Positions 1-64,000 of a stretch of DNA of 64,000 nt are shown here, one piece after another. The notes beneath the pieces are model-generated. The model did not search any database. It saw only the letters and a list, made by a program, of their open reading frames with translations, and was not told the DNA's origin. Source of the DNA: Acidobacteriota bacterium (lineage in GTDB: Bacteria > Acidobacteriota > Thermoanaerobaculia > Multivoradales > UBA5704); assembly GCA_040005235.1 (NCBI GenBank), contig JBDTZG010000003.1, forward strand, positions 160,001 through 224,000, in the 5' to 3' direction. How positions within the stretch are numbered: the first letter of the stretch is position 1; the number at the start of each line of letters is the position of its first letter. The translations under genes and the position numbers were made by a program.

Positions 1-186
1 CGATCCCCGCGGCGCCAACCGGCCCCACGAAAAGCATCAGCGCAAGCAACGACAGCCCCAGAACGATCCGCTTCATCTAGCCATCCCCCAAGTCTTCGTC
101 GGCCCCGCGGGCAAGGCACACCCCTCCCCCACGCCGGTGCGACGGTCTCGGGAGGATCTTACGGAGGTCTCGGGGGAAAGTTTGGT

Positions 187-2343
187 CTAACCCTTGGGTT
201 TCGTCGTCTCTACCGGCACCGTCTTCTTGCCGACGTCCCAGCGGTCCAGCCAGCCGAAGAACTCCTTCCACCAGAGCAGCGCCGCCTGGGGCTTCAAGAT
301 CCAGTGGTTCTCGTCGGGGAAGATGACGATCCGGCTGGGGATGCCTTTGGCGGCGAGGACCTGATGGAGGTTGATGCCTTGGCTCACCGGTACGCGGAAG
401 TCGCGTTCGCCGTGGAGGATGAGGGTGGGAGTCTTGAAGTTCTTGGCGTAGTAGCTCGGCGACCAGCGGACGATGCGCTGCGGGTCCTGCCAGGGGGTGG
501 AACCGTAGTTGCCCGACCGGCCCCAGATCGAGTCGGAGGCGAACTGCGCCATTAGGTCGTAGACCCCGGCGTGGGAGATGAGCGCGGAATAGCGGTCGGT
601 GTGGCCGAGAATCCAGTCGATCATGTAGCCGCCGTAGGAGCCGCCCGCGGCGAATAGGCGCTTGGAATCGACCCAGCCGCGCTTGATCAGCTCGTCGGTG
701 GCGGCCTGAATATCGGCGAACGGCTTGTCGCCGTGGGCGCCGACGATCGATTCAGCGAACGCCTGGCCGTAGCCGGTCGAGCCGTGGAAGTTGACCATCG
801 CGACCAGGAAGCCGTGCGAGGCCATCAGCCGGGCGTTCCAGCGGAACGAGAACTCGTCCTGGAAGGCGCCGAACGGCCCGCCGTGAATCGCCTGAAGGAG
901 CGGCGCCTTGGTCTTACCTTCCTCGAAACCGGGCGGAAAGATGATCACCACGTGAACCTTCTGGCCGCCGGCCCCGGCGATGTCGAGGTCGGTCGTTTCG
1001 ATCGGGTCGAGCTTAGAGATGCGCTCGTTGTTGAACGAGCTGAGTAGAGTCTCGGAGTCGGGGTCCGAAAGCGCCACGGAGTGCAGCTCGGCCGGCGCGC
1101 GCAGGGAGGTGCGGGTAAAGACGACCTGGCCCGCCGCTCCGCAGTCGGCGCCCGCGAGCACCCCGCCGCGCGCGAGCACCTTCAACGGTTCGCCGCCGGA
1201 TGCCGGAGCGAGGTAGAGGTTGATCTTCGCGCGCTCTTCGACCAGCAGCAGCAGCTCGCCCGCCGGGCCGAAGCCGGAGAGGCTGGGCGCCACGTCCCAT
1301 TTCGAGAACAGCTCTTCGCTCTTGCTGGTGGTGCGGTCGAACCGGGCAAGGTGCGCGAAATCGGGATCGACCTCCCGGCGCCGGGTGCGCGAGTAGTAGA
1401 TGTAGCGGCTATCCGGCGAGTAGCGCGGCGAGGTCTCGTCGGCCGGCTGGTCGGCGGTCAGATCGCGGATCGGCCCGGCCGGCTCGCCGGTGGGAGAAAG
1501 CGCGAGCGAATAGACATCGCTGTTGATGTCCTTCCACGGGGAGGCGGTGGCATTGGCGGAAAAGGCGATTTCTCCGCCGTCCCTGGCGAGATCCCAATCG
1601 ATTCCGCCACCCTGAAACTGGGTGCGGCGATCCATGCCCGGCGTGAGGTCGCGCACCTTCTTGGTCGAAAGGTCGAGCACGAACAGGTGGGCGACCGTGC
1701 CCTCGGTGACGTAGGTGTCCCAGGCGCGCAGCCAGAGCCCGTCGGCGATCTTCGCCTGGGTCTTGTCATCTTTCTGCTCGCTGAGCCGCTTTTTCACCTT
1801 GTCCCAATCGTCGTTCAGATCCGGAAAGGTCGAGGCTGCGAAGAACAGGCGCGCGCCGTCCGGGCTCCACTTGGCGGCCGAGGGCGAGACCGGCAGGTCG
1901 GTCGCCGGCTGCGCCTCTCCCCCGTCAAGCGATAGGAGATAGAGCTGAGCCGGCTTGTCCTTGTCGCCGCCGCGCTTCGAAACGAACGCGATCCTTTTGC
2001 CGTCCGGGCTCCAGCTGGGGCTGCCGTCGGTCTCCTCGTTCCAGGTCAGCCGCCGCGGCGGCACGGTGCCGTCGGTGGGCACCAGCCAAAGGTCGGAATT
2101 TCCCTTGTTCTTGTCGACCGAATAGGCGGTGACCGAAAAGACCGCGCTATTCCCGTCGGGCGAGACCGCGACCGAGCCAACGCGTTCCATCGCCCAGAGA
2201 TCCTCGGGCGTCATCGGATGCGTGACGACGGCGTCCGGATCATTCTCCGCAGCGGCAGGCGGAGGATCGGCGGCGAATATCGGGACGGAGCAGACGACCA
2301 GAAGACCGAGACAGAGCCGGAGGGACAGTTTTCGCAGGTTCAT
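187..2343 (-). CDS. S9 family prolyl oligopeptidase / dipeptidyl-peptidase, secreted
   Basis: Signal peptide, PD40-like beta-propeller repeats (SPSWSPDGKRIAF), catalytic GGSYGG, HGERDFRV and DENH motifs. Confidence 0.92.
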   Translation of the reverse strand: MNLRKLSLRLCLGLLVVCSVPIFAADPPPAAAENDPDAVVTHPMTPEDLWAMERVGSVAVSPDGNSAVFSVTAYSVDKNKGNSDLWLVPTDGTVPPRRLTWNEETDGSPSWSPDGKRIAFVSKRGGDKDKPAQLYLLSLDGGEAQPATDLPVSPSAAKWSPDGARLFFAASTFPDLNDDWDKVKKRLSEQKDDKTQAKIADGLWLRAWDTYVTEGTVAHLFVLDLSTKKVRDLTPGMDRRTQFQGGGIDWDLARDGGEIAFSANATASPWKDINSDVYSLALSPTGEPAGPIRDLTADQPADETSPRYSPDSRYIYYSRTRRREVDPDFAHLARFDRTTSKSEELFSKWDVAPSLSGFGPAGELLLLVEERAKINLYLAPASGGEPLKVLARGGVLAGADCGAAGQVVFTRTSLRAPAELHSVALSDPDSETLLSSFNNERISKLDPIETTDLDIAGAGGQKVHVVIIFPPGFEEGKTKAPLLQAIHGGPFGAFQDEFSFRWNARLMASHGFLVAMVNFHGSTGYGQAFAESIVGAHGDKPFADIQAATDELIKRGWVDSKRLFAAGGSYGGYMIDWILGHTDRYSALISHAGVYDLMAQFASDSIWGRSGNYGSTPWQDPQRIVRWSPSYYAKNFKTPTLILHGERDFRVPVSQGINLHQVLAAKGIPSRIVIFPDENHWILKPQAALLWWKEFFGWLDRWDVGKKTVPVETTKPKG

Positions 2344-2434
2344 GGCGCGCGGATGTTACACCGCCGCCGCGCCCATAGACCTGGCCCCGTTTTCACGTCG
2401 CCGTGGTGGTCGGTGCTCGGGGATTTTTTGGGCG

Positions 2435-4813
2435 TCAGACGGAGGTCGGCTCCATTTCGAACGTCGATTCGTCCGGCAGGGCGGCGATCGCCACCGGTTC
2501 CTCTTCCGGTTCGGGCTCTTCGACCGGGATGGCCAGTGCTTTACGGGTCGGCTCGATCGTGAGGTCGCGCCGCAGGACGATGCCGGAAAGCGGCGGGAGC
2601 GTCAGGCGCACGGACCAGTCCCAGGCACCGAGCGATTCTTCTTCCGCTTCGACGCCGTCCGGATTGCCGGTTCCTGTGCCGCCGTAGAGGGTCGAATCGC
2701 TGTTCAAGACCTCGCGCCAGACGCCGCCTTGGGGTAGGCCCACGGGGTAGTTCTCGCGCAGAACGGGGGTGAAGTTGAGGACGATCGCGACCGGTTCGCC
2801 TTCGGGGTCGGCGGGTTTCCTCAGGATTGCGAGGACGCTCCGTTGCGCGTCGCTGCAATCGAGCCATTCGAAGCCTTCGCTCGGTTTCGCGTCCAGCTCG
2901 TGGAGTGCCGGCTCATCGATATAGAGGTGGTTCGCGTCGCGGACGAACGCGTGGAGCCCCGCGTGCTGCGGGTCGTCGAGCAGATGCCAGTCGAGGCTGG
3001 TGTCGTGGTTCCACTCGCGCCACTGGCCGATTTCGCCGCCCATGAATAGGAGCTTCTTGCCCGGCTGGGCCAGCATGTAGGCGAACAGCAAGCGCAGGTT
3101 GGCGAAGCGCTCGGCGAGGTCGCCGGGCATCTTGCCGATCAGCGAGCCCTTCACATGGACCACCTCGTCATGCGACAGCGGCAGGACGAAGTTTTCGCTC
3201 CCGGCGTACATCGCCCGAAAGGTGAGCAGGCCGTGGTGGTGGCTCCTCGCGAGCGGATCGAGGGCGAAGTACTTCAAGGTGTCGTGCATCCACCCCATGT
3301 CCCACTTCATGTCGAAGCCGAGACCGCCGTCTTCGACCGGGCGGGAGACCAGCGGCCAGGCGGTCGATTCCTCGGCGACGCACAGGGTGTCGGGGAAGCG
3401 CTCGGCGATCTGCCGGTTCAGGGAGTGAAGGAAATCGATCGCTTCGAGGTTCTCGCGCCCGCCGTGGACGTTCGGCTCCCACCCCCCTTCGCCGCGCGAA
3501 TAGTCGCGATAGAGCATCGAGGCCACGGCGTCCACGCGCAAGCCGTCGGCGTGGTAGAGGTCGAGCCAGAACAACGCTGACGAGACCAGGAAGCTCTGGA
3601 CCTCGTGGCGGCCATAGTTGAAGATCAGGCTCCCCCAATCGGGATGGAAGCCCAGGCGCGGATCGGCGTGCTCGTAGAGGTAGGTGCCGTCGAAATATCC
3701 GAGTGCGAACTCGTCGGTCGGAAAGTGCGAGGGGACCCAATCGAGCAGGACGCCGATGCCGCGCTGGTGGAGCGTGTCGATCAGGAACATCAGGTCCTGC
3801 GGCGAGCCGTAACGGCTGGTGGCGGCGAAGAATCCCGTCACCTGGTAGCCCCAAGAGCCGTAGAACGGATGCTCCATCACCGGCAACAGCTCGACGTGGG
3901 TGAAGCCCATTTCGACCGCGTAGTCGGCGAGCGCGGGCGCCAGCTCGCGATAGGTCATCGGCCGCGGCTCTTCCCCGTCGTCCGAGGCCAGGCGGCGCCA
4001 CGAGCCCAAATGCACCTCGTAGATCGAGACCGGCGCGTCGAGCGCGTTGTTGGCTTTGCGCCCGGCCATCCAATCGCCGTCCTGCCAAACGTAATCGAGC
4101 GTGGCGACGATCGACGCCTGTTCGGGCGGGACCTGCGCGGTGAACGCGAACGGATCGGCTTTATCGGCCTGGTAGTTGGCGAAGCGCGATTCGACCCGGT
4201 ACTTGTAGCGCGCGCCGAGGGCGACGCCGGGAATGAACGCCGCCCAGACGCCGGAACCACCCAAGCGGGCGAGGGGATCGACCCCCGCCTTCCAGCCGTT
4301 CCAGTCGCCGATCAGAGAGACCCGCTCGGCATCGGGCGCCCAGACGGAGAAGTACGTCCCCGGCTTGCCGTCGGGCGAGACGCCGACGCGCGAGCCGAGC
4401 TTGTCGTACAGCCGGAAGTGGGTGCCGCCGTTGAACAGCCAAAGGTCCTGCTCGGTCAACAGGGTGAAAGGGGCGACGGAGGTAGGAGGAGTAGAAGCAA
4501 CAGCAGAAACAACAGCGTCTGGGTGGGAAGGAGCAGTCGGGGCGATCGAGGCGAGCTCAGCGCTCTCGGCCGGTTTCGCCGCTTTCTTCAGCGCCGGCTT
4601 CACCGCCGGCTTGACCGCCTTCTTCGCGGCCTTGAGCGGAGCCGCCGGGGCTTCCTTAGCCGCCGCCCGCGCACGCCCTGGAGCTATGACTTCAATTGCC
4701 TGCCCACGGGCAGGCGCCTTTTTCTTTTTTTCTTCACCTGAAGCTTTTGCTGTTTTTTCTGCTTTCGCGGGAGTTGCTACTTTCTTCTTTGGGGTCTTCT
4801 TCGTTTCGCTCAT
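2435..4813 (-). CDS. glgB: 1,4-alpha-glucan branching enzyme with Lys/Ala/Pro-rich N-terminal extension
   Basis: GH13 motifs [41 protein letters not shown]; adjacent to malQ. Confidence 0.96.
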
Positions 4814-4844
4814 CCGGCGATCGTATCAGGCGCTCTCTTGAGTC

Positions 4845-6947
4845 TCAGGCCAGCGCGCCGCCTTTGCGGACCTCGGCGCGCAACTCCTCCACACGTTCGA
4901 GCGTCGTCCGCACCTCCGGCAGCTCGGCCATCTCTTCGAGGGTGTAGCGGGCCTTACGCTGCCAGTTCGGCCGCTCGACGTGGGTTCCCGGGACATTCTG
5001 CGGCCGGGTCTCCCCCCAGAGGTCTTCGAGGTTGACCAGGGCGATCGGCGCAGGGCTTGCGGCCAGGTGCTCGTGGAGCGCGAGGGAGACCTGGGAAAAC
5101 TTCTGGTCTTCCGGGATGCTCCCGCCGCGGGTGATCGCCACCGCGGTAGCGAGCCGCGTTCGCAGGCGGCCCCGACGCTCGCGATCGCGTGCCGCCACCT
5201 CGTCGTCGATCGCGCCCAGCGCCTGGAGGTCGGCGATCTCGGCGCCCTGCCAGTAGGAATGAAACGGCGGCATGTCATGGGTGTTCAAAGAAGCCGCGGT
5301 GTTGGCGGGCGGTTTGCGGATCAGCTCCGGACCGTCGGGGTCGAGCTCGTACTGGGCGACGAACAGGCCCATGATGTTGTGGCGTTCCATCGCCTCATAG
5401 ACCTCGGGGGCGACGGTGCCGAGGTTCTCGCCGACCAGCGCGGAGCCGTGGCGGTGCGACTCGATCGACAGCACGGCGTACAGCTCCTCGGCCGGGTAGG
5501 TGACGTAGACCCCCTCGGTCGCGGGCAGGCCGTTCGGCACCCAGAACAGGCGGTGGAGCTGCATCACGTGGTCGATGCGCAGGAGGCCCGCGTGCTCCAG
5601 GTGATGGCGCAGGCTCGCGATCAGATAGTCGTAGCCGCGCTCGCGTTGGCGCTCGGGGTGGATCGGCGGAAAGCCCCAGTCCTGACCCCCTTGAAACAGC
5701 GCGTCCGGCGGCGCGCCGGCAGAAGAACCCCGGGCGAACAGATCGGGAAAACGCCAGACGTCGAACGAGCTGCCGTGCACTCCGAGCGGCAGGTCGAGGT
5801 AGAGCCCCGGTCCGCGGGCGCGGGCGGAGGCGGCCAGCTCGGCGAGCTGCTGCTCCGCGGCCCACTGTGCATAGAGGTGATAGCGCACCGTCTCGGGAAG
5901 GAAATCGGCGTCGGCCAGGCGCCCCTCGCGCTCGGCTTCCGGCCAGCTTTGCCACGAGGTGCCGTGACGGTCGCCCACAGCGCGGAATTTGGCGTATTCC
6001 TGAAGGTACGGCTTGGTCTTCAAAAAGCGCTCGAACTCCGACCGGCGGCCGTCCGAAAGCGACAGGGTGCTCTTCGCCAGCTCGGCGAGGACGCTCCGCT
6101 TGAGCTTCGCTGTGCGCGCCCAATCGACCGAGCCCAAGGCTGCGAGCGCCGCCGCCTCGGCGAGAAAATCGGCGCTTTCGACCAGCGCGCGGGCGCTGGC
6201 CGATCCGGAAAACTCAGGCAGGCGGCGCGGATCGACATAGACCTCGTTCCAGAACAGGCGCGAGGCGGGGGCGTAGGGGCTCGGCTCGAACGGCTCGGAA
6301 CCGAGAAAGGTCGCGAGCAGCGGCAGGGTCGCGACCAGGCCACCGCCGTACTCGGCGAGCCAGCGCGCCAGGCGGTCGAGATCGGAAAAATCGCCCGCGC
6401 CCCAGCTGTCGGCGGTGCGCAGGGCGTAAAGCGGAAGAAAGCCCCCCCAAAGACCGCGCTGCCGCAGCTCGAAACTGCGGCGCGGCGCGGCGAGGATCAG
6501 GACCTTCGAACGCTCGCCACGCACCTCGATCGTCAGGTGGTGGTTGCCGACCGGCACCGATTCGACCACCGGCAGCAGAACTTCGCCGGGGACGGCGCCC
6601 GGCCGCAGGGTGGAGCCGTCGATCGAGGTCAGCCAGCGATCGCCGCTTTCGAGATCAAGCTGGCAGCCGAACGCCCCCGTCCCGGGCGGCAGGCGCAGCG
6701 GCACGTAGACTTCCTTGCCCTCCCAAGAAACGACCACCGGCGGCGCCAGCCGCTCGGCAAGCTCGCGGCGCCGCTCGGCCAGTGCGTCGGTCGCGTCGGC
6801 GCTCCGATCGATCGGAGCGCCGAGCGCCGCAAGCACGCCCAGCAACGCCTCGGGGCTCGCCTGGCGGTCGTGGTGCCAGGCGTCGCGATAGGCGGTCTGC
6901 ACGCCGTGCAGGCGGGCGAGCTCCAGCAGATCGGAGTCAGACGACAT
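4845..6947 (-). CDS. malQ: 4-alpha-glucanotransferase (GH77)
   Basis: SPYAPASR, YLDLPLG, GAPPD..GQDWGFP, LRIDHV, GENLG, NVPGT..NWQRK. Confidence 0.95.
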   Translation of the reverse strand: MSSDSDLLELARLHGVQTAYRDAWHHDRQASPEALLGVLAALGAPIDRSADATDALAERRRELAERLAPPVVVSWEGKEVYVPLRLPPGTGAFGCQLDLESGDRWLTSIDGSTLRPGAVPGEVLLPVVESVPVGNHHLTIEVRGERSKVLILAAPRRSFELRQRGLWGGFLPLYALRTADSWGAGDFSDLDRLARWLAEYGGGLVATLPLLATFLGSEPFEPSPYAPASRLFWNEVYVDPRRLPEFSGSASARALVESADFLAEAAALAALGSVDWARTAKLKRSVLAELAKSTLSLSDGRRSEFERFLKTKPYLQEYAKFRAVGDRHGTSWQSWPEAEREGRLADADFLPETVRYHLYAQWAAEQQLAELAASARARGPGLYLDLPLGVHGSSFDVWRFPDLFARGSSAGAPPDALFQGGQDWGFPPIHPERQRERGYDYLIASLRHHLEHAGLLRIDHVMQLHRLFWVPNGLPATEGVYVTYPAEELYAVLSIESHRHGSALVGENLGTVAPEVYEAMERHNIMGLFVAQYELDPDGPELIRKPPANTAASLNTHDMPPFHSYWQGAEIADLQALGAIDDEVAARDRERRGRLRTRLATAVAITRGGSIPEDQKFSQVSLALHEHLAASPAPIALVNLEDLWGETRPQNVPGTHVERPNWQRKARYTLEEMAELPEVRTTLERVEELRAEVRKGGALA

Positions 6948-7192
6948 GATGCGCGCTCTCCTCGAATTCGAGTCGATGTTATCCGGTTATCGCGTCCGTT
7001 CGAGCGAGCGCGCGAGGAGGTTCGCGGTGATCTGCGCGCCGAATTCGTGCCCGTCCAGGGCACCGCCCTCTCGGAAAAAGCTCTCGCTTCTACACCGAAA
7101 AGACCCCTAACTGCACAATAATCGGTTCAAACCCGTACAATAGGCGGCAGGAGCCTCCGGGCCACCCGGAAAACTTTTTCGCCGTAGTTCTT

Positions 7193-8530
7193 ATGAGGAC
7201 ATTGCTGCCCATGTCGAGATCTCGCGCACTCGCCCTCTCCTGCCTCGCACTGCTCGCCGCGCCGGCCCTCGCCGAAATCCGCTTCGTACCGGTCCCGATG
7301 TACGGTCCAGGCACGGTCAAGATCCTGGCCGAATACTCCCGCGCAACCACCGGACCGCACAAGGTGGACGTCACCCGCGTTCCCGAAGGGGTGTCCGGCT
7401 TGGGGATCGTGGCCACGCACGACCAGGTCTACATCGGCCCCTCGACCGCGACCAAGTACCCGCTGCTCAACATTACCCCCGGCGCTCCGGGGCTGATCGT
7501 TCTGAACGCGGAGCCCGGCTTGGTGGCCGACGAAGTCTCGTTGGAGCTCGGCAAGGCGCCGACCAACTCGGGGTGGGAGCTACCGCTCCTGAGCTCGGAG
7601 ACCGCCTTTCGCGCCAACGCTTTCGCCTTTGTCCAGAACTTGACCAAGACGAGCGACGCCACCAGCAACTTGAGTCTGTTCAACGTGAGCGGCCTCGCCG
7701 CCACCTGCCGGTACCAGATTCTGCGCCCGAACAACACGGTGCTCGCCGAGCGCACCGATATCGCGGTTCCCGCGGTCGGCGCCGTGCGCTTCGACGACGT
7801 GCTCGCGACCGCCGCGGTCGGTGGCGGCTACGTCGGCTCGGTCACCTGCAACCAGGCCTTCTACGCCATGGGCGCCCTCCCGAACAGCGACCGGACCCGC
7901 GCGCGGACGTACTATCCCACGACCGCGTTCCCCACCGCCGGCACCGCAACGACCCTGGTCGACCGGCGCGGCCTGTTCCTGAACGTGGTGGACGGCAACT
8001 CCTTCCTGCGCATCCCCGTGCCGCTCCAAACCGCTCCCTCCGGCCCCGGGCCGCGCTACAAGTCGTTGACCATCGACTTCGACGCCCGGACCGCCGATCC
8101 GGAAGGCTACACCGTGATCCGTAACCTCGTCGGCTTCTTGAGGAACGGCGGTCGTCGGTTCAAGAAGACCCTCTATTTCGGCAACTTCGACCGTCTCGAC
8201 GCCCTCGGAGGGCCGAAGATGATCGTCGATGTCGGCACCCCCTACATCGAAACCACGATCAAACGCCTGCTCGACCTCTCGGGTCCGACCAAGAACCTGC
8301 ACTTCCACATCGAGCTGAACGCGGACCAGAAGCTCATGGTCTACCAGATCTTCAACGCCAACAACTCCGCCATCTTCAATATGTCGTCCTCGCTTTACAA
8401 CGACGACCTGAACGCGGTGGGAGCCGACGTACCAACGCTCGAATTCGGCCTGCCCGGGGTGGCGGATGACGCCTACTACCCGCCGTACGGCTGGCGCTTT
8501 CTTAACCTGAAGGTGGTCGGCCGGAAATAA
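7193..8530 (+). CDS. Hypothetical secreted protein (beta-rich)
   Basis: 445-aa ORF with host-like codon bias and N-terminal signal peptide (ALA-E); no family recognised. Confidence 0.75.
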   Translation: MRTLLPMSRSRALALSCLALLAAPALAEIRFVPVPMYGPGTVKILAEYSRATTGPHKVDVTRVPEGVSGLGIVATHDQVYIGPSTATKYPLLNITPGAPGLIVLNAEPGLVADEVSLELGKAPTNSGWELPLLSSETAFRANAFAFVQNLTKTSDATSNLSLFNVSGLAATCRYQILRPNNTVLAERTDIAVPAVGAVRFDDVLATAAVGGGYVGSVTCNQAFYAMGALPNSDRTRARTYYPTTAFPTAGTATTLVDRRGLFLNVVDGNSFLRIPVPLQTAPSGPGPRYKSLTIDFDARTADPEGYTVIRNLVGFLRNGGRRFKKTLYFGNFDRLDALGGPKMIVDVGTPYIETTIKRLLDLSGPTKNLHFHIELNADQKLMVYQIFNANNSAIFNMSSSLYNDDLNAVGADVPTLEFGLPGVADDAYYPPYGWRFLNLKVVGRK

Positions 8531-8690
8531 ACTTCGGCCTGGCAGCCGGGAGATCGAGGGGCGGAAGATCTCGGGGAACCGAGACTCCGCCCCTCGGCGC
8601 ATCCGATCGGTCCCGGCGCGATGCGGTTCTCCCCCAAAAGCCTTCTTTCCCCGGTTTTCCAAGCTAAGCTTCCACCCTGGAAGCATCGCC

Positions 8691-9755
8691 GTGCGAAAGA
8701 TCGCCCTTATTCTCGCCTCTTTCTTGCTCGCGTTGGTCGCGGCCGAAGGTGTGATCCGCCTGCTCGGCGCCGCGCCGGAGGTCGGCTGGGTCCGAATCGG
8801 TCGATTCCAACTGTCGAAAGATCCCCTGATCGGCTTCGAGCCGATACCCTCCCTCCTCACCACCGAATTCACCAACGACCTGGTCGATTACACCGGCGCG
8901 GCCAACCGCCTGGGTTTCCGCGACCGCGAACACCCGGTGGAGAAGCCGCCCGGCGTGTTCAGAATCCTGGTGCTTGGCGACAGCGTGGGCGTGGGCCTCA
9001 AGGTCGAGCGGTACGAACAGACGTTTCCCGCATTGCTCGAACAGAACCTCCGTCAAAACGGCTGGAACGCCGAGGTGATCAACCTATCGGTCACCGGTTA
9101 CAACACCCAGCAGGAAGTCGAGTCTTTCGTCGAAAAAGGGCTGAGATTTTCGCCCGACCTGGTGCTCGTCGCCTACACCCTGAGCGACCGCGAGCGGCTC
9201 GACGGCAATATTATGGAGACGCTGCTTTCGGCGGCGCGCATCGGTCCGGCCCGGACGATGCGGAAGGCGAACCCCTATCTGATTCACAGCGCGCTCTACC
9301 GCTTCCTGTTGTACCGGGTCTTCCGCCCCAAGGCGACTCACACGAACGAGGCGGAATCGAAAGAGTCGGAGCGGGCGCTAGCAGCGATCTCGGGCGACAC
9401 CGTGGCGCCTTCGCTCGCGCGGTTGGGGAAGCTCGCCCAAGAGCACCGGTTCCGCGTTCTGGTCGCCGTTTTTCCCTATTTCGTCCACCTGACCGACGGC
9501 TACAAATACCGAGCCGAACACGCCTCCGCCGCTCGCGAAGCCACCCGCAACGGCTTCGAGGTACTGGACCTGCTGGCTCCGCTGCAGAGATGCCAGCGCG
9601 CCGCCGGCCAGGCGATCCACGTCGACAGCTTCCACCCCAATGAGATCGGTCACCGCTGCGCCGCGGAAGCGATGGGGAATGCGATTCTTTTCGGCGCCCC
9701 GCCCAACCAATGGGCCCGCCACCGCAGGAAACCGCGGCATACCCAGCGGTCGTAG
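8691..9755 (+). CDS. SGNH/GDSL hydrolase family protein
   Basis: N-terminal TM anchor, NRLGFRD, ILVLGDS, GYN, DSFHPN (DxxH). Confidence 0.88.
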   Translation: MRKIALILASFLLALVAAEGVIRLLGAAPEVGWVRIGRFQLSKDPLIGFEPIPSLLTTEFTNDLVDYTGAANRLGFRDREHPVEKPPGVFRILVLGDSVGVGLKVERYEQTFPALLEQNLRQNGWNAEVINLSVTGYNTQQEVESFVEKGLRFSPDLVLVAYTLSDRERLDGNIMETLLSAARIGPARTMRKANPYLIHSALYRFLLYRVFRPKATHTNEAESKESERALAAISGDTVAPSLARLGKLAQEHRFRVLVAVFPYFVHLTDGYKYRAEHASAAREATRNGFEVLDLLAPLQRCQRAAGQAIHVDSFHPNEIGHRCAAEAMGNAILFGAPPNQWARHRRKPRHTQRS

Positions 9756-9876
9756 CCGTGGGGTCCGGGCTCGAAGCGCCTCGAAGATCTTCGCCCTCCT
9801 TAGGTCCCTATGGACCGCGCCGTGCCCGACACGCAGATCGAACTGCCGGGCGCGGGCGGAATTTCCGCACGGATTA

Positions 9877-10167
9877 CTAGTACCCCTGAAGACTCCGAAC
9901 CTCGTCGTAGCATCCCCCGCACAGCAACTTGATGCCCGCAAACGCCTCGGATCGTTCGTTCCAATCGCCCGAATGGCCGCCTTCGCGAATTCGAACTAGT
10001 TCGCATGCCGAGCACCAAGCGTCTCCCCGGGGCGAGTCGTCGAAGAAGAAACCAATCCTCTCTCGCGTCCGCAGTGCGCTTACCAGGTGTTGGCAAACAA
10101 ACGTCTCCTGCTGCATCCCGTGTTCGGCACATTCGACCAGTTCGCCCATAGGCTCCTTGACAGGCAT
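9877..10167 (-). CDS. Small Cys/His-rich hypothetical protein
   Basis: 96 aa with CAEHG, CQH, CSAC, CGGC motifs; immediately downstream of tRNA-Thr. Confidence 0.65.
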   Translation of the reverse strand: MPVKEPMGELVECAEHGMQQETFVCQHLVSALRTRERIGFFFDDSPRGDAWCSACELVRIREGGHSGDWNERSEAFAGIKLLCGGCYDEVRSLQGY

Positions 10168-10205
10168 TGGCCAGACAGATTCTCAAGCGGATTGGGGGCC
10201 TACGT

Positions 10206-10280
10206 TGGAGCCGACGGCCGGGATTGAACCGGCGACCTGCTGATTACGAATCAGCTGCTCTACCGCTGAGCTACGTCGGC
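10206..10280 (-). tRNA. tRNA-Thr(CGT)
   Basis: Reverse complement GCCGACGTAGCTCAGCGGTAGAGCAGCTGATTCGTAATCAGCAGGTCGCCGGTTCAATCCCGGCCGTCGGCTCCA; cloverleaf, anticodon CGT, CCA end. Confidence 0.97.
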
Positions 10281-10554
10281 AATTTGAAGCAGGAGCGCTT
10301 GGGACCGCGAGCGCTGGCGGATTGTAGGGGATCGCCCCGGCGGGCGCAACACGCACCCCGGGGGTGCACAGGCCCCTGCCAAAGTCGCGCCGCAACCGAC
10401 TCTCTCGGGCAGCCCCGTCCGATCGCAGGCTACTTCCGAATCTGCACCCCTACCCCCTCCTGAAAGACCTTGTCAAAGCCAGACGGGATCCTCTCTTGGC
10501 CGCCACTCCAACCGTGTTAGCGTCTCGCGCGATGATCCCCGGGACTCAGTCTTA

Positions 10555-11364
10555 ATGCCCTTCCGCCGTGCCCTGCTTCTTGCCTTCCTGCTGATCGCCC
10601 TTGGGCTCGTGTTCGTAGGTCCCGTCTCTTCTTGGGCGGGCAGCCCGGATGCGTATCGCCGCCTGACGCTCTGGGGAAGCCCGTTCGGGGTTCTAATGCT
10701 CTCGACTCTCCTGGTCCCTCGCGGCGGTCCGGGAGGTTCGTTGCACGGTGCTGCCGGCGGCCGGACCGGCAGGGTCGTCGTCGCTGGGTTCGCCGCGCTG
10801 CTGGCCGACCTGCTCTATCTCGGTTACGCCCAGGCATCCCATGCGGCCACCTTTACCTATGGCGCGCAGAAGCTAGCGAACGGCCGGCTGGCGTGGGTCA
10901 TGATTTGGGCGCTGCCGATGTGGGTCGCTCTCGGTGTGTTCGCCTGGGAGCGCGCCCTGCGGGCCGGGGTCTACTCCGGCTTGCGCGTGCAGTTGGGGCC
11001 CTTCGGCGCGGGAGCGGTCGCCGCGCTCGCCGGGACGACGCTCGCGCTGCCGGCGATTCTGCCCGGCGGCGAGGTGCGGGACGCCGGATTCGTCGCGGCC
11101 GGGTTGGTGGCAATCATTGCGCGCGAGGCGGTTTGCACGATCCTGTTCGTCCGCGGCGGTTTGCTCACCGCCGGGGTTTTCCGCGGCGTTTCGATGTTCC
11201 TCGAAGCGTTCGTGATCGCCGATTGGAACTCCCTCTACTTTCCCGGATTCCAGGTCGTTTCCAACACCCCCTCGTTCTACCTGGCGCGGGCCTCAGCGGC
11301 CCTGCTCTCCGTCGCGGCGGCGTTGCTTTTGACCCGCTACTCTTCTCGAGAGGTCTCGTCATGA
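10555..11364 (+). CDS. Multi-pass membrane protein (degenerate CPBP/Abi-like possible)
   Basis: About 7-8 hydrophobic segments; converges on the TPR gene. Confidence 0.65.
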   Translation: MPFRRALLLAFLLIALGLVFVGPVSSWAGSPDAYRRLTLWGSPFGVLMLSTLLVPRGGPGGSLHGAAGGRTGRVVVAGFAALLADLLYLGYAQASHAATFTYGAQKLANGRLAWVMIWALPMWVALGVFAWERALRAGVYSGLRVQLGPFGAGAVAALAGTTLALPAILPGGEVRDAGFVAAGLVAIIAREAVCTILFVRGGLLTAGVFRGVSMFLEAFVIADWNSLYFPGFQVVSNTPSFYLARASAALLSVAAALLLTRYSSREVSS

Positions 11365-11394
11365 GCGAGGCGAAGAAGTAAGGCCGAAACTCGA

Positions 11395-12600
11395 CTACCC
11401 CGCGAACGGCCGATCGAGGAATTCCTTCGCCCGGTCGCGGGCGTCGCCGACGCTCTTCATGGCGAGGACCTCGCGGTAGCAGCGGAGCGCCTCGTCGCGA
11501 CGGCCGAGGGCGTCGTAGGCCATGCCGCGGCGAAGGCGGCCGACCGCCTGGTAGTAGGCGTCGTAGGTGTGCTCCGAGGCGAGGAACTCAAGCCGGTCGA
11601 GATATTCGAGCGCGCCGTCGTAGCGGCGCTGCCCCATCTCGACCCGGGCGAGCCAATAGAGCGCCTCTTCGGCCACTGCTCCGCTGTAACCAGGTGCGCC
11701 CTCCACCTGGCGCTCGGCGACTTCCTGGAGGATCACCCCGGCTTCGGCCCAGCGCCCCCAGCGGGCGTACATCCGGCCCTCGGCGACGTGGAACAGCGAG
11801 TTCGTGGGATAGGCCTGCCGCAGCTGCGCCAGCTCGGCCGAGGCGCGCGGGAGATCTCCTTCGAACTGGTCGAGGATCTGGAACAAGGCATAGCGCGCCT
11901 CGGTCTTCGAGAACCGGCTGCGTTCGGCGGCGCGGCGCAGCTCCGCCATGCCGCGCGCCTTGTCACCTTTGGGAAAGAGCCGGGCGATCGGCCTCAACCA
12001 CTTGTAGCGCTCGGGCACCGCCTCCACCAGGTAGTCGAAAAGTCCGATGCCGAAGGCGAGGTCGTCGTTGTTGGGGTCGCGCTTCGCCAAGCGCCGCATG
12101 TCTTTAAGTGCCCGGCGCCCGTCGAGTCCCGCGCGCATCCAACTCCCCCGATAGGTGGCGAGGCGCGCCCGGAACGCCGAGGCTCCCGCCTCGAAGAACA
12201 GGCCGTCGACGTCGTTGTCGTTTTTGCGTAACCGGCGTTTGGCCAGATCGAGCGAGCGGTCGATATGGGTGAGGAAATCGGCGTCGAGCGAACTGTTTTC
12301 CGGATCGATCAGCAGGCGCCACCAGGGGACCAGCGCGCGCAGCAGCGGCCCGGCCGGATGCTCGGGAAAATGCCGCTCGACCTCGGCGAACTGCGCCTCG
12401 GCGGCCGGAAAATCCATCGAGTACAGCCGGTCGAGCCCGGCGAGCACCCGCTCGCGGAAGTAGGGATCGTCGAAGATCGAAGCCGGCCGCCGCGCTGCCG
12501 GTACCGCCGCGGCGCGGGCGGGCGTAACCGCGGATCCGAAGAGGCCGAAAGCGAAGAGGAGGGCGGAAACGAATGCGGTGCGGCGAAGAGCTGTCAACAC
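11395..12600 (-). CDS. Secreted tetratricopeptide repeat protein
   Basis: Signal peptide; TPR-like helices (EALYWLARV, RRGMAYDALGRRDEALRCYREVL). Confidence 0.85.
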   Translation of the reverse strand: MLTALRRTAFVSALLFAFGLFGSAVTPARAAAVPAARRPASIFDDPYFRERVLAGLDRLYSMDFPAAEAQFAEVERHFPEHPAGPLLRALVPWWRLLIDPENSSLDADFLTHIDRSLDLAKRRLRKNDNDVDGLFFEAGASAFRARLATYRGSWMRAGLDGRRALKDMRRLAKRDPNNDDLAFGIGLFDYLVEAVPERYKWLRPIARLFPKGDKARGMAELRRAAERSRFSKTEARYALFQILDQFEGDLPRASAELAQLRQAYPTNSLFHVAEGRMYARWGRWAEAGVILQEVAERQVEGAPGYSGAVAEEALYWLARVEMGQRRYDGALEYLDRLEFLASEHTYDAYYQAVGRLRRGMAYDALGRRDEALRCYREVLAMKSVGDARDRAKEFLDRPFAG

Positions 12601-12642
12601 GGGGAAAGCTTACTCTCGTTTGAAGAAAACGGAACTCGGGCG

Positions 12643-13353
12643 CTAGGGTTTGCGCGCCGGGACGGCTCGCAGGACGATCGTCACCTCGCTGCCGTCCGGC
12701 GGCAGCACGCCGTCGCGCACCCGGAAGGTCGTGGTCTTGTTCGTGTAGTCGCGCACCGTGTAGGCGCGATTGCCGATTTTGCTGCCGGGGCAGGAATAGA
12801 GGCAGATCAGGCATCCCGAGTGCGACAGGTGGATGTTGCCTTCGTGGCCGCCGAACCGCATGTCGAATCCGCGCCGGGCCGGGTCGGTGAGGACGTCGCC
12901 CAACCCGAGCAGTTTCTTGCCGCCCGGCAGGCGAACCAGCACCTCGATCCCCGGCCCTTCGATCAACTTGTCGCTCGCAGGCGATTGTGCGTCGTTGCGA
13001 TCGTTCCAGGTCTCCATGCCAAGGGCGTTGCCGGGTTTCAATCCCAGCCGTTCGAGCGCGGCGAGAATCGCCCCGTCCGAGACCCGAGAAAGAAACAGCG
13101 CCGCCCCGGCAGCCCCCCCTTCTTTCCAGACCAGAAGGTGATACCCCGGCATGCCGAAGCCGAGCAGCTCGCGCTCGAACTTGGCGCGGTTGACCACCGC
13201 GGGAAGCTCGATGCGATCGCGATAGGCCCGGATCAAGCTGCCGCCATCGTCCGATCCGCCCGAAGAGGCCCGGCAAGCGCCGGCCGCCACCAGGCTTTGA
13301 AGCGCGAGGACGAGGACCGCGAAGCGGCGCGTGAGCCTGGACATAGGCATCAC
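12643..13353 (-). CDS. YdjY-like exported Cys-motif protein
   Basis: Signal/lipoprotein-like N-terminus; GCLICLYSCP motif as in the YdjY family; start overlaps the halogenase stop. Confidence 0.7.
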   Translation of the reverse strand: MMPMSRLTRRFAVLVLALQSLVAAGACRASSGGSDDGGSLIRAYRDRIELPAVVNRAKFERELLGFGMPGYHLLVWKEGGAAGAALFLSRVSDGAILAALERLGLKPGNALGMETWNDRNDAQSPASDKLIEGPGIEVLVRLPGGKKLLGLGDVLTDPARRGFDMRFGGHEGNIHLSHSGCLICLYSCPGSKIGNRAYTVRDYTNKTTTFRVRDGVLPPDGSEVTIVLRAVPARKP

Positions 13354-14675
13354 GAGCCTTCCGTGGCCGGAGCGGCGGCTCGGTTGCGGACCTCTTCCGG
13401 GGAGCCCACGGCCGCCCGGGCGAGCAGCGACCAGCGCTCGCGCCGGGGCTGGAACGGGAAAAGGCGCTGGGCGAAGCAGAAGAAATCAAACAGCCTCAGG
13501 CGCCAACGGATCGAGAAGGCGGGCCGCGGAAAGACTTCGCCCGCGAGCAGCGAGATGAACGCGCGGTGGATTTGGAGCGGTCCTACGCCGGACATGAACA
13601 GATCGCGGAACGCCGGATCGTAGAACCGGTCGACAATGCGGAAGAACGCCGAGGAGCTCCCCTCGATGTAGCGAATGTAGCGCCGCCGCGCGGGATGGGC
13701 CTTCCCGCCGGCGATCAGCCCTGCCACCTCTTCGGCGGCGCGCACGGCGCTCATCATCGCCAGGCAGACACCGGTTGAGAAGATCGGATCGACGAACGTG
13801 GCGGCATCGCCCACCAGAAAATAGCCCGGCCCGGCGTAGGGGGTGCAGCGGTAGGAGAAATCGGCGATCACGCCATTGTTGCCCGAGAATTCGGCGTTCT
13901 GGGTCAAACCGGCGACCAGCGGCGAGCGCTCGATTCCCCAGGCGAGCATGCGGTCGGCCGGCACGTTCGCCTGTCGGGCGCGGTAGTCGTCGAGCACCAG
14001 ACCGATCGAGGTCCGCTCCTCGTCGAGCGGGATCACCCAGAACCACCCCTCCTCGCACATGACGATGCGGATGTAGCCGCCTTCCACCCCGGGCGCGCGC
14101 TCGACACCCTTGAAGTGGCCGAAGTAGGCCACCTTCTTCAAGTGCGGCAGAACCCGCCGGAGACCCAGGTGCTTGCCCACCACGGTCGATTGGCCGGAGG
14201 CGTCGATCAGCCAACGGCCCGAGATCGTGCGGCCGTCCGACAGCTCGACCGCCACGTCACCGTCGGCGAGGCGCGGAAAGCCGCGCACGGCGCACCCTTC
14301 GACCACCTCGGCGCCGGCTTCGCGCGCGGCGTCGAGCAGCATCGCGTCGAACGGCCCGCGTTCGAGGTTCATGGCGCGATCCGAACCGGGAACCAGGCCG
14401 TCGGAGAAGCGGATCGAGCCTCCGTCGCGGCCATGGCCGGTGATGAAATCGGCGCCGAGCTTCGGGATCTGCGGCAGCTTCGCCGCCCGTTCGGCAAGAC
14501 CCAGATCTTGGATCAGCTGGAAATTGCGCGGCAGGAGCGATTCGCCGATGTGGAAATGGGGAAACGTCGCGCGGTCGATAACCAGCGCCCGAAGACCTTT
14601 GCGCGCCAGCGTAAGGGCTGCGGTCGACCCACCCGGGCCGGCACCGAGGATCAGGGCGTCGTAGGTTTCGTTCAT
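13350..14675 (-). CDS. FAD-dependent halogenase-family oxidoreductase
   Basis: GAGPGG Rossmann motif, HIGESLLP, WFWVIP (WxWxIP), GDAATFVDPIFSTGV. Confidence 0.85.
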   Translation of the reverse strand: MNETYDALILGAGPGGSTAALTLARKGLRALVIDRATFPHFHIGESLLPRNFQLIQDLGLAERAAKLPQIPKLGADFITGHGRDGGSIRFSDGLVPGSDRAMNLERGPFDAMLLDAAREAGAEVVEGCAVRGFPRLADGDVAVELSDGRTISGRWLIDASGQSTVVGKHLGLRRVLPHLKKVAYFGHFKGVERAPGVEGGYIRIVMCEEGWFWVIPLDEERTSIGLVLDDYRARQANVPADRMLAWGIERSPLVAGLTQNAEFSGNNGVIADFSYRCTPYAGPGYFLVGDAATFVDPIFSTGVCLAMMSAVRAAEEVAGLIAGGKAHPARRRYIRYIEGSSSAFFRIVDRFYDPAFRDLFMSGVGPLQIHRAFISLLAGEVFPRPAFSIRWRLRLFDFFCFAQRLFPFQPRRERWSLLARAAVGSPEEVRNRAAAPATEGS

Positions 14676-14750
14676 CTCGGACCAAGTCGTTCCCCGCGCT
14701 CCGCGCCGCTGGAGTCGACCCGGGGCGCGAGATGCAGGGAGGGTGAGGGC

Positions 14751-15449
14751 CTAGGCGCGGCGGCTGCCGCCGCCCAAGACACCGGCGCGGAACAGGTAGT
14801 AGACGACAGTCATCAGCGACGAGACGACCGCCGCGACGTAGGTCATGGCGGCGGCGTTCAGCACCCGATCCATCCCCTCGCGCTCCTGGGGCAGAATCAG
14901 GCCGTTGTCCACCGCGAGCTTCTTGGCGCGGGCCGAGGCGTCGAATTCGACCGGCAGGGTGACGATCTGAAACACCAGCACCGCCGAGAAGATCAGAGCG
15001 CCGAGCACGACGATTTTCGGCGAGTGGAAGATCAAGCCACCGAGCATGACGAAGTAGCCGATTTTGGAACCGATGCCCGCGGTCGGCACCAGGGCCGAGC
15101 GCAACCCGAGCGGTCCGTAATGGGTCGCATGTTGGATCGCATGCCCCGCCTCGTGGCAGGCGACGCCGACCGCGGCGATCGACCGCTGGGCGTAGACCGG
15201 CTCCGACAGAGCGAGCGTCTTGGTCGACGGGTCGTAATGGTCAGAAAGCGAACCAGGGTGCGCGACGATGCTTACGTCCGAGATACCCCCGGCCCGCAGC
15301 ATCTCTGCGGCCGCTTGAGCCCCGGTCAATCCCCGCAGGCTCGGCACCTGGGAGTACTTTTTAAACGCCGACCGCGTGCGCCAGCTCGCCCAGAGCGAGA
15401 ACAGGAGCGCGGGACCGACGAAGACGAAATAGATGGGGTCGAAGTACAT
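14751..15449 (-). CDS. Neutral zinc metallopeptidase (YugP-like)
   Basis: LSDHYDP, HEAGH zinc motif, TLPVEFDASARA, AAAMTYV. Confidence 0.92.
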   Translation of the reverse strand: MYFDPIYFVFVGPALLFSLWASWRTRSAFKKYSQVPSLRGLTGAQAAAEMLRAGGISDVSIVAHPGSLSDHYDPSTKTLALSEPVYAQRSIAAVGVACHEAGHAIQHATHYGPLGLRSALVPTAGIGSKIGYFVMLGGLIFHSPKIVVLGALIFSAVLVFQIVTLPVEFDASARAKKLAVDNGLILPQEREGMDRVLNAAAMTYVAAVVSSLMTVVYYLFRAGVLGGGSRRA

Positions 15450-15602
15450 GGACTTCCTCCTTCGCCGAAGTGTAACAGTTGGCGGGCGACGGGCATTTCA
15501 GGAGGGGAGGGAGGGGCGCGGGTGGCCGTTCGGAGGTTGCCGGAACTACGGCCAGCATGCGCTCCGAAGGCCGAGCTGGTGCTCGGCGGTCCCGGGAAAA
15601 AG

Positions 15603-16019
15603 CTACTCCTCCACGATCTCCCGGCCCCCCTCGCCCGACCTTCGAAGCGAGAAGCGCACGGCTCCGGGGACTTCGAAGGGGAGGCGCTCGGCCCATTCGA
15701 TGAGTTTTAGGCCGGGGCCGGCTAAGAGCTCTTCTAAACCGATGGCTTCTGCCTCTTCGGGCTTCAAGCGGTAGAGGTCGGCGTGGATCAGGCGGCCTTT
15801 CGGGCCTTGGTGCTCGCGGATGAGGGTGAAGGTGGGCGATTGGATTTCGTTCGGATCGATGCCGAGGTGGAGGGCGACACCTCTTGCAAGGACGGTCTTG
15901 CCGGCTCCGAGGTCGCCGTCCAAGAGGAGGGCGGCGTCCGGGGGGAGCGATTCGGCAATCTGGCGGCCGATCGCGACGGTCTCGTCTTCGTTTGCAGAGA
16001 GGAAGCGCCGGGCGGCCAT
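15603..16019 (-). CDS. tsaE: tRNA threonylcarbamoyladenosine biosynthesis ATPase TsaE
   Basis: GDLGAGKT, SPTFTLI, HADLYRL, LIEWAE; start reassigned to ATG 16019 just after nnr. Confidence 0.93.
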   Translation of the reverse strand: MAARRFLSANEDETVAIGRQIAESLPPDAALLLDGDLGAGKTVLARGVALHLGIDPNEIQSPTFTLIREHQGPKGRLIHADLYRLKPEEAEAIGLEELLAGPGLKLIEWAERLPFEVPGAVRFSLRRSGEGGREIVEE

Positions 16020-16024
16020 CGGGT

Positions 16025-17584
16025 TCACTCCTCGGCGAGGCGGCGAGCGGCGGCGGGGAGATGGTCGATTAGGTCGGAGGCGGCGAGCTTCGCCAGCCCG
16101 GGATCTTCGGTCCCCTGCGACTCGACGGCAAGGTCGCCTGCGAGGCCGTGGAGGTAGACGCCGAGGCGGGCGGCGTCGAGCGGTTCGAGGCCTTGGGCGA
16201 GAAGGGCGGCGAGCAGACCGGTGAGGACGTCGCCCGCTCCGCCCGTCGCCATGCCGGAATTGCCGGTCGGGTTGATCCAAACGCCCGCTTCGCTCGCGAT
16301 CAGCGTCCGGTGCCCTTTGAGGACGACCACGGCGCCGGTTTCGGTCGCGGCGCGGCGGGCGGCGGCCAGGCGATCGGCTTGCACTTCCGGGGTGGATAGG
16401 CCGAGCAGGCGGCCCAGCTCTCCGGGGTGGGGGGTGAGGATCGCCGGGGCGCGGCGGGCGACGAGGTCGGAGGCGGCACCCGCGAAGGCGTTCAGCCCGT
16501 CGGCGTCGAGTACAAACGGTATTTCGGTTTCGAGCGCGATCCGGCGGATTTCGGCCTGCGCTACGGCACTTTGGCCGAGCCCCGGGCCGATCGCGAGGGC
16601 GGTCTTGCCCCGGGAGGCGGCGAGCGCCGCGTCGGCGGCTCCCGCTCCCAGCTCCCCCTCCGGTCCGGCCGGCAGCGCATGCGTCATCGATTCGAGCGAG
16701 CCGAGGTCGACCGTCGGGAGGATCGGCTCCGGCACGGCGACGGTGACCAGGCCGGCTCCGCCACGCACGGCGGCTTTGGCGGCGAGGATCGCCGCCCCCG
16801 ATTTGCCGGGCGACCCCGCGACCAGCAGCGCGTGGCCGGCGCTTCCTTTATGCGCCTCCGCCGCGCGGCGCGGCAGGAGCGGGGCGAGATCTTCTGGGGT
16901 CATCAGGAAGAGATCGCCGTCGGCCTCGTCGATCAGCCAGGGGGGAAATCCCAGCTCGGCGATCGCGAGCGCGCCGCAGGCTTCGGCGGCAGGCGACAGC
17001 ACGTGCGGGATCTTTGGCGCTGCGAACGTGACCGTGAGGTCGGCCACAATGTGGGGCCCGAAGAGGTCGGCGCGGCTTCCCGAAAGACCGCTCGGCACGT
17101 CGACCGCGACGATCGGCAGCCCCAGGTCGCCGAGCGCTTCGACCAGCCGGGCGGGGAACCCTTCAAGCGGCCGGTCGAGACCGATGCCGAAGAGTGCGTC
17201 GACCGCCAGGTCATACCCCTTCGCCCGCGCCAATACCTCAGCGGGATCGGAATCGGCGGCCAAGTCCTCGATCGGCAGCCCAAGTTGCCGGCAGATCGAA
17301 AGCTGCATCGCGGCGTCGCCGACAAACTCGCGCCCGCCGAGCACCAGGAAGATCAGCACCTGAACACCGCGCGCGTCGAGCCGGCGGGCGATCGCGAGGC
17401 CGTCTCCCCCATTGTTGCCCGGTCCGCAGAAGATTGCCGCGGAGGAGGCGTCCCGATAGCGCTCGAAGATCGCTTCGACCACCCCGAGCGCGGCGTTTTC
17501 CATCAATACCAGGCCGGGAATGCCGATCTCGCGGATCGCTCTTTGATCGAGCGCGCGCATCGCCTCGGCGGTCAAAACTTTCAT
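16025..17584 (-). CDS. nnr: Bifunctional NAD(P)H-hydrate epimerase/dehydratase
   Basis: LMENAA, GPGNNGGDG, VDVPSG, GPGLG, DADGLN, TPHPGE, ATGGAGDVL; start MKVLTAE. Confidence 0.93.
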   Translation of the reverse strand: MKVLTAEAMRALDQRAIREIGIPGLVLMENAALGVVEAIFERYRDASSAAIFCGPGNNGGDGLAIARRLDARGVQVLIFLVLGGREFVGDAAMQLSICRQLGLPIEDLAADSDPAEVLARAKGYDLAVDALFGIGLDRPLEGFPARLVEALGDLGLPIVAVDVPSGLSGSRADLFGPHIVADLTVTFAAPKIPHVLSPAAEACGALAIAELGFPPWLIDEADGDLFLMTPEDLAPLLPRRAAEAHKGSAGHALLVAGSPGKSGAAILAAKAAVRGGAGLVTVAVPEPILPTVDLGSLESMTHALPAGPEGELGAGAADAALAASRGKTALAIGPGLGQSAVAQAEIRRIALETEIPFVLDADGLNAFAGAASDLVARRAPAILTPHPGELGRLLGLSTPEVQADRLAAARRAATETGAVVVLKGHRTLIASEAGVWINPTGNSGMATGGAGDVLTGLLAALLAQGLEPLDAARLGVYLHGLAGDLAVESQGTEDPGLAKLAASDLIDHLPAAARRLAEE

Positions 17585-18303
17585 CGGGCCACCTCCGAGG
17601 GAATCGGCGGCACCCTTCCCCACGATTCGAGCAACGCGCGCGTCCGGGGACATCCGAGGTCGGCGCCCTCAAGGCTCCGGGCGAGGCGGGCGAGATCGGC
17701 GGGGGTGTCGCAGTCGGAGCCGGTAGGAAGCAGCTCGACCCGCAGGCCCAGCTCCGTTGCCCGGGCGAGCGTCGCGGCGAGCACCCGCTCGGTGCTCCAT
17801 TCGATCTCGGCGAACAACCGGGGGGAGAGCGCGCGGCGGGCGACCGCGATCAGGTAATAGCCACCGTCGTCGGCCGGGCCGAGCACGACGTCCGCTCCCG
17901 CTTCGACGCGCGCGAACGCCTCTTCTACCGCCGACACGGGGAGCGTCGGATGGTCCGAGCCGAGCGCGGCGACGATTCGATCCGGCCCGCCCGCCGTTGC
18001 CAGGGCGCCGTACAGGCGGGTTCCCAGATCGGCGCCCTGTTGGCGAACGCCGGGAAAGCCGTAAAGATCAGGAATCGACTCCCCTTCGGGCAGGTCGTCG
18101 AGCGCCCAGGCGATGGTGGTCGTAAATGCTCCACCGCGCAGGCGGTCGAGCAGATCCTCGACGAACGCGGCGTGGATCTCAGCCGCCTGTTCTTTCGAGA
18201 GCCCTTCGGGCGGAGCGCCGATCAGCCGGGTCTTTACCCGGCCTGCCCGCGCGGGTTTGGTGAACAGGAGCAGGCGGCGTTCGGATAGGCTCACGAAAGC
18301 CAT
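17581..18303 (-). CDS. DUF2064/TIGR04282-type glycosyltransferase-like protein
   Basis: KP..GRVKTRL, QQGADLG, GSDHP, GPADDGGYYLI, WST, DCDTPADL. Confidence 0.85.
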   Translation of the reverse strand: MAFVSLSERRLLLFTKPARAGRVKTRLIGAPPEGLSKEQAAEIHAAFVEDLLDRLRGGAFTTTIAWALDDLPEGESIPDLYGFPGVRQQGADLGTRLYGALATAGGPDRIVAALGSDHPTLPVSAVEEAFARVEAGADVVLGPADDGGYYLIAVARRALSPRLFAEIEWSTERVLAATLARATELGLRVELLPTGSDCDTPADLARLARSLEGADLGCPRTRALLESWGRVPPIPSEVAR

Positions 18304-18425
18304 TCTACCTATCGGTCGGAGGGGGTAGCGAAATCGAGATCGAGTTGGAGCTAAAATAGGTGAAGGTTCGGCCCCCAGAGCGGCCGGTAAGCGTGCGGGA
18401 GGGGCCGGGGAAAGAGGGGTGTGCG

Positions 18426-18635
18426 ATGACTCAGTGGGAATACAAGATCATCAACATTCGAAGCGAAAACTACCGGCTCGACCCGAACGCCGCCGTGCAG
18501 ATGAACCTGCTCGGCGAAGAGGGGTGGGAGCTGGTCTCGATCACCTCGGTAAACTTCAAGTCCGGCGCGACCGATAACATTGCGATGGTGTTCAAGCGGC
18601 CGACCGGTGCGGCGCCGGCCTCCAGCGCCGCCTAG
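18426..18635 (+). CDS. DUF4177 family small protein
   Basis: MTQWEYK...NLLGEEGWELVS...VFKRP pattern. Confidence 0.85.
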   Translation: MTQWEYKIINIRSENYRLDPNAAVQMNLLGEEGWELVSITSVNFKSGATDNIAMVFKRPTGAAPASSAA

Positions 18636-18850
18636 CGCTTCGGGCGCGTCCGCTTCTTGCGCCAGGCCCAAGCCAGCGCGAAGCCGACGGTCCCGGCCGC
18701 CACCGCAAGCAGCAGCGGCTGCTTTTTCGGCACGATACCGAGATCGCGCGATACCGCGTCGCGTACGGCGAGCGCGCGGCGCTCGGCTTCGCTGCGCGCT
18801 TCGGCGAGCAGCATTTCCGCCCTCTGGCGGCTCTCTTCGAGCGAGCTCAC
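18632..18850 (-). CDS. Small tail-anchored membrane protein
   Basis: 72 aa, C-terminal TM followed by basic tail; start overlaps the stop of the upstream gene. Confidence 0.6.
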   Translation of the reverse strand: MSSLEESRQRAEMLLAEARSEAERRALAVRDAVSRDLGIVPKKQPLLLAVAAGTVGFALAWAWRKKRTRPKR

Positions 18851-19317
18851 GGCAGTTCCTCCTCGAAATCATCGTACGGCGGGTCGCTTCGCCTGGATTT
18901 TTTACCTTCGCGAGTTTCGCCGGCATCGGCCGCTTCCGCCGTGGCGAGCAGCCGGCCCTGCACCCAATCGATGTGGTCTTCGAGGCGGCGGCGGGCGACG
19001 CCGATCGGGTTTTCCACCTGGGCGACGCTCTTTTGCCCGAGGGCCGCGAGGCCGGCCGCCACCACGGCGAAGACCAGCGCGACGATCAACCCCGCAGCCC
19101 ACAGCGGCAGCCAGGTCGCAAGGCCGGCGATGGCGGCCACCACCAGCGCGCCGACCGCCCAGAAGCCGAGCGCCACCGCGCCGCCGAACAGGCCGACGCC
19201 ACGCTTCAGGTGATGACCGGAGCGCGCAAAATCATCCTCCAGCCCCTGAAGCTCGGCGCGTAGCACGTCGAGCCACGATTGACCCAGCTCGCGGACCAGC
19301 CTTCCCCAGCCCCCCAC
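18847..19317 (-). CDS. Holin-X/YqjE-like membrane protein
   Basis: Amphipathic N-terminus (LRAEL), two TM helices, LPLWAAGLIV motif. Confidence 0.75.
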   Translation of the reverse strand: MGGWGRLVRELGQSWLDVLRAELQGLEDDFARSGHHLKRGVGLFGGAVALGFWAVGALVVAAIAGLATWLPLWAAGLIVALVFAVVAAGLAALGQKSVAQVENPIGVARRRLEDHIDWVQGRLLATAEAADAGETREGKKSRRSDPPYDDFEEELP

Positions 19318-19320
19318 GAC

Positions 19321-21054
19321 CTAGCCCCCCACCACGAGGCTGCGGGCGACGAAGGATGTCGTGTTGGCGACGTCGTCGCGCAGGCCGACAGCGACCTTCT
19401 GCTCGCCCGGCCGCATCAACAGGCTCAAGGTGTAGGTGTAGTACTTCTGGCCGATCTTCGGCACCTCGTCGTTGGGGATCCGGATCGGCACCACCGCCTG
19501 CTGTACCTCCGAGACTCCTCCCTGGGAGTCCTGCGCCGCGACGAACAGGCGCGCCGAAGCCTCGCTCTCGGTCTCGCGCGGGATCATGACCAGCTTACCT
19601 AGAGGAATCCGCACGTCGACCGGCACGACGAAGAAACCGTCGGAACGCCGGGTCGGGGTGCCGAAATTGATGTCCACGCCAAGCGGATTGCTCTGAAACG
19701 GGAAGCTGAGCGCGGCGAGCGTGCCGTCGTTCATCTGCGTTTCCGCGGTCTTGTCTCGATAGCCTTCGCGGTTCCTCGCGGTCAGGCCCCTCTTCTTCAG
19801 TTTGACCTTGATCTCATGATACCGGCCGTCGCCCGAATGCTGCGGCGAGTAGCCGAGTGAATAGTAGGTGCGAAAGTCGTCGGCGATCTTTTCCAGGCCG
19901 GGCAGGAAGGCGTTGGTGTTGAAGATCGTTTTGCCGCCGGTTTCGTCGGCCATCAGGCGGATCGAGCTCTGGACGTTCTGGATCTGGATCTGGTCGATGA
20001 ACACGCCCTGGCCGGGCGTCTGGTTTTCGGCCGAGATCGAGGAATAGCCGCGCAGACCCGCGGCGTCGATCGTGTAGAACGTGACGCGGTTGGCGTTGGC
20101 GGTCGAGGTCAGCTCGCGGAAGCGGCGCGAGGTGTCGTAGTCGAAGGACTCGGTGATGCCGGTCGTGTCCTTGAATTTCTCCTGTACCGCGTAATAGACG
20201 TCCTGGCCGACGATCAATTGCAGGCCGTCGCTCACATAGATCACGGCTTTCCGGCCCGGCATGCCGGCCAAACCGTTGACGATGTCGCGCAGAGCGTCGA
20301 TCGAGAAGGCGAGGTCGTTGTATTGCGATTCGGCGTAGGAGCGGGCGTAGCCGAGCGCCTCGCTCGCGCCCTGCGCGTCCTCGATCCGCTGGAGCGCGTC
20401 GCGCCGCTCGGAATCGGCGCTGGTGCCCTGAGCCGAGATCTTTTCCATCGCCACGAGCTGCGAATTGATCAGGCTGGGATCGCTGGTCAGCTGCTGACGG
20501 ACATGCACCGACCGGTCGTAGGAGACCAGCATCATCAGGTCGTCGCGCCGCAGCTTGGTGTTCAGAAACACCCGCAGATCCTTGAGCACCCGGTTGCGGT
20601 TGAACGGCCGAAGGTTGACGTTGTCGACGTAGACGATCAGCACCAGCCGCTGGTCTTCCGGATTCGGCAAGGTCGCCGAGACCTCGGGCGCCGGTGCCGG
20701 GGTTTCCCCGTTGGGCACCACCAGCAGGGGCGCGCCGGTGGTCACCGGCTTGCCTTCGTCCATCGAGAAGAAGTTGGTGATCGCCATCGGCCGGCCGTCT
20801 TCGAAGATCTGGAAATCGTCGCGGTTAAGGCCCTTCACGCGATTGCCCTTCGAATCGGTGACGTAGACGTCGACGTTGACGACGCTGACGTTCACGGTCT
20901 CGCCGATGAAACCGCCGGCCACGTCCGCCGGCTTCGATTTGTCGGCGGGCTTGGCGGCGGGCGGGGGGGCCGGTTTCGCCTGGGCTACGCCCGACCCCGC
21001 GGCGCAGAGGGTGAAGACCAACAGGGCGGCGGCGGTTTGCAAAACTCTCTTCAT
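19321..21054 (-). CDS. Acidobacterial-type VWA domain protein, secreted
   Basis: VVNVDVYVTD..GL..DDF, GRKAVIYVSDG, ETGG, YYSLGY, GRYHEIKV. Confidence 0.88.
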   Translation of the reverse strand: MKRVLQTAAALLVFTLCAAGSGVAQAKPAPPPAAKPADKSKPADVAGGFIGETVNVSVVNVDVYVTDSKGNRVKGLNRDDFQIFEDGRPMAITNFFSMDEGKPVTTGAPLLVVPNGETPAPAPEVSATLPNPEDQRLVLIVYVDNVNLRPFNRNRVLKDLRVFLNTKLRRDDLMMLVSYDRSVHVRQQLTSDPSLINSQLVAMEKISAQGTSADSERRDALQRIEDAQGASEALGYARSYAESQYNDLAFSIDALRDIVNGLAGMPGRKAVIYVSDGLQLIVGQDVYYAVQEKFKDTTGITESFDYDTSRRFRELTSTANANRVTFYTIDAAGLRGYSSISAENQTPGQGVFIDQIQIQNVQSSIRLMADETGGKTIFNTNAFLPGLEKIADDFRTYYSLGYSPQHSGDGRYHEIKVKLKKRGLTARNREGYRDKTAETQMNDGTLAALSFPFQSNPLGVDINFGTPTRRSDGFFVVPVDVRIPLGKLVMIPRETESEASARLFVAAQDSQGGVSEVQQAVVPIRIPNDEVPKIGQKYYTYTLSLLMRPGEQKVAVGLRDDVANTTSFVARSLVVGG

Positions 21055-21112
21055 CGGGTCTCTCTTCTCGATTCTCTGACGGCCAAGGGCATTATATGAG
21101 GCTTGACCGGGC

Positions 21113-22789
21113 TCATTTCGGAGGCGTGATCTCGACCTGCGCCGCGAGCAGGCGACCGCTCGCCGGATCGAAGATCGACAGCACCAGCTTTTGCCGGATC
21201 TTGCGCAGCTTGATCGTCGTGTCGTAGCGCAGGAAGCCGCCCGCCTGCGGCGCCTTGACCGTGGTGACCACCAGCGGCGTCACCGGCACGTCGGAGCGAT
21301 TGCCTTTTTCGTCCACCGCCGCGGCGCGCAGCTCCAGCTGCGCTTTGTACTTGCCGTCGATCGGCAGCATCGTGATCGCGTCGACCGGGATCGCCAGCGT
21401 CAAAGGTACGCTGATCTCCCGCTTCGCTGCGGGCTTGATCGCGCCGACCTGGACGGGCATCGATTCGCTCCCCGGCGGGTTGCCGAAGAAGAGCGCGCTT
21501 TCCACCATCAGCGAGACCTCGGTCGACTTCGAAAGGTCCTTGAAAGAGTCGCGGAAACGCACGGTGAGGCCCGACCGCACCGCCTCAACTTTGATCCGAT
21601 GCCGGATGTCATCCCCCTGGCGATTCGGGGTGAAGCCGAGCCAGTAGAACGACCGGGTATCGCTGGTCGCCTTTTCGAGCGCGTGGAGCGAGTTGCCGTT
21701 CAAGAGCGGCGTGCCGCCGGTCTGCCGGGCGATGAAATCGAGCGAGTCGTGGAGCTGGTTCTCGCGCAGGTTGAGCGCGCTGGTCGAAGGCGCCGGCCCT
21801 TCCTGGCTCGCGTCGGTGACGCTGCTTTCGAGCCCCGGGACGTCGACCGGATAGATCGTATAGCCGAGCAGGTTCGCGGTATCGGAGAGCGGCGAAAACA
21901 GCTTTTCGCCCTCCGGCACGTCGCGCTCCGAGACCGGGCGGTTCGGATCGTTGATCGCGTAATCGGCCGGCGCGTAGGGCCAGCCGCCGGAGAGCAACAG
22001 CATGACTTTCCGCCCCGGCGGCGAGGCGAAGCCGCGGAGCGTCGTCACCGCGGCCGATACCGAACGCTCGACTTGGCTCGCGAGCCCCTCCGCGTACTGC
22101 AGCTCGTCGATCTCCAGCCGGGTGTTGAGCCGGGTTTCGCGATCGCCGAAGAAACCGGTCACTTGGCGCCGCGAGGTCTCGAAGCTGCGCAGCTCGGCCA
22201 CCCGTTCGAGGCCATGGGCGCGGCGCACGAGCGCCTGGTCGAACGCGCGGGACAGGGCGTTGGCGGAGGACGACCAGGTGGAGAGCATGTCGACGCTCTT
22301 GCCGTCGAACGCCACGATCGCCATCCGATCCTGCGGCCCCAGGCGCGACAGGTTGTCCTTGAACGAGCGGATCACCTTGTCGCGCTGTGCCGCTATCGAG
22401 AAGTAGTCGTCGATGAACACCAGGTAGCTGGTGCCGACGTCGCTGCCCGGAGCGAGGCCCGCGAGGCCGGGCACCGGGGAGCTGGTGGCGGCGGAGCCTT
22501 CGGCGTCCGTCGAGGCCACCGCGATCGCCTGGCCGCCGCGCACCTCGGTGAAGTACTCGATCGGCACCACCTTGCCGTCGACCTTGAGCCGGAAGTCGCC
22601 GGTTTTCAAGTCGGGCACCCGGTTGCCCTGCTTGTCGGTGACGACGACCTCGACGTTGACCACCCGGACTTCGATCAGCTCGCCGAATACCGCCGGGCCG
22701 GCCGATTGTGCCCGCGCGGAAGCGGCAGATAGGAGAACCGCGCACGTCGCGGCAAAGGTCGGTAGGGAAACGGCAATTCGGTGGCGCAT
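21113..22789 (-). CDS. Acidobacterial-type VWA domain protein, secreted (paralog)
   Basis: VVNVEVVVTDKQG, GRKVMLLLSGG, QTGG, FYWLGF; start set at MRHRIAV. Confidence 0.86.
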   Translation of the reverse strand: MRHRIAVSLPTFAATCAVLLSAASARAQSAGPAVFGELIEVRVVNVEVVVTDKQGNRVPDLKTGDFRLKVDGKVVPIEYFTEVRGGQAIAVASTDAEGSAATSSPVPGLAGLAPGSDVGTSYLVFIDDYFSIAAQRDKVIRSFKDNLSRLGPQDRMAIVAFDGKSVDMLSTWSSSANALSRAFDQALVRRAHGLERVAELRSFETSRRQVTGFFGDRETRLNTRLEIDELQYAEGLASQVERSVSAAVTTLRGFASPPGRKVMLLLSGGWPYAPADYAINDPNRPVSERDVPEGEKLFSPLSDTANLLGYTIYPVDVPGLESSVTDASQEGPAPSTSALNLRENQLHDSLDFIARQTGGTPLLNGNSLHALEKATSDTRSFYWLGFTPNRQGDDIRHRIKVEAVRSGLTVRFRDSFKDLSKSTEVSLMVESALFFGNPPGSESMPVQVGAIKPAAKREISVPLTLAIPVDAITMLPIDGKYKAQLELRAAAVDEKGNRSDVPVTPLVVTTVKAPQAGGFLRYDTTIKLRKIRQKLVLSIFDPASGRLLAAQVEITPPK

Positions 22790-22957
22790 TCGAGAGATCC
22801 TCCGGGGAGTCTGGTCGCGGGCCATCACGGCACGAAGGAATCCCCTCCCATTCTTCCGCAAGAAGCGTACCCGCAAACCCTCGTCGGCAGACAGACCGTT
22901 CGAACCGAAGAAACGTCCCCCGCCGAGGACGCGGCTGCGGATTGTGCCCTCGCTTCC

Positions 22958-23995
22958 TCAGCGACCGGGTCGGCGCAGCAGGTGGCCGACGATCCGGCCG
23001 CCATGGTCGCGCGAGTTCTCGATGAAGATCCGATCGGTCGTCCGGCCGGCTTGAATGGTACCCGCGACGTAGAGCCCCGGCACGTTCGACTCGCAGGTCG
23101 CAGGATCGAACGCCGGCACCAGCGTCTCGGGTTCGATCGCGATTCCGGAACGGGCGAGCAGGTCCATCTCGGGGCGATAGCCGACCAGAACGTAAACGGC
23201 ATCGGCCGGCAGGAGTTGCCGCGCGGCGTCCGCCTCGGCTCCAACGCCGGCGATCTCGACGAACCCCGACCGGAACGCGCGGACCTCCGATTCGAAGTAG
23301 CCGGGGATCGACCCTTCGGCGATCCGGTTCTCAATGTCCGGCTTGAGCCAATATTTCACCCCCGGCTTGGTCGCCGCCCGGCGGTGGACGAGAGACACTT
23401 TGGCACCGTTGCGCCAGAGGTCGAGCGCCGCCTCGACCGCGGTATTGCCGCCGCCGACGATCACCACCGGCTCGCCGTAGTGCAGATAGGGCTCGAGATA
23501 TCGGGTGTGGACGTGCGGCAGGTCCTCCCCCGGGACGCCCAAGCGGAGAGGGTTGCCGAAATAGCCGGTCGCAAAGACGACCGCCCGCGCCCTGCGGATC
23601 CGCGGCTCACCGATCCGCGGCGAGGCGGCCTCGCAAACCACCCGGAAATCGCCGCCGGGCTCAAGCGCCACCTCGGACACCGATTCGTGGAGGACGAACG
23701 GAATCTTGTGGTGCTCGACCACGAAGCGGTAATAGGCGAGCGCCTGGCGCCGGGTCGGCTTGTCCTCCGGAATCGAAAACGGAACCTCGGCGATCTCCAG
23801 CCGGTCCCGGGTGGTGAAGAACTCCATGAACGTCGGGTACCCCTGGATCGCCGCGGTCAACCCGCCGCGATCGATCAGCAGCACCGAAAGCCCGGCCTTG
23901 CGCGCCTCGGCACCGATCGAAATGCCGGTCGGTCCGGCGCCGATCACCAGCAGGTCGAGAACCTCTTCCTTTCCTTCTACGGCGTCTGTGCTCAA
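22958..23995 (-). CDS. ypdA: YpdA-family putative bacillithiol disulfide reductase
   Basis: IGAGPTG, YPTFMEFF, PTRRQALAYY, KYWLKPDIENRI, IFIENSRDHG; TTG start overlapping the thiD stop. Confidence 0.85.
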   Translation of the reverse strand: MSTDAVEGKEEVLDLLVIGAGPTGISIGAEARKAGLSVLLIDRGGLTAAIQGYPTFMEFFTTRDRLEIAEVPFSIPEDKPTRRQALAYYRFVVEHHKIPFVLHESVSEVALEPGGDFRVVCEAASPRIGEPRIRRARAVVFATGYFGNPLRLGVPGEDLPHVHTRYLEPYLHYGEPVVIVGGGNTAVEAALDLWRNGAKVSLVHRRAATKPGVKYWLKPDIENRIAEGSIPGYFESEVRAFRSGFVEIAGVGAEADAARQLLPADAVYVLVGYRPEMDLLARSGIAIEPETLVPAFDPATCESNVPGLYVAGTIQAGRTTDRIFIENSRDHGGRIVGHLLRRPGR

Positions 23996-24807
23996 GCGAA
24001 ACCCTCCCCACGAGCGAAACGATAGAGATGATCGACCGGGCCGGCGCCCTGCCCCAACGGAACCGCCGCAGCAATAGCGCCACGCAAGTACTCGATCGCG
24101 CCGCCGACGGCTTCGGCCAACGCCTCGCCGCGCGCGAGCCGCGCCGCGATCGCCGAAGAGAGAGTGCAACCGGTGCCGTGCGTCGAGCGGCTGGCGATCC
24201 GGCGGTGGACGAAGCGATGAACCCCGTCCGGCGTCCAGAGCAGGTCGATCAACTCGTCCCCGTCTCCGTGCCCGCCCTTGACCAGAACCGCCGGGCCGAG
24301 CGCTCCTATTTCGGCCGCCGCGGCCAAGCGCTCCGTTTCCGTCGCCGACGGCCGGCCGGAAAGCTCTACCAGCTCCGGCAGATTCGGCGTCACGATCGTC
24401 GCGTGCGGCAGCAGCTCTTCCCGCAGGGTGGCTACCGCCTCCTCGGAGAGCAGGCGGGCGCCGCTTTTCGCGATCATCACCGGATCGAGCACGATCGGCA
24501 GACCGGGCCGTGCGTGGAACCGTAGGCGATCGGCCACCGTGCGGACCAGCTCCGGGGTGGCGAGCATGCCGATCTTCACCCCGTCGACCCCCAGGTCCTC
24601 GAACACCGCGTCGATCTGCTGCCCCACGAACTCAGCCGGGGCGCCGTGGACCGCGCGCACCTCGCGCGTGTTCTGGGCGGTGAGCACCACGATCGCGCTC
24701 ATGCCGTAGGCGCCATGGGCGGCGAAGGTCTTCAAATCCGCCTGGATTCCCGCGCCGCCGCCCGAGTCGGACCCGGCGATCGTGAGCAGGCGAGATAGGG
24801 CCGGCAT
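23992..24807 (-). CDS. thiD: Hydroxymethylpyrimidine/phosphomethylpyrimidine kinase
   Basis: TIAGSDSGGGAGIQADLKT, DPVM, TPNLPE, KGGH, THGTGCT. Confidence 0.96.
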   Translation of the reverse strand: MPALSRLLTIAGSDSGGGAGIQADLKTFAAHGAYGMSAIVVLTAQNTREVRAVHGAPAEFVGQQIDAVFEDLGVDGVKIGMLATPELVRTVADRLRFHARPGLPIVLDPVMIAKSGARLLSEEAVATLREELLPHATIVTPNLPELVELSGRPSATETERLAAAAEIGALGPAVLVKGGHGDGDELIDLLWTPDGVHRFVHRRIASRSTHGTGCTLSSAIAARLARGEALAEAVGGAIEYLRGAIAAAVPLGQGAGPVDHLYRFARGEGFA

Positions 24808-24838
24808 CGGTTCCGCGGCGCCTCCTTGGAAGAAAACC

Positions 24839-25669
24839 TTAGGCCACGCGCCGCGCTGGAGCGCCCGGAACCGAACCCGCCGCCGGCCGGCGCATCCAGA
24901 GCCCGGCGAGGACCACCAGGATGCCGAGGCTTAAGCCCTGGGCAACCGTGAGCCCGCCCAGGAACCGGTCGTCCTTGGCCCGCAGGAACTCGACGCCGAA
25001 CCGTTCGACCGCGAGCAGAGCCAGCACCACGACGGAGGTGGTGCCGGGCCGGAAACGGCGGCGCAGAACGCTCACCCCCACCCACCAGATCAACAAACCC
25101 AGGGCGGTCTCATAGAGCTGGGTCGGATGGACCGGCACCAACTGAGTATCCGGCACCGACGCCGGCACCGTGTAATGGAAAATCTCGCGCAGATTGCCCG
25201 CCGTGGTTTCCGGCAACCCATGGGGAAAGATCACCCCGAGCGGACCGTCCGTCGGCCGGCCGTAGTCGTCCCCGACCAGAAAACACCCGATCCGGCCGAT
25301 GCCATAACCGAGCGCAAGCCCCGGCATCGCCGCGTCGCACACCTGCCAAGGAGGCAGATGCCGCCGCCGCAGGGTAAAGATCACCGCCGCCGCGCCGAGG
25401 ATGAAACCGCCGTACCAGACCAGGCCCGAGCGATCGAACAGCAGATGCCAATCACCGTAGAGGATCGCGTAATAGATCTTAGAGCCCAGGATGCCGCCGA
25501 CCCCCGCCGCGAACACGAGCGCGCTCGCATCCTCGTCGTCGCCCACCCCCTGGTAGATCAGTCCCCAACGCAGCTGAAAGTAGCTGACGAGGAAGGCTAC
25601 GACCAGCATCACCCCGAACGGGCTGATCGGAATCCCGAAATAGGGAATCTTAAATAACTCCTGGATCAT
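24839..25669 (-). CDS. lgt: Prolipoprotein diacylglyceryl transferase
   Basis: GLVWYGG, GRIGCFLVGDDYG, HPTQLYE, RFGVEFLR. Confidence 0.93.
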   Translation of the reverse strand: MIQELFKIPYFGIPISPFGVMLVVAFLVSYFQLRWGLIYQGVGDDEDASALVFAAGVGGILGSKIYYAILYGDWHLLFDRSGLVWYGGFILGAAAVIFTLRRRHLPPWQVCDAAMPGLALGYGIGRIGCFLVGDDYGRPTDGPLGVIFPHGLPETTAGNLREIFHYTVPASVPDTQLVPVHPTQLYETALGLLIWWVGVSVLRRRFRPGTTSVVVLALLAVERFGVEFLRAKDDRFLGGLTVAQGLSLGILVVLAGLWMRRPAAGSVPGAPARRVA

Positions 25670-25711
25670 GCGGCAGCTCCCCGAATCGGCACATCGTACC
25701 AGGCCGGTCGT

Positions 25712-26548
25712 CTACCCGCGGCGATTCCGCTCCCGGGCTCGTTCGACGAACTCCGGATGGGCCGGCAGGGTGACCCGAAAGTAGTTTCGTTCCGCGTCGA
25801 AATCGAAAATCGGCGGAGGGGAGCCGTTCTGCGCCATCGCCCGGAAGACTTTCGGGATCCCCGTACCTCGCGCCTCCGCCAATCGAAGCTCTTTGAGCAA
25901 CTCACCGATGCGCCGGTTTCGTGCCGGGATCGGCGGCACCTTCGCGCCGGGTTCGAATTGTTTCGCTTCGATCCCGTAGACCGGACCTGGATAGCTGATG
26001 ACCTCGATCCGGTCCGGGTAGAGGTAGACCTTGGTCGGTTCCAGCATGTTCTCGTAGCTCCGATGGTAGATCGCGTTCGCGAGCGATTCCTCCAACGCGG
26101 GCACCGGAAAGCTGGCCCAGCCACGCGTCTCCGGTCGGTCGTCTACCTTCTCGATATGCTGAGTGGACAGACCTGCGAGGTAACGAAGCGCATCGCGCAG
26201 CTGGCGGTCGAGCGGGCCGCGAAAGACGTGCTCCTCGATCACGTTTCCCGCAGGACCGTCCGGAAAATCGACGACCTCAATCCGCGCACCGGGAAACCAC
26301 TCTTCCGGATCGTCGGCGAAGAACAGGAGTGAGATGTTTTTAGGTACCTCATGCCCGTTGATCGGAGCCGAGAGCTGCATCTGACGGTAGATCTCGAGAG
26401 CATCCGGCTCGTTGAGGAGGTCACTCCGGGCCGCAGAGAGGAACTCGCGAACCATCTGTGAGCGGATCTTTTCTAGCGGAACTCTCGGTGCCTCCCGCTC
26501 CTCGAATGAAATCCAAGTCCTCAGGAGACTGTCCACCGCCTTTGTCAC
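25712..26548 (-). CDS. ATP-binding (HATPase_c_4 / RecG C-terminal-like) protein, apparently N-terminally truncated
   Basis: FPVPALEESLANAIYHRSY, DRIEVISYPG, RNRRIGELLKELRLAEARGTGIP; the usual N-terminal AlbA/Schlafen domain is not evident. Confidence 0.7.
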   Translation of the reverse strand: MTKAVDSLLRTWISFEEREAPRVPLEKIRSQMVREFLSAARSDLLNEPDALEIYRQMQLSAPINGHEVPKNISLLFFADDPEEWFPGARIEVVDFPDGPAGNVIEEHVFRGPLDRQLRDALRYLAGLSTQHIEKVDDRPETRGWASFPVPALEESLANAIYHRSYENMLEPTKVYLYPDRIEVISYPGPVYGIEAKQFEPGAKVPPIPARNRRIGELLKELRLAEARGTGIPKVFRAMAQNGSPPPIFDFDAERNYFRVTLPAHPEFVERARERNRRG

Positions 26549-26587
26549 CGCATCTCAAATCTGCAGGTCCGAGCGCCCTACCGGCCC

Positions 26588-29257
26588 TCAGACCTCTTCG
26601 CCCAAAACCGCGTCGATTTCTTCGAAGTAGTTCTGCGGAACCAGGATCTCGCGCGCTTTGCTGCCTTGGGAGGAGCCGAGCAGGCCGTCGCGCTCCATCA
26701 TGTCGATTAGACGGCCGGCGCGGGAGAAGCCGACGCGCATGCGGCGCTGGAGGAAACTGGCGGAGGCCTGGCGTTCGCGGACGACCAGGCGGGCGGCCTC
26801 TTCGTACAGTGAGTCGTCGCCGTCGTCGTCCATTCCCTCGCCCCCTCCGCCGCTCGAGCTCTCGCGGTCGCGCAGGACGTCGGGGTCGAGATCGGGCTTG
26901 CCCTGCTTCTTGAGCCAGCGGATCAGGCCGGCCGTCTCTTGTTCGGAAACGTAGGCGCCGTGGAGCCGGACGATCCGCGAGCTGCCCGGCGGCATGAACA
27001 GCATGTCGCCCTTGCCCAGCAGCTTTTCCGAGCCGACCTGGTCGAGAATGGTCCGCGAGTCGTGGCGCGACGGGGTGGCGTAGGCGATGCGGCAAGGGAA
27101 GTTCGCTTTGATCGTGCCGGTGAGCACGTCGACCGACGGCCGCTGGGTGGCGACGATCAGGTGGATGCCCACGGCGCGCGCCATCTGCGCCAGGCGCGCG
27201 ATCGAGGTTTCGACGTCGGCGGAGGCGACCATCATCAGGTCGGCCAGCTCGTCGATGATCACTACGTAATACGGCAGCGGCTTTAAGTCCCCGGCGGAAA
27301 ACGCATCGCCCCCGTCGTCCGACAGGGCGAGCCGCGCGCGCACCTCCGGATCGGCGAGAGCCCGGTTGTAGAACGCGATCGAGCGGACGTGGACCTCGGC
27401 GAGCAGGCGGTAGCGGCGCTCCATTTCGGCCACCGCCCAACGAAGGGCGTTCGCCGCCTTCTTGGGTTCGACCACCACCTCGGTCTTCAAGTGCGGAATG
27501 TCGGCGTAGACGCCCAGCTCGATCCGCTTGGGGTCGATGAAGATGAACTGCACCTCGTCGCGGCGCGCCTTGTAGACGATCGATGTGATCATGCTCTGAA
27601 GGCCGACCGACTTGCCCGAGCCGGTGGCTCCGGCGACCAGCAGGTGGGGCATGGTCGCGAGGTCGGCGTAATACGGTTCGCCGTAGATGTCCGTACCGAG
27701 CGCCATGGTGAGCACCGAGGGCGACTTCTTGAACCGCTCGTCGGCAAGCAGGGTACCGAGGCGGATCACCCGGCGGTCGCGGTTCGGAATCTCGATGCCG
27801 AGCGTCGAGCGGCCGGCCATCCGATCGATGCGCACCGATTCGGCTTTCATCGCGAGCGCCAGGTCGTCTTGCAGGTTCACCACCTGGCTCACCTTGACGC
27901 CGGGCGCCGGCTGAAGCTCGAAGATGGTGATCACCGGGCCGGGGCTGATCCCCTCGATCGTTCCCTCGACGCCGAATTCGGCGCAACGGGTGCGGATCGC
28001 CTCGCCCAGCCGGATCAGCTCAGTCTCGTCGATCTGGGTTCGATGATCTTCGATCTGCAGCAGGTTGACCGGCGGGAGCTCGGAGGTCGGCGCCTCGGCC
28101 GGGAACGGAAGAGACGGCTGCGGCATCGCGGGCGTGGAGGATGCGACGCGGCGCAGCGGCATCGCGGGCGACGGGGTCATCACGGCCGCGGGGGCCTGCC
28201 GGAAGACCGGTCCGGGAGCGGCGACGCGGCCGGGCGGCGGCGCGAAGACCGGGGCGGCCGGCGGGGCCGGCGCTCGCGCCTCCGGCTCGTCCTCTTCGAA
28301 CCCGGGCTCGAATGCGGGAGGCGAATCGGGCCGGACGCGGCGGAACGAAAACGCCTGCTCGCCGCTCCGCTCGGTGACCCGCAGCGGCCGTAACGGCAAA
28401 TCGAGCCGATGATCCGGCGCGGACGGGTTGTCCGTAGGGATCGAAGCCGCCGCAACCGCCGCCGTTGCCGAAGCGGGAGCCGGCATGGCGTTGACCGCCG
28501 GACGGCGCACGGCCGGGGGTTGGGCCGGGGCTTTCTGTTGATCGGCGGCCTGCTTGCGCTCTTCGACCACCCGTTGCAGGTGTTTGGTCACCACCCGTTG
28601 GCGGGCCCGTTCCTTGCCGCGGCGCTCGCGTTTGCGCTCGCGGGCGAGCGCCCGCTCCTCCCAGCGCTTGTTCCACCGTTCGCGCCAGGAGGCGAGCAGG
28701 TTGCCGAGGGTCGACTGGACCGCGAGGGCGGCGCCGATCAATACCGCAAAGCCGAGCAGCAGCGCCGATCCGGCGAAGCTCAACCGGGCATCCAAGAAAG
28801 CGGTGAGCAGGTGACCGAACGCACCGCCCGCCTGGACCAACCCTCCGCGCGGCCAGGCGAAGTTGCCGAGCGTCAAATCGAGCAGGCCGGGAAGCGCCAC
28901 GAGCAGCAGCCCCGTGCCGACGCCGCGTCCCACCACCCGTTCCGCCACGTGCTTGCGCAGCCGGCGGAGGCCGGAAACGAGCAGTAGGCAGGGGATCGCC
29001 AGGCAGGCGATGCCGAAGAAACCGAACGCCACCGCCGCGGTATGCGCGCCGACCGGACCGATCAGATTGCGCGCCCGCCCCTCGGACGAGACCGTGCGGT
29101 GGAGCACGCTCGGATCGCGCGGATCGAAGCTCGCGAACGAGATCGCGAAAAACAGCGCGAACGCGAGAAGCACCAAGCCGAGCAGCTCCCGCCCCTTCTC
29201 TTCGGAAAGGGTCGGACGCTCGGGGCGTTCGGTCGTCTTGGCGAGGGCGACGGACAA
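26588..29257 (-). CDS. ftsK: DNA translocase FtsK
   Basis: N-terminal TMs, Pro-rich linker, AGATGSGKS, IIDELADLM, ATQRPSVDV, C-terminal gamma domain. Confidence 0.97.
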   Translation of the reverse strand: MSVALAKTTERPERPTLSEEKGRELLGLVLLAFALFFAISFASFDPRDPSVLHRTVSSEGRARNLIGPVGAHTAAVAFGFFGIACLAIPCLLLVSGLRRLRKHVAERVVGRGVGTGLLLVALPGLLDLTLGNFAWPRGGLVQAGGAFGHLLTAFLDARLSFAGSALLLGFAVLIGAALAVQSTLGNLLASWRERWNKRWEERALARERKRERRGKERARQRVVTKHLQRVVEERKQAADQQKAPAQPPAVRRPAVNAMPAPASATAAVAAASIPTDNPSAPDHRLDLPLRPLRVTERSGEQAFSFRRVRPDSPPAFEPGFEEDEPEARAPAPPAAPVFAPPPGRVAAPGPVFRQAPAAVMTPSPAMPLRRVASSTPAMPQPSLPFPAEAPTSELPPVNLLQIEDHRTQIDETELIRLGEAIRTRCAEFGVEGTIEGISPGPVITIFELQPAPGVKVSQVVNLQDDLALAMKAESVRIDRMAGRSTLGIEIPNRDRRVIRLGTLLADERFKKSPSVLTMALGTDIYGEPYYADLATMPHLLVAGATGSGKSVGLQSMITSIVYKARRDEVQFIFIDPKRIELGVYADIPHLKTEVVVEPKKAANALRWAVAEMERRYRLLAEVHVRSIAFYNRALADPEVRARLALSDDGGDAFSAGDLKPLPYYVVIIDELADLMMVASADVETSIARLAQMARAVGIHLIVATQRPSVDVLTGTIKANFPCRIAYATPSRHDSRTILDQVGSEKLLGKGDMLFMPPGSSRIVRLHGAYVSEQETAGLIRWLKKQGKPDLDPDVLRDRESSSGGGGEGMDDDGDDSLYEEAARLVVRERQASASFLQRRMRVGFSRAGRLIDMMERDGLLGSSQGSKAREILVPQNYFEEIDAVLGEEV

Positions 29258-29544
29258 GGGTTCTGAGTCTCTCGAAATTGTCTGAGCGTTTCGGTCTTAA
29301 GTGCCGACAAATTCTAGCATAGCCGGCCTTTCAAGCGCCGAAAAGCCGGGGCTGCCGGTTACCTGCCGGCTCCTTGCCTCCATCCGACACGTTTCGCTCT
29401 CGTTTCTCGCGTTTCTCTTGGGAGGCACCGGCACCCTGGTGTTCTTCGCGCGAGCGCTGTGATAGACCTTTCACCACAACGTCCCCACTTGGAAGAAGGG
29501 AGCCTCGGCGCGACGCGCGTCCCAGGCGAAGGGTGCGATCAGCT

Positions 29545-31443
29545 ATGAATCATGTCCTGGCGATCAGCCTGGGGCCGGTCCAGGAGTTCCTCGCCGCGGC
29601 GCGCCGGACGCGCGACCTCTGGTTCGGCTCGTGGCTGCTCTCCGAGCTGGCCCGCGCGGCGGCGAAGGCGATCGAGGCGCGGCATCCGGGCAGCGTCATC
29701 TTTCCCGCCGCGGACGCGCTGGCCGACGGCGATGCCACGTTCGCCAACAAGATTCTCGCCCGCGTGCCGGACGATCCGGAGAGTGCGGCGGGAGCCGCGA
29801 TCGAGGCGCTCCAGAAACGGCGTGACGAGCTGCGCGAGATGGCGTTCAAGGCTCTCGGCGATCTGAAAGAAACCGAATTCCACCGCGCCGCCGCCGGGGC
29901 GCAGGTCTCCGACCTGATCGAGATCCAATGGGCGAGCGCTCTGGAGTTTGGCGGAGAAGCCGGCTACGCCGACGCCCGGCGGACCGCGGAAGGAGTGCTC
30001 GCGGCGCGCAAGAACCAGCGCGATTGGATTCAACCCCACTGGGGCGCACCGGTGCCGAAGTCCGCGATCGACGGCCTGCGCGAGTCGGTGATCGACGAGA
30101 AGCTCTTCGAAGGGAATACCGGTTGGGACGCCGAGCGGCTCTACAAAACCTTCGGCGTCGAGGGGGGCGAGCGCCTCGACGGTGTCTCGCTGCTCAAGCG
30201 CCTCGGCCGCCAGAGGGGTCGCCCCCTCGATCATCACTTCGCGAGCACCGGCCACATCGCGGCCTGGCCGCTGCTCGAACGGCTGAGGAAGCCAGGCGAG
30301 GACGAAGGCGCGCGGGCCAAGGTCAAAGTGGCGTGGGACCGCCTGAAAAGTGCGATCGTGGATTCTGGCGTCGACCTCCGCGATCATGAGGTTTACGCCG
30401 CTTCGGACCCTGCCGGAAACCGGGAGGAGCACCCGATCCTCGGCCGGCTGGACGGCAGCCTGCTGTTCGAGGGGCGCCTCGCCGATCTCTTCCGCGACCG
30501 GACGGAGGTCGACGCACAGGGGAAGAGGCGGCCGATCTCGGCGGCGGACCGTCGCCGGCTCGCCGCGAAGCTGCGCGGGGCGCTCGCCGATTTCCTCAAA
30601 GCCGCGGAGCTTCCCGCACCGCTCCCCTACTACGCGATCCTCCATGCCGACGGCGACCGGATGGGTTCCGCCATCGACCACCTCAAAGAGCTGCCGAGGC
30701 ATCGGGAGCTGTCGCAGCAGCTGACCGCTTTCGCGGTCGAGGCCCGGAGGATCGTCGAGGCGACACATCACGGCGAGCTGGTCTACGCCGGAGGCGACGA
30801 CGTGCTCGCCTTCCTGCCGTTGCACGAGGCGATTCCCTGCGCCCGCGCCCTGGCCGACACGTTTGCCGGGCTGCTCGAAGATTTTCCCGACGAGGACGAC
30901 GTCAAGCCGACGCTTTCGGTCGGCCTCGGCATCGCCCACTTCATGGCGCCGCTTTCCCGGACGCTCGAGTTGGCGCGCAGCGCCGAGAAGGACGCCAAGG
31001 CGGTCCCGGGCAAGAACGCGCTCGCGCTGCGGATCGACAAACGCTCCGGGCCGACGCTCCGCTTGGCCGGGAGCTGGACAACGATCGATCTCGATCTCGA
31101 AAACTTCGCGAAGCTCCACGCCCGGGACGAGATCTCGGACAAGGGGGGCTTCGACCTGCGCGAGCTGGCGCGCCTGATCGAAGGGAGCACCGGCGACGAC
31201 CGGAAGAACCTCGAAGATCTCGCCCAGAAGGAGGCGATCCGCATCCTCGCCCGCAAGCAGCCGAAGCATGGCCAGGACGCGGGGCACAGCGAAGCGGTGC
31301 GCAAGAGGCTGCGCGAGATCCTGGAGCGCTCGAAGTCGATCGCCGCGTTCGCCGACCGGCTGATCGCCGCGCGCCTGTTCGGCGAGGCCCTGGTGCAATC
31401 CGGCCGGCCGATTCCCCCGCTCGAACCCGAGGTTGTGGCATGA
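29545..31443 (+). CDS. cas10: Type III-B Cas10/Cmr2 (no HD domain, intact cyclase palm)
   Basis: SLGPVQEFLAAARRTRDLWFGSWLLS, YYAILHADGDRMG, YAGGDDVLAF; start ATG 29545. Confidence 0.95.
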   Translation: MNHVLAISLGPVQEFLAAARRTRDLWFGSWLLSELARAAAKAIEARHPGSVIFPAADALADGDATFANKILARVPDDPESAAGAAIEALQKRRDELREMAFKALGDLKETEFHRAAAGAQVSDLIEIQWASALEFGGEAGYADARRTAEGVLAARKNQRDWIQPHWGAPVPKSAIDGLRESVIDEKLFEGNTGWDAERLYKTFGVEGGERLDGVSLLKRLGRQRGRPLDHHFASTGHIAAWPLLERLRKPGEDEGARAKVKVAWDRLKSAIVDSGVDLRDHEVYAASDPAGNREEHPILGRLDGSLLFEGRLADLFRDRTEVDAQGKRRPISAADRRRLAAKLRGALADFLKAAELPAPLPYYAILHADGDRMGSAIDHLKELPRHRELSQQLTAFAVEARRIVEATHHGELVYAGGDDVLAFLPLHEAIPCARALADTFAGLLEDFPDEDDVKPTLSVGLGIAHFMAPLSRTLELARSAEKDAKAVPGKNALALRIDKRSGPTLRLAGSWTTIDLDLENFAKLHARDEISDKGGFDLRELARLIEGSTGDDRKNLEDLAQKEAIRILARKQPKHGQDAGHSEAVRKRLREILERSKSIAAFADRLIAARLFGEALVQSGRPIPPLEPEVVA

Positions 31444-32690
31444 ATGAAGGCGCGATTTTCCTCATCGAGCCGCGCGATCCGCTGATCGCCCGCGACGGCC
31501 GGCCCGCCCGGCTGGGCGAAGCGCTGGCCACCCTCCCCTTTCCGCCGCCGGGCATGATTGCGGGGGCGGCGCGCACGCGCATGGCCTCGATCGACGGGGC
31601 GTTTTCCTGTGCGGCGGAGGATCTCGACCGGCTGGTCGAAATCCCCGTCCACGGGCCGCTGCTCGCCGAGCTGAAAGAGGACGGAGATGGCGTGGCCTGC
31701 TGGTTCGCGCCGGCCCCACGCGACGCTGTGTTGTTCGGCGATGGATTCGGCGATGGAGTCGGCGGTGGAGTCGGCGACCCGGAGATTCCCACCCTCCGGC
31801 GGCTGGCACCGCGCCCGGTGCCGCACGGCGCGCTGGCCGGGGGCTTCCGCGGCGAAGGTACGCTGCCGGAAGGTTCCCTTCTGCCCGCGTTCGCCTCACC
31901 CGGCCCGGCAGGAAAGCCGCTCGCCCATCCGCCCGTCTTCTGGCGCTGGTCGAATTTCGCGGCCTGGCTCGGTGCCGAGGGGCAGATCGAACCCGCGCCG
32001 CTCGGCCTCGGCCGGATCGAACCGGAGCCGCGCGCCCATCTCGCGATCGAACCGGGCGGCCGGGTAGGGCTGGAGGGCCGGGTATTCGAGACCCTCGGCC
32101 TGCGCTTCCTCGCCGCGCTCCCCGGTGCCGGCCCGCTCGCGAAATTGGCGGTCCGCCGGCTCGCGCTGGGCCTCCGCACTCCCGGGGGCACAATCGGCGC
32201 GCGCCCGCTGGAGCTGCGCAAGGAACTCGCCCCTCTCGGCGGAGAGCGCCGCCTCGCCCGCTGGCGCCCGGCGACCGGCGCGTCTTGGCCGGCGCTGCCG
32301 CCGGAGATTCGAAAACGAATCGTCGAAACCCGCCGCGCGCGGATCGTCCTGCTCACCCCGGCCGAATTCGAAGAGGGCTCCCGACCCGGCTGGAACGGCG
32401 GCGAGATCCCCGGGCTGGCGGCGAGTGCAGGGGGAGTTACCGTAACAGTCCAAGCCGCCTGCGTGCCGCGCGCCGAGGTGGTCTCCGGCTGGGATCTCCG
32501 ACGCGGCAAGGCGAAGCCGACACGCCGTCTGGTCCCCGCCGGCAGCGTCTACTGGGTGGAGCTGTCCGGCACAGGAGACCTCGGCGCCTGGTGCGACGCG
32601 CTCTGGCTGCAACCGGCGAGCGATGCCGAAAGCGCCCGCCGGAACGGCTACGGGCTGGCGGCACTCGGCGTTTGGGAGGAGGAATCATGA
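31440..32690 (+). CDS. cmr3: Type III-B RAMP protein Cmr3
   Basis: IEPRDPLIARDGRP, PFPPP, LGGERR, LLTPA, VSGWD, VPAGSVY, GYG. Confidence 0.93.
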   Translation: MNEGAIFLIEPRDPLIARDGRPARLGEALATLPFPPPGMIAGAARTRMASIDGAFSCAAEDLDRLVEIPVHGPLLAELKEDGDGVACWFAPAPRDAVLFGDGFGDGVGGGVGDPEIPTLRRLAPRPVPHGALAGGFRGEGTLPEGSLLPAFASPGPAGKPLAHPPVFWRWSNFAAWLGAEGQIEPAPLGLGRIEPEPRAHLAIEPGGRVGLEGRVFETLGLRFLAALPGAGPLAKLAVRRLALGLRTPGGTIGARPLELRKELAPLGGERRLARWRPATGASWPALPPEIRKRIVETRRARIVLLTPAEFEEGSRPGWNGGEIPGLAASAGGVTVTVQAACVPRAEVVSGWDLRRGKAKPTRRLVPAGSVYWVELSGTGDLGAWCDALWLQPASDAESARRNGYGLAALGVWEEES

Positions 32691-34012
32691 GCCGCATCGC
32701 CCCACCTCTGCCGGAGGATCTGTCGACCGCGAGGAAGACGGTCCCCTGGGAACGCGAGATCGAAGTGCAGCTGATCACCCGTTTATTCGGGGGCGGCGCG
32801 AGACCGCGCGAGATCGACGAGCGCTCGTGGATTCGCCCCGCGGCGCTCAAATCGGCGCTCCGCTTCTGGTGGCGGGCTACGCACGCCCACCTTCCCGAGT
32901 ACGACTCGCTCAAGAAGCTCAAAAAGCAAGAGGATCTGCTGTTCGGCACCGCGGCGCGCTTTGGCAAGAAGAACGAGATTCTCGGCGGGCCGGGGTGGCT
33001 GTCGGTGGAGGTGTCAGCGGCGGGGGGGAGCCTGGTTCGAGAGGCGTACGACCCTAAGTCAAAGGCCGAGGCCGGCCGTTCCGTCGGGATTGCTTACTAC
33101 CCGGCAACGCCGCAGAAAGAGCAAGTAATCCGCCTTGGAGGGGTCGGGAAGGGAAAGGGGGTTCGGTCCCTGATCCGGCTCCGACTCGAACGACTCGACC
33201 AGGATGCCGTCGGAGAGATCCAGGAGGCCTTGAAAGCTTTCCTCCTGATGGGCGGGGTGGGAGCACGAACTCGGCGCGGCGCGGGATCTTTGGCGCCTGC
33301 GCACGAAGAGGCCGACATCCCGTGTTCCGCCCTAGAGATCGAGCGCTATTTCGCCGAATGGGTGAAAATCGATCCCTCCAGTATTCCGGCCGGAGTCTTC
33401 TCTCTCGCCAGAGCGCAGTGGGTTGTTACTGGGCGTAGCTATGCGACCGGTGAAGAGGCGCAGGAAGCGCTCCTTGATGTGCTGCGTGAGTTCCGCCAGA
33501 AGCGCCTTCACCCCAAGAATTGGGGCAAGGGCGACTATGGGCCAACCCGGTGGCCGGAGCCCTACGCGATTCGAATGGAAGTTGGGACCGGGTCTCATAA
33601 GACCAGCGAGGAACATCGTGAGCAGTTTCCACGCGGAATCCTCGGGCTCCCCATCGTCTTCAAGTTTCATGACAAGGACAAGAATGACCCAGGACGACAC
33701 ACGCTGGCCGGCGTACGAGAGAATGGCGAAGCCATCTCTCGCTTTGCGAGCCCTCTGCTGCTTCGTCCGATCAGAATCTGGCGGCAGGAGAAAGGTGAAT
33801 CGGTCAAAGAGTACCTGCCGGTCGCCTTGTTTACCGAACCGATCCTTCCCTCGGACACGCTTCCTCTCTTGGAGCCCACGCCCGCGGAGGAAGATCCACG
33901 GCCTACCCTTTCTGAGGCGCGCACTTTCTCCGAAACCTCCTTCGCCGAAGCGGCGAAGAACGCCGACCTGCTCGCCAAGCTGAAGACCGCTTTCCAAGAC
34001 GGTCTTCGCTAG
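32687..34012 (+). CDS. cmr1: Type III-B RAMP protein Cmr1
   Basis: LITRLFGGG, IRPAALKSALRFWWRA, GGVGARTRRGAGS, GLPIVF, RFASPL; start ATG 32687 overlaps the cmr3 stop. Confidence 0.92.
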   Translation: MSRIAPPLPEDLSTARKTVPWEREIEVQLITRLFGGGARPREIDERSWIRPAALKSALRFWWRATHAHLPEYDSLKKLKKQEDLLFGTAARFGKKNEILGGPGWLSVEVSAAGGSLVREAYDPKSKAEAGRSVGIAYYPATPQKEQVIRLGGVGKGKGVRSLIRLRLERLDQDAVGEIQEALKAFLLMGGVGARTRRGAGSLAPAHEEADIPCSALEIERYFAEWVKIDPSSIPAGVFSLARAQWVVTGRSYATGEEAQEALLDVLREFRQKRLHPKNWGKGDYGPTRWPEPYAIRMEVGTGSHKTSEEHREQFPRGILGLPIVFKFHDKDKNDPGRHTLAGVRENGEAISRFASPLLLRPIRIWRQEKGESVKEYLPVALFTEPILPSDTLPLLEPTPAEEDPRPTLSEARTFSETSFAEAAKNADLLAKLKTAFQDGLR

Positions 34013-34033
34013 AAGAAATAGAGGAAACTGCCC

Positions 34034-34975
34034 ATGCGCACCCGCCTCGTTCTCGTCCATGCGCTCACGCCGCTCCATGCCGGCACCGGCCAGGCGGCCG
34101 GGGCGATCGATCTGCCGATTGCTCGCGAGCGGCCGACCCACATTCCGATCGTGCCCGGCTCGTCGATCAAAGGGGCGTTGCGCGCCCGCGAAGAGGATGA
34201 AAATTGGCGCAAAGTAATCTACGGCCCAGAAACCGAGCTGGCCTCGGAACACGGGGGCGCCGTGCAGTTCTCGGACGTCCACACCGTCCTGCTGCCAGTC
34301 CGAAGCCTCGCAGGGACGTTTGCCTGGGTGACCTCGCGCTACCTTCTTTCGCGCTTCGCCCGCGACGCCCAGGAGGCGGACTTGGCGCTCAAACCGGCAC
34401 CGGCCGCCGCCCGGATGGACGCCTGCGTTCTTGTGCAGGGATCGGTCCTCAAGGTACCGCTAGACCAAACTCAAAGAGTGATCTTGGAAGATCTCGATCT
34501 CAAGCCGGCCCCGGACGCCTCTCCCGAAGCCGCGACCCTCGCCGCATACGCAGAGACCCTCGGACAGGCGCTCTTTCCGGATCCGCCGGAGGCTACGGCC
34601 GAGCAGAAAGCGGCGAACGCCGCGGCCCAGAAGGATCTGAGCGCCCGCCTCTGTCTGGTCCACGACGACACGATGTCCTACCTGCTCGAAGCGGCGACCG
34701 AAGTCTCGGCCCGGATTCGCCTTGATCCGAAAAAGAAGACAGTCGCCCGCGGCGCGCTCTGGACCGAAGAAGCCCTGCCCACGGAGACGGTGCTCGCCGG
34801 ACTCGCGGTCGCGAGCGCGGTGGAACGGGACAACAAGAAGTACATGCCCGCCGATCTCTTCGCGCAAATCGGCAAAGCCGCCAAAGGACTCGTCCAACTC
34901 GGCGGCAAGGCGACCGTCGGCCGGGGCAACTGCCGGGTTCTGATCGTGCCGGCCGCGGCGGGAGGTACAGAGTGA
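34034..34975 (+). CDS. cmr4: Type III-B RAMP protein Cmr4
   Basis: TPLHAGTG, IDLPIARE (catalytic Asp), PGSSIKGALR, LPVRS, LWTEE, QLGGKATVGRG. Confidence 0.96.
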   Translation: MRTRLVLVHALTPLHAGTGQAAGAIDLPIARERPTHIPIVPGSSIKGALRAREEDENWRKVIYGPETELASEHGGAVQFSDVHTVLLPVRSLAGTFAWVTSRYLLSRFARDAQEADLALKPAPAAARMDACVLVQGSVLKVPLDQTQRVILEDLDLKPAPDASPEAATLAAYAETLGQALFPDPPEATAEQKAANAAAQKDLSARLCLVHDDTMSYLLEAATEVSARIRLDPKKKTVARGALWTEEALPTETVLAGLAVASAVERDNKKYMPADLFAQIGKAAKGLVQLGGKATVGRGNCRVLIVPAAAGGTE

Positions 34976-35436
34976 CTCGTGAACAGACGCGCGCCACGCT
35001 CGCTTGGAAGCACGTCGTCGCGGTCGGGGACAAACATGGCAAGGACTCGCCCGGCCGCAAGACTTACGGCACGCTCGCCGGCAAGCTCCCTTCCCTCCTC
35101 CGCTCCGCCGGCTTTTGCCAGGCGGTCCATTTCCTCCGCTCACGCCGCAAGAAGGACGCGAAGCCGAATCAGCCCGACATGGCGGAGCTTCTGCTCGGCC
35201 ACCTCGCCGAGCAACTCGGCCAGGTAAGCCAAGGGATCGGCGCGGACATCGAGGCGCTCTGCAAGGCCGCCCGGGAGAGTCCTCTTCCCGTCTACCTCTG
35301 GCTGTCGCGCGAGGCGGTCGCCTGCGCCACCTGGTACGCGAGGCTCGCCAAATCCGAGCTGGAGGTCGAGCCGACCGACGACGCTCCGGAGGACAATGCG
35401 GCCGAGCCGGAGGCCAAGGCCGAGGCAGCGCCGTGA
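34972..35436 (+). CDS. cmr5: Type III-B small subunit Cmr5
   Basis: 154-aa helical protein between cmr4 and cmr6; LPSLLRSAGFCQAVHF, WYARLAK. Confidence 0.88.
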   Translation: MTREQTRATLAWKHVVAVGDKHGKDSPGRKTYGTLAGKLPSLLRSAGFCQAVHFLRSRRKKDAKPNQPDMAELLLGHLAEQLGQVSQGIGADIEALCKAARESPLPVYLWLSREAVACATWYARLAKSELEVEPTDDAPEDNAAEPEAKAEAAP

Positions 35437-36239
35437 GTCTCGAAGGCATCCAGAGTCGTCGGGGGATTTTCGCTCCGCTCAGAACGCCTCCGCCCACGGC
35501 GAATGCCGGGCTCTGGATCGAGAAATACGCCAAGGCGCTCGGTGGCACCGGCTCGCCCAAGGAGCATTTCGAAACGCTCTTTTCGGTGCTACCGGACGGC
35601 CGCCATCGCGCCCCCGACCTGCCTGCCGCCTACAGCGCCTTCTTCCATCGCTGGCGCGACCACCTGGGGATGCTGCCCCCGGCGACGATCTTCGCCCGCG
35701 CCTCGGCGAGCGGCCGGCTCGCGGTCGGCCTCGGCGCGGAGTCCACGCTCGAAACCTCGATCGCGCTCCATCACACCTACGGCGTGCCCTACCTGCCGGG
35801 CTCGGCGCTCAAAGGCCTAGCCGCCCACGCCGCGCGCGAGCGGCTCGATCCAGCCTGGAATCCGGAGGACCCGACCGGCCCCTACAACGTCGTTTTCGGC
35901 CGCCTCGAAGAGGCGGGCTTCGTCACCTTCCACGACGCGCTCTGGATTCCCGAGGGGAACGATCCCCGCCTGCCGCTCGACCTCGACGTGATGACCGTGC
36001 ATCATGGCGACTACTACGGCGCCGGCAAGACCCCGCCGACCGATTGGGACGATCCGAACCCGATCCCCTTCCTCTCCGCCCGCGGTTCCTATCTCCTAGC
36101 CCTCACCGGCCCCCCGGGCTGGATCGAAAAGGCGCTCGAAATCCTCACCGGAGCGCTGGCGGAAGACGGCCTCGGCGCCAAGACAGCGGCGGGGTATGGA
36201 CGGATGAAGGTCACGCGGGAAGAAGGGGTCGGGCGATGA
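35433..36239 (+). CDS. cmr6: Type III-B RAMP protein Cmr6
   Basis: RLAVGLG, ETSIALHHTYGVPYLPGSALKG, FHDA, DVMTVHH, DDPNPIPFL, GLGAKTAAGYG; GTG start overlaps the cmr5 stop. Confidence 0.95.
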   Translation: MSLEGIQSRRGIFAPLRTPPPTANAGLWIEKYAKALGGTGSPKEHFETLFSVLPDGRHRAPDLPAAYSAFFHRWRDHLGMLPPATIFARASASGRLAVGLGAESTLETSIALHHTYGVPYLPGSALKGLAAHAARERLDPAWNPEDPTGPYNVVFGRLEEAGFVTFHDALWIPEGNDPRLPLDLDVMTVHHGDYYGAGKTPPTDWDDPNPIPFLSARGSYLLALTGPPGWIEKALEILTGALAEDGLGAKTAAGYGRMKVTREEGVGR

Positions 36240-36991
36240 AGTGGCGTAGCTGGTTTTTCGGTCTAGTGGCATTGAGCGTCGCGCTCTTGGCCTCCTGGCT
36301 CTCGACGAAAGAGACCGTCCGCCCCCTCTATTCATTCTTCGACGGCACGGGCACCGTGATCGGTTGGTTCCTCTCCTGCCTCACCGTTCTGGTTGGCGTG
36401 GCCGCCTGGTTCGAACGTGCAGCCCTTCGAAGATGGCTCCTCAACCGCCAGTTTCCCCAAGTCGGCGACGACGTTAGAGACTGGCGGAGCCGGGTCGAGG
36501 CTCTGGTAATTCCGGTGAGCCCTCGGCGCGAGCAGCCGGAGTGGTTGATTCGCCATCTCAAGCCGTCTCACGTTTCTTTCCTTTACACCTCTGAATCCCG
36601 AGCGACCGCCGCCGGGCTCGCGAGGGATTTCGGATCTGAGAGCCTTGAGTTCTCGCCTTCCTATCATCAGATAGTCGCCGCAGCGAACGAGCTCAAGGAT
36701 CCCAACGATACGCGAGAAGCTCGCACTCAGACGAAATTGTTCCTCGAACGTTTCGACCGTCTCGGCATCCCCCCGAGCCGAGTCTTCGTCGATACGACTG
36801 CGGGCAAGGTGCCGACTTCGATCGGAGCCTTTCAAGCTGCCGAGGAAGCGGCTGTCGCAACGATCTATATTGTCGGCACAAAGAACGGATTAATTCAGGA
36901 CCCTGGAGATGCGAGCCATGGCCAGCCGAAGTTTGTAAGCAATCCGCTGGCTCGCTCCGAGGATCTTCCGGAAGCTCGCCGCCGCCCATGA
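36236..36991 (+). CDS. 2TM-CARF membrane effector (Cam1-like)
   Basis: ATG 36236 overlaps the cmr6 stop; two N-terminal TM helices then a CARF-like Rossmann fold (ALVIPVS..QPE, HVSFLYTSES, VFVDTTAGKVPTSIG); 251 aa. Confidence 0.8.
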   Translation: MKWRSWFFGLVALSVALLASWLSTKETVRPLYSFFDGTGTVIGWFLSCLTVLVGVAAWFERAALRRWLLNRQFPQVGDDVRDWRSRVEALVIPVSPRREQPEWLIRHLKPSHVSFLYTSESRATAAGLARDFGSESLEFSPSYHQIVAAANELKDPNDTREARTQTKLFLERFDRLGIPPSRVFVDTTAGKVPTSIGAFQAAEEAAVATIYIVGTKNGLIQDPGDASHGQPKFVSNPLARSEDLPEARRRP

Positions 36992-37269
36992 CCCTCGACC
37001 TCGCCCTCACCCACGAGCCCCTCTGGCGCGGCCTCGCGATCGAAAACCTGGCGGGCAAACTGACGCTCACGACACCCCCGGCCGTAGCGATTCCGGTGCT
37101 CGCCGCGAACCTTTCGGCGCTGGAAATCGACCCGGAGGAAGTGGTCCTCACCGGCGGCATGGCGATCTGGGCGTATCTGGTCGTGTTCCACCAACTCCAC
37201 GGCAGAACGCGGCGGATCGTCTACCGCGACGGCCGCGGGCAGGAGATCCTGGTGGCGGCGCACGGCTGA
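36988..37269 (+). CDS. csx3: Csx3/Crn3-like ring nuclease
   Basis: 93 aa; VVLTGGMAIWAYLVVFH...IVYRD...VAAH resembles Csx3 (VVISGRxPIWL..H...VAVYD...VV.SH); last gene of the cmr operon. Confidence 0.65.
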   Translation: MTLDLALTHEPLWRGLAIENLAGKLTLTTPPAVAIPVLAANLSALEIDPEEVVLTGGMAIWAYLVVFHQLHGRTRRIVYRDGRGQEILVAAHG

Positions 37270-37371
37270 GGGGCCACCCCGTAGCCCCGATCGAATGTAG
37301 AATCGCCCGCGTTCCTGCCGTTCTGCATGGTTCGAGGAGCTGGGTATTCAGTAAAGTAAAAGCAACCCTCG

Positions 37372-37569
37372 TGCCAGTTTTCAAGGCTGGGGGCGGAGAA
37401 ATGGGAGGGGGGTTGCGAACGGCGCCCGAAGTTGTTCCTTGACAATCAGTTAGCGAGGTTTCCGGGAGACGAAAAGGAAGCGAAGTGCAGCGTAAGCGAA
37501 GCGAAAGTCGAGAGGTAGCGAAAATCGAGCCCGCAACCGGCGTAGAATCAAGGCCTTGCAGAGGCGGCA
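37372..37569 (+). promoter_or_regulatory. CRISPR leader 1 with IHF-like site
   Basis: 198 bp near-identical to 39253-39450; AATCAAGGCCTTG (37546-37558) matches WATCAANNNNTTR, 11 bp before repeat 1. Confidence 0.85.
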
Positions 37570-38535
37570 GTCGGAACAGCCCTGATCTGGACGAAGGGAT
37601 TGCGACTTTCGTCTGGCATGCAATAGTCACGATTGACTTTTTGCGGGTCGGAACAGCCCTGATCTGGACGAAGGGATTGCGACTCGGCGAGCTCCTGGAG
37701 GGTCCAGAGGTTGTCTTTGCGCTCGTCGGAACAGCCCTGATCTGGACGAAGGGATTGCGACTGAGCTTGTCGCCTTCTTTTCGGTTCATCGCCATTTCGT
37801 CGGAACAGCCCTGATCTGGACGAAGGGATTGCGACTCCTGGCGACTGCCAAAGCACGGTAGTACCGCGATTCGTGTCGGAACAGCCCTGATCTGGACGAA
37901 GGGATTGCGACGAATCGACTTGCCGGGTGCCTGGTTGGGCGAGAGGTGGAGTCGGAACAGCCCTGATCTGGACGAAGGGATTGCGACCCCCACGTGTTGT
38001 CGTAGGTGGCGGGATGTTCGTATTTCCAGTCGGAACAGCCCTGATCTGGACGAAGGGATTGCGACATCGTGCCGAGCAGGATTGTGAAGAGCTGCGTTGG
38101 TCGAACGTCGGAACAGCCCTGATCTGGACGAAGGGATTGCGACGTAAAGCTTGGGCGAATCGGCATTAGAGGTCCCTGTAAGTCGGAACAGCCCTGATCT
38201 GGACGAAGGGATTGCGACTTCTTGAGTAACGCGAAGTTTCCGAGACCGAACCCAACGTGTCGGAACAGCCCTGATCTGGACGAAGGGATTGCGACGGGGA
38301 CGGGGATATGAACGAGGGTTCGTGTCACCACGATCTCCTCGTCGGAACAGCGAACAGCCCTGATCTGGACGAAGGGATTGCGACGCGAGCACCGACACAT
38401 AGAGGTCAAATGCGGACACAAAGGTCGGAACAGCCCTGATCTGGACGAAGGGATTGCGACTTCGTTGGTGGGAAGCGTTGGCAGTACCGAGTCAAAAGGT
38501 CGGAACAGCCCTGATCTGGACGAAGGGATTGCGGA
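37570..38535 (+). CRISPR. CRISPR array 1: 13 repeats, 12 spacers (37-45 bp)
   Basis: 37-bp repeat GTCGGAACAGCCCTGATCTGGACGAAGGGATTGCGAC at 37570, 37647, 37725, 37799, 37875, 37951, 38029, 38107, 38182, 38259, 38341 (7-bp duplication), 38424, 38499 (degenerate end); ATTGCGAC-type handle and degenerate last repeat support + orientation. Confidence 0.98.
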
Positions 38536-38549
38536 TCACCGATTTGCCG

Positions 38550-38870
38550 CGGGATCGGCCTTCCCTCCGCAGGGATCACCCTTCCCTCCGGCGGGATCAC
38601 TGTTTTTGGGCCAAAATCACTGTTCCTTCCAGCGGGATCACCGATTTTGGGCCAAAATCACTGTTCCTCCCGGAGGGATCACTGTTTTTGGGCCAAAATC
38701 ACTCTTCCCTCCAGCGGGATCGGTGATTTTGGGCCAAAATCGCTGTTCCTTCCGGCGGGATCACCGTTTTTGGGCCAAAATCGCTGTTCCTTCCCGGGGG
38801 ATCGGTGATTTTGGCGAAGGATCGCCCCTCCCCCGGGCCGGATCGCTGATTTTGGAGCGGGATCATCCTT
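38550..38870. repeat. 41-bp palindromic tandem repeat (5 good copies plus degenerate copies)
   Basis: GGGATCACTGTTTTTGGGCCAAAATCACTGTTCCTTCCAGC-like units at 38593, 38634, 38675, 38716, 38757, degenerate at 38798 and 38839. Confidence 0.92.
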
Positions 38871-38971
38871 GTCGGCGAGTCCGGGGGCACCCGCAGCCGG
38901 GACGATCGCATGACTCTGGCCTTTCGGCGACCGCGCGCTACCCTCCGTCGGCATTTATCGCGTCTTTCGAT

Positions 38972-39079
38972 GTGACCTCTCCCCTGCTCGCCGTCGGCAC
39001 CCAGCTCGAAGCGGTGCTCGATCGCGGCAACCTGATGGCGGCGTTCTCGAAGGTTGCGGAGAATTGCGGTTGCGCGGGA
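38972..39079 (+). pseudogene. N-terminal remnant of a group II intron-like / CRISPR-associated reverse transcriptase
   Basis: VTSPLLAVGTQLEAVLDRGNLMAAFSKVAENCGCAG matches the RT0 pattern NL..A...V..N.G.AG(xDG) and stops just before DG. Confidence 0.75.
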
Positions 39080-39224
39080 CCGCCTGCGCGAGCGTCTGAC
39101 TGCCAAGGTGGCGGAAGACGAGGACAGCGTGCGAATCTACCGCCTCTGCGCCGACTGCCGAGCGAAAGTCGAGATCCTCGGCCGCGGCGGGGTGACGGAA
39201 GATCCTGAGATCTACGTGATCTGA
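39078..39224 (+). pseudogene. cas2: C-terminal remnant of Cas2
   Basis: DRLRERLTAKVAEDEDSVRIYRLCADCRAKVEILGRGGVTEDPEIYVI*, a typical Cas2 C-terminus (DSVRIY.LC..C) with no start or N-terminal half; lies just before leader 2. Confidence 0.85.
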
Positions 39225-39252
39225 GTTCCTGTAGATAAAGCAGCAAGCGGCA

Positions 39253-39450
39253 TGCCAGTTTTCGAGGGTGGGGGCGGAGGAATGGGAGGGGGGTTGCGAA
39301 CGGCGCCCGAAGTGGTTCGTTGACAATCAGTTAGCGATGATTCCGGGAGACGAAAGGGAAGTGAAGTGCAGCGTAAGCGAAGCGAAAGTCGAGAGGCAGC
39401 GAATTTCGAACCCGCAACCGGCGTAGAATCAAGGCCTTGCAGAGGCGGCA
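39253..39450 (+). promoter_or_regulatory. CRISPR leader 2 with IHF-like site
   Basis: Colinear 198-bp copy of leader 1; AATCAAGGCCTTG at 39427-39439. Confidence 0.85.
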
Positions 39451-39872
39451 GTCGGAACAGCCCTGATCTGGACGAAGGGATTGCGACTCCGTCAGATTCA
39501 GATACGCCTCGTTAGGGGCATGGACCGACAAGTCGGAACTGCCCTGATCTGGACGAAGGGATTGCGACAGCCCCCGCCCCCTTCTTCTTCGACGGGGCCT
39601 CGAATGAGTCGGAACTGCCCTGATCTGGACGAAGGGATTGCGACTCGATCAAGCTCGACGGAAGCGGATCCTGCTGCCGAGTCGGAACTGCCCTGATCTG
39701 GACGAAGGGATTGCGACTTATTAGCAGGCATTCTCTCGCCAACCTTACTATCTCGGTCGGAACTGCCCTGATCTGGACGAAGGGATTGCGACTCATACGA
39801 CAACCACATCGTCAGGCCAATCACACTGTCCAGAGGTCGGAACTGCCCTGATCTGGACGAAGGGATTGCGAG
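39451..39872 (+). CRISPR. CRISPR array 2: 6 repeats, 5 spacers (36-44 bp)
   Basis: Repeats at 39451 (AACAG form), 39532, 39608, 39681, 39756, 39836 (AACTG variant; last one ends GAG). Confidence 0.97.
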
Positions 39873-39887
39873 GTCGTCGGCCTACAG

Positions 39888-39943
39888 CCCTCACCCCCTG
39901 GCCCCCTCTCCCATCCGCACTCCCGCCCGCCCGGGAGAGGGGG
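39888..39943. repeat. REP-like palindromic element
   Basis: CCCTCACCCCCTGG followed by an 11-bp inverted repeat CCCCCTCTCCC / GGGAGAGGGGG. Confidence 0.7.
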
Positions 39944-40093
39944 ACGTCGGCGAGGCGGCTTGCCGGAACGGACCTTTTAGGGCGGCGCGCGGGGTGGTTC
40001 CCTTCTGCCAGGAGGGAATGAGGGCTACCGGACGTTAGGTGGACGGCTGGCTGACGATTTCGATCCCGCGCGAGGGGAGGCGTCGATCGAAAA

Positions 40094-40381
40094 TCAGGCG
40101 AACTGGAGCACGAGCTCTTTGCCGCAGGCTTCCGCGTACTTCCGGAGAGTAGCCAGTGACGGCGAATGCTTCCCGGTTGCGAGAGCGCGCTCAAGTCGGG
40201 CCACCGCAGGCGGCTGAGTACCCATACGTTCGGCAACTTGGGCTTGAGTGAGACCGGCTTCGTGCCGCGCCTTCAAGAGAAGATCGAGGAGCGCCCCTTC
40301 TTCTCTCTCAATGCGCTCGACTTCCTTTCGGACGCCAGGTCGGCGCATGAGCTTGGAAACAATCTGGTCATGGGTTCGCAT
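40094..40381 (-). CDS. XRE-family HTH antitoxin (HigA-like)
   Basis: ARHEAGLTQAQVAERMGTQPPAVARLE..PSLATLRKYAEA; downstream of and overlapping the toxin gene. Confidence 0.88.
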   Translation of the reverse strand: MRTHDQIVSKLMRRPGVRKEVERIEREEGALLDLLLKARHEAGLTQAQVAERMGTQPPAVARLERALATGKHSPSLATLRKYAEACGKELVLQFA

Positions 40382-40700
40382 TCTTGACCTCCTTCATCCG
40401 CTTTCGCGCGATATCGATCTCTTTCAGCGGAGTTTTCTGTGTTTTCTTGATGAACGAGTGCAGCATCATGACTCGGCGACCGAGCAGCGTGCAGAAGAAG
40501 ACCCTTGCAATTCCTTCTTTTCCCTTCAAGCGGAGTTCGAAGAGGCCATCGCCGAAGGCGTCGGTGTAAGGCGGCCCTAGATTCGGTCCGATAGCCGTGA
40601 TGCGTCGCGTCAGGACAACGTACCGAGCGGCGAGGGTATCTGGAAGTTCGAGAATCCGCTCCTGAATCTCTTCGCCGTAGTACTCGATCGAGTAGTCCAC
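40368..40700 (-). CDS. RelE/ParE-superfamily toxin (HigB / Gp49-like)
   Basis: GPNLGPPYT..GDGLFELR..ARVFF..LHSFIKKTQKTP; start GTG 40700 or ATG 40712. Confidence 0.88.
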   Translation of the reverse strand: MDYSIEYYGEEIQERILELPDTLAARYVVLTRRITAIGPNLGPPYTDAFGDGLFELRLKGKEGIARVFFCTLLGRRVMMLHSFIKKTQKTPLKEIDIARKRMKEVKNANP

Positions 40701-40711
40701 GCCGACGAACA

Positions 40712-40725
40712 TAACAAGAATGTTA
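40712..40725. promoter_or_regulatory. Putative TA operator palindrome
   Basis: TAACA-AGAA-TGTTA immediately upstream of the toxin gene. Confidence 0.5.
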
Positions 40726-40793
40726 CTTCCGAGCAAGCCAGTCTGTTGAAGGATTTCGGAGCGCGAGTACAACTCTCAGAGGTACAAGCCCGA

Positions 40794-41753
40794 CTACGCC
40801 GCCTCGATCGCCAGCTGGCCGAGGCCGAAGACCGTTCCCTTGCCGACGTGTATCACCTCGGCCGCGCGCAGGAGGGGCGCGAGCGGTTCGAGATCGCCGC
40901 GGAGGTCGAGCGTGCCCTCGTAACCGCCGAGGGGAGTGTGGGTTTGCTGGCGCTGGCTGTAGCGCTCCACGTCGTGAAAGCGGAGATCGGTCCCCACGAC
41001 TTCGAGCGTTCCGGCGTGCTCTAGGAGCGGCTTGAACGTCCAGTCGATTGTTGAGTCCGGCGCATGGAAATGCGCCAGCTCCAGTAGGCGACGGATCATG
41101 GCGAACGCCAGCGCCCGCGGGCGATCCGGCGGCACCACGCGCTTGTGGTCGAGCAGGCGTACGGGGGTGACGAAACGCAGCCGCACGCGGTGGCCGTCGC
41201 CGGGCAGCGGTTCGTTCGGAAGCGGTGCGCCGCTCGGCGGGATCGGCTCGACCCCTGCGACCGCGAATTCCGCCTTGCGGCCTGCCACCGCCGCGCCGAG
41301 CCCTCCGGCTGCCAGACGCTCGACCGCGGCGAGTGCGTACCTTTGCAGCTCGATCGCCCGGCCGAACAGAAGCAGGTCGAAGCCGAGCGTCTCGCCTACG
41401 GCGAGGGTGGTGGTGGTGCTGCGCGGCTCGAATAGGTACGGGCGCGGCGCAGTCGTCACCCCGGCGAGAAAGCTCAGCGGCTCCAGCGGCTGCCCAGGGT
41501 TCGGCGTCTCGAAAATCCGCGGATAGGGGCACTCGCTTCGCAGCACGCAAGTAGGGCACGGCGCGTCCGGCCCGAAGCTGCAGACCGTCTTCCTTAGCGC
41601 GTGGCCGAAGGCACCGCGAAGAGTCGAGCCGTGAAACGGCGGCAGCCGCGCCGGGGTGAGCGCCCGAAGGGTGATCCGAAAGCGCGCATGGCGCAGCTCG
41701 GGCAGCACGTACGGAAGCCCGGCGCCTGAACCCGCCGTTTCGTTCGCGATCAC
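40794..41753 (-). CDS. cas6: CRISPR pre-crRNA processing endoribonuclease Cas6
   Basis: GSTLRGAFGHAL, Cys cluster (C..CPTC....ECPY), APRPY, FVTPVRL, RYSQRQ, G-rich loop HVGKGTVFGLG; GTG start overlaps the rsmA stop. Confidence 0.9.
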   Translation of the reverse strand: MIANETAGSGAGLPYVLPELRHARFRITLRALTPARLPPFHGSTLRGAFGHALRKTVCSFGPDAPCPTCVLRSECPYPRIFETPNPGQPLEPLSFLAGVTTAPRPYLFEPRSTTTTLAVGETLGFDLLLFGRAIELQRYALAAVERLAAGGLGAAVAGRKAEFAVAGVEPIPPSGAPLPNEPLPGDGHRVRLRFVTPVRLLDHKRVVPPDRPRALAFAMIRRLLELAHFHAPDSTIDWTFKPLLEHAGTLEVVGTDLRFHDVERYSQRQQTHTPLGGYEGTLDLRGDLEPLAPLLRAAEVIHVGKGTVFGLGQLAIEAA

Positions 41754-42652
41754 GAATCCGGAGGATAGCGCGCCGGGATCGGCACTTGATGGATCGCCAG
41801 GAATTCGCCCAGGCCGAGCGCCTCGGCGCGGAGGCCTGGATCGATGCCGGCGGCATCCAGCACCGCCGCGGCGCGCTCTTTTCCCCAGCCGGCGGCGAGG
41901 GCGTTCTTGAGCGTCTTCCGGCGTTGGCCGAAGGCCAGGCGGACCATTGCGATGAACGCGGGCATTTCGGCCGGCGGCAGCGGCGGCGGACGGAGGTTGA
42001 AGCCGACGAACCCGCCGTCTACTTTCGGCGGCGGGCGAAAGCTTCCTTTCTTCACCTGGCCCAACAGGTGGGCGTGGGCGTAGGCCGCGACCAGCACGCT
42101 CATCGAGCCGTAGGCTTCGTCCCCGGGGCCGGCGACCAGCCGCTCGGCCACTTCGTATTGCACCAGCACGGCGGCGCGCGGAACGGCCGCAGCCCGGGTG
42201 AGGATTCGTTCGATCAACGGGGTCGCCACGTTGTAGGGCAGGTTGCCGGCGACCAGCGTCGGGTCGGGCAGCCGTTCCCAGGGGATTTCGAGCGCGTCTC
42301 CGGCGACGATCGACAGCTTGGGCAAGTCGTGGCTCAGGTTGTCCCGGAGCGACTGGCCGCTGCCGAAGGCGCCCGAAGGAGCGAGGAGGCAACCTGAGCC
42401 ACGACCGAACCGACTGCGCAGCGCGAACGCCCATTCCGGATCGACCTCCCAGGCGAGCACCTCGGCTCCGGCGCGCAGCAGCTCGGCGGTGAGCACCCCC
42501 CCGCCCGGGCCGATCTCCAGCACACGCGCCCCGGCGATCGGCGAGAGGAACTCGATCAGCGGCCGGCAGAGAGCGCCGTCCACCAGGTGGTGCTGGCCGA
42601 AGGTCTTTTTGAGCGAAGGTCGTCCCGGGGCCATGGGCCGGGACGGTATCAC
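41750..42652 (-). CDS. rsmA: 16S rRNA m6,2A dimethyltransferase with internal insertion
   Basis: KKTFGQHHL, LEIGPGGG, AGNLPYNV, QYEVAERL, FRPPPKVD, QRRKTL. Confidence 0.94.
   Translation of the reverse strand: MIPSRPMAPGRPSLKKTFGQHHLVDGALCRPLIEFLSPIAGARVLEIGPGGGVLTAELLRAGAEVLAWEVDPEWAFALRSRFGRGSGCLLAPSGAFGSGQSLRDNLSHDLPKLSIVAGDALEIPWERLPDPTLVAGNLPYNVATPLIERILTRAAAVPRAAVLVQYEVAERLVAGPGDEAYGSMSVLVAAYAHAHLLGQVKKGSFRPPPKVDGGFVGFNLRPPPLPPAEMPAFIAMVRLAFGQRRKTLKNALAAGWGKERAAAVLDAAGIDPGLRAEALGLGEFLAIHQVPIPARYPPDS
42326..42405. repeat. 80-bp palindromic element inside the rsmA coding sequence
   Basis: Perfect 16-bp inverted repeat GTCGTGGCTCAGGTTG / CAACCTGAGCCACGAC. Confidence 0.85.
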
Positions 42653-42787
42653 CTTGGCCCTGCCATTCCGGCCAATCTGGCACTTCCGGTTCGAGACCGC
42701 AGGGGATCGAGCCGCACCGCGGGCGACTTCCCCGCGTCCCGCCGGAGCCTCCTGATGGCACTTCGATTGCAGCCGGGGAGCCTCGCC

Positions 42788-43777
<990 letters not shown>

Positions 43778-43802
43778 CCGCTTGAGGCTCCGCGTTTCTT
43801 CC

Positions 43803-44774
43803 ATGGCTCCAATGCCCGGCCCGACCCGAGGTTCGTGGTTCTCCCGGTTCCTGCCGCAAAAGGCTGCGGCGCAGGCTGCGCCCGCGCGGCCCTCGCGGAC
43901 GGAGCTGCCGGCGGATCTGATGCGCAAGGTGCGGCGGATCGAAATCGCCACCAACCGCTTGGTGGACCAAGGGGTCGCCGGAGATTTCCATTCGGTGTTC
44001 AAAGGGCGCGGCATGGAGTTTTCCGAAGTCCGGCCCTATCAGCCCGGCGACGACGTCCGCTCGATCGATTGGAACGTCACCGCGCGAATGGGCGCGCCGT
44101 TCATCAAACAGTTCGTCGAGGAACGCGACCTGTCGGTGTTCCTTGCGGTCGACGTCTCGGGAAGCCTGGGCGTCGGCTCGCGCGCGATCTTGAAGCGCGA
44201 GCTGGCGGCCGAGGTCGCGGCGCTCTTGAGCTTTGCCGCCCTGCGCAACCAGGACCGGGTGGGCGCGGCGCTCCTTTCCGATCGGCTGGAGCTGTTCCTC
44301 CAGCCGGCGCGGCGGCGCGCCCAGGTGCTGCGCATGGTGCGCGAGATCCTCGACCGGCCGGCCCACGGCCCCACCGACCTTGAAACGAGTTTCGCGGCGA
44401 CCCTCGCGAACCTGAAGCGCCGCTCGGTGCTGTTCTTGATCTCCGACTTCGTCGCCGCCGCCTGCCCGCGCGCGCTCAAGGCTGCCGCGGTGCGCCACGA
44501 TCTGGTGGTGATCGAGATCGTCGATCCGCGCGACGTCGATCCGCCGACCACCGGGCCGGTGGTCCTCACCGACTCCGAGACCGGCCGGGTGGTCCTGGCC
44601 GGCGGAGCGAAGTTCGCCCGCGCCCAAGCCGAACGCCGCGCCCGCGAACGGGCCGAGCTGGCGCGGCTGACCGGGAAGATCGGCGCCGACCGGCTGGAGC
44701 TGCGCACCGACCGGCCCTACCTGCCGCCGCTGGTCGCCTTCTTCGAAGCGCGGAAAAAGAGGCTTCGCCGATGA
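43803..44774 (+). CDS. DUF58 domain protein
   Basis: FKGRGMEFSEVRPYQPGDDVRSIDWNVTAR; follows moxR; start uncertain. Confidence 0.9.
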   Translation: MAPMPGPTRGSWFSRFLPQKAAAQAAPARPSRTELPADLMRKVRRIEIATNRLVDQGVAGDFHSVFKGRGMEFSEVRPYQPGDDVRSIDWNVTARMGAPFIKQFVEERDLSVFLAVDVSGSLGVGSRAILKRELAAEVAALLSFAALRNQDRVGAALLSDRLELFLQPARRRAQVLRMVREILDRPAHGPTDLETSFAATLANLKRRSVLFLISDFVAAACPRALKAAAVRHDLVVIEIVDPRDVDPPTTGPVVLTDSETGRVVLAGGAKFARAQAERRARERAELARLTGKIGADRLELRTDRPYLPPLVAFFEARKKRLRR

Positions 44775-45808
44775 GGCGGGCGACCGCTTGGGGGCTGGCG
44801 ACCTGGATCGGCCTGGCCGGTGCGGCGGGCGCTCAGACGAACGGCGAGCCGACGCTATCGGCCCATGCGGAATCGGCAGGTCCGGCGGCCGGGCCCCTCA
44901 CGGTGGGCGATCGAGCGGTGGTGACGTTGGAGCTGGCGGTGCCGGCCGGCCCTAGTGGAGAAACTACCGGAGAACCGCGGTTTCCCACTTGGGGAAAGAC
45001 CTGGGGCGATGCCGAGGTCGTGGGCGTCGGGCCGGTCGAGCGGAGCGCCGGAGGCTCGGGCGAAACCACATTCCGGCAGCAGGTGGCAGTGAGGGTGTTC
45101 CGGACCGGCAAAGTCATGCTGCCGCCCATGGCGGTGGTCGTGCCGCAAGCGGGCGGCAGCCGCACGATGTCCACCCCCGCGAGCTTGGCGCTCGACGTCT
45201 CTTCGGTCATCCCCGGCGATCCCAAGGCGGCGACGCCCAAGCCTCCGGCGGCGCCCCGTTCTCTCCCCTGGGGCCGGCGGTTCTGGTGGACGTTCGCGGG
45301 GATGTCCGCGCTGGCGTTCGCGCTGGGGCTATGGGTCTTCGCCCGTAAGAAGGTAGCCGAGATCGCCGCAGCCGCCCTGCCGCCGCTTGAGGAATTGGAG
45401 CGCGAGCTGGCGCGGATCGCCGCCGGGCTCGGCGGTTCCGAGGGGGCCGCCGCGTCGGCACGCATCGCCGCCAGCCTTTCGAGCGCTCTGCGCCGCTACC
45501 TCGGGCGCGAGCTGGCGTTTCCCGCGCTAGAAAGCACCACCACCGAGATCCAACGGCGGCTGCGCAAGGAGCAGACTCCGGAAGGGATCTCCCGACCGGG
45601 CGTCGATCTTCTCCGCCGGCTCGACCGGATCAAATTCGCGCGCCGCGCGGCCGAGAACCCGGCTCCGCCGGAAGGCTCCGCGAGCGAGGCGATGTTTTCC
45701 GAGGCGATCGCCGCCGCCCGCTCGGTCGCCTCCGGCATCGACCGGCACCGCCGCCCGACGCCTGCCGAGGCCGCCGTCGGAATCGAACGGGCGGAGGCCG
45801 CGCGATGA
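44771..45808 (+). CDS. Bat-operon membrane-anchored protein
   Basis: Signal peptide, one TM, LRRYL..ALESTTTE..DRIKFA motif; overlapping start/stop codons with neighbours. Confidence 0.75.
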   Translation: MRRATAWGLATWIGLAGAAGAQTNGEPTLSAHAESAGPAAGPLTVGDRAVVTLELAVPAGPSGETTGEPRFPTWGKTWGDAEVVGVGPVERSAGGSGETTFRQQVAVRVFRTGKVMLPPMAVVVPQAGGSRTMSTPASLALDVSSVIPGDPKAATPKPPAAPRSLPWGRRFWWTFAGMSALAFALGLWVFARKKVAEIAAAALPPLEELERELARIAAGLGGSEGAAASARIAASLSSALRRYLGRELAFPALESTTTEIQRRLRKEQTPEGISRPGVDLLRRLDRIKFARRAAENPAPPEGSASEAMFSEAIAAARSVASGIDRHRRPTPAEAAVGIERAEAAR

Positions 45809-46821
45809 TTCCGCCCGGCAGTTTTCCCCACCTGAACGATCCGCTCTGGCTACTCGCCCTGCTGCTGATCCCGTGGATCGCCTGGCGCCACCAGTCCGAA
45901 CCGTCGCTCGGCGCCTTGCGCACCAGCCGGGTCGTGGGCGACGCCGGGATCGGCGGCGCCTGGCGCCTGCACTTGCCGTTTTACGCCCGGCTGCTGGCGC
46001 TCGCGCTGATGTTCGTGGCGCTCGCCCGGCCGCAGCTGGGCTATGCGGTCGAAGAGAGCAAGACGCAGGGGATCGACATCCAGATCGCGCTCGACATCTC
46101 GGGCAGCATGGCGGCCGAGGACTACCGGCCGAACAACCGCCTGAGCGTCGCCAAACAGGTGGTCGCCGAGTTCATCGATCGCCGCCCTTCCGACCGGATC
46201 GGCCTGGTGATGTTTGCGGGCAAGGCCATGGCCCGCGCGCCGCTCACCACCGATCGCGACATGCTCCACCGGGTGCTCGCGGCGGTCGACTTCAACGACA
46301 CGCCCGACGGCACGGCGATCGGCGTGGCGCTCGCCAACGCCGCGGCCCGCTTGCAGAAGAGCCCGGCTAAAAGCCGCGTCATCATCCTGGTCACCGACGG
46401 CGCCAACAATGCGGGCGAAATCGATCCGGCTTCGGCCGCAGCGGTGTGCAGCGGCCTGGGGATCAAGGTCTATACCGTGGGCGTCGGCACCGCGACAGAC
46501 GGTCCGGTCCTGGTGCCGTTCCCGGTCACCGATCCGTTCACCGGCAAGCGGGTGATCCGCCGAGTGCCGATGATGCTGCCGGTCGACGCGCCGCTGCTCG
46601 GAGCGATCGCCAAGCGCACCGGCGGCCGGTTCTGGAAAGCGACCGACGCGGGTAGCCTGCGCCGGATCTTGAGCGAGATCGACCGGTTGGAAAAGACGCC
46701 CCTCCAGGTCAAGCGCTACGTCCGCTATCGCGAGGCGAATTCGCCGCTGCTCTGGGCCTCGCTGGGATTCCTTCTCTTACCGCTCGCCACCGCGGGCGCC
46801 CGGATCACCGCCGAGCCATGA
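45805..46821 (+). CDS. batA: BatA-like VWA protein
   Basis: ALARP, DISGSM (MIDAS), GTAIG, VTDGANN. Confidence 0.85.
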   Translation: MIPPGSFPHLNDPLWLLALLLIPWIAWRHQSEPSLGALRTSRVVGDAGIGGAWRLHLPFYARLLALALMFVALARPQLGYAVEESKTQGIDIQIALDISGSMAAEDYRPNNRLSVAKQVVAEFIDRRPSDRIGLVMFAGKAMARAPLTTDRDMLHRVLAAVDFNDTPDGTAIGVALANAAARLQKSPAKSRVIILVTDGANNAGEIDPASAAAVCSGLGIKVYTVGVGTATDGPVLVPFPVTDPFTGKRVIRRVPMMLPVDAPLLGAIAKRTGGRFWKATDAGSLRRILSEIDRLEKTPLQVKRYVRYREANSPLLWASLGFLLLPLATAGARITAEP

Positions 46822-47915
46822 GCTTCGCCGAACCGACCCTCCTCGCCCTGGCGCTGCTCGCCCCTTTAGCGGCCGCCTTGGCGCTCTGGCTCTGGCGCCG
46901 GCGCCTGGCTGCCGACGCCGCTTGGGCGGCTCCCGGTCTCTGGGTGCGCCTGGCGCGCCGGACCTCGCAGAAGCGCATCGGCCTGGCGGTGGCCGCCCTC
47001 GCCCTCGCCGTGTTGGGCGCCGCGCTGGCGCTCGCCCGGCCGCGCTGGGGGATCTCGTCCGAACCGGTCGAGCGGCGCGGCGTGGACGTCGTGTTCGTGC
47101 TCGACTCTTCCCTTTCGATGGCGGCGTTCGACGTCGCGCCGAACCGGCTGGAGACCGCGAAGACTCTTCTGCGCCGGCTCGCCGCCGCGATGCCCGAAAA
47201 CCGGCTCGGACTGGTCCAGACCGAAGGCGAAGGGATCGCGCTGTCGCCGTTGACGCTCGACGCCGCGGCGATCGACCTGATGCTCGACACGGTCGAGCCG
47301 GGCTCGCTCTCGGTGCCCGGCACGGAGCTTTCGACCGGCCTGTCCCGCGCGATCGGCCTGTTTCCCGAAGGGGGCGAGCGCCACCGCGCGATCGTCCTGC
47401 TTTCGGACGGCGAGGATCACCGCGGCGACCTCGACGGCGAGATCGAAAAGCTCAAGAAAGCCGGCATCGTGCTGTCGGCGATCGGCATCGGCACCGCCGC
47501 GGGCGGCCCGCTCAAGGTTTCGGGAGCCGACGACGGCGAGTCGCCGAATCCCAACCCTGACGGGTTCAAACGCGATCGCGACGGCCAGGTGGTGATCAGC
47601 CGGCTGCACGAAGACGCGCTCGAAAAGATGGCGCACGACACCGACGGCATCTACCTGCGGGCGGCCAACGCCGGTCTCGACCCGGCGCCGATCGCGCGGA
47701 GGATCGCGGCGATCGGCGGCCGCACCTACGCCAAGGACCAGGTCGAGGCGCTTAAAGAGCGGTTCCAATGGCCGCTCGGCCTCGCCGCGCTCGCCCTCCT
47801 GCTCCACCTCTCGGTGCGGCCGTTCGCCTCCGGATCGCAGACCGAGCGGACGGCGCGCGCCGCCATCCCTCCGGCCCGGGCGCCCCGGGCTTCCCAGGGG
47901 GAGACCGCGCGATGA
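46818..47915 (+). CDS. batB: BatB-like VWA protein
   Basis: ALARPRWG, DSSLSM, SPLTLD, LSDGEDH, GIGT..GGP. Confidence 0.82.
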   Translation: MSFAEPTLLALALLAPLAAALALWLWRRRLAADAAWAAPGLWVRLARRTSQKRIGLAVAALALAVLGAALALARPRWGISSEPVERRGVDVVFVLDSSLSMAAFDVAPNRLETAKTLLRRLAAAMPENRLGLVQTEGEGIALSPLTLDAAAIDLMLDTVEPGSLSVPGTELSTGLSRAIGLFPEGGERHRAIVLLSDGEDHRGDLDGEIEKLKKAGIVLSAIGIGTAAGGPLKVSGADDGESPNPNPDGFKRDRDGQVVISRLHEDALEKMAHDTDGIYLRAANAGLDPAPIARRIAAIGGRTYAKDQVEALKERFQWPLGLAALALLLHLSVRPFASGSQTERTARAAIPPARAPRASQGETAR

Positions 47916-48799
47916 AATGGGCCGCCCTGGCGCTCTCCGCCACGCTCGCCTTCGCCGAGCCGTTCTCCCTGCCGTTCGGCCTTCATCTGCCGCTCTGGGC
48001 GGAGCGAATCCTCTGGAATCCGCGCGAGCGGACCGAACGGGCGCTCGACGAGCTGAAGCCTCAAGGCGGCGCCCAGGGAGCGGGAGAAGCCGACGAGAAG
48101 AGCCGCAAGGCCGCGGCCGGCAGGGCTCTGCCCGCCGCCGAGACCGCCCTGCGACTCTCGCCCGACGACCCGACGGTTCAATACGACGCCGGCACCGTGC
48201 AACTGCTCGCCGGCAAGAACCGCGATGCCGTAAAAACGCTCGACCGCGCGGCGCACGCGGCTCCCGCAACGCTTGCCGCCGACGCGCAGTTCAACCTCGG
48301 CACGGGCAAGCTCGCGGCGGGCGATGCGGCGGGCGCGGTGGAAGCGCTCGAACAGGCGCTGCGCCTCGACCCCCATCACGCGGCGGCCAAGCACAACCTG
48401 GAGCTGGCCCTGATCGAGCGCGAGAAGGAGCATCTGCGCACCAAGAAGCCGAAAGACGGCTCGAAGGGCGACCGGGCCGGCGATCATGAAACCGGCCCCA
48501 AGAACGGCGGCGACGAACCGCCTACGGGCAAGCCGAATCAGAAGCCGCAGACGGAAGGGCAGCCGCCCAAGCCGCAACCCGGCCAGGACGGCCGGCCGCA
48601 GCCGGGCCAACGCCCCCAGACGCCCGGGGCCGGCGACGACCTGCTCGACCGATTCCGCGAGCAGCCCGACATGAACGCCCGGGAGGCCGCGGCGATCCTC
48701 CGCTCGGTCGAGCGGCTGGAGCGCGAGCAGCGCCGGGCGGAAGCCCAGAAGCGCGCCCGCGCCGCCGCGGCACAGGACGTCGATTGGCAGGATTGGTGA
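47912..48799 (+). CDS. BatC-like TPR protein
   Basis: TPRs (AQFNLG, AKHNLELA), Q/P-rich linker, terminal DW motif. Confidence 0.8.
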   Translation: MKWAALALSATLAFAEPFSLPFGLHLPLWAERILWNPRERTERALDELKPQGGAQGAGEADEKSRKAAAGRALPAAETALRLSPDDPTVQYDAGTVQLLAGKNRDAVKTLDRAAHAAPATLAADAQFNLGTGKLAAGDAAGAVEALEQALRLDPHHAAAKHNLELALIEREKEHLRTKKPKDGSKGDRAGDHETGPKNGGDEPPTGKPNQKPQTEGQPPKPQPGQDGRPQPGQRPQTPGAGDDLLDRFREQPDMNAREAAAILRSVERLEREQRRAEAQKRARAAAAQDVDWQDW

Positions 48800-48807
48800 C
48801 CGCCGCC

Positions 48808-50829
48808 ATGAAACGTTCCCGTCGCACCTCAGGACACTTGGCACTCGCCCTCTTCGCCCTGGCCCCCGGGTTGTTCCTACCGGTCGCGGCGCGGGCGGCG
48901 GCGCAGGTGACCCTTCAGGTCCGCCTGCAACCCGAACGGATCGGCGTGGGCGAGACCGCGACGCTCATCTTCGAAGCGCGCACCGGGCTCTCCCGGCTCG
49001 ACCTGCGGCCGAGCTTCGCGCTGGAGAACCTGGAGATCCTCTCGGGGCCCTCGCAGGCCGACGAGATGAGGGTCGAAAACGGTCTGTTCAGCCGGACGAT
49101 CCGCCTCAGTTGGAAGGTCCGGCCGCTGGGCGTCGGTCCCGCCCGGGCCCATTCGATCCACGTCGAGCTGGGCGGCCGGGTGGTCGCGATGCCGACCCAG
49201 TCGATCCAGGTGCAGCAGGAACCGACCGGCCAGAACCAGGCCGAGGACGAAGCGCCGTTCGGCGCGGAAGATCCGTTCGAGCGGCTGTTCGGCCCGATGC
49301 CTTGGCAGCGCCCGGCTGCGCCCCGGTCGCCCGGTCCGAACGAGCCGCCGTTGGCGTTCGTTCGCGCCGAGGTGTCCAACGACCATCCGTTCGTCAACCA
49401 GCAGGTGCTCTACACGATCTACCTCTACTCGCGGATCGAGGTCTCTGCCGTCAATCCGCTTTCGACCCCCGAGCTGCGCGGCTTCTGGGCGCGCGAGATC
49501 CCGTTGCCCGAGCGGTTGCCGACCGAGATCGTGTCGCTCGGCGACGTCCGCTACGGCCGGGTCCCGCTCCTGCGCCGGGTCCTGTTTCCGCTCCGGGCAG
49601 GTCTCCACGTCTTCGAGCCGGTGCGCTTCCAGATCGCCACGATGCAGGTGCCGCAAGGGCTTCCCCAGAGCTTCTTTTCGCCCTCCTTCGCGCGGCCGAT
49701 GGCGTCCGATCTGTCGACTGCGCCGCTCTCGCTCGATGTCCGGCCGCTGCCCGAAGGGCCGGCCGGCTACCAGGGGGCGGTCGGACCGCTGGCCCTCTCG
49801 GCCACGCTCGAACCGCACGTCCTGCGCGTCGGCGAAGCCGCAACCTTGCAGGTCCGCCTCGCGGGAAGCGGCAATCTCCAGGGGCTGCCGGCCCCCCACC
49901 TCGCTTTGCCCGCGGGGCTGCACTCCCTGCCGCCGCATGAAGGGGGGACGGATCGCTCGAACGGCACGAGCCTCCGCACCTGGACCTACGTGGTGATTCC
50001 AGATCGCGCCGGCACCTTCCACGTGGACCCGCCCGCGGTGCCCTATTTCGATCCGACCGAGGCGGCATTTGAGCGCGCGGAAAGCCCGCCGCTGGCGCTC
50101 GAAGCGCATGCTCCGGCGCCGGTCGTCGCCGCGGCCGGGGCTCCCCGCCCAGGCAGGCCGGCGCGCCCCTCCGCGGCCGGAACCGGCGGCAACGCTCAGG
50201 GCCGGCGCTCGGCGATCGACTCGGCCAAGAGTGCGCTCGCCGACCCGGGCGCCCTCCCCTGGGTGATCGGCGGGACCGGCCTGCTCGCCCTGATCTCCGG
50301 CCTCGCCTGGTCCAAGCGCTCCGGGCCGCGGAGCGACGAAACCCTGCGCCGCTTCCGGGCCGAGGTCGCCGCAGCTCTCACCGAGGAGCGTCCCCGCCGC
50401 ACCGCGGCGCTGCTCGAATCGGCTTGGGGGCACCTGTTGGCCGCCCGCTGGCAGCTCGACGGCCCCCTCCCCGGCTCCGGTTGGCAGAGCGCCGCGCACC
50501 AGCGAGGCCTGGCTCCGGCGCTCAAGGTAGAGCTCGGCCGGATCGCCGAAGACCTCCACTTCCTGCACACCGCGCCCCAGCTTTCGAGCGCCGAAGCGTT
50601 GCGCGACGAGATCGTCGAACGCTCCCTGCGCCTGGCCGGCGACCTGTCGCGCCCGCGAGGTCATCTGCTATCTTCTGTGCTCAAACAACCGGGTTTCCGA
50701 GTCGATCGAGGGACGACCTCCCGACCATGGCTACGATCATCAGAGCTTTCGATCCCTTCCGGATCTTCCGGCGGTGCACCGCGTGACGCCTCGGCGGGAG
50801 GCGAGCCTGCGCGGCGCGGTCTGCCATAG
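48808..50829 (+). CDS. BatD-like protein
   Basis: Signal peptide, GAVG, GSGNL, YFDP motifs, one TM; last gene of the Bat operon. Confidence 0.78.
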   Translation: MKRSRRTSGHLALALFALAPGLFLPVAARAAAQVTLQVRLQPERIGVGETATLIFEARTGLSRLDLRPSFALENLEILSGPSQADEMRVENGLFSRTIRLSWKVRPLGVGPARAHSIHVELGGRVVAMPTQSIQVQQEPTGQNQAEDEAPFGAEDPFERLFGPMPWQRPAAPRSPGPNEPPLAFVRAEVSNDHPFVNQQVLYTIYLYSRIEVSAVNPLSTPELRGFWAREIPLPERLPTEIVSLGDVRYGRVPLLRRVLFPLRAGLHVFEPVRFQIATMQVPQGLPQSFFSPSFARPMASDLSTAPLSLDVRPLPEGPAGYQGAVGPLALSATLEPHVLRVGEAATLQVRLAGSGNLQGLPAPHLALPAGLHSLPPHEGGTDRSNGTSLRTWTYVVIPDRAGTFHVDPPAVPYFDPTEAAFERAESPPLALEAHAPAPVVAAAGAPRPGRPARPSAAGTGGNAQGRRSAIDSAKSALADPGALPWVIGGTGLLALISGLAWSKRSGPRSDETLRRFRAEVAAALTEERPRRTAALLESAWGHLLAARWQLDGPLPGSGWQSAAHQRGLAPALKVELGRIAEDLHFLHTAPQLSSAEALRDEIVERSLRLAGDLSRPRGHLLSSVLKQPGFRVDRGTTSRPWLRSSELSIPSGSSGGAPRDASAGGEPARRGLP

Positions 50830-51952
50830 TCTCGAACCGTACAAGCTCGAACGTTTCCTCGAACGCCGGCGCGCCGGCCGGCAGTTTCCGCTGGAGTTGT
50901 CGCTGGTCGAAAACCTGGCGGAGATCCTGCGCCGGGCCAACGGCTTCGTCCCCTCCGAATCCGGCTCGATCCTGCTCGACGACCCGTCGGCCAAGCAGAC
51001 CGACCGGGAGAGCAACAAGCTGACCTTCATCGTCGCGTTCGGCGAGAAGTCCGAGCTGCTGGTCGGCCGGGCGATCCCCGCCGCTTCGAGCATCGCCGGC
51101 CACGTCTACCTTTCGGGCGAGGTCTACACGACCGCCGAGGCCTCAAACGATCCGTTCTTCTTTCGCGACGTCGACGCCCACACGAAATACCAGACCCAGT
51201 CGCTGATCGCGGTGCCGATCCGCATCGAGCACGAGGTCTGCGGCGTGCTCGAATTGATCAACCGCAAGAACCGCTCGGTCTTTTCCGACCAGGACAAGAA
51301 CCTCCTGGAGGTCTTCGCCGGCTACATCTCGATCTCGATCCAGAACGTGCTCGACGGCCGCCAGGCCCAAGAGATCGCCAAGCGCGACAACCTGACCGGC
51401 CTCTACAACGACCGCTACCTCCACGTCGCGATCGCCGACCAGGTCCGGCTCTGCCAGGAATCGGGCGACGACCTGGCGACCCTCTTCTTGGATCTCGATT
51501 TCTTCAAGCGGGTGAACGATTCTCACGGCCATCTCGCCGGCAGCCAGGTGCTGCGCGAAGTCGGCCGCATCCTCCGCCGCCGCACCGCCGCGGTGGGCGG
51601 CGTCGCGGCCCGCTACGGCGGCGACGAGTTCGTGCTGATCCTCCCCGGCCAGGACCTCGCCGCCGCGATCGACGTCGCGGAAGAAGTCCGCGCCGAGATC
51701 CTCGCCACCACCTTTTGCGATCAGCCCGGCGAGATCCAGCAGGAGGCTCTCCACCTGCGCGGCCTCACCTGCTCCGTGGGGGTGGCGACGATCCGCGCCC
51801 ACGTCCCCGAAGAGCTGTCGTTCGAAGACGCCAAGAGCACCTTGCTGCGCTTGGCCGACACCGCCATGTACGTGGCCAAAGAAACCGGCCGCAACCGCAC
51901 CGCGGTGGCCGGCCAGCCGATCCGGCGACGGCCGTTGCAGACGGTTGCGTAG
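50774..51952 (+). CDS. GAF-GGDEF diguanylate cyclase
   Basis: GAF domain (SLIAVPI..GVLELIN), DNLTGLYN, DLDFFKRVND, RYGGDEF, AKETGRNR; start uncertain. Confidence 0.92.
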   Translation: MHRVTPRREASLRGAVCHSLEPYKLERFLERRRAGRQFPLELSLVENLAEILRRANGFVPSESGSILLDDPSAKQTDRESNKLTFIVAFGEKSELLVGRAIPAASSIAGHVYLSGEVYTTAEASNDPFFFRDVDAHTKYQTQSLIAVPIRIEHEVCGVLELINRKNRSVFSDQDKNLLEVFAGYISISIQNVLDGRQAQEIAKRDNLTGLYNDRYLHVAIADQVRLCQESGDDLATLFLDLDFFKRVNDSHGHLAGSQVLREVGRILRRRTAAVGGVAARYGGDEFVLILPGQDLAAAIDVAEEVRAEILATTFCDQPGEIQQEALHLRGLTCSVGVATIRAHVPEELSFEDAKSTLLRLADTAMYVAKETGRNRTAVAGQPIRRRPLQTVA

Positions 51953-51970
51953 GCGGCATCGCGATCACGT

Positions 51971-51999
51971 TTGACTTCCCCCGAGCCCTCACGTACGAT
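51971..51999 (+). promoter_or_regulatory. Sigma70-type promoter of the tRNA-Val/Asp-rpmG cluster
   Basis: TTGACT-17 bp-TACGAT ending 16 bp upstream of tRNA-Val. Confidence 0.75.
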
Positions 52000-52015
52000 C
52001 CCGCCCCTCGAAGGA

Positions 52016-52091
52016 GGGAGGTTAGCTCAGGGGTTAGAGCACCTGCCTTACAAGCAGGGGGTCGCGGGTTCAAATCCCTCACCTCCCACCA
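52016..52091 (+). tRNA. tRNA-Val(TAC)
   Basis: GGGAGGT acceptor, anticodon arm CCTGC-CTTACAA-GCAGG, CCA end. Confidence 0.95.
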
Positions 52092-52128
52092 CGGAGCGAA
52101 TACCTCTCTTTCGATTTCCAGACCATGC

Positions 52129-52205
<77 letters not shown>

Positions 52206-52280
52206 ATCGATCCAAAATCTTTCGGGCCGCCTCCCCGCAGCGGCTCGGACGAGACAGCACTTCCGGAGGTTGCACGACCG

Positions 52281-52436
52281 ATGCGCGACAAGATCAAGTT
52301 GGTTTCTTCCGCCGGTACCGGCGTCTTCTACACGACGACCAAGAACAAGAAGCTCTCGACCGAGAAACTGCGGCTCAAGAAGTACGATCCGAAGATCCGC
52401 AAGCACGTCGAGTTCGTCGAAGAGAAGATGCGCTAG
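52281..52436 (+). CDS. rpmG: 50S ribosomal protein L33 (Cys-free form)
   Basis: Not in the ORF track (<60 aa): [24 protein letters not shown]...[19 protein letters not shown]; GGAGG RBS. Confidence 0.95.
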
Positions 52437-52555
52437 CCTGGCGTATCGGCACCCCCGGATCTACCGCGCCCCGGCCCGCCCTTGGAATTCTCCTCGGGCG
52501 CCGGGGCGTTTCTGTATTCTGACCCCTCTCGAAACTCCTGAAAGGAGACCCCCTC

Positions 52556-53164
52556 ATGCATACGCTGCCTAGTCTTCCCTACGCCTTCGACGCGTTGGAG
52601 CCTCATATCGACGCGAAAACGATGGAAATCCACCACGATAAGCACCATGCCACCTACGTGGCGAAGCTGAACGCCGCCCTGGAGGGTCATGCGGACTTGG
52701 CGGCCAAACCGCTCGAAGATCTCCTACGCGGCATCGATTCTCTGCCCGAGAGCCTCCGCGGACCGGTCAAGAACCATGGCGGCGGCCACGCCAACCACAC
52801 GCTGTTCTGGGAAATCATGGGACCGCACGCGGGGGGCGCCCCCTCGGGCAAGCTCGCCGAGGCGATCGACCGCGATTTCGGCAGCTTCGCCGCTTTCCAG
52901 GAGAAGCTGACCAACGCCGCCGCCAACCAGTTCGGCTCCGGCTGGGGCTGGCTGGTCGCCTCCGGCGGCAAACTGGAAGTGGTCGCCCGGCCGAACCAGG
53001 ACAGCCCGTTGATGGAAGGCAAGACTCCCCTGCTCGGCGTCGACGTCTGGGAGCACGCCTACTACCTCCAGTACCAGAACCGGCGCCCAGACTACCTCTC
53101 CGCTTGGTGGAACGTCATCAACTGGGCGGCGGTCGGCGGTAAATTCGACCACGCCCACGCCTAA
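52556..53164 (+). CDS. sodA: Superoxide dismutase (Mn-type signature)
   Basis: [27 protein letters not shown]. Confidence 0.94.
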
Positions 53165-53176
53165 CCTCCATCTTGG

Positions 53177-53204
53177 GGGGCTCCGAGGGACATTTCGGAG
53201 CCCC
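53177..53204 (+). terminator. Hairpin downstream of sodA
   Basis: 10-bp stem GGGGCTCCGA/TCGGAGCCCC; no U-tract. Confidence 0.45.
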
Positions 53205-53407
53205 ACCCCTCTGCCGCAATTCCAGCCGCGCGAAGACTGAACTTCTAGTTATAGAGAAGTTTGCACCTTTATGCCCAAAAAGAGAGCAGATACCTAGCTC
53301 TAGATGCGCGCAAATCCAAGTCGCCGCCAATCCTTCCTATCTACACTTCTGGCAACAACGGGACGCATGGGTCGGTCGTGACCCTGCACCAACAAGGAGG
53401 CTGTGCG

Positions 53408-53731
53408 ATGGCGATCATTGACCGCAGCGTAAGTTTCGGGCGTGAAGAGCGACATCTCACCAAAGTGTTCAAGGCTCTCTCCGACGGCACCCGTCAAGAG
53501 ATCCTCCGCCTTCTGGAGACCAACCAGAGGACGGTCGGCGAGATCGTCGGTAATTTCAACCTCTCCCAGCCCACGATCTCGCGGCATCTTTCGGTGCTCA
53601 AGGAAGCGGATCTCGTTTTAGATCAGCGTCACGGACAAAACGTTATTTACCGTCTGAACGACCAGATGCTCTCCACCTCGATGCGCGATTTCTTCGGCCA
53701 GTTCCGCAGCTGTCAAGAGTCGTTGCGCTAG
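53408..53731 (+). CDS. ArsR/SmtB-family transcriptional regulator
   Basis: FKALSDGTRQEIL, SQPTISRHLSVLKEADLV; GGAGG RBS before ATG 53408. Confidence 0.92.
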   Translation: MAIIDRSVSFGREERHLTKVFKALSDGTRQEILRLLETNQRTVGEIVGNFNLSQPTISRHLSVLKEADLVLDQRHGQNVIYRLNDQMLSTSMRDFFGQFRSCQESLR

Positions 53732-53870
53732 AGTCTTTCAGTTGGAGATCAGCCCCCGGGCCGGCAGAGCGTACCCGCCCGCTCGGGGGGCGGCGTTTTG
53801 AGCTCCATCCTGGCGCCCTCGACGCCATCTCGGTATAATCTTCCCTCCAGGGGTATCCCCCTCGTTTTTC

Positions 53871-53947
53871 GGCGGTGTAGCTCAGTTGGTCAGAGCAAGC
53901 GGCTCATATCCGCTGTGTCGGGGGTTCAAGTCCCTTCACCGCCACCA
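53871..53947 (+). tRNA. tRNA with CAT anticodon (likely elongator Met)
   Basis: GGCGGTG acceptor, anticodon loop CTCATAT, CCA end; TATAAT at 53834-53839. Confidence 0.92.
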
Positions 53948-53961
53948 TCCTGTCCCAACGG

Positions 53962-55496
53962 ATGAACCTACTCGCGACCCTCCGGGATTTTTTCGCCCGC
54001 CCGGAGCTTTCCACGCCCTCTCCCCTGCTGGTCGCCTTTTCCGGCGGCGTCGATTCGACCGCGCTGCTGGCCGGCTTGGCCGCCCTCAGAGACCAGGGCT
54101 CGGCGTCGATCACGCAGCTCTTTGCCGCCCACCTCGATCACGCGGGCCACAGGGGGGACGCCGGCTCCGCGGAGCGCGCGGGCCGCGCCCAATCCATCGC
54201 CGAACGCCTGGGCGTGCCGTTCCTGGCCGAGCGCCGCGACGTCGCCGCGCTAAGCCTTCCGAGCGAGAGCTGGGAGAGCGCGGCTCGGCGCATCCGCTAC
54301 GAGTTCCTCGAAGAGGCGCGCGCGGCCTGCGGCGCAGGCCGGATCGCCCTCGCCCATCATCGCGACGATCAGGCGGAGACCGTGCTGCTGCGCCTGCTGC
54401 TCGGCTCTGGGCTTTTCGGTTTGGCCGCGATGCGCCCGGTCCATGGCGCCAAAGTCCGCCCGCTGCTGGGGCTGCCCAAGACGGAGCTGGCCGCCTATGT
54501 TCGATCCCTTAGAATCGCGCCGACCGAAGACCCCTCGAATCGCGAGCTCGCTGCACTGCGCAATCGCATTCGCCACCGGCTGCTCCCCGCGCTCTGCGAA
54601 TTCGAGCGCCTGCCCGATCTTCCGGTCCGGCTCTCCCGGCTCGCCGAACGGGCGGCCGGAGCCTCCGACCGGATCTCCTCTCTGCTGGCGGAACGCTTTC
54701 CCGGACTCCAAACCGAGACGCCGTTTCTCGATCGCGAAGCTCTCCGCGGCCTGCCTCCCGAGCTGCTTCCCTTCGCCCTCGGGGCCCTCCACCGGGCTTC
54801 CGGACTGCCGCTGCCGCCGAGCCGCAATGCCATCGCGGAAGTCGCCCGGCAACTCGCCGATTCGAGGGGAGAACAGCGGGCGGGAGCGGCCCTCGGCCGC
54901 CGTAGGCGCTGGCGGATCGGCATCGATCGGCTATGGATCGAGACCCTTCTCCCGGCCGAATCGGCCGATCCGTCCGAAATCTCAGGTTTCACGTATACTT
55001 TTTTGGCTCCGGGACGTATAGAAGTACCGGAGGCGGGCGTGGCGGTGACCCTGCGCCGAGGCGAGCTCGCGGCCTGGATGTTGCTTGGAGAAACGGAGCG
55101 TGCCGGTTTGGTGCTTCCGCTCGCCGCCGACCCGATGGTCGAAATTCGCAGTCGAAGACCGGGCGACCGACTCCGCCCTCTGGGCGCACCGGGGACCCGC
55201 AAATTGAAAGAGCTCTTGATCGATCGTCACATCGACCCTACCCGCCGCGATTCCCTGCCGCTTCTTTGCGTCGGGGGCTCGATCGCCTGGGTGCCGGGTG
55301 TCGCGATCGACGACCGATTTCGCGTGCGCGGCTCAGAAGAAGCGGTTTGGATCGCCGAGATCGAACCGTTGTCCCGCCCTTTTGAATCGACGCTCTCGAC
55401 CGGCAAGCCCCGCGCCACCGGGAATCCCCAGGCGCAGGGCGCCGTTACTCCGATGGAACGCGAGCCCTTTGCGCTCGCCCATGAGGTAGCCGAACT

Positions 55497-55500
<4 letters not shown>
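53962..55500 (+). CDS. tilS: tRNA(Ile)-lysidine synthetase
   Basis: SGGVDS PP-loop, [34 protein letters not shown]-terminal TilS_C domain. Confidence 0.94.
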
Positions 55501-57440
<1,940 letters not shown>

Positions 57441-57474
57441 TGGCGTCGACTTTCCTTTTCGATGGAGAATCTCT

Positions 57475-57500
57475 ACGGCGGAGCCTCCGGGCTCCGCCGT
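57475..57500. other. Intergenic stem-loop between ftsH and folP
   Basis: 11-bp stem ACGGCGGAGCC/GGCTCCGCCGT. Confidence 0.55.
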
Positions 57501-57547
57501 CGTCGCGCCAAGCGGTAGACTGAAGCTCTAACGTTGCTCGTCCACTC

Positions 57548-58489
57548 ATGACGATCGCCCCTCCCGAAGCTCCTCCCCGCCCCTCTTCCCTGCGACTTCC
57601 GCGCGGACGCCGGCTCGATCTGTCGGGCCGGCCGAAGGTGATGGGGATCGTCAATCTCACCCCCGATTCGTTCAGCGACGGCGGCATCCACTTCGACGCC
57701 CAAGATCCGCATCGAGCGGTGGCGGCCGCCCTGGCGCTGCTCGACCAAGGAGCCGACCTGCTGGACCTCGGCGCGGAGTCGACCCGGCCGGGCGGCGGGG
57801 TCTACGGCGAAGGGGCGCGCGCGCTCTCGGCCGAGGAGGAGATCGACCGCCTCCTGCCGGTGCTCGAAGCGCTCCGAGCGGCGACCGACGCCCCCCTCTC
57901 GGTCGATACCCGAAAAGGTGCCGTGGCGCGCGCGGCGCTGCGAGCCGGGGCGGACCTGATCAACGACGTGTCGGCCCTTGGCGATCCCGACCTAGCGCAA
58001 GCGCTCGCCGAGCCCGCCGCCGCCGGCTGCCCGGTGGTCCTGATGCACAGCCGGGGCGATCTTTCGACCATGCAGATCGGCATTCGGTTCGACGACGCAG
58101 CCGCCGAAGTGACCGCGGAGCTTGGATCGGCGCTCGACCGTGCCGAAGCCGCGGGCATTGCGCGCGAGCGGACGATCGTCGACCCCGGCATCGGCTTCGG
58201 CAAAGGGCGGTGGCACAACCTGGAGCTGATCGGCCGGCTCGACGCACTCGCCTCCCTCGGCCGCCCGATCCTGCTCGGCGCGAGCCGCAAGAGCTTTCTC
58301 GCCCAAGCCGGCGCGCGGCCGGGAGACCGCGTTGCCGGAGCGATCGGGCCGGGCGAACGTCTCGGCGGCAGCCTAGCCGCCGCCGGTTGGGGCGCTCTGC
58401 TCGGCGCCGCGATCCTGCGCGTCCACGACGTCGCGGCGACCGTGCAGTTTCTCGACGTCTGGGCCGCGATCCGCGAGGCGCGCGCATGA
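57548..58489 (+). CDS. folP: Dihydropteroate synthase
   Basis: VMGIVNLTPDSFSDGG, GAESTRPG, INDVS, DPGIGFGK, SRKS, RVHDV. Confidence 0.96.
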   Translation: MTIAPPEAPPRPSSLRLPRGRRLDLSGRPKVMGIVNLTPDSFSDGGIHFDAQDPHRAVAAALALLDQGADLLDLGAESTRPGGGVYGEGARALSAEEEIDRLLPVLEALRAATDAPLSVDTRKGAVARAALRAGADLINDVSALGDPDLAQALAEPAAAGCPVVLMHSRGDLSTMQIGIRFDDAAAEVTAELGSALDRAEAAGIARERTIVDPGIGFGKGRWHNLELIGRLDALASLGRPILLGASRKSFLAQAGARPGDRVAGAIGPGERLGGSLAAAGWGALLGAAILRVHDVAATVQFLDVWAAIREARA

Positions 58490-59271
58490 GCTGGACCCGT
58501 TTCGTCGAGATGCTCACCTGGCGCGATCCGATCGACATCCTCGCGGTCGCGGTGGTGATCTACAACCTGCTGCTGCTGATCCGCGGAACCCGTGCGGTCC
58601 AGATGCTGCTCGGCCTGGTGTTCGTCGGCGTGGTCTATTACGCCGCCCGGCTCGCCGACCTGCCGACGCTGCAAACCCTGCTCGAAAGCCTGTTGTTGGT
58701 CCTGCCGTTCGCGATCATCGTCCTATTCCAGCAGGAGATCCGGCGCGCGCTCGCGAACTTCGGCCGCAATCCGCTCTGGGGACTCGCGCGTCAGCAGAAA
58801 GCCGCTTCAACGTTCAACGAGGTAGTGCTCGCCGCGACCACCCTCTCGTCGCGCCGGATCGGCGCGCTGATCGTGATCGAACGGCTTCAAGGCCTACGCA
58901 ACTTCATCGAGAACGGCGTCCGCCTCGATGCCGCGCTCTCCTACGGCCTGCTGATCAACATCTTCACCCCCGACACCCCTCTTCACGACGGCGCGGTGAT
59001 CGTCCAGGACGACCGGATCGCCGCCGCGGCTTGCTTTTTGCCGCTCTCGGCGAACCCCGAGCTGTCGGCGGAGTTCGGCACCCGCCACCGGGCGGCGCTC
59101 GGCCTCACCGAGGAGACCGATTCGCTCGCCGTGGTGGTGTCCGAAGAGACCGGGGTGATCTCGGTGGTGATCGACGGCGAGATCATCCGCAACCTGGACG
59201 GCAAGGGCCTGCGCAACACGCTGTTTAAATACCTGATCACCGATCTCTATCCGCAGTCGGGAGCCGCATGA
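58486..59271 (+). CDS. cdaA: Diadenylate cyclase CdaA
   Basis: 3 TMs, FQQEIRRAL, PLHDGA, GTRHRAA, VSEETG. Confidence 0.95.
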   Translation: MSWTRFVEMLTWRDPIDILAVAVVIYNLLLLIRGTRAVQMLLGLVFVGVVYYAARLADLPTLQTLLESLLLVLPFAIIVLFQQEIRRALANFGRNPLWGLARQQKAASTFNEVVLAATTLSSRRIGALIVIERLQGLRNFIENGVRLDAALSYGLLINIFTPDTPLHDGAVIVQDDRIAAAACFLPLSANPELSAEFGTRHRAALGLTEETDSLAVVVSEETGVISVVIDGEIIRNLDGKGLRNTLFKYLITDLYPQSGAA

Positions 59272-59957
59272 GCGATCGACGCCGAATCTGGGGCCTGCGC
59301 GTGCTCGCGCTGGCGATCGCGATCGGTATCTGGAGCCGCGTCTCGCTCGAAGAGCGGGAGGAGACGACCGAAAAGCTGGTGGAGGCGGGCGTCTCCTACA
59401 ACCTGCCGCGCGGCTATCTGGTGCTCAACCAGGTGCAGAACGTCCTGGTTCGTCTACGCGGCAACCGCAAGGCGATCCGCGGGCTGAATCCCTACATGGT
59501 GGACGTGCAGATCGAGCTCGCCCCCAAGGGTCCCGAGACCGTGACCGTCCAGCTGGGCGCCGACAATCTTTTGATGCCCGAGGACTTGGAGCTGGTGGCG
59601 ATCGAGCCGAACGCGATCCAGGTCGAGCTCGACCGCGAAGTGACCCAGCGGGTGTTGGTCGAGCCGCGCCTCAAGGGGAAGCCCATCGAAGGGACGAAGC
59701 TCGGCGAGGCGGAGGTGTTCCCCAACCAGGTGCTGGTCTCGGGACCCGAGAAACGGCTCTCCCGCCTTCTCTCGCTGCCCGCGCAGCCGATCTCACTCGA
59801 AGGGCATGGGGAGACGTTCGAGGAGGAGGTGAGCGTCGTCTCGCCCGATCCGCTGATCCAGGTCGTGCAACCCTCGAAAGTAACGGTCAAAGTGCCGATC
59901 CTCACCCCCGAGCCCAAGCCCGAAATCCCCCGAAAGGCGAAGAAGAAAAGACGATGA
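59268..59957 (+). CDS. cdaR: CdaR/YbbR-like regulator
   Basis: N-terminal TM, YbbR-like beta domains, position between cdaA and glmM. Confidence 0.8.
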   Translation: MSDRRRIWGLRVLALAIAIGIWSRVSLEEREETTEKLVEAGVSYNLPRGYLVLNQVQNVLVRLRGNRKAIRGLNPYMVDVQIELAPKGPETVTVQLGADNLLMPEDLELVAIEPNAIQVELDREVTQRVLVEPRLKGKPIEGTKLGEAEVFPNQVLVSGPEKRLSRLLSLPAQPISLEGHGETFEEEVSVVSPDPLIQVVQPSKVTVKVPILTPEPKPEIPRKAKKKRR

Positions 59958-61321
59958 GCCCCTCCTCCCGCCTGTTCGGCACCGACGGCATCCGCGCGCC
60001 GTTCGGTACTCCGCCGCTCGATCGCCGGACGATCTCCGCCCTCGCCCACGCACTCGGCGCAAAGCTCCGCGCCGCCCGGGCCGACGGCGCCTTGCCGATC
60101 GTCATCCTCGGCGGCGACACCCGAGAGAGCACGCCGGAGATCTGTGCCTGGCTCGCGTCCGGGCTTGTGCCGGAAGGTGTCGAGGTTCGCTACGAGGAGG
60201 ACATCCCGACGCCCGGCATCGCGTACCTCGTCCGCCGACACGGCGCGGCCTGCGGCATAGCGGTATCGGCGAGCCACAACCCGGTGCCCGACAACGGCGT
60301 CAAGCTGATCGACGGCGAAGGCTTCAAGTGGACGGAAGAGGCGGAAGCCGAGCTCGAATCGGAATTGCTGGCGATCCGCGATGCTCCGGATTTTGCCCCG
60401 AAGGCCGTGACCGCTCTGAAGCGCTACAAGGGTCTGGTCTATGAATACCTCGACGCCCTCTACGGGGATCTACCCGGGAAGAAAACGCTCGCGGGCTTGA
60501 AGCTCGCGATCGACTGCGGCAACGGAGCTGCGTCCGATTTCGGGAACGCCCTGTTCGGTGGCATCGGCGCCACGGTCCAGGTGATCAATGACCGGCCAAA
60601 CGGCACGAACATCAACGCCGGCTGCGGCTCGACCCATCCGGAGGTGGTTGCATCGCGCGTCTTGGAGATCGGCGCCGACATGGGGCTGGCGTTCGACGGC
60701 GACGCCGACCGCTGCATCCTGGTCGACGAGCGCGGCGAGGTCCGCGACGGCGACGCGATCCTCTACCTCTGGGCGCGCGATCTCGCGGCGAAAGGCGAGC
60801 TGCCGCACCGAAAGATCGTCGCCACCTCGATGAGCAACCTGGGCCTGGTGCGAGCCCTCGCGCGCGAAGGCATCGGCGTCGTCCGCTGTGATGTCGGCGA
60901 CCGCCAGGTGGTCGCCACCATGAAAGCCGAAGGGATCGTCCTAGGCGGCGAGCAGTCCGGCCACATCGTCTACCTGAAGGAAGCGAGCACGGGAGACGGC
61001 CTGCTCACCGCCCTCCACATCGCCACCCTGCGAGCCCGATCCGGCGAGCCGCTCTCCCAAATGCTGGCCGGCTTTCGCCGCTACCCCCAGATCCTCAGCA
61101 ACATTCCAGTCCGCGAGAAGAAATCCTTCGCCGACCTACCCGGAGTCGCCGCCGCCGCCGCCCGCGTCGAACAAAGGTTAGGAGACGACGGCCGGCTCGT
61201 TCTGCGCTACAGCGGCACCGAGCCCCTCGCCCGGATCATGATCGAAGGGGCGGACCAGGCCGAGATCACCGCACTCGCGGGCGAGATCGCGACGGAGATT
61301 CGCGGGGCGATCGGGGCGTAG
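59954..61321 (+). CDS. glmM: Phosphoglucosamine mutase
   Basis: FGTDGIR, SASHNP, DGDADR, GGEQSGH, RYSGTEP. Confidence 0.96.
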   Translation: MSPSSRLFGTDGIRAPFGTPPLDRRTISALAHALGAKLRAARADGALPIVILGGDTRESTPEICAWLASGLVPEGVEVRYEEDIPTPGIAYLVRRHGAACGIAVSASHNPVPDNGVKLIDGEGFKWTEEAEAELESELLAIRDAPDFAPKAVTALKRYKGLVYEYLDALYGDLPGKKTLAGLKLAIDCGNGAASDFGNALFGGIGATVQVINDRPNGTNINAGCGSTHPEVVASRVLEIGADMGLAFDGDADRCILVDERGEVRDGDAILYLWARDLAAKGELPHRKIVATSMSNLGLVRALAREGIGVVRCDVGDRQVVATMKAEGIVLGGEQSGHIVYLKEASTGDGLLTALHIATLRARSGEPLSQMLAGFRRYPQILSNIPVREKKSFADLPGVAAAAARVEQRLGDDGRLVLRYSGTEPLARIMIEGADQAEITALAGEIATEIRGAIGA

Positions 61322-61478
61322 GGGTGCATCGCAGTATCTAAATTCCAGCCCCCTGAGCGATCGGTAATATGCTAGACTTTTGTGGCAAGAAATTTTCCAG
61401 TGTACCTGCATGCACCAACGGTTTTCGCGGCAGTCCAACCCAACCGGCGCTTGGTTTGGCCAAGAAAGGGAATCCGAC

Positions 61479-61931
61479 ATGACGCAGAAGGTGGTACCTC
61501 AAGTTGCTCCGCATTTCACACTCCCTACGGCACGGTTCATCTCCCTCCACGATCTCGGCGCCCAGGGCCCGGTGATCCTCGTGTTCTATGACGCGCGTGG
61601 GGCGGAGTTCTGAACGAAGCGCCTGACTGCGTTCGAGGCGAATCTGCCTCAGTATCGTGGTCAGAATGTCCAGGTTCTGGGCATCAGCGCTGATAACGAT
61701 CCAGTCGCCACGGCCAAATGGGCCAGGGAGATCGGCGTCACCTTCCCCCTGCTGTCTGACCACGATGGGGTGATTGCAAGGCAGTTCGGACTTTTCGACG
61801 AGAAGTCGGCACTTACTGCTAAGGCCGTGGCAGTCATCCATGATGGGGCTATCATTCACAAGGAAATTGTAACCAGCACCGAGGTACCAGAGCGCCTGCT
61901 CCCGTGGATGGCCCGCGTGGCGGGCCTGTAG
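61479..61931 (+). CDS. Peroxiredoxin/AhpC-TSA-like protein with in-frame TGA (candidate selenoprotein)
   Basis: MTQK..APHFTLP..VILVFYDARGAEF-TGA(61611)-TKRL..QVLGISAD..TFPLLSD..IARQFG; the frame continues to TAG 61929-61931. Confidence 0.75.
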
Positions 61932-62067
61932 CCGCCCATACGCAGTCCCTGTTTTCTGCCCGGGAATCGGCCCGCCGATGCCGCGAGGCGCTGTTCGCCT
62001 CGCGGCCACCGCGCCGCAGAGCCCCACCACCTGTCGGCGGAGCGCGCGGAGGGCTCTGCCGAAGCGC

Positions 62068-62415
62068 ACCATCGGTGAGCTGGACCGCGACACCGGTGCG
62101 CTGGGCCAGAGCACCAGTGAGCTGAACCGTGAAAGCAGTGTCCTGGGCCAGAGCACCGGTGAGCTGCACCGCAACACCACTGCCCTGGGCCAGAGCACTG
62201 CTGAGCTGAGCCGTAACACAAGTGCCCTGGGCCAGAGCACCGCTGAGCTGGACCGCAACAGCAGTGCCCTGAGCCAGAGCACCGGTGGGCCGGACCGTGA
62301 CAGCAGTGCCCTGAGCCGGAGCACTAGTTAGCCGGACCGTGAAACCAGTGCCCTGAGCCGGAGCACCCGTGAGCCGAACCGTGACAGCAGTGCCCCGAGC
62401 CGGAGCACCGGTGGG
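62068..62415. repeat. 21/42-bp tandem repeat (about 8 x 42 bp)
   Basis: Alternating AGCACCGGTGAGCTGAACCGT-like and AACAGCAGTGCCCTGGGCCAG-like units. Confidence 0.92.
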
Positions 62416-62456
62416 TAGTGGGGTATTAGGCCGGTTGCTACCCGGTTCCCAAGCCT

Positions 62457-62491
62457 AAAGCAAAACGCCCGGCGATTATCCCGCCGGGCGT
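62457..62491 (-). terminator. Rho-independent terminator for the HicBA-like pair
   Basis: 10-bp stem ACGCCCGGCG/CGCCGGGCGT followed on the minus strand by TTTGCTTT. Confidence 0.7.
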
Positions 62492-62515
62492 GGAGTTTGG
62501 TTCAGTTGCGGCAGC

Positions 62516-62794
62516 TCACCCGAGATCAAGGCCGATATTGAGGTCTGCCGGATTGATCTTGAGTTGCCTACAAAGGCGCCGGACTAAGTCCCAACCGCAC
62601 TTCTGCTCCTCGTCTTCCGGGAGCGGCTCCGTCCACGTTTTCATTCCGTCGCGCTCGAATTCGAGATAGCGGATCTCTGTAGGCCCGCGTGGCCCCACAA
62701 GGCCGCCGGGCAGCGCGGTAACCTTAACCCCCAAGCCCTCCATTTTCTGGACGAGGACGCGAACCGCGGGCGACTGACCAAAAGGGTAGGCCAC
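62516..62794 (-). CDS. Small protein, divergent HicA-like
   Basis: 92 aa; C-terminal LVRRLCRQLKI resembles the HicA helix; abuts the upstream gene. Confidence 0.5.
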   Translation of the reverse strand: MAYPFGQSPAVRVLVQKMEGLGVKVTALPGGLVGPRGPTEIRYLEFERDGMKTWTEPLPEDEEQKCGWDLVRRLCRQLKINPADLNIGLDLG

Positions 62795-63139
62795 TTAGGC
62801 GGCTTTCCTCTCGCCTTCTGCTACCTTCATCGTAGTTTTTGGTACAGCAACTCGACGCGGAGCCCTGAAGCGAGGCTCACCGCTCGATACTACTGAGAGC
62901 GTTGCCTTCCGCCATAAATCCCAGTACTCGCGAGGCGCGGACTCAAGCTCTGAAAACGGCTCGATCTCCCTGGCCGCGCACGTAACGGCGTAGCCGACGA
63001 TGGCGCGCTCCAACTGGTAAGCCAAGTCCGGCAGTGTCTCGGCCTGCGCGCCAACGTCGTACTGAAGACACTGGCCAACCCAGCACCCGGGCTCTCTTTC
63101 AAAGAGTATTGCGTCAATCTCTATGCTAGGCGTTGCCAT
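62795..63139 (-). CDS. HicB-like antitoxin-fold protein
   Basis: WVGQCLQYDVGAQAETLPDL resembles the HicB N-terminal motif; start ATG 63139. Confidence 0.6.
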   Translation of the reverse strand: MATPSIEIDAILFEREPGCWVGQCLQYDVGAQAETLPDLAYQLERAIVGYAVTCAAREIEPFSELESAPREYWDLWRKATLSVVSSGEPRFRAPRRVAVPKTTMKVAEGERKAA

Positions 63140-63396
63140 AGCGTTCTCCCCGGCCGGGCAAAGCCTCAAGCGAGAGAAACGACCCAGGCTTGCCCTGCGG
63201 TATGCGGCGAGGTTAGTTTTTAACCCGCTTGACTGTCAAGAGGTAGTTTCTTCAGAGTCCAAGAGGCACACCCTAACTAGCTGGCCTCGTTGAGTTTAAT
63301 CAGCTGGGGCGGGGAATTATTCCAGCCGCGCCACGGGTACCGCCGCGGGCCAGCGGGTTGTAGCGGGTGATGAATAGCGGCTGAAGCGGCAGAACC

Positions 63397-63999
63397 TTAA
63401 GCTGCAACCGCCGCGTCGAGCAGGTCGCCCATGCTCCACAGGTTGCGGGTGAGCCCGGCGTTCATCGCGGGAGTCATCCGAACCGAGCGGTGGATCTTCA
63501 CCAGGTTGTAGTAGGCGAAGAACAGGGCGAGCGCCGCGCGGAGGTTCGCCTTCTTCCGCGAGAAGCCGTTCGAGAGCCGGGTGAAGCGGCGCATGTGCGT
63601 CCGAAGCGTCCAGTTGGCCCGCTCGATCCGCGACGTGCCGATGCGGTCATAGTCGGGGGTCCCGGAGATCCAAAACTTTTCCTGACCTATCAGGCGCGGC
63701 GGAGCATACCGCCGCGCCTCTTGACCTCCAACCGAACCGAATTCCTTGACGACTTGGCCGTAATCGACCCGGGCGCCGAAGTTCTTCTCGACCGCTTCGG
63801 CGTAGCCGCTGAAGCCGTCCGTGCTGAGGTGAAACCGGCCCGTCGTCGCGCCCGCGAGCTTGCCCATGAAGGTATCCGCGTCTTCCGAGGTGCGCTTGCC
63901 AAGGTGCCAGGCGAGAACAAGTTTCGTCTCGCGCGACAGGCCGATGAAGCAATAGGCGTCGCCCGCGTCCGGGGTTTGGATCTTCTTCCGCTTGACGGT
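63397..63999 (-). mobile_element. IS1-family transposase (5' end outside the window)
   Basis: Open to the window edge: GDAYCFIG..ETKLVLAWHLGKR, STDGFSGY, TSRIERANWTLRTHMRRFTRLSNGFSRK, YYNLVKIH, TPAM. Confidence 0.88.
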
Positions 64000-64000
64000 G

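Follow-up and report, generated by a model that had tools for sequence, protein, structure and literature searches.

Type III CRISPR-Cas loci without cas1 and cas2 are common. Others carry an RT-associated adaptation module, in which a reverse transcriptase (RT) is fused or adjacent to cas1 and is accompanied by cas2; examples are the III-B locus of Marinomonas mediterranea and the III-D locus of Vibrio vulnificus. Spacer uptake from RNA is reported for such modules (PMC5513706, PMC6821258), and an arrangement with RT and cas1 side by side is described as the likely initial step towards their fusion (PMC5513706). Our literature search returned no description of decay or remnants of an RT-cas1-cas2 module, a point on which supplementary locus tables may bear.

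Here we analyse a type III-B locus in which the segment 38972-39224 is very probably (about 0.9 by our estimate, from sequence comparison) the scar of an RT/cas1/cas2 adaptation module that is whole at the same site in relatives. A preliminary description of this DNA had proposed such a scar, and the two fragments do align to opposite ends of the module, while the intervening stretch of about 2.0 kb is absent.

The type III-B locus around the scar

The locus occupies positions 29374-41726 of the window, by which we mean the whole 64,000-nucleotide stretch analysed (G000:C18:160001-224000). It consists, in order, of cas10/cmr2, cmr3, a cmr1-like gene, cmr4, cmr5, cmr6, a gene for a 251-aa protein, leader 1, array 1, tandem repeats, the RT/cas2 scar, leader 2, array 2, an HTH/Gp49-like pair and cas6 on the minus strand (Table 1). 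The six cmr genes and cas6 are uninterrupted open reading frames with Pfam or NCBIfam matches, covering the whole profile for cmr3, cmr4, cmr5 and cmr6 and a part of it for cas10/cmr2, cmr1 and cas6; the real start of the cmr1-like frame is probably further in. This set of open cmr genes, together with cas6 and the repeat arrays, is that of type III-B, and the locus presumably still makes crRNAs and attacks matching transcripts. The 251-aa protein, for which a Pfam search found no family, is possibly a CARF-like accessory protein, perhaps one that is bound to the membrane and belongs to the cyclic-oligoadenylate pathway. A second gene with no Pfam family lies at 36988-37269, between cmr6 and leader 1, and a toxin-antitoxin-type pair, comprising a Gp49-like gene (PF05973, E 3.5e-26) and an HTH_3 gene, is located between array 2 and cas6 (40094-40772, minus strand).

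Table 1. Features of the type III-B locus and of the scar, in coordinates of the window
Feature	Coordinates	Strand	Evidence and remarks
cas10/cmr2	29374-31443	+	Pfam Cas10-Cmr2_palm2 (E 4.7e-35) and Cmr2_N; TIGR02577 (E 9.4e-59); GGDD cyclase motif in translation
cmr3	31440-32690	+	PF09700, positions 1-367 of 367, E 5.9e-58
cmr1-like RAMP gene	32285-34012	+	RAMPs from residue 161, E 1.4e-17; TIGR01894, E 3.6e-8
cmr4	34034-34975	+	TIGR02580, positions 2-283 of 283, E 1.3e-63
cmr5	34972-35436	+	PF09701, positions 1-118 of 119, E 2.2e-17
cmr6	35004-36239	+	TIGR01898, positions 6-195 of 195, E 6.5e-37; match in last ~170 residues, start uncertain
251-aa protein with hydrophobic N-terminus	36236-36991	+	weak TIGR02710 (CARF-like) match, E 8.9e-5, under cut-off
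leader 1	37361-37569	+	direct repeat 37361-37607 versus 39242-39488, 247 nt, 93% identical
CRISPR array 1	37570-38535	+	13 repeats of 37 nt; last repeat degenerate; one with internal 7-nt duplication
tandem repeats, 41 bp	38534-38861		~6-8 units, 5.9 by Tandem Repeats Finder; between array 1 end and RT start
RT remnant	38972-39079	+	first 36 codons, GTG start, N-terminal to RVT_1; homology to RT of relatives
deletion junction	39074-39078	+	RT homology certain to 39073, cas2 from 39078 (DNA versus four relatives)
cas2 remnant	39078-39224	+	codons 44-91 and stop; PF09827, TIGR01573, tblastn
leader 2	39242-39450	+	homology to leader 1 begins at 39242
CRISPR array 2	39451-39872	+	6 repeats; first has the array-1 sequence, other five have T at repeat position 9
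cas6	40794-41726	-	PF10040, E 4.2e-14; TIGR01877, E 8.5e-6

The III-B repeat was found only within the window when the genome assembly was searched. Its 3' end reads ...ATTGCGAC, which we take to be the known type III 8-nt 5' crRNA tag. The five older repeats of array 2 have T for A at position 9, and the leader-proximal one matches array 1. The 247-nt leader repeat takes in the first repeat of each array, and this shared first repeat, together with the 93% identity of the leaders, suggests past recombination or conversion between the leader ends of arrays 1 and 2. In the tandem repeats between array 1 and the scar, the central 41-bp units each hold a near-palindrome, ATTTTGG-G-CCAAAAT; at the equivalent position, G002:C81 and G003:C66 have 21/42-bp tandem repeats of other sequence (L019 2218-2713; L025 ~6780-7000). 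The 41-bp repeats may bind a protein or may be what is left of an earlier repeat structure.

One of the 17 spacers, the third of array 2 (39645-39680), matches the own genome, at G000:C122:108118-108154 (36 of 37 positions, one gap). The target lies inside a minus-strand gene that, by reading of its translation, resembles an S4-domain pseudouridine synthase. Because the spacer has mRNA sense, transcription from the leader would yield a crRNA unable to pair with this mRNA. Judged by this match, the spacer shows that the putative module once took up self sequence. In the two sequencing runs considered below, X1 and X2, the contigs touching 39641-39680 are the pseudouridine-synthase-like gene and not the array.

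Remnants of the RT gene and of cas2

The translation of 38972-39079 is VTSPLLAVGTQLEAVLDRGNLMAAFSKVAENCGCAG. It is 58-69% identical to the N-termini of the RTs that four same-genus loci have at this position, 37% identical to the intact RT of G032 and 28% identical to the group II intron RT of the same genome. A tblastn search with the RT of G004:C23 placed residues 7-36 at 38990-39079 (70% identity, E 6.8e-7), and the DNA is 75-79% identical to that of relatives over 121-145 bp. The 36-residue piece has no Pfam or NCBIfam match because it ends before the RVT_1 domain, which begins at residue 69-75 of the RT in intact relatives; its assignment comes entirely from the relatives. Only residues 1-36 are kept, with N-terminal homology to cas1-adjacent RTs; RVT_1 with the catalytic YADD is absent, as is a cas1 neighbour in the window. 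By homology, then, 38972-39079 is the remnant of a CRISPR RT and not a working member of that family. Elsewhere in the assembly, a group II intron-type RT that is 40% identical to the CRISPR RT is found in a 410-residue frame at a contig end (G000:C11:95117-95941), and among the matches listed the relatives have many multi-copy RT frames of 457 residues of a similar kind.

For the second fragment, the frame 39054-39224 matched PF09827 at positions 44-73 of 74 (E 6e-4; 20.4 bits, under the curated cut-off of 23.8) and TIGR01573 at positions 48-88 of 96 (E 1.9e-5; 24.8 bits, cut-off 24.5). With the Cas2 of G004:C23 as the query, tblastn placed residues 44-91 of 91 at 39078-39221 (58% identity, E 1.8e-14), and identity to two same-genus Cas2 proteins is 71%. 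The C-terminal half of Cas2 is thus present, and the complete ferredoxin-like fold, with its N-terminal strand and Asp, is not; relative to the relatives, Cas2 residues 1-43 are absent from the window. We know of no activity for a Cas2 half that lacks this strand and Asp. The stop codon is at 39222-39224, and homology to leader 1 starts 18 bases downstream. The RT frame from 38972 and the Cas2 frame from 39054 differ, and the two tblastn segments abut at 39078/39079. The preliminary description had recognised 36 RT codons joined out of frame, near 39078, to the last 48 codons of cas2, with the end of cas2 immediately before leader 2. All of these points were borne out.

Two open frames run through the scar, a 78-codon frame in the RT phase (38972-39208) and the 56-codon Cas2 C-terminal frame (39054-39224), so that the remnant could in principle still be functional, either as a small protein or with the 3' end of cas2 serving as a promoter or extended leader of array 2. 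At least 14 loci of the family keep only a 3' part of cas2 beside the leader (N-terminal limits at residues 11-63). However, this count is biased because a deletion into the leader leaves nothing for a Cas2 search to find, and leader 1, which is 93% identical, has no cas2 piece upstream. A scan of 37200-40100, in itself uninformative, found no promoter-like site, and three terminator-like sites against 2.3 expected. We regard a function of the remnant as quite improbable. The narrower idea that the 3' end of cas2 is kept for leader function was dropped, on account of the ascertainment bias and of leader 1, which lacks such a piece.

The ancestral module in relatives and the size of the loss

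The DNA of 38860-39460 was compared with 60 relatives and G000 itself, and the matched loci were then searched with the proteins of G004:C23. Matches were obtained in 20 of the 61 genomes, including five of the seven other genomes of the genus. The relatives' group is Thermoanaerobaculia / Thermoanaerobaculaceae, Acidobacteriota. The fullest same-genus locus, G004:C23, has the order array, RT, cas1, cas2, leader, array; RT, cas1 and cas2 matches are found in the same order in G006:C259, G002:C81, G032:C1 and others, and a repeat scan of four same-genus loci confirmed that arrays flank the genes in each of them. In G032:C1 the three genes are whole (RT 313 aa, Cas1 330 aa, Cas2 91 aa), with full-length RVT_1, Cas_Cas1 and CRISPR_Cas2 matches. 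The best NCBIfam model for this RT is a group II intron RT/maturase (E 2.2e-75, positions 2-269 of 353, under cut-off). RT and cas1 do not share a reading frame; they are two genes, with matches that overlap by 16 nt in G032, and they are likewise separate in G004:C23. The window lacks reference positions 150-2173 of G004:C23, i.e. 2,024 bp, which take in RT residues 37-326, with every catalytic motif, the whole of cas1 and the first 43 residues of Cas2; relative to G032, 1,972 bp are absent. A TBLASTN search, suggested in the preliminary description, yielded intact relatives, and DNA comparison mapped the breakpoint to 39074-39078. The same description had spoken of an RT-(Cas1)-Cas2 module; the set of RT, cas1 and cas2 stands, and a fusion of RT with Cas1 does not, since the two are separate overlapping genes in this lineage.

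The most probable history, in our view, is as follows. The locus once had a spacer-acquisition operon of its own, with a group II intron-like RT gene followed by cas1 and cas2, which lay after array 1 and before leader 2. About 2.0 kb of it was lost, in a single deletion or in several, and codon 36 of RT came to abut codon 44 of cas2 in another frame. No catalytic motif of the RT, nothing of cas1 and none of the N-terminal half of Cas2 survived, and the two fragments cannot encode functional proteins. What remains is the cmr genes, cas6, and the two leaders with their arrays, and the locus presumably has no integrase of its own for new spacers.

The preliminary description had favoured a single deletion. 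What can be read is a net loss of about 2.0 kb, which does not demonstrate one event, and G002:C81 shows that modules of this kind can have two lesions. Indeed, the two separate deletions of G002:C81 fit a stepwise shrinkage of the window's module, for instance through a state like that of G006:C323 (see below), of which the window is only 408 bp short, at the same point; however, we found no close relative with an intermediate, and the nearest genome, G003, is without any remnant. As a further possibility, a unit of cas2 3' end, leader and array could have moved beside an unrelated RT stub, since a cas2 3' end and leader without an RT piece occur in G004:C169, G004:C79 and a second site of G006:C259. 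Both stubs of the window, however, sit exactly at the module ends, as in the relatives, so that no rearrangement is needed. We consider such a composite or stepwise origin rather unlikely, and retain loss by internal deletion from a module at this site as the preferred reading.

As to microhomology at the junction, the relatives have short G+C-rich strings (GCGG, GAC) close to the two end points, from which we draw no conclusion because the ancestral sequence is beyond reconstruction at 70-80% divergence.

Support for the junction

The assembly is of the metagenome type, in 140 contigs, and CRISPR regions assemble poorly, so that the start of RT could have been wrongly joined to the end of cas2 with the intact module present in the real genome. 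However, two Logan contigs cross the junction without a difference, one of 807 nt from run X1 (38504-39310) and one of 704 nt from run X2 (38567-39270), and neither the X1 nor the X2 contigs contain an alternative continuation at this point. RT and cas2 have no common sequence that could cause a collapse, and relatives have comparable real deletions with other end points, also in near-closed genomes. Because contigs of two samples span the junction with no difference, we dismiss a mis-join, which we hold to be extremely improbable. A check of sequence across the join, recommended in the preliminary description, therefore came out in favour of the junction at the level of contigs and of runs from one study: X1 may itself be the source sample, and the two runs share a study, so that the support is good and partly independent, and assembled contigs drop rare variants, so that an intact haplotype in the minority could be missed. 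In run X4, a contig of a related organism agrees with 39040-39073 and from there reads on into the next RT residues.

Lesions of the module in the genus and family

Other loci of the genus are also damaged. In G004:C23, RT and Cas2 are full and cas1 is split over frames with a TAG. G002:C81 has lost 807 bp, most of RT, and another 67 bp within cas1. In G006:C259, a gap of 945 bp begins at RT residue 211 and reaches the C-terminal part of Cas1, with a 2-nt overlap of the two aligned sides. In G006:C323, 1,623 bp are gone, and RT residues 1-123 are fused in frame to the whole of cas2. These four loci have lesions with end points unlike that of the window, and only cas2 pieces are found in G004:C169, G004:C79, G004:C25, G002:C44 and the second G006:C259 site. 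In total, the genus has nine loci in four of eight genomes, none of them uninterrupted, and every mapped end point is different. The chimaera of G006:C323 (L018 1157-1819) is an open frame of 240 residues, which may still supply Cas2. The closest genome, G003, whose flanking genes are 92-95% identical, has the syntenic locus, and no RT or cas2 remnant was found in it; G003 was therefore dropped as an intact reference and for dating the loss.

We also searched 92 genomes of the family with the proteins of G032 and tallied the match tables by hand. Among the matches listed, full-length Cas1 of the G032 type is present at 13 loci, and partial or split Cas1 at 22 loci, some of which may be cut by contig ends, while lesions that consist of a frameshift only (G009, G004:C23, G087:C19, G070:C33) may be long-read sequencing errors. 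At least eight modules are fully intact (G032, G113, G020, G083, G073, G094:C27, G081 and G089); among the other five of the 13, G105 and G013 have a full-length Cas1 with an RT that is truncated or internally deleted. Many further loci hold just RT and/or cas2 pieces. The tally covers neither Cas1 at 31-52% identity (other types, including the C68 type, G018:C3 and the RT-linked loci in G087:C12, G013:C2 and G084:C44) nor RTs that match at 32-43% identity, which are those of group II introns and others. The RT-linked cas1 of these three loci is of a different type (G084:C44:99249-101036, G013:C2:96048-100053 and G087:C12:56469-60441; 31-43% identity to the G032 proteins). At one of them, the RT and Cas1 matches lie in a single frame of 943 residues, which would be a true RT-Cas1 fusion.

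The scar itself is ordinary gene decay of a known kind, and the erosion across the family is more interesting. If the module was knocked out repeatedly by independent internal deletions while Cmr and the arrays were kept, there could have been repeated selection against RNA-templated uptake. We find this arguable but doubtful, because neutral decay and inheritance could give the same pattern. If the selection reading were true, the cost would perhaps come from capture of the cell's own transcripts, and the spacer at 39645-39680 would be a fossil of such self capture.

What remains for adaptation in the genome

The preliminary description had noted that no cas1 is in the window and had advised a search of the rest of the genome for cas1 and cas2. 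The sole Cas1 match of the assembly, and its sole Cas2 match above the cut-off, are located on contig C68, so that the first statement holds for the III-B locus and the search returned a single pair. This pair adjoins 20 copies of a 32-nt repeat, unrelated to the III-B repeat, and we take the locus to be type I-C-like from its repeat type. Although it is in the same genome and holds the assembly's only intact cas1 and cas2, its Cas1 and Cas2 are only 35% and 48% identical, respectively, to the III-B-type proteins of G032. The assembly (6.2 Mb, 100% marker completeness) is in 140 contigs, so that an unassembled copy of the module is conceivable.

Since the effector genes and arrays look whole and the only cas1-cas2 pair is elsewhere, with an unrelated repeat, the III-B locus is likely interference-only, with frozen arrays. 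We infer, from the lack of a cognate cas1-cas2 pair in the assembly, that the III-B arrays can no longer grow, unless the C68 proteins should act on them in trans. The difference in the first repeat of array 2 and the 7-nt duplication in a repeat of array 1 are weak signs for static arrays, and the leader-end stretch of array 2 (39460-39567) shows no difference in X2, this being one stretch in one second sample. For the organism the consequence would be modest, with the III-B memory probably fixed at 17 spacers.

Comparison with known systems

The relatives can be ordered in a natural series that begins with intact modules, continues with loss of RT alone and with lesions of cas1, and ends with bare stubs of cas2; such a series could address whether RT-assisted spacer uptake is costly and repeatedly shed. 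The intact modules with separate RT and cas1 genes, e.g. those of G032 and G089, are candidates for an assay.

Like the RT-associated type III modules described so far, the lineage has an RT of the group II intron type beside cas1 and cas2, in a III-B locus with cas6. Unlike the RT-Cas1 fusions, its RT and cas1 are separate overlapping genes, known at present from their sequences; and, unlike the RT-associated modules in general, the window keeps 36 codons of RT and 48 codons of cas2, with cas1 gone. With the type III loci that have no cas1 and cas2 it shares effector genes and arrays without adaptation genes of its own. How such loci come to lack these genes is usually invisible. In contrast to them, the window retains a readable scar with a mapped junction beside an effector side that is whole, and the route to this state, probably an internal deletion rather than an original absence, is therefore visible.

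Follow-up and report, generated by a model that had tools for sequence, protein, structure and literature searches.

Within the window, the 64,000-nucleotide stretch of DNA analysed here, the gene of interest runs from an ATG at 61479 to a TAG at 61929-61931 and is interrupted by a single in-frame TGA at 61611-61613, which falls on codon 45 (Table 1). The frame is otherwise open, with no second stop and no frameshift in its 150 codons, and its start at 61479 matches both the N-termini of homologs and the database protein P0017. With the TGA read as selenocysteine (Sec, U), the product carries the motif F36-Y37-x7-U45 and has a Cys count of 0, both of which had been claimed in an earlier, sequence-only reading of this DNA. 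The standard code splits the gene into a 44-residue N-terminal piece and a remainder that lacks a start, and P0017, a 44-residue N-terminal stub, is the sole form in which the window protein is present in the public protein collection.

Table 1. Features at the locus, given as positions in the window
Feature	Coordinates	Strand	Description
Possible ribosome-binding site, AAAGGG	61465..61470	+	8 nt before the ATG; read from the sequence
Putative selenoprotein gene	61479..61931	+	150 codons plus TAG; predicted AhpC/TSA (peroxiredoxin) fold; one Sec, no Cys
In-frame UGA (U45)	61611..61613	+	peroxidatic Cys position; first turn of modelled helix 43-54
Candidate SECIS-like two-part hairpin	61623..61664	+	42 nt; begins 9 nt past the UGA; RNAfold and homolog conservation
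Lower stem, 9 bp	61623-61631 with 61656-61664	+	RNAfold; RNAalifold on the TGA forms
Upper stem-loop, GAGGC(61635-61639)-GAATCT-GCCTC(61646-61650)	61635-61650	+	apical loop GAAUCU, or AAUC if a G-U pair closes
Strain-specific lower-GC stretch	61322..64000		begins at the end of glmM; holds the gene, a 42-nt tandem repeat array, two small ORFs and an IS1-like remnant
IS1-like transposase remnant	63397-63999		within the strain-specific stretch

With respect to genomic setting, similarity to all seven same-genus genomes (7/7) ends at the glmM stop (61314-61329), and the downstream block of the nearest relative is next matched at about window-equivalent 67183, approximately 5.9 kb later. Base composition differs as well, with GC and GC3 of 59.4% and 69.5% in the selenoprotein gene versus 68% and 85% in glmM. 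Taken together, the strain-specific extent of this stretch, its low GC and the IS1-like remnant point to horizontal acquisition of the gene. The two small ORFs at 62516-63169 had no Pfam match, and their candidate assignment as a HicAB-like pair was dropped on this account. When 40 genomes of the same genus, family or order were searched with the window protein, no ortholog was found, the five other matches being ordinary or unrelated redoxins at 32-36% identity. A promoter and terminator scan, which is uninformative for this organism, detected neither a promoter-like site ahead of the gene nor an intrinsic terminator.

Turning to the encoded protein, the Pfam AhpC-TSA domain (PF00578) is matched at 85.6 bits against a cut-off of 26 (E 3.4e-24) over residues 8-126, and hence straight through the TGA, which bears out the claim that fold-like sequence continues beyond this codon. 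The Redoxin profile (PF08534) is also matched (50 bits, cut-off 26.6). In a phmmer search of the PDB, U45 is placed on the peroxidatic Cys of both A. pernix BCP (2cx3) and M. tuberculosis AhpE (MtAhpE; 1xxu, 4x0x), as had been proposed for the TGA. Similarly, in an AF2 model built from a 100-row alignment (pLDDT 90.8, pTM 0.86), residue 45 falls within the first turn of helix 43-54, and the top Foldseek matches to this model are MtAhpE chains (E 5e-13, TM 0.84, 28% identity), followed by many other peroxiredoxins; at least 500 PDB matches of peroxiredoxin type are found at E <= 0.001. None of the NCBIfam peroxiredoxin models (PrxU, BCP, PrxQ, AhpC, Tpx and SelL-related) reaches its cut-off. 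The best is BCP (NF006960), with 45.3 versus 140 bits, while peroxi_PrxU (NF040737) scores 34.4 against 270 bits and SelL_rel_redox 21.7 against 120, and the same search gives weak matches to ResA and DsbE. The ESM Atlas, queried with a natural Cys homolog (P0002), returned generic AhpC/TSA clusters only. Overall, the profiles and the model indicate that the product is a small protein of predicted peroxiredoxin fold, closest to AhpE/BCP.

Metagenome contigs, genome contigs and sampled genomes were searched, and a TGA was found at the homologous codon in four further loci: a metagenome contig (L030), a Thermoanaerobaculaceae MAG (L042), an Armatimonadota MAG (L043) and L046, which is the same place as L053. 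The products of these four loci share 54, 52, 48 and 38% identity with the window protein, and the similarity reaches the C-terminus. In 11 other full-length relatives (P0002, P0003, P0009-P0012 and P0163-P0167) the codon-45 position is occupied by Cys, and the homologs of this gene thus include both TGA and Cys forms rather than Cys forms throughout. In addition, approximately 14 database proteins correspond to C-terminal pieces that start 2-12 or more residues past the Sec/Cys position. Such fragments are to be expected because gene callers stop at UGA; an upstream TGA was confirmed for P0019, a fragment of L046, and P0168, a fragment of L042, and is presumed for the others. Finally, in a second sample from this study, which may not be fully independent, one contig covers 61584-62050 with 0 differing letters and retains the TGA, which argues against a one-off assembly error.

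These data bear directly on the possibility of a pseudogene or an error, with the TGA having arisen in an ordinary Cys peroxiredoxin gene by nonsense mutation or through faulty sequencing or assembly. Such a reading would fit the splitting of the gene by standard gene calling (P0017), its location in a variable, IS-associated region and the statistically ordinary stability of the window hairpin when it is taken alone. It is opposed by the presence of TGA at the same codon in four independent, divergent loci with an open and conserved downstream frame, by the identical TGA in the second-sample contig, by the absence of any other stop or frameshift in 150 codons, and by the complete Sec machinery and the compensatory changes in the downstream hairpin described below. 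The conserved TGA, the Cys relatives, the fragments and the second-sample contig in effect exclude a nonsense mutation or assembly error, and we regard this reading as very improbable. A second possibility is that the UGA terminates translation and that a separate C-terminal product arises from an internal start, as the listing of C-terminal pieces as database proteins might suggest. Downstream of the TGA, however, no in-frame ATG, GTG or TTG occurs before the GTG at 61770, from which a product of just 53 residues would result, without the active site and most of the fold. Moreover, conservation is continuous across the TGA, and the start residues of the fragments vary from locus to locus, as expected of gene-caller artefacts. 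We find an internal-start product scarcely credible.

A tree of 28 rows, consisting of 11 full-length members, 11 fragments and six chosen outgroup proteins (P0163-P0171 were left out), separates the family from the six BCP/AhpE-like outgroup proteins with 99/95 support and places the Cys forms in one separate clade (99/99). Because the tree does not settle the branching order along the backbone of the Sec forms and is rooted at its midpoint only, we claim no direction for the switch between Sec and Cys.

In terms of the capacity for Sec insertion, profile searches of the same genome identified selA (442.1 bits), a full-length selB (333.3 bits, matched from position 2 to 579 of the 581-position model) and a Sec-type selD (326.6 bits). 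The selD gene has one in-frame TGA of its own, which is followed by a strong hairpin (-28.1 kcal/mol). The tRNA-Sec (selC) scores 70.2 bits against a gathering score of 47, and ARAGORN assigns it the anticodon TCA. All four components (4/4) are above their curated cut-offs, and the genome therefore holds the complete set on which the selenoprotein proposal depended. Among the 13 AhpC-TSA matches in this genome, the TGA is found in the window gene only.

The sequence-only reading had proposed a 16-nt hairpin, GAGGC-GAATCT-GCCTC, located 26 nt after the TGA, as the SECIS candidate. This hairpin is present, but the distance of 26 nt is that from the TGA to the first G of the loop, the stem itself beginning at 21 nt, and the 16 nt are only the apical part of a larger two-part element (Table 1). 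Judged by itself the window element is not remarkable, with a stability z-score of -1.60 and 17 of 200 shuffles folding as well. All five TGA forms nonetheless fold into the same two-part hairpin (z-scores of -1.60, -1.52, -1.18, -4.09 and -3.05), with the lower stem recovered by RNAalifold. Across these five sequences, 43 of the 45 cells of the lower stem are standard pairs, a level of pairing reached by 11 of 500 column shuffles, and sliding the 3′ partner by 1-3 columns reduces pairing to 27-42% of cells. Compensatory changes occur in three of the nine pairs: A-U to U-A in L046, C-G to G-C in L043 and C-G to U-A in one sequence. The Cys form from Rhizobium (L047) is without such a fold (z -0.08), and by eye 3/9 of its lower-stem pairs are possible. 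The upper stem-loop is less uniform, and its apical loop opens with a G in about four of the five sequences only if the closing pair is chosen accordingly. An Rfam scan of 61400-62000 at E <= 10 gave three chance-level matches and no SECIS family.

Since the stem lies within coding sequence, conservation of the peptide explains part of its conservation. The peptide encoded by the 5′ arm, R-L-x-A-F/V, is kept in Sec and Cys forms alike. For the 3′ arm the encoded peptide is Y-R-x-[QH]-[NH]; 15 of the 17 Sec or presumed-Sec rows extending over this arm have it versus 0 of 11 Cys forms, a distribution that fits a constraint at the RNA level. The middle residue of this peptide varies (G, S, S, A, R), with its codon staying complementary to the T/S codon of the 5′ arm. 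The covariation, which comes from five related coding sequences, is modest and is best considered supportive rather than conclusive. Bacterial selenoprotein genes are characterized by a stem-loop immediately downstream of the UGA, with a G in its small apical loop, and we count the predicted hairpin as that element here.

Taken together, these observations leave us highly confident that 61479-61931 is a genuine, intact and unannotated selenoprotein gene, and recoding at its UGA is well supported by the comparative sequence evidence. We also consider it probable that the fuller account is right, namely that the UGA is recoded by way of the SECIS-like hairpin and that the product is a one-Sec, peroxidase-like enzyme of the peroxiredoxin fold.

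With respect to the active site, catalysis by peroxiredoxins is usually ascribed to an invariant set of Pro, Thr, Cys and Arg residues. The present family instead displays the signature F-[FY]-D-x3-[S/A/T]-x-F-[U/C]-x-K-R-L, and its residue counts, drawn from two family alignments and five later Cys forms, are compared with those of other AhpC/TSA homologs in Table 2.

Table 2. Residues at active-site positions in the family and in other AhpC/TSA homologs
Position	Family	Other AhpC/TSA homologs	Window protein
Cp-7	Asp 11/11 full-length rows	Pro 49/78	Asp38
Cp-3	S 6, A 4, T 1	Thr/Ser 59/78	Ala42
Cp+2	Lys 10/11	none dominant; Lys 17/78	Lys47
Cp+3	Arg 15/15	Glu/Gln 71/78	Arg48
Catalytic Arg site	R 14, K 8 of 22	R 60, K 1 of 78	Lys115
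C-terminal Pro	22/22, invariant	Pro 36/78	Pro137

Two of these changes are family-wide, specifically the replacement of Pro by Asp at Cp-7 (the five later Cys forms have the same Asp by eye) and that of Glu/Gln by Arg at Cp+3. The sequence-only reading had suggested that the usual Pro, Thr and Arg all appear replaced; this stands for Pro throughout the family, but Thr to Ala and Arg to Lys hold for the window copy and some relatives only. At Cp-3 the other four TGA forms have Ser, and the five later Cys forms have Ala (four) or Pro (one), such that neither the window copy nor 8 of the 11 Cys forms (7 with Ala, 1 with Pro) have a hydroxyl at this position. The catalytic Arg site is basic in all 22 rows; Lys is found there in 10 of 19 Sec or presumed-Sec members versus 0 of 11 Cys members, a difference between related sequences that is to be read as a pattern and not as a statistic. 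Of the features that define a catalytic peroxiredoxin, the window copy has the Cys/Sec in the first turn of helix α2 and lacks the Pro at Cp-7, the Thr/Ser at Cp-3 and the catalytic Arg. The invariant Asp and the invariant Arg bear out the earlier suggestion of a distinct subfamily with a non-canonical active site, and on these sequences the family is best described as a Sec/Cys subfamily of the peroxiredoxin fold rather than as a new category.

Among known systems, the closest is MtAhpE (a 1-Cys peroxiredoxin; PDB 1xxu, 1xvw, 4x0x), which is the best structural match and a near-best PDB sequence match (4.6e-11). Both proteins are about 150 residues long, and in both the only redox residue, number 45, lies in the first turn of α2; K115 and P137 of the window protein align with R116 and correspond to Pro135, respectively. 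They differ in that the window protein has Sec for Cys, together with Asp38 for Pro38, Ala42 for Thr42, Arg48 for Glu48 and Lys115 for Arg116. In a passage of PMC7231847, the MtAhpE residues singled out as highly conserved are Cys45, Thr42, Glu48, Arg116 and Pro135, and Pro38 is placed within the active-site cluster. Compared with this conserved set, the window protein retains only the chalcogen, the basic residue and the C-terminal Pro. BCP/PrxQ proteins are the top matches in NCBIfam and among PDB sequences (PRK09437, E 8.1e-12; 2cx3, E 2.1e-11), from which the window protein is set apart by its score far below the BCP cut-off, by replacement of the canonical Pro, Thr and Glu, and by having no resolving Cys.

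Selenoproteins of related type are established, as described in PMC2398784, PMC1088965 and PMC13188914, and include Sec-containing peroxiredoxins (TxxU / PxxxTxxU), peroxiredoxin-like UxxC proteins and other redoxin-type proteins. The Sec-containing peroxiredoxins (PrxU of Eubacterium acidaminophilum; 'Prx, PF00578, TxxU / PxxxTxxU') share with the window gene the AhpC/TSA fold, a peroxidatic Sec and a SECIS directly after the UGA. Their defining motif, however, is PxxxTxxU, whereas the window protein has DxxxAxxU and the other Sec forms have DxxxSxxU. The peroxiredoxin-like thiol:disulfide oxidoreductase selenoproteins of redoxin/TlpA type (UxxC/UxxU) belong to the same superfamily (PF00578/PF08534) and also carry Sec at the N-terminus of the active-site helix, but the window motif is U-T-K-R, with no Cys or Sec at U+3. 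A UxxC-type example, TWUPFC, was observed in a related genome (L028) and clearly represents a different family. The window motif has no entry in Table 1 (119 families) of PMC13188914, as far as that table conveys, and surveys may count such sequences under 'Prx, PF00578'. A full-text literature search, supplements aside, found no paper on this motif.

With respect to mechanism, we propose that UGA codon 45 would be recoded as Sec during translation, with the hairpin at 61623-61664 of the mRNA acting as a bacterial SECIS. SelB carrying Sec-tRNA(Sec) would bind this hairpin while the ribosome is at the UGA, leading to insertion of Sec45. The predicted product would be a 150-residue protein of peroxiredoxin fold whose one redox-active selenol sits in the first turn of α2. 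Its selenolate could then attack a hydroperoxide or similar oxidant to give a selenenic acid. As the protein has no resolving Cys, recycling of this selenenic acid would have to come from an external thiol, which may be a thioredoxin- or glutaredoxin-type protein or a low-molecular-weight thiol. From the comparisons above we infer that selenium is actually incorporated, which substrate and reductant are used, and what Asp38 and Arg48 do. Speculatively, Asp38 might serve as a proton acceptor, and Lys47/Arg48 might stand in for the functions of the Thr and Arg.

Given a genuine selenoprotein, we put the chance that it is specifically a hydroperoxide peroxidase at about even and no higher, because the Thr and Pro positions are non-canonical. 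The selenol might instead support other selenol/thiol chemistry, such as redox sensing or the reduction of a specific disulfide, sulfenate or persulfide carried by a small molecule or a partner protein. In support of such chemistry, the peroxiredoxin catalytic residues are not kept (Asp at Cp-7 in 11/11 rows, Arg at Cp+3 in 15/15), and the window copy and most Cys forms have no hydroxyl at Cp-3, a group that is required in a tested peroxiredoxin: the Thr of a Leishmania enzyme was replaceable by Ser and by no residue without a hydroxyl, according to a passage of PMC7231847. All NCBIfam peroxiredoxin models are below cut-off, and the AhpC/TSA and redoxin folds also house thiol-disulfide oxidoreductases, in keeping with the weak ResA and DsbE matches. 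The possession of one redox residue, with no CxxC, UxxC or second Cys, nevertheless fits a 1-Cys peroxiredoxin better than it fits the disulfide oxidoreductases. Further points against non-peroxidase chemistry are that the best sequence and structure matches are all peroxiredoxins, that the Arg site is basic in 22/22 rows, that the Pro matching MtAhpE Pro135 is invariant, and that no conserved partner gene is found nearby. On balance we hold this alternative to be a tenable but minority reading. It is also conceivable, though rather doubtful in our view, that the family represents a separate, undescribed branch of the peroxiredoxin fold in which Asp at Cp-7 and Lys-Arg at Cp+2/+3 have taken over the jobs of the Thr and Arg, Sec relaxes other constraints, and something other than a simple hydroperoxide may be the substrate.

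Members of this family are rare. Sampling of the window's phylum gave 2 carriers among 401 genomes, one of them the window genome itself; the phylum to which the Thermoanaerobaculaceae MAG belongs gave 2 among 400, and that of the Armatimonadota MAG 1 among 401. One carrier genome, reported as being of the same class as the window genome (G109 = G505, identical in contig and coordinates), is counted in both of the first two figures. Fewer than 30 family members are present in a collection of 5.8 billion proteins. The loci compared share no conserved neighbour gene from which a partner could be inferred: the window gene is flanked by glmM, the repeat array and the IS1-like remnant, L048 by genes for a hypothetical protein and a Y2 transposase, L049 by those for a UvrD-type helicase and an acyltransferase, L053 by those for an ABC auxiliary lipoprotein and a Kelch protein, and the copy on the Rhizobium plasmid (L047) by NRPS and sugar ABC transporter genes.

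Current views are not overturned by these findings, as Sec-containing peroxiredoxins and peroxiredoxin-like proteins are well documented. The gene is, however, invisible to standard gene callers, and the databases hold a 44-residue stub of its product and C-terminal stubs of its relatives. Because callers cut the gene at the UGA, too few selenoproteins are counted for this Acidobacteriota lineage and for the other carriers. The family also appears to offer a case of an RNA signal shaping protein sequence, in that the 3′ arm of the putative SECIS would impose the peptide Y-R-x-Q-N in Sec forms only. In terms of catalysis, this natural family keeps the fold and the chalcogen while exchanging Pro for Asp and Glu for Arg, often dispensing with the hydroxyl and, in Sec forms only, exchanging Arg for Lys. 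Should the reading of a re-engineered centre prove true, its members would provide natural Sec/Cys pairs for testing what Sec buys an enzyme. The family is thus a compact natural setting in which to ask to what extent Sec renders the active-site scaffold dispensable.

The selenoprotein gene lies in the strain-specific stretch that begins at the end of the upstream gene glmM, and the IS1-like transposase remnant belongs to this same stretch. With respect to coding potential, the ORF overlapped by the tandem array was without a Pfam match, and neither of the two small minus-strand ORFs had a Pfam match at E <= 0.001. These small ORFs recall a toxin–antitoxin pair in layout only, and we did not adopt this otherwise unsupported assignment. 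The 328-aa open frame is most likely a high-GC artefact.

Features around and downstream of the selenoprotein gene
Feature	Position	Strand	Remarks
Open frame, 328 aa	61338-62324	-	Antisense to selenoprotein gene and repeat array
ORF coding for 14-residue repeats	61978-62331	+	Overlapped by 42-nt tandem array
Tandem array, ~8 copies of 42-nt unit (83% matches)	62073-62413		Just 3' of selenoprotein gene
Small ORF, 92 aa	62516-62794	-	Adjoins 62795-63169 ORF
Small ORF, 124 aa	62795-63169	-	Adjoins 62516-62794 ORF
IS1-like transposase remnant	63397-63999	-	PF03400, E 2e-07; continues past window end

Four loci on metagenome contigs (L031, at 73-489, L032, L033 and L034) contained another AhpC/TSA-like family with an in-frame TGA, of a type unlike the window gene, with which the database proteins P0101, P0172 and P0173 were grouped. 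The products of this type, which appear to be secreted, share 34-38% identity with the window protein and carry the motif F-A-F-T-G-G-U-T-K; they have Val/Ile at the Pro site and retain the Thr. As in the window family, the database entries are C-terminal fragments.

Additional TGA-containing sequences of the redoxin and AhpC/TSA-like types were also observed. In a genome of the same order, a redoxin gene read from the minus strand of locus L028 (G034:C5) has its TGA within a T-W-U-P-F-C motif, and thereby belongs to an already known selenoprotein type, the UxxC 'Prx-like thiol:disulfide oxidoreductase'. The Armatimonadota MAG that carries a TGA-form family member contains an additional AhpC/TSA-like match with one in-frame TGA (L050, G435:C116:5677-5997), which matched the family profile at E 5e-13.

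The Cys form of the window family in Rhizobium sp. TAL182 (L047, 5001-5426) is carried on the 506-kb plasmid pRetTAL182d, directly after genes for a non-ribosomal peptide synthetase and a 4'-phosphopantetheinyl transferase. This linkage was seen at L047 only and not at the family's other loci.

Within the window's own genome, selD (L001, G000:C7:16837-17772, minus strand) itself encodes a selenoprotein (T-T-G-G-U-A-A-K), with a hairpin of -28.1 kcal/mol immediately 3' of its UGA. The selD UGA and hairpin provide a handy same-genome reference for the element recognised by this organism's SelB.
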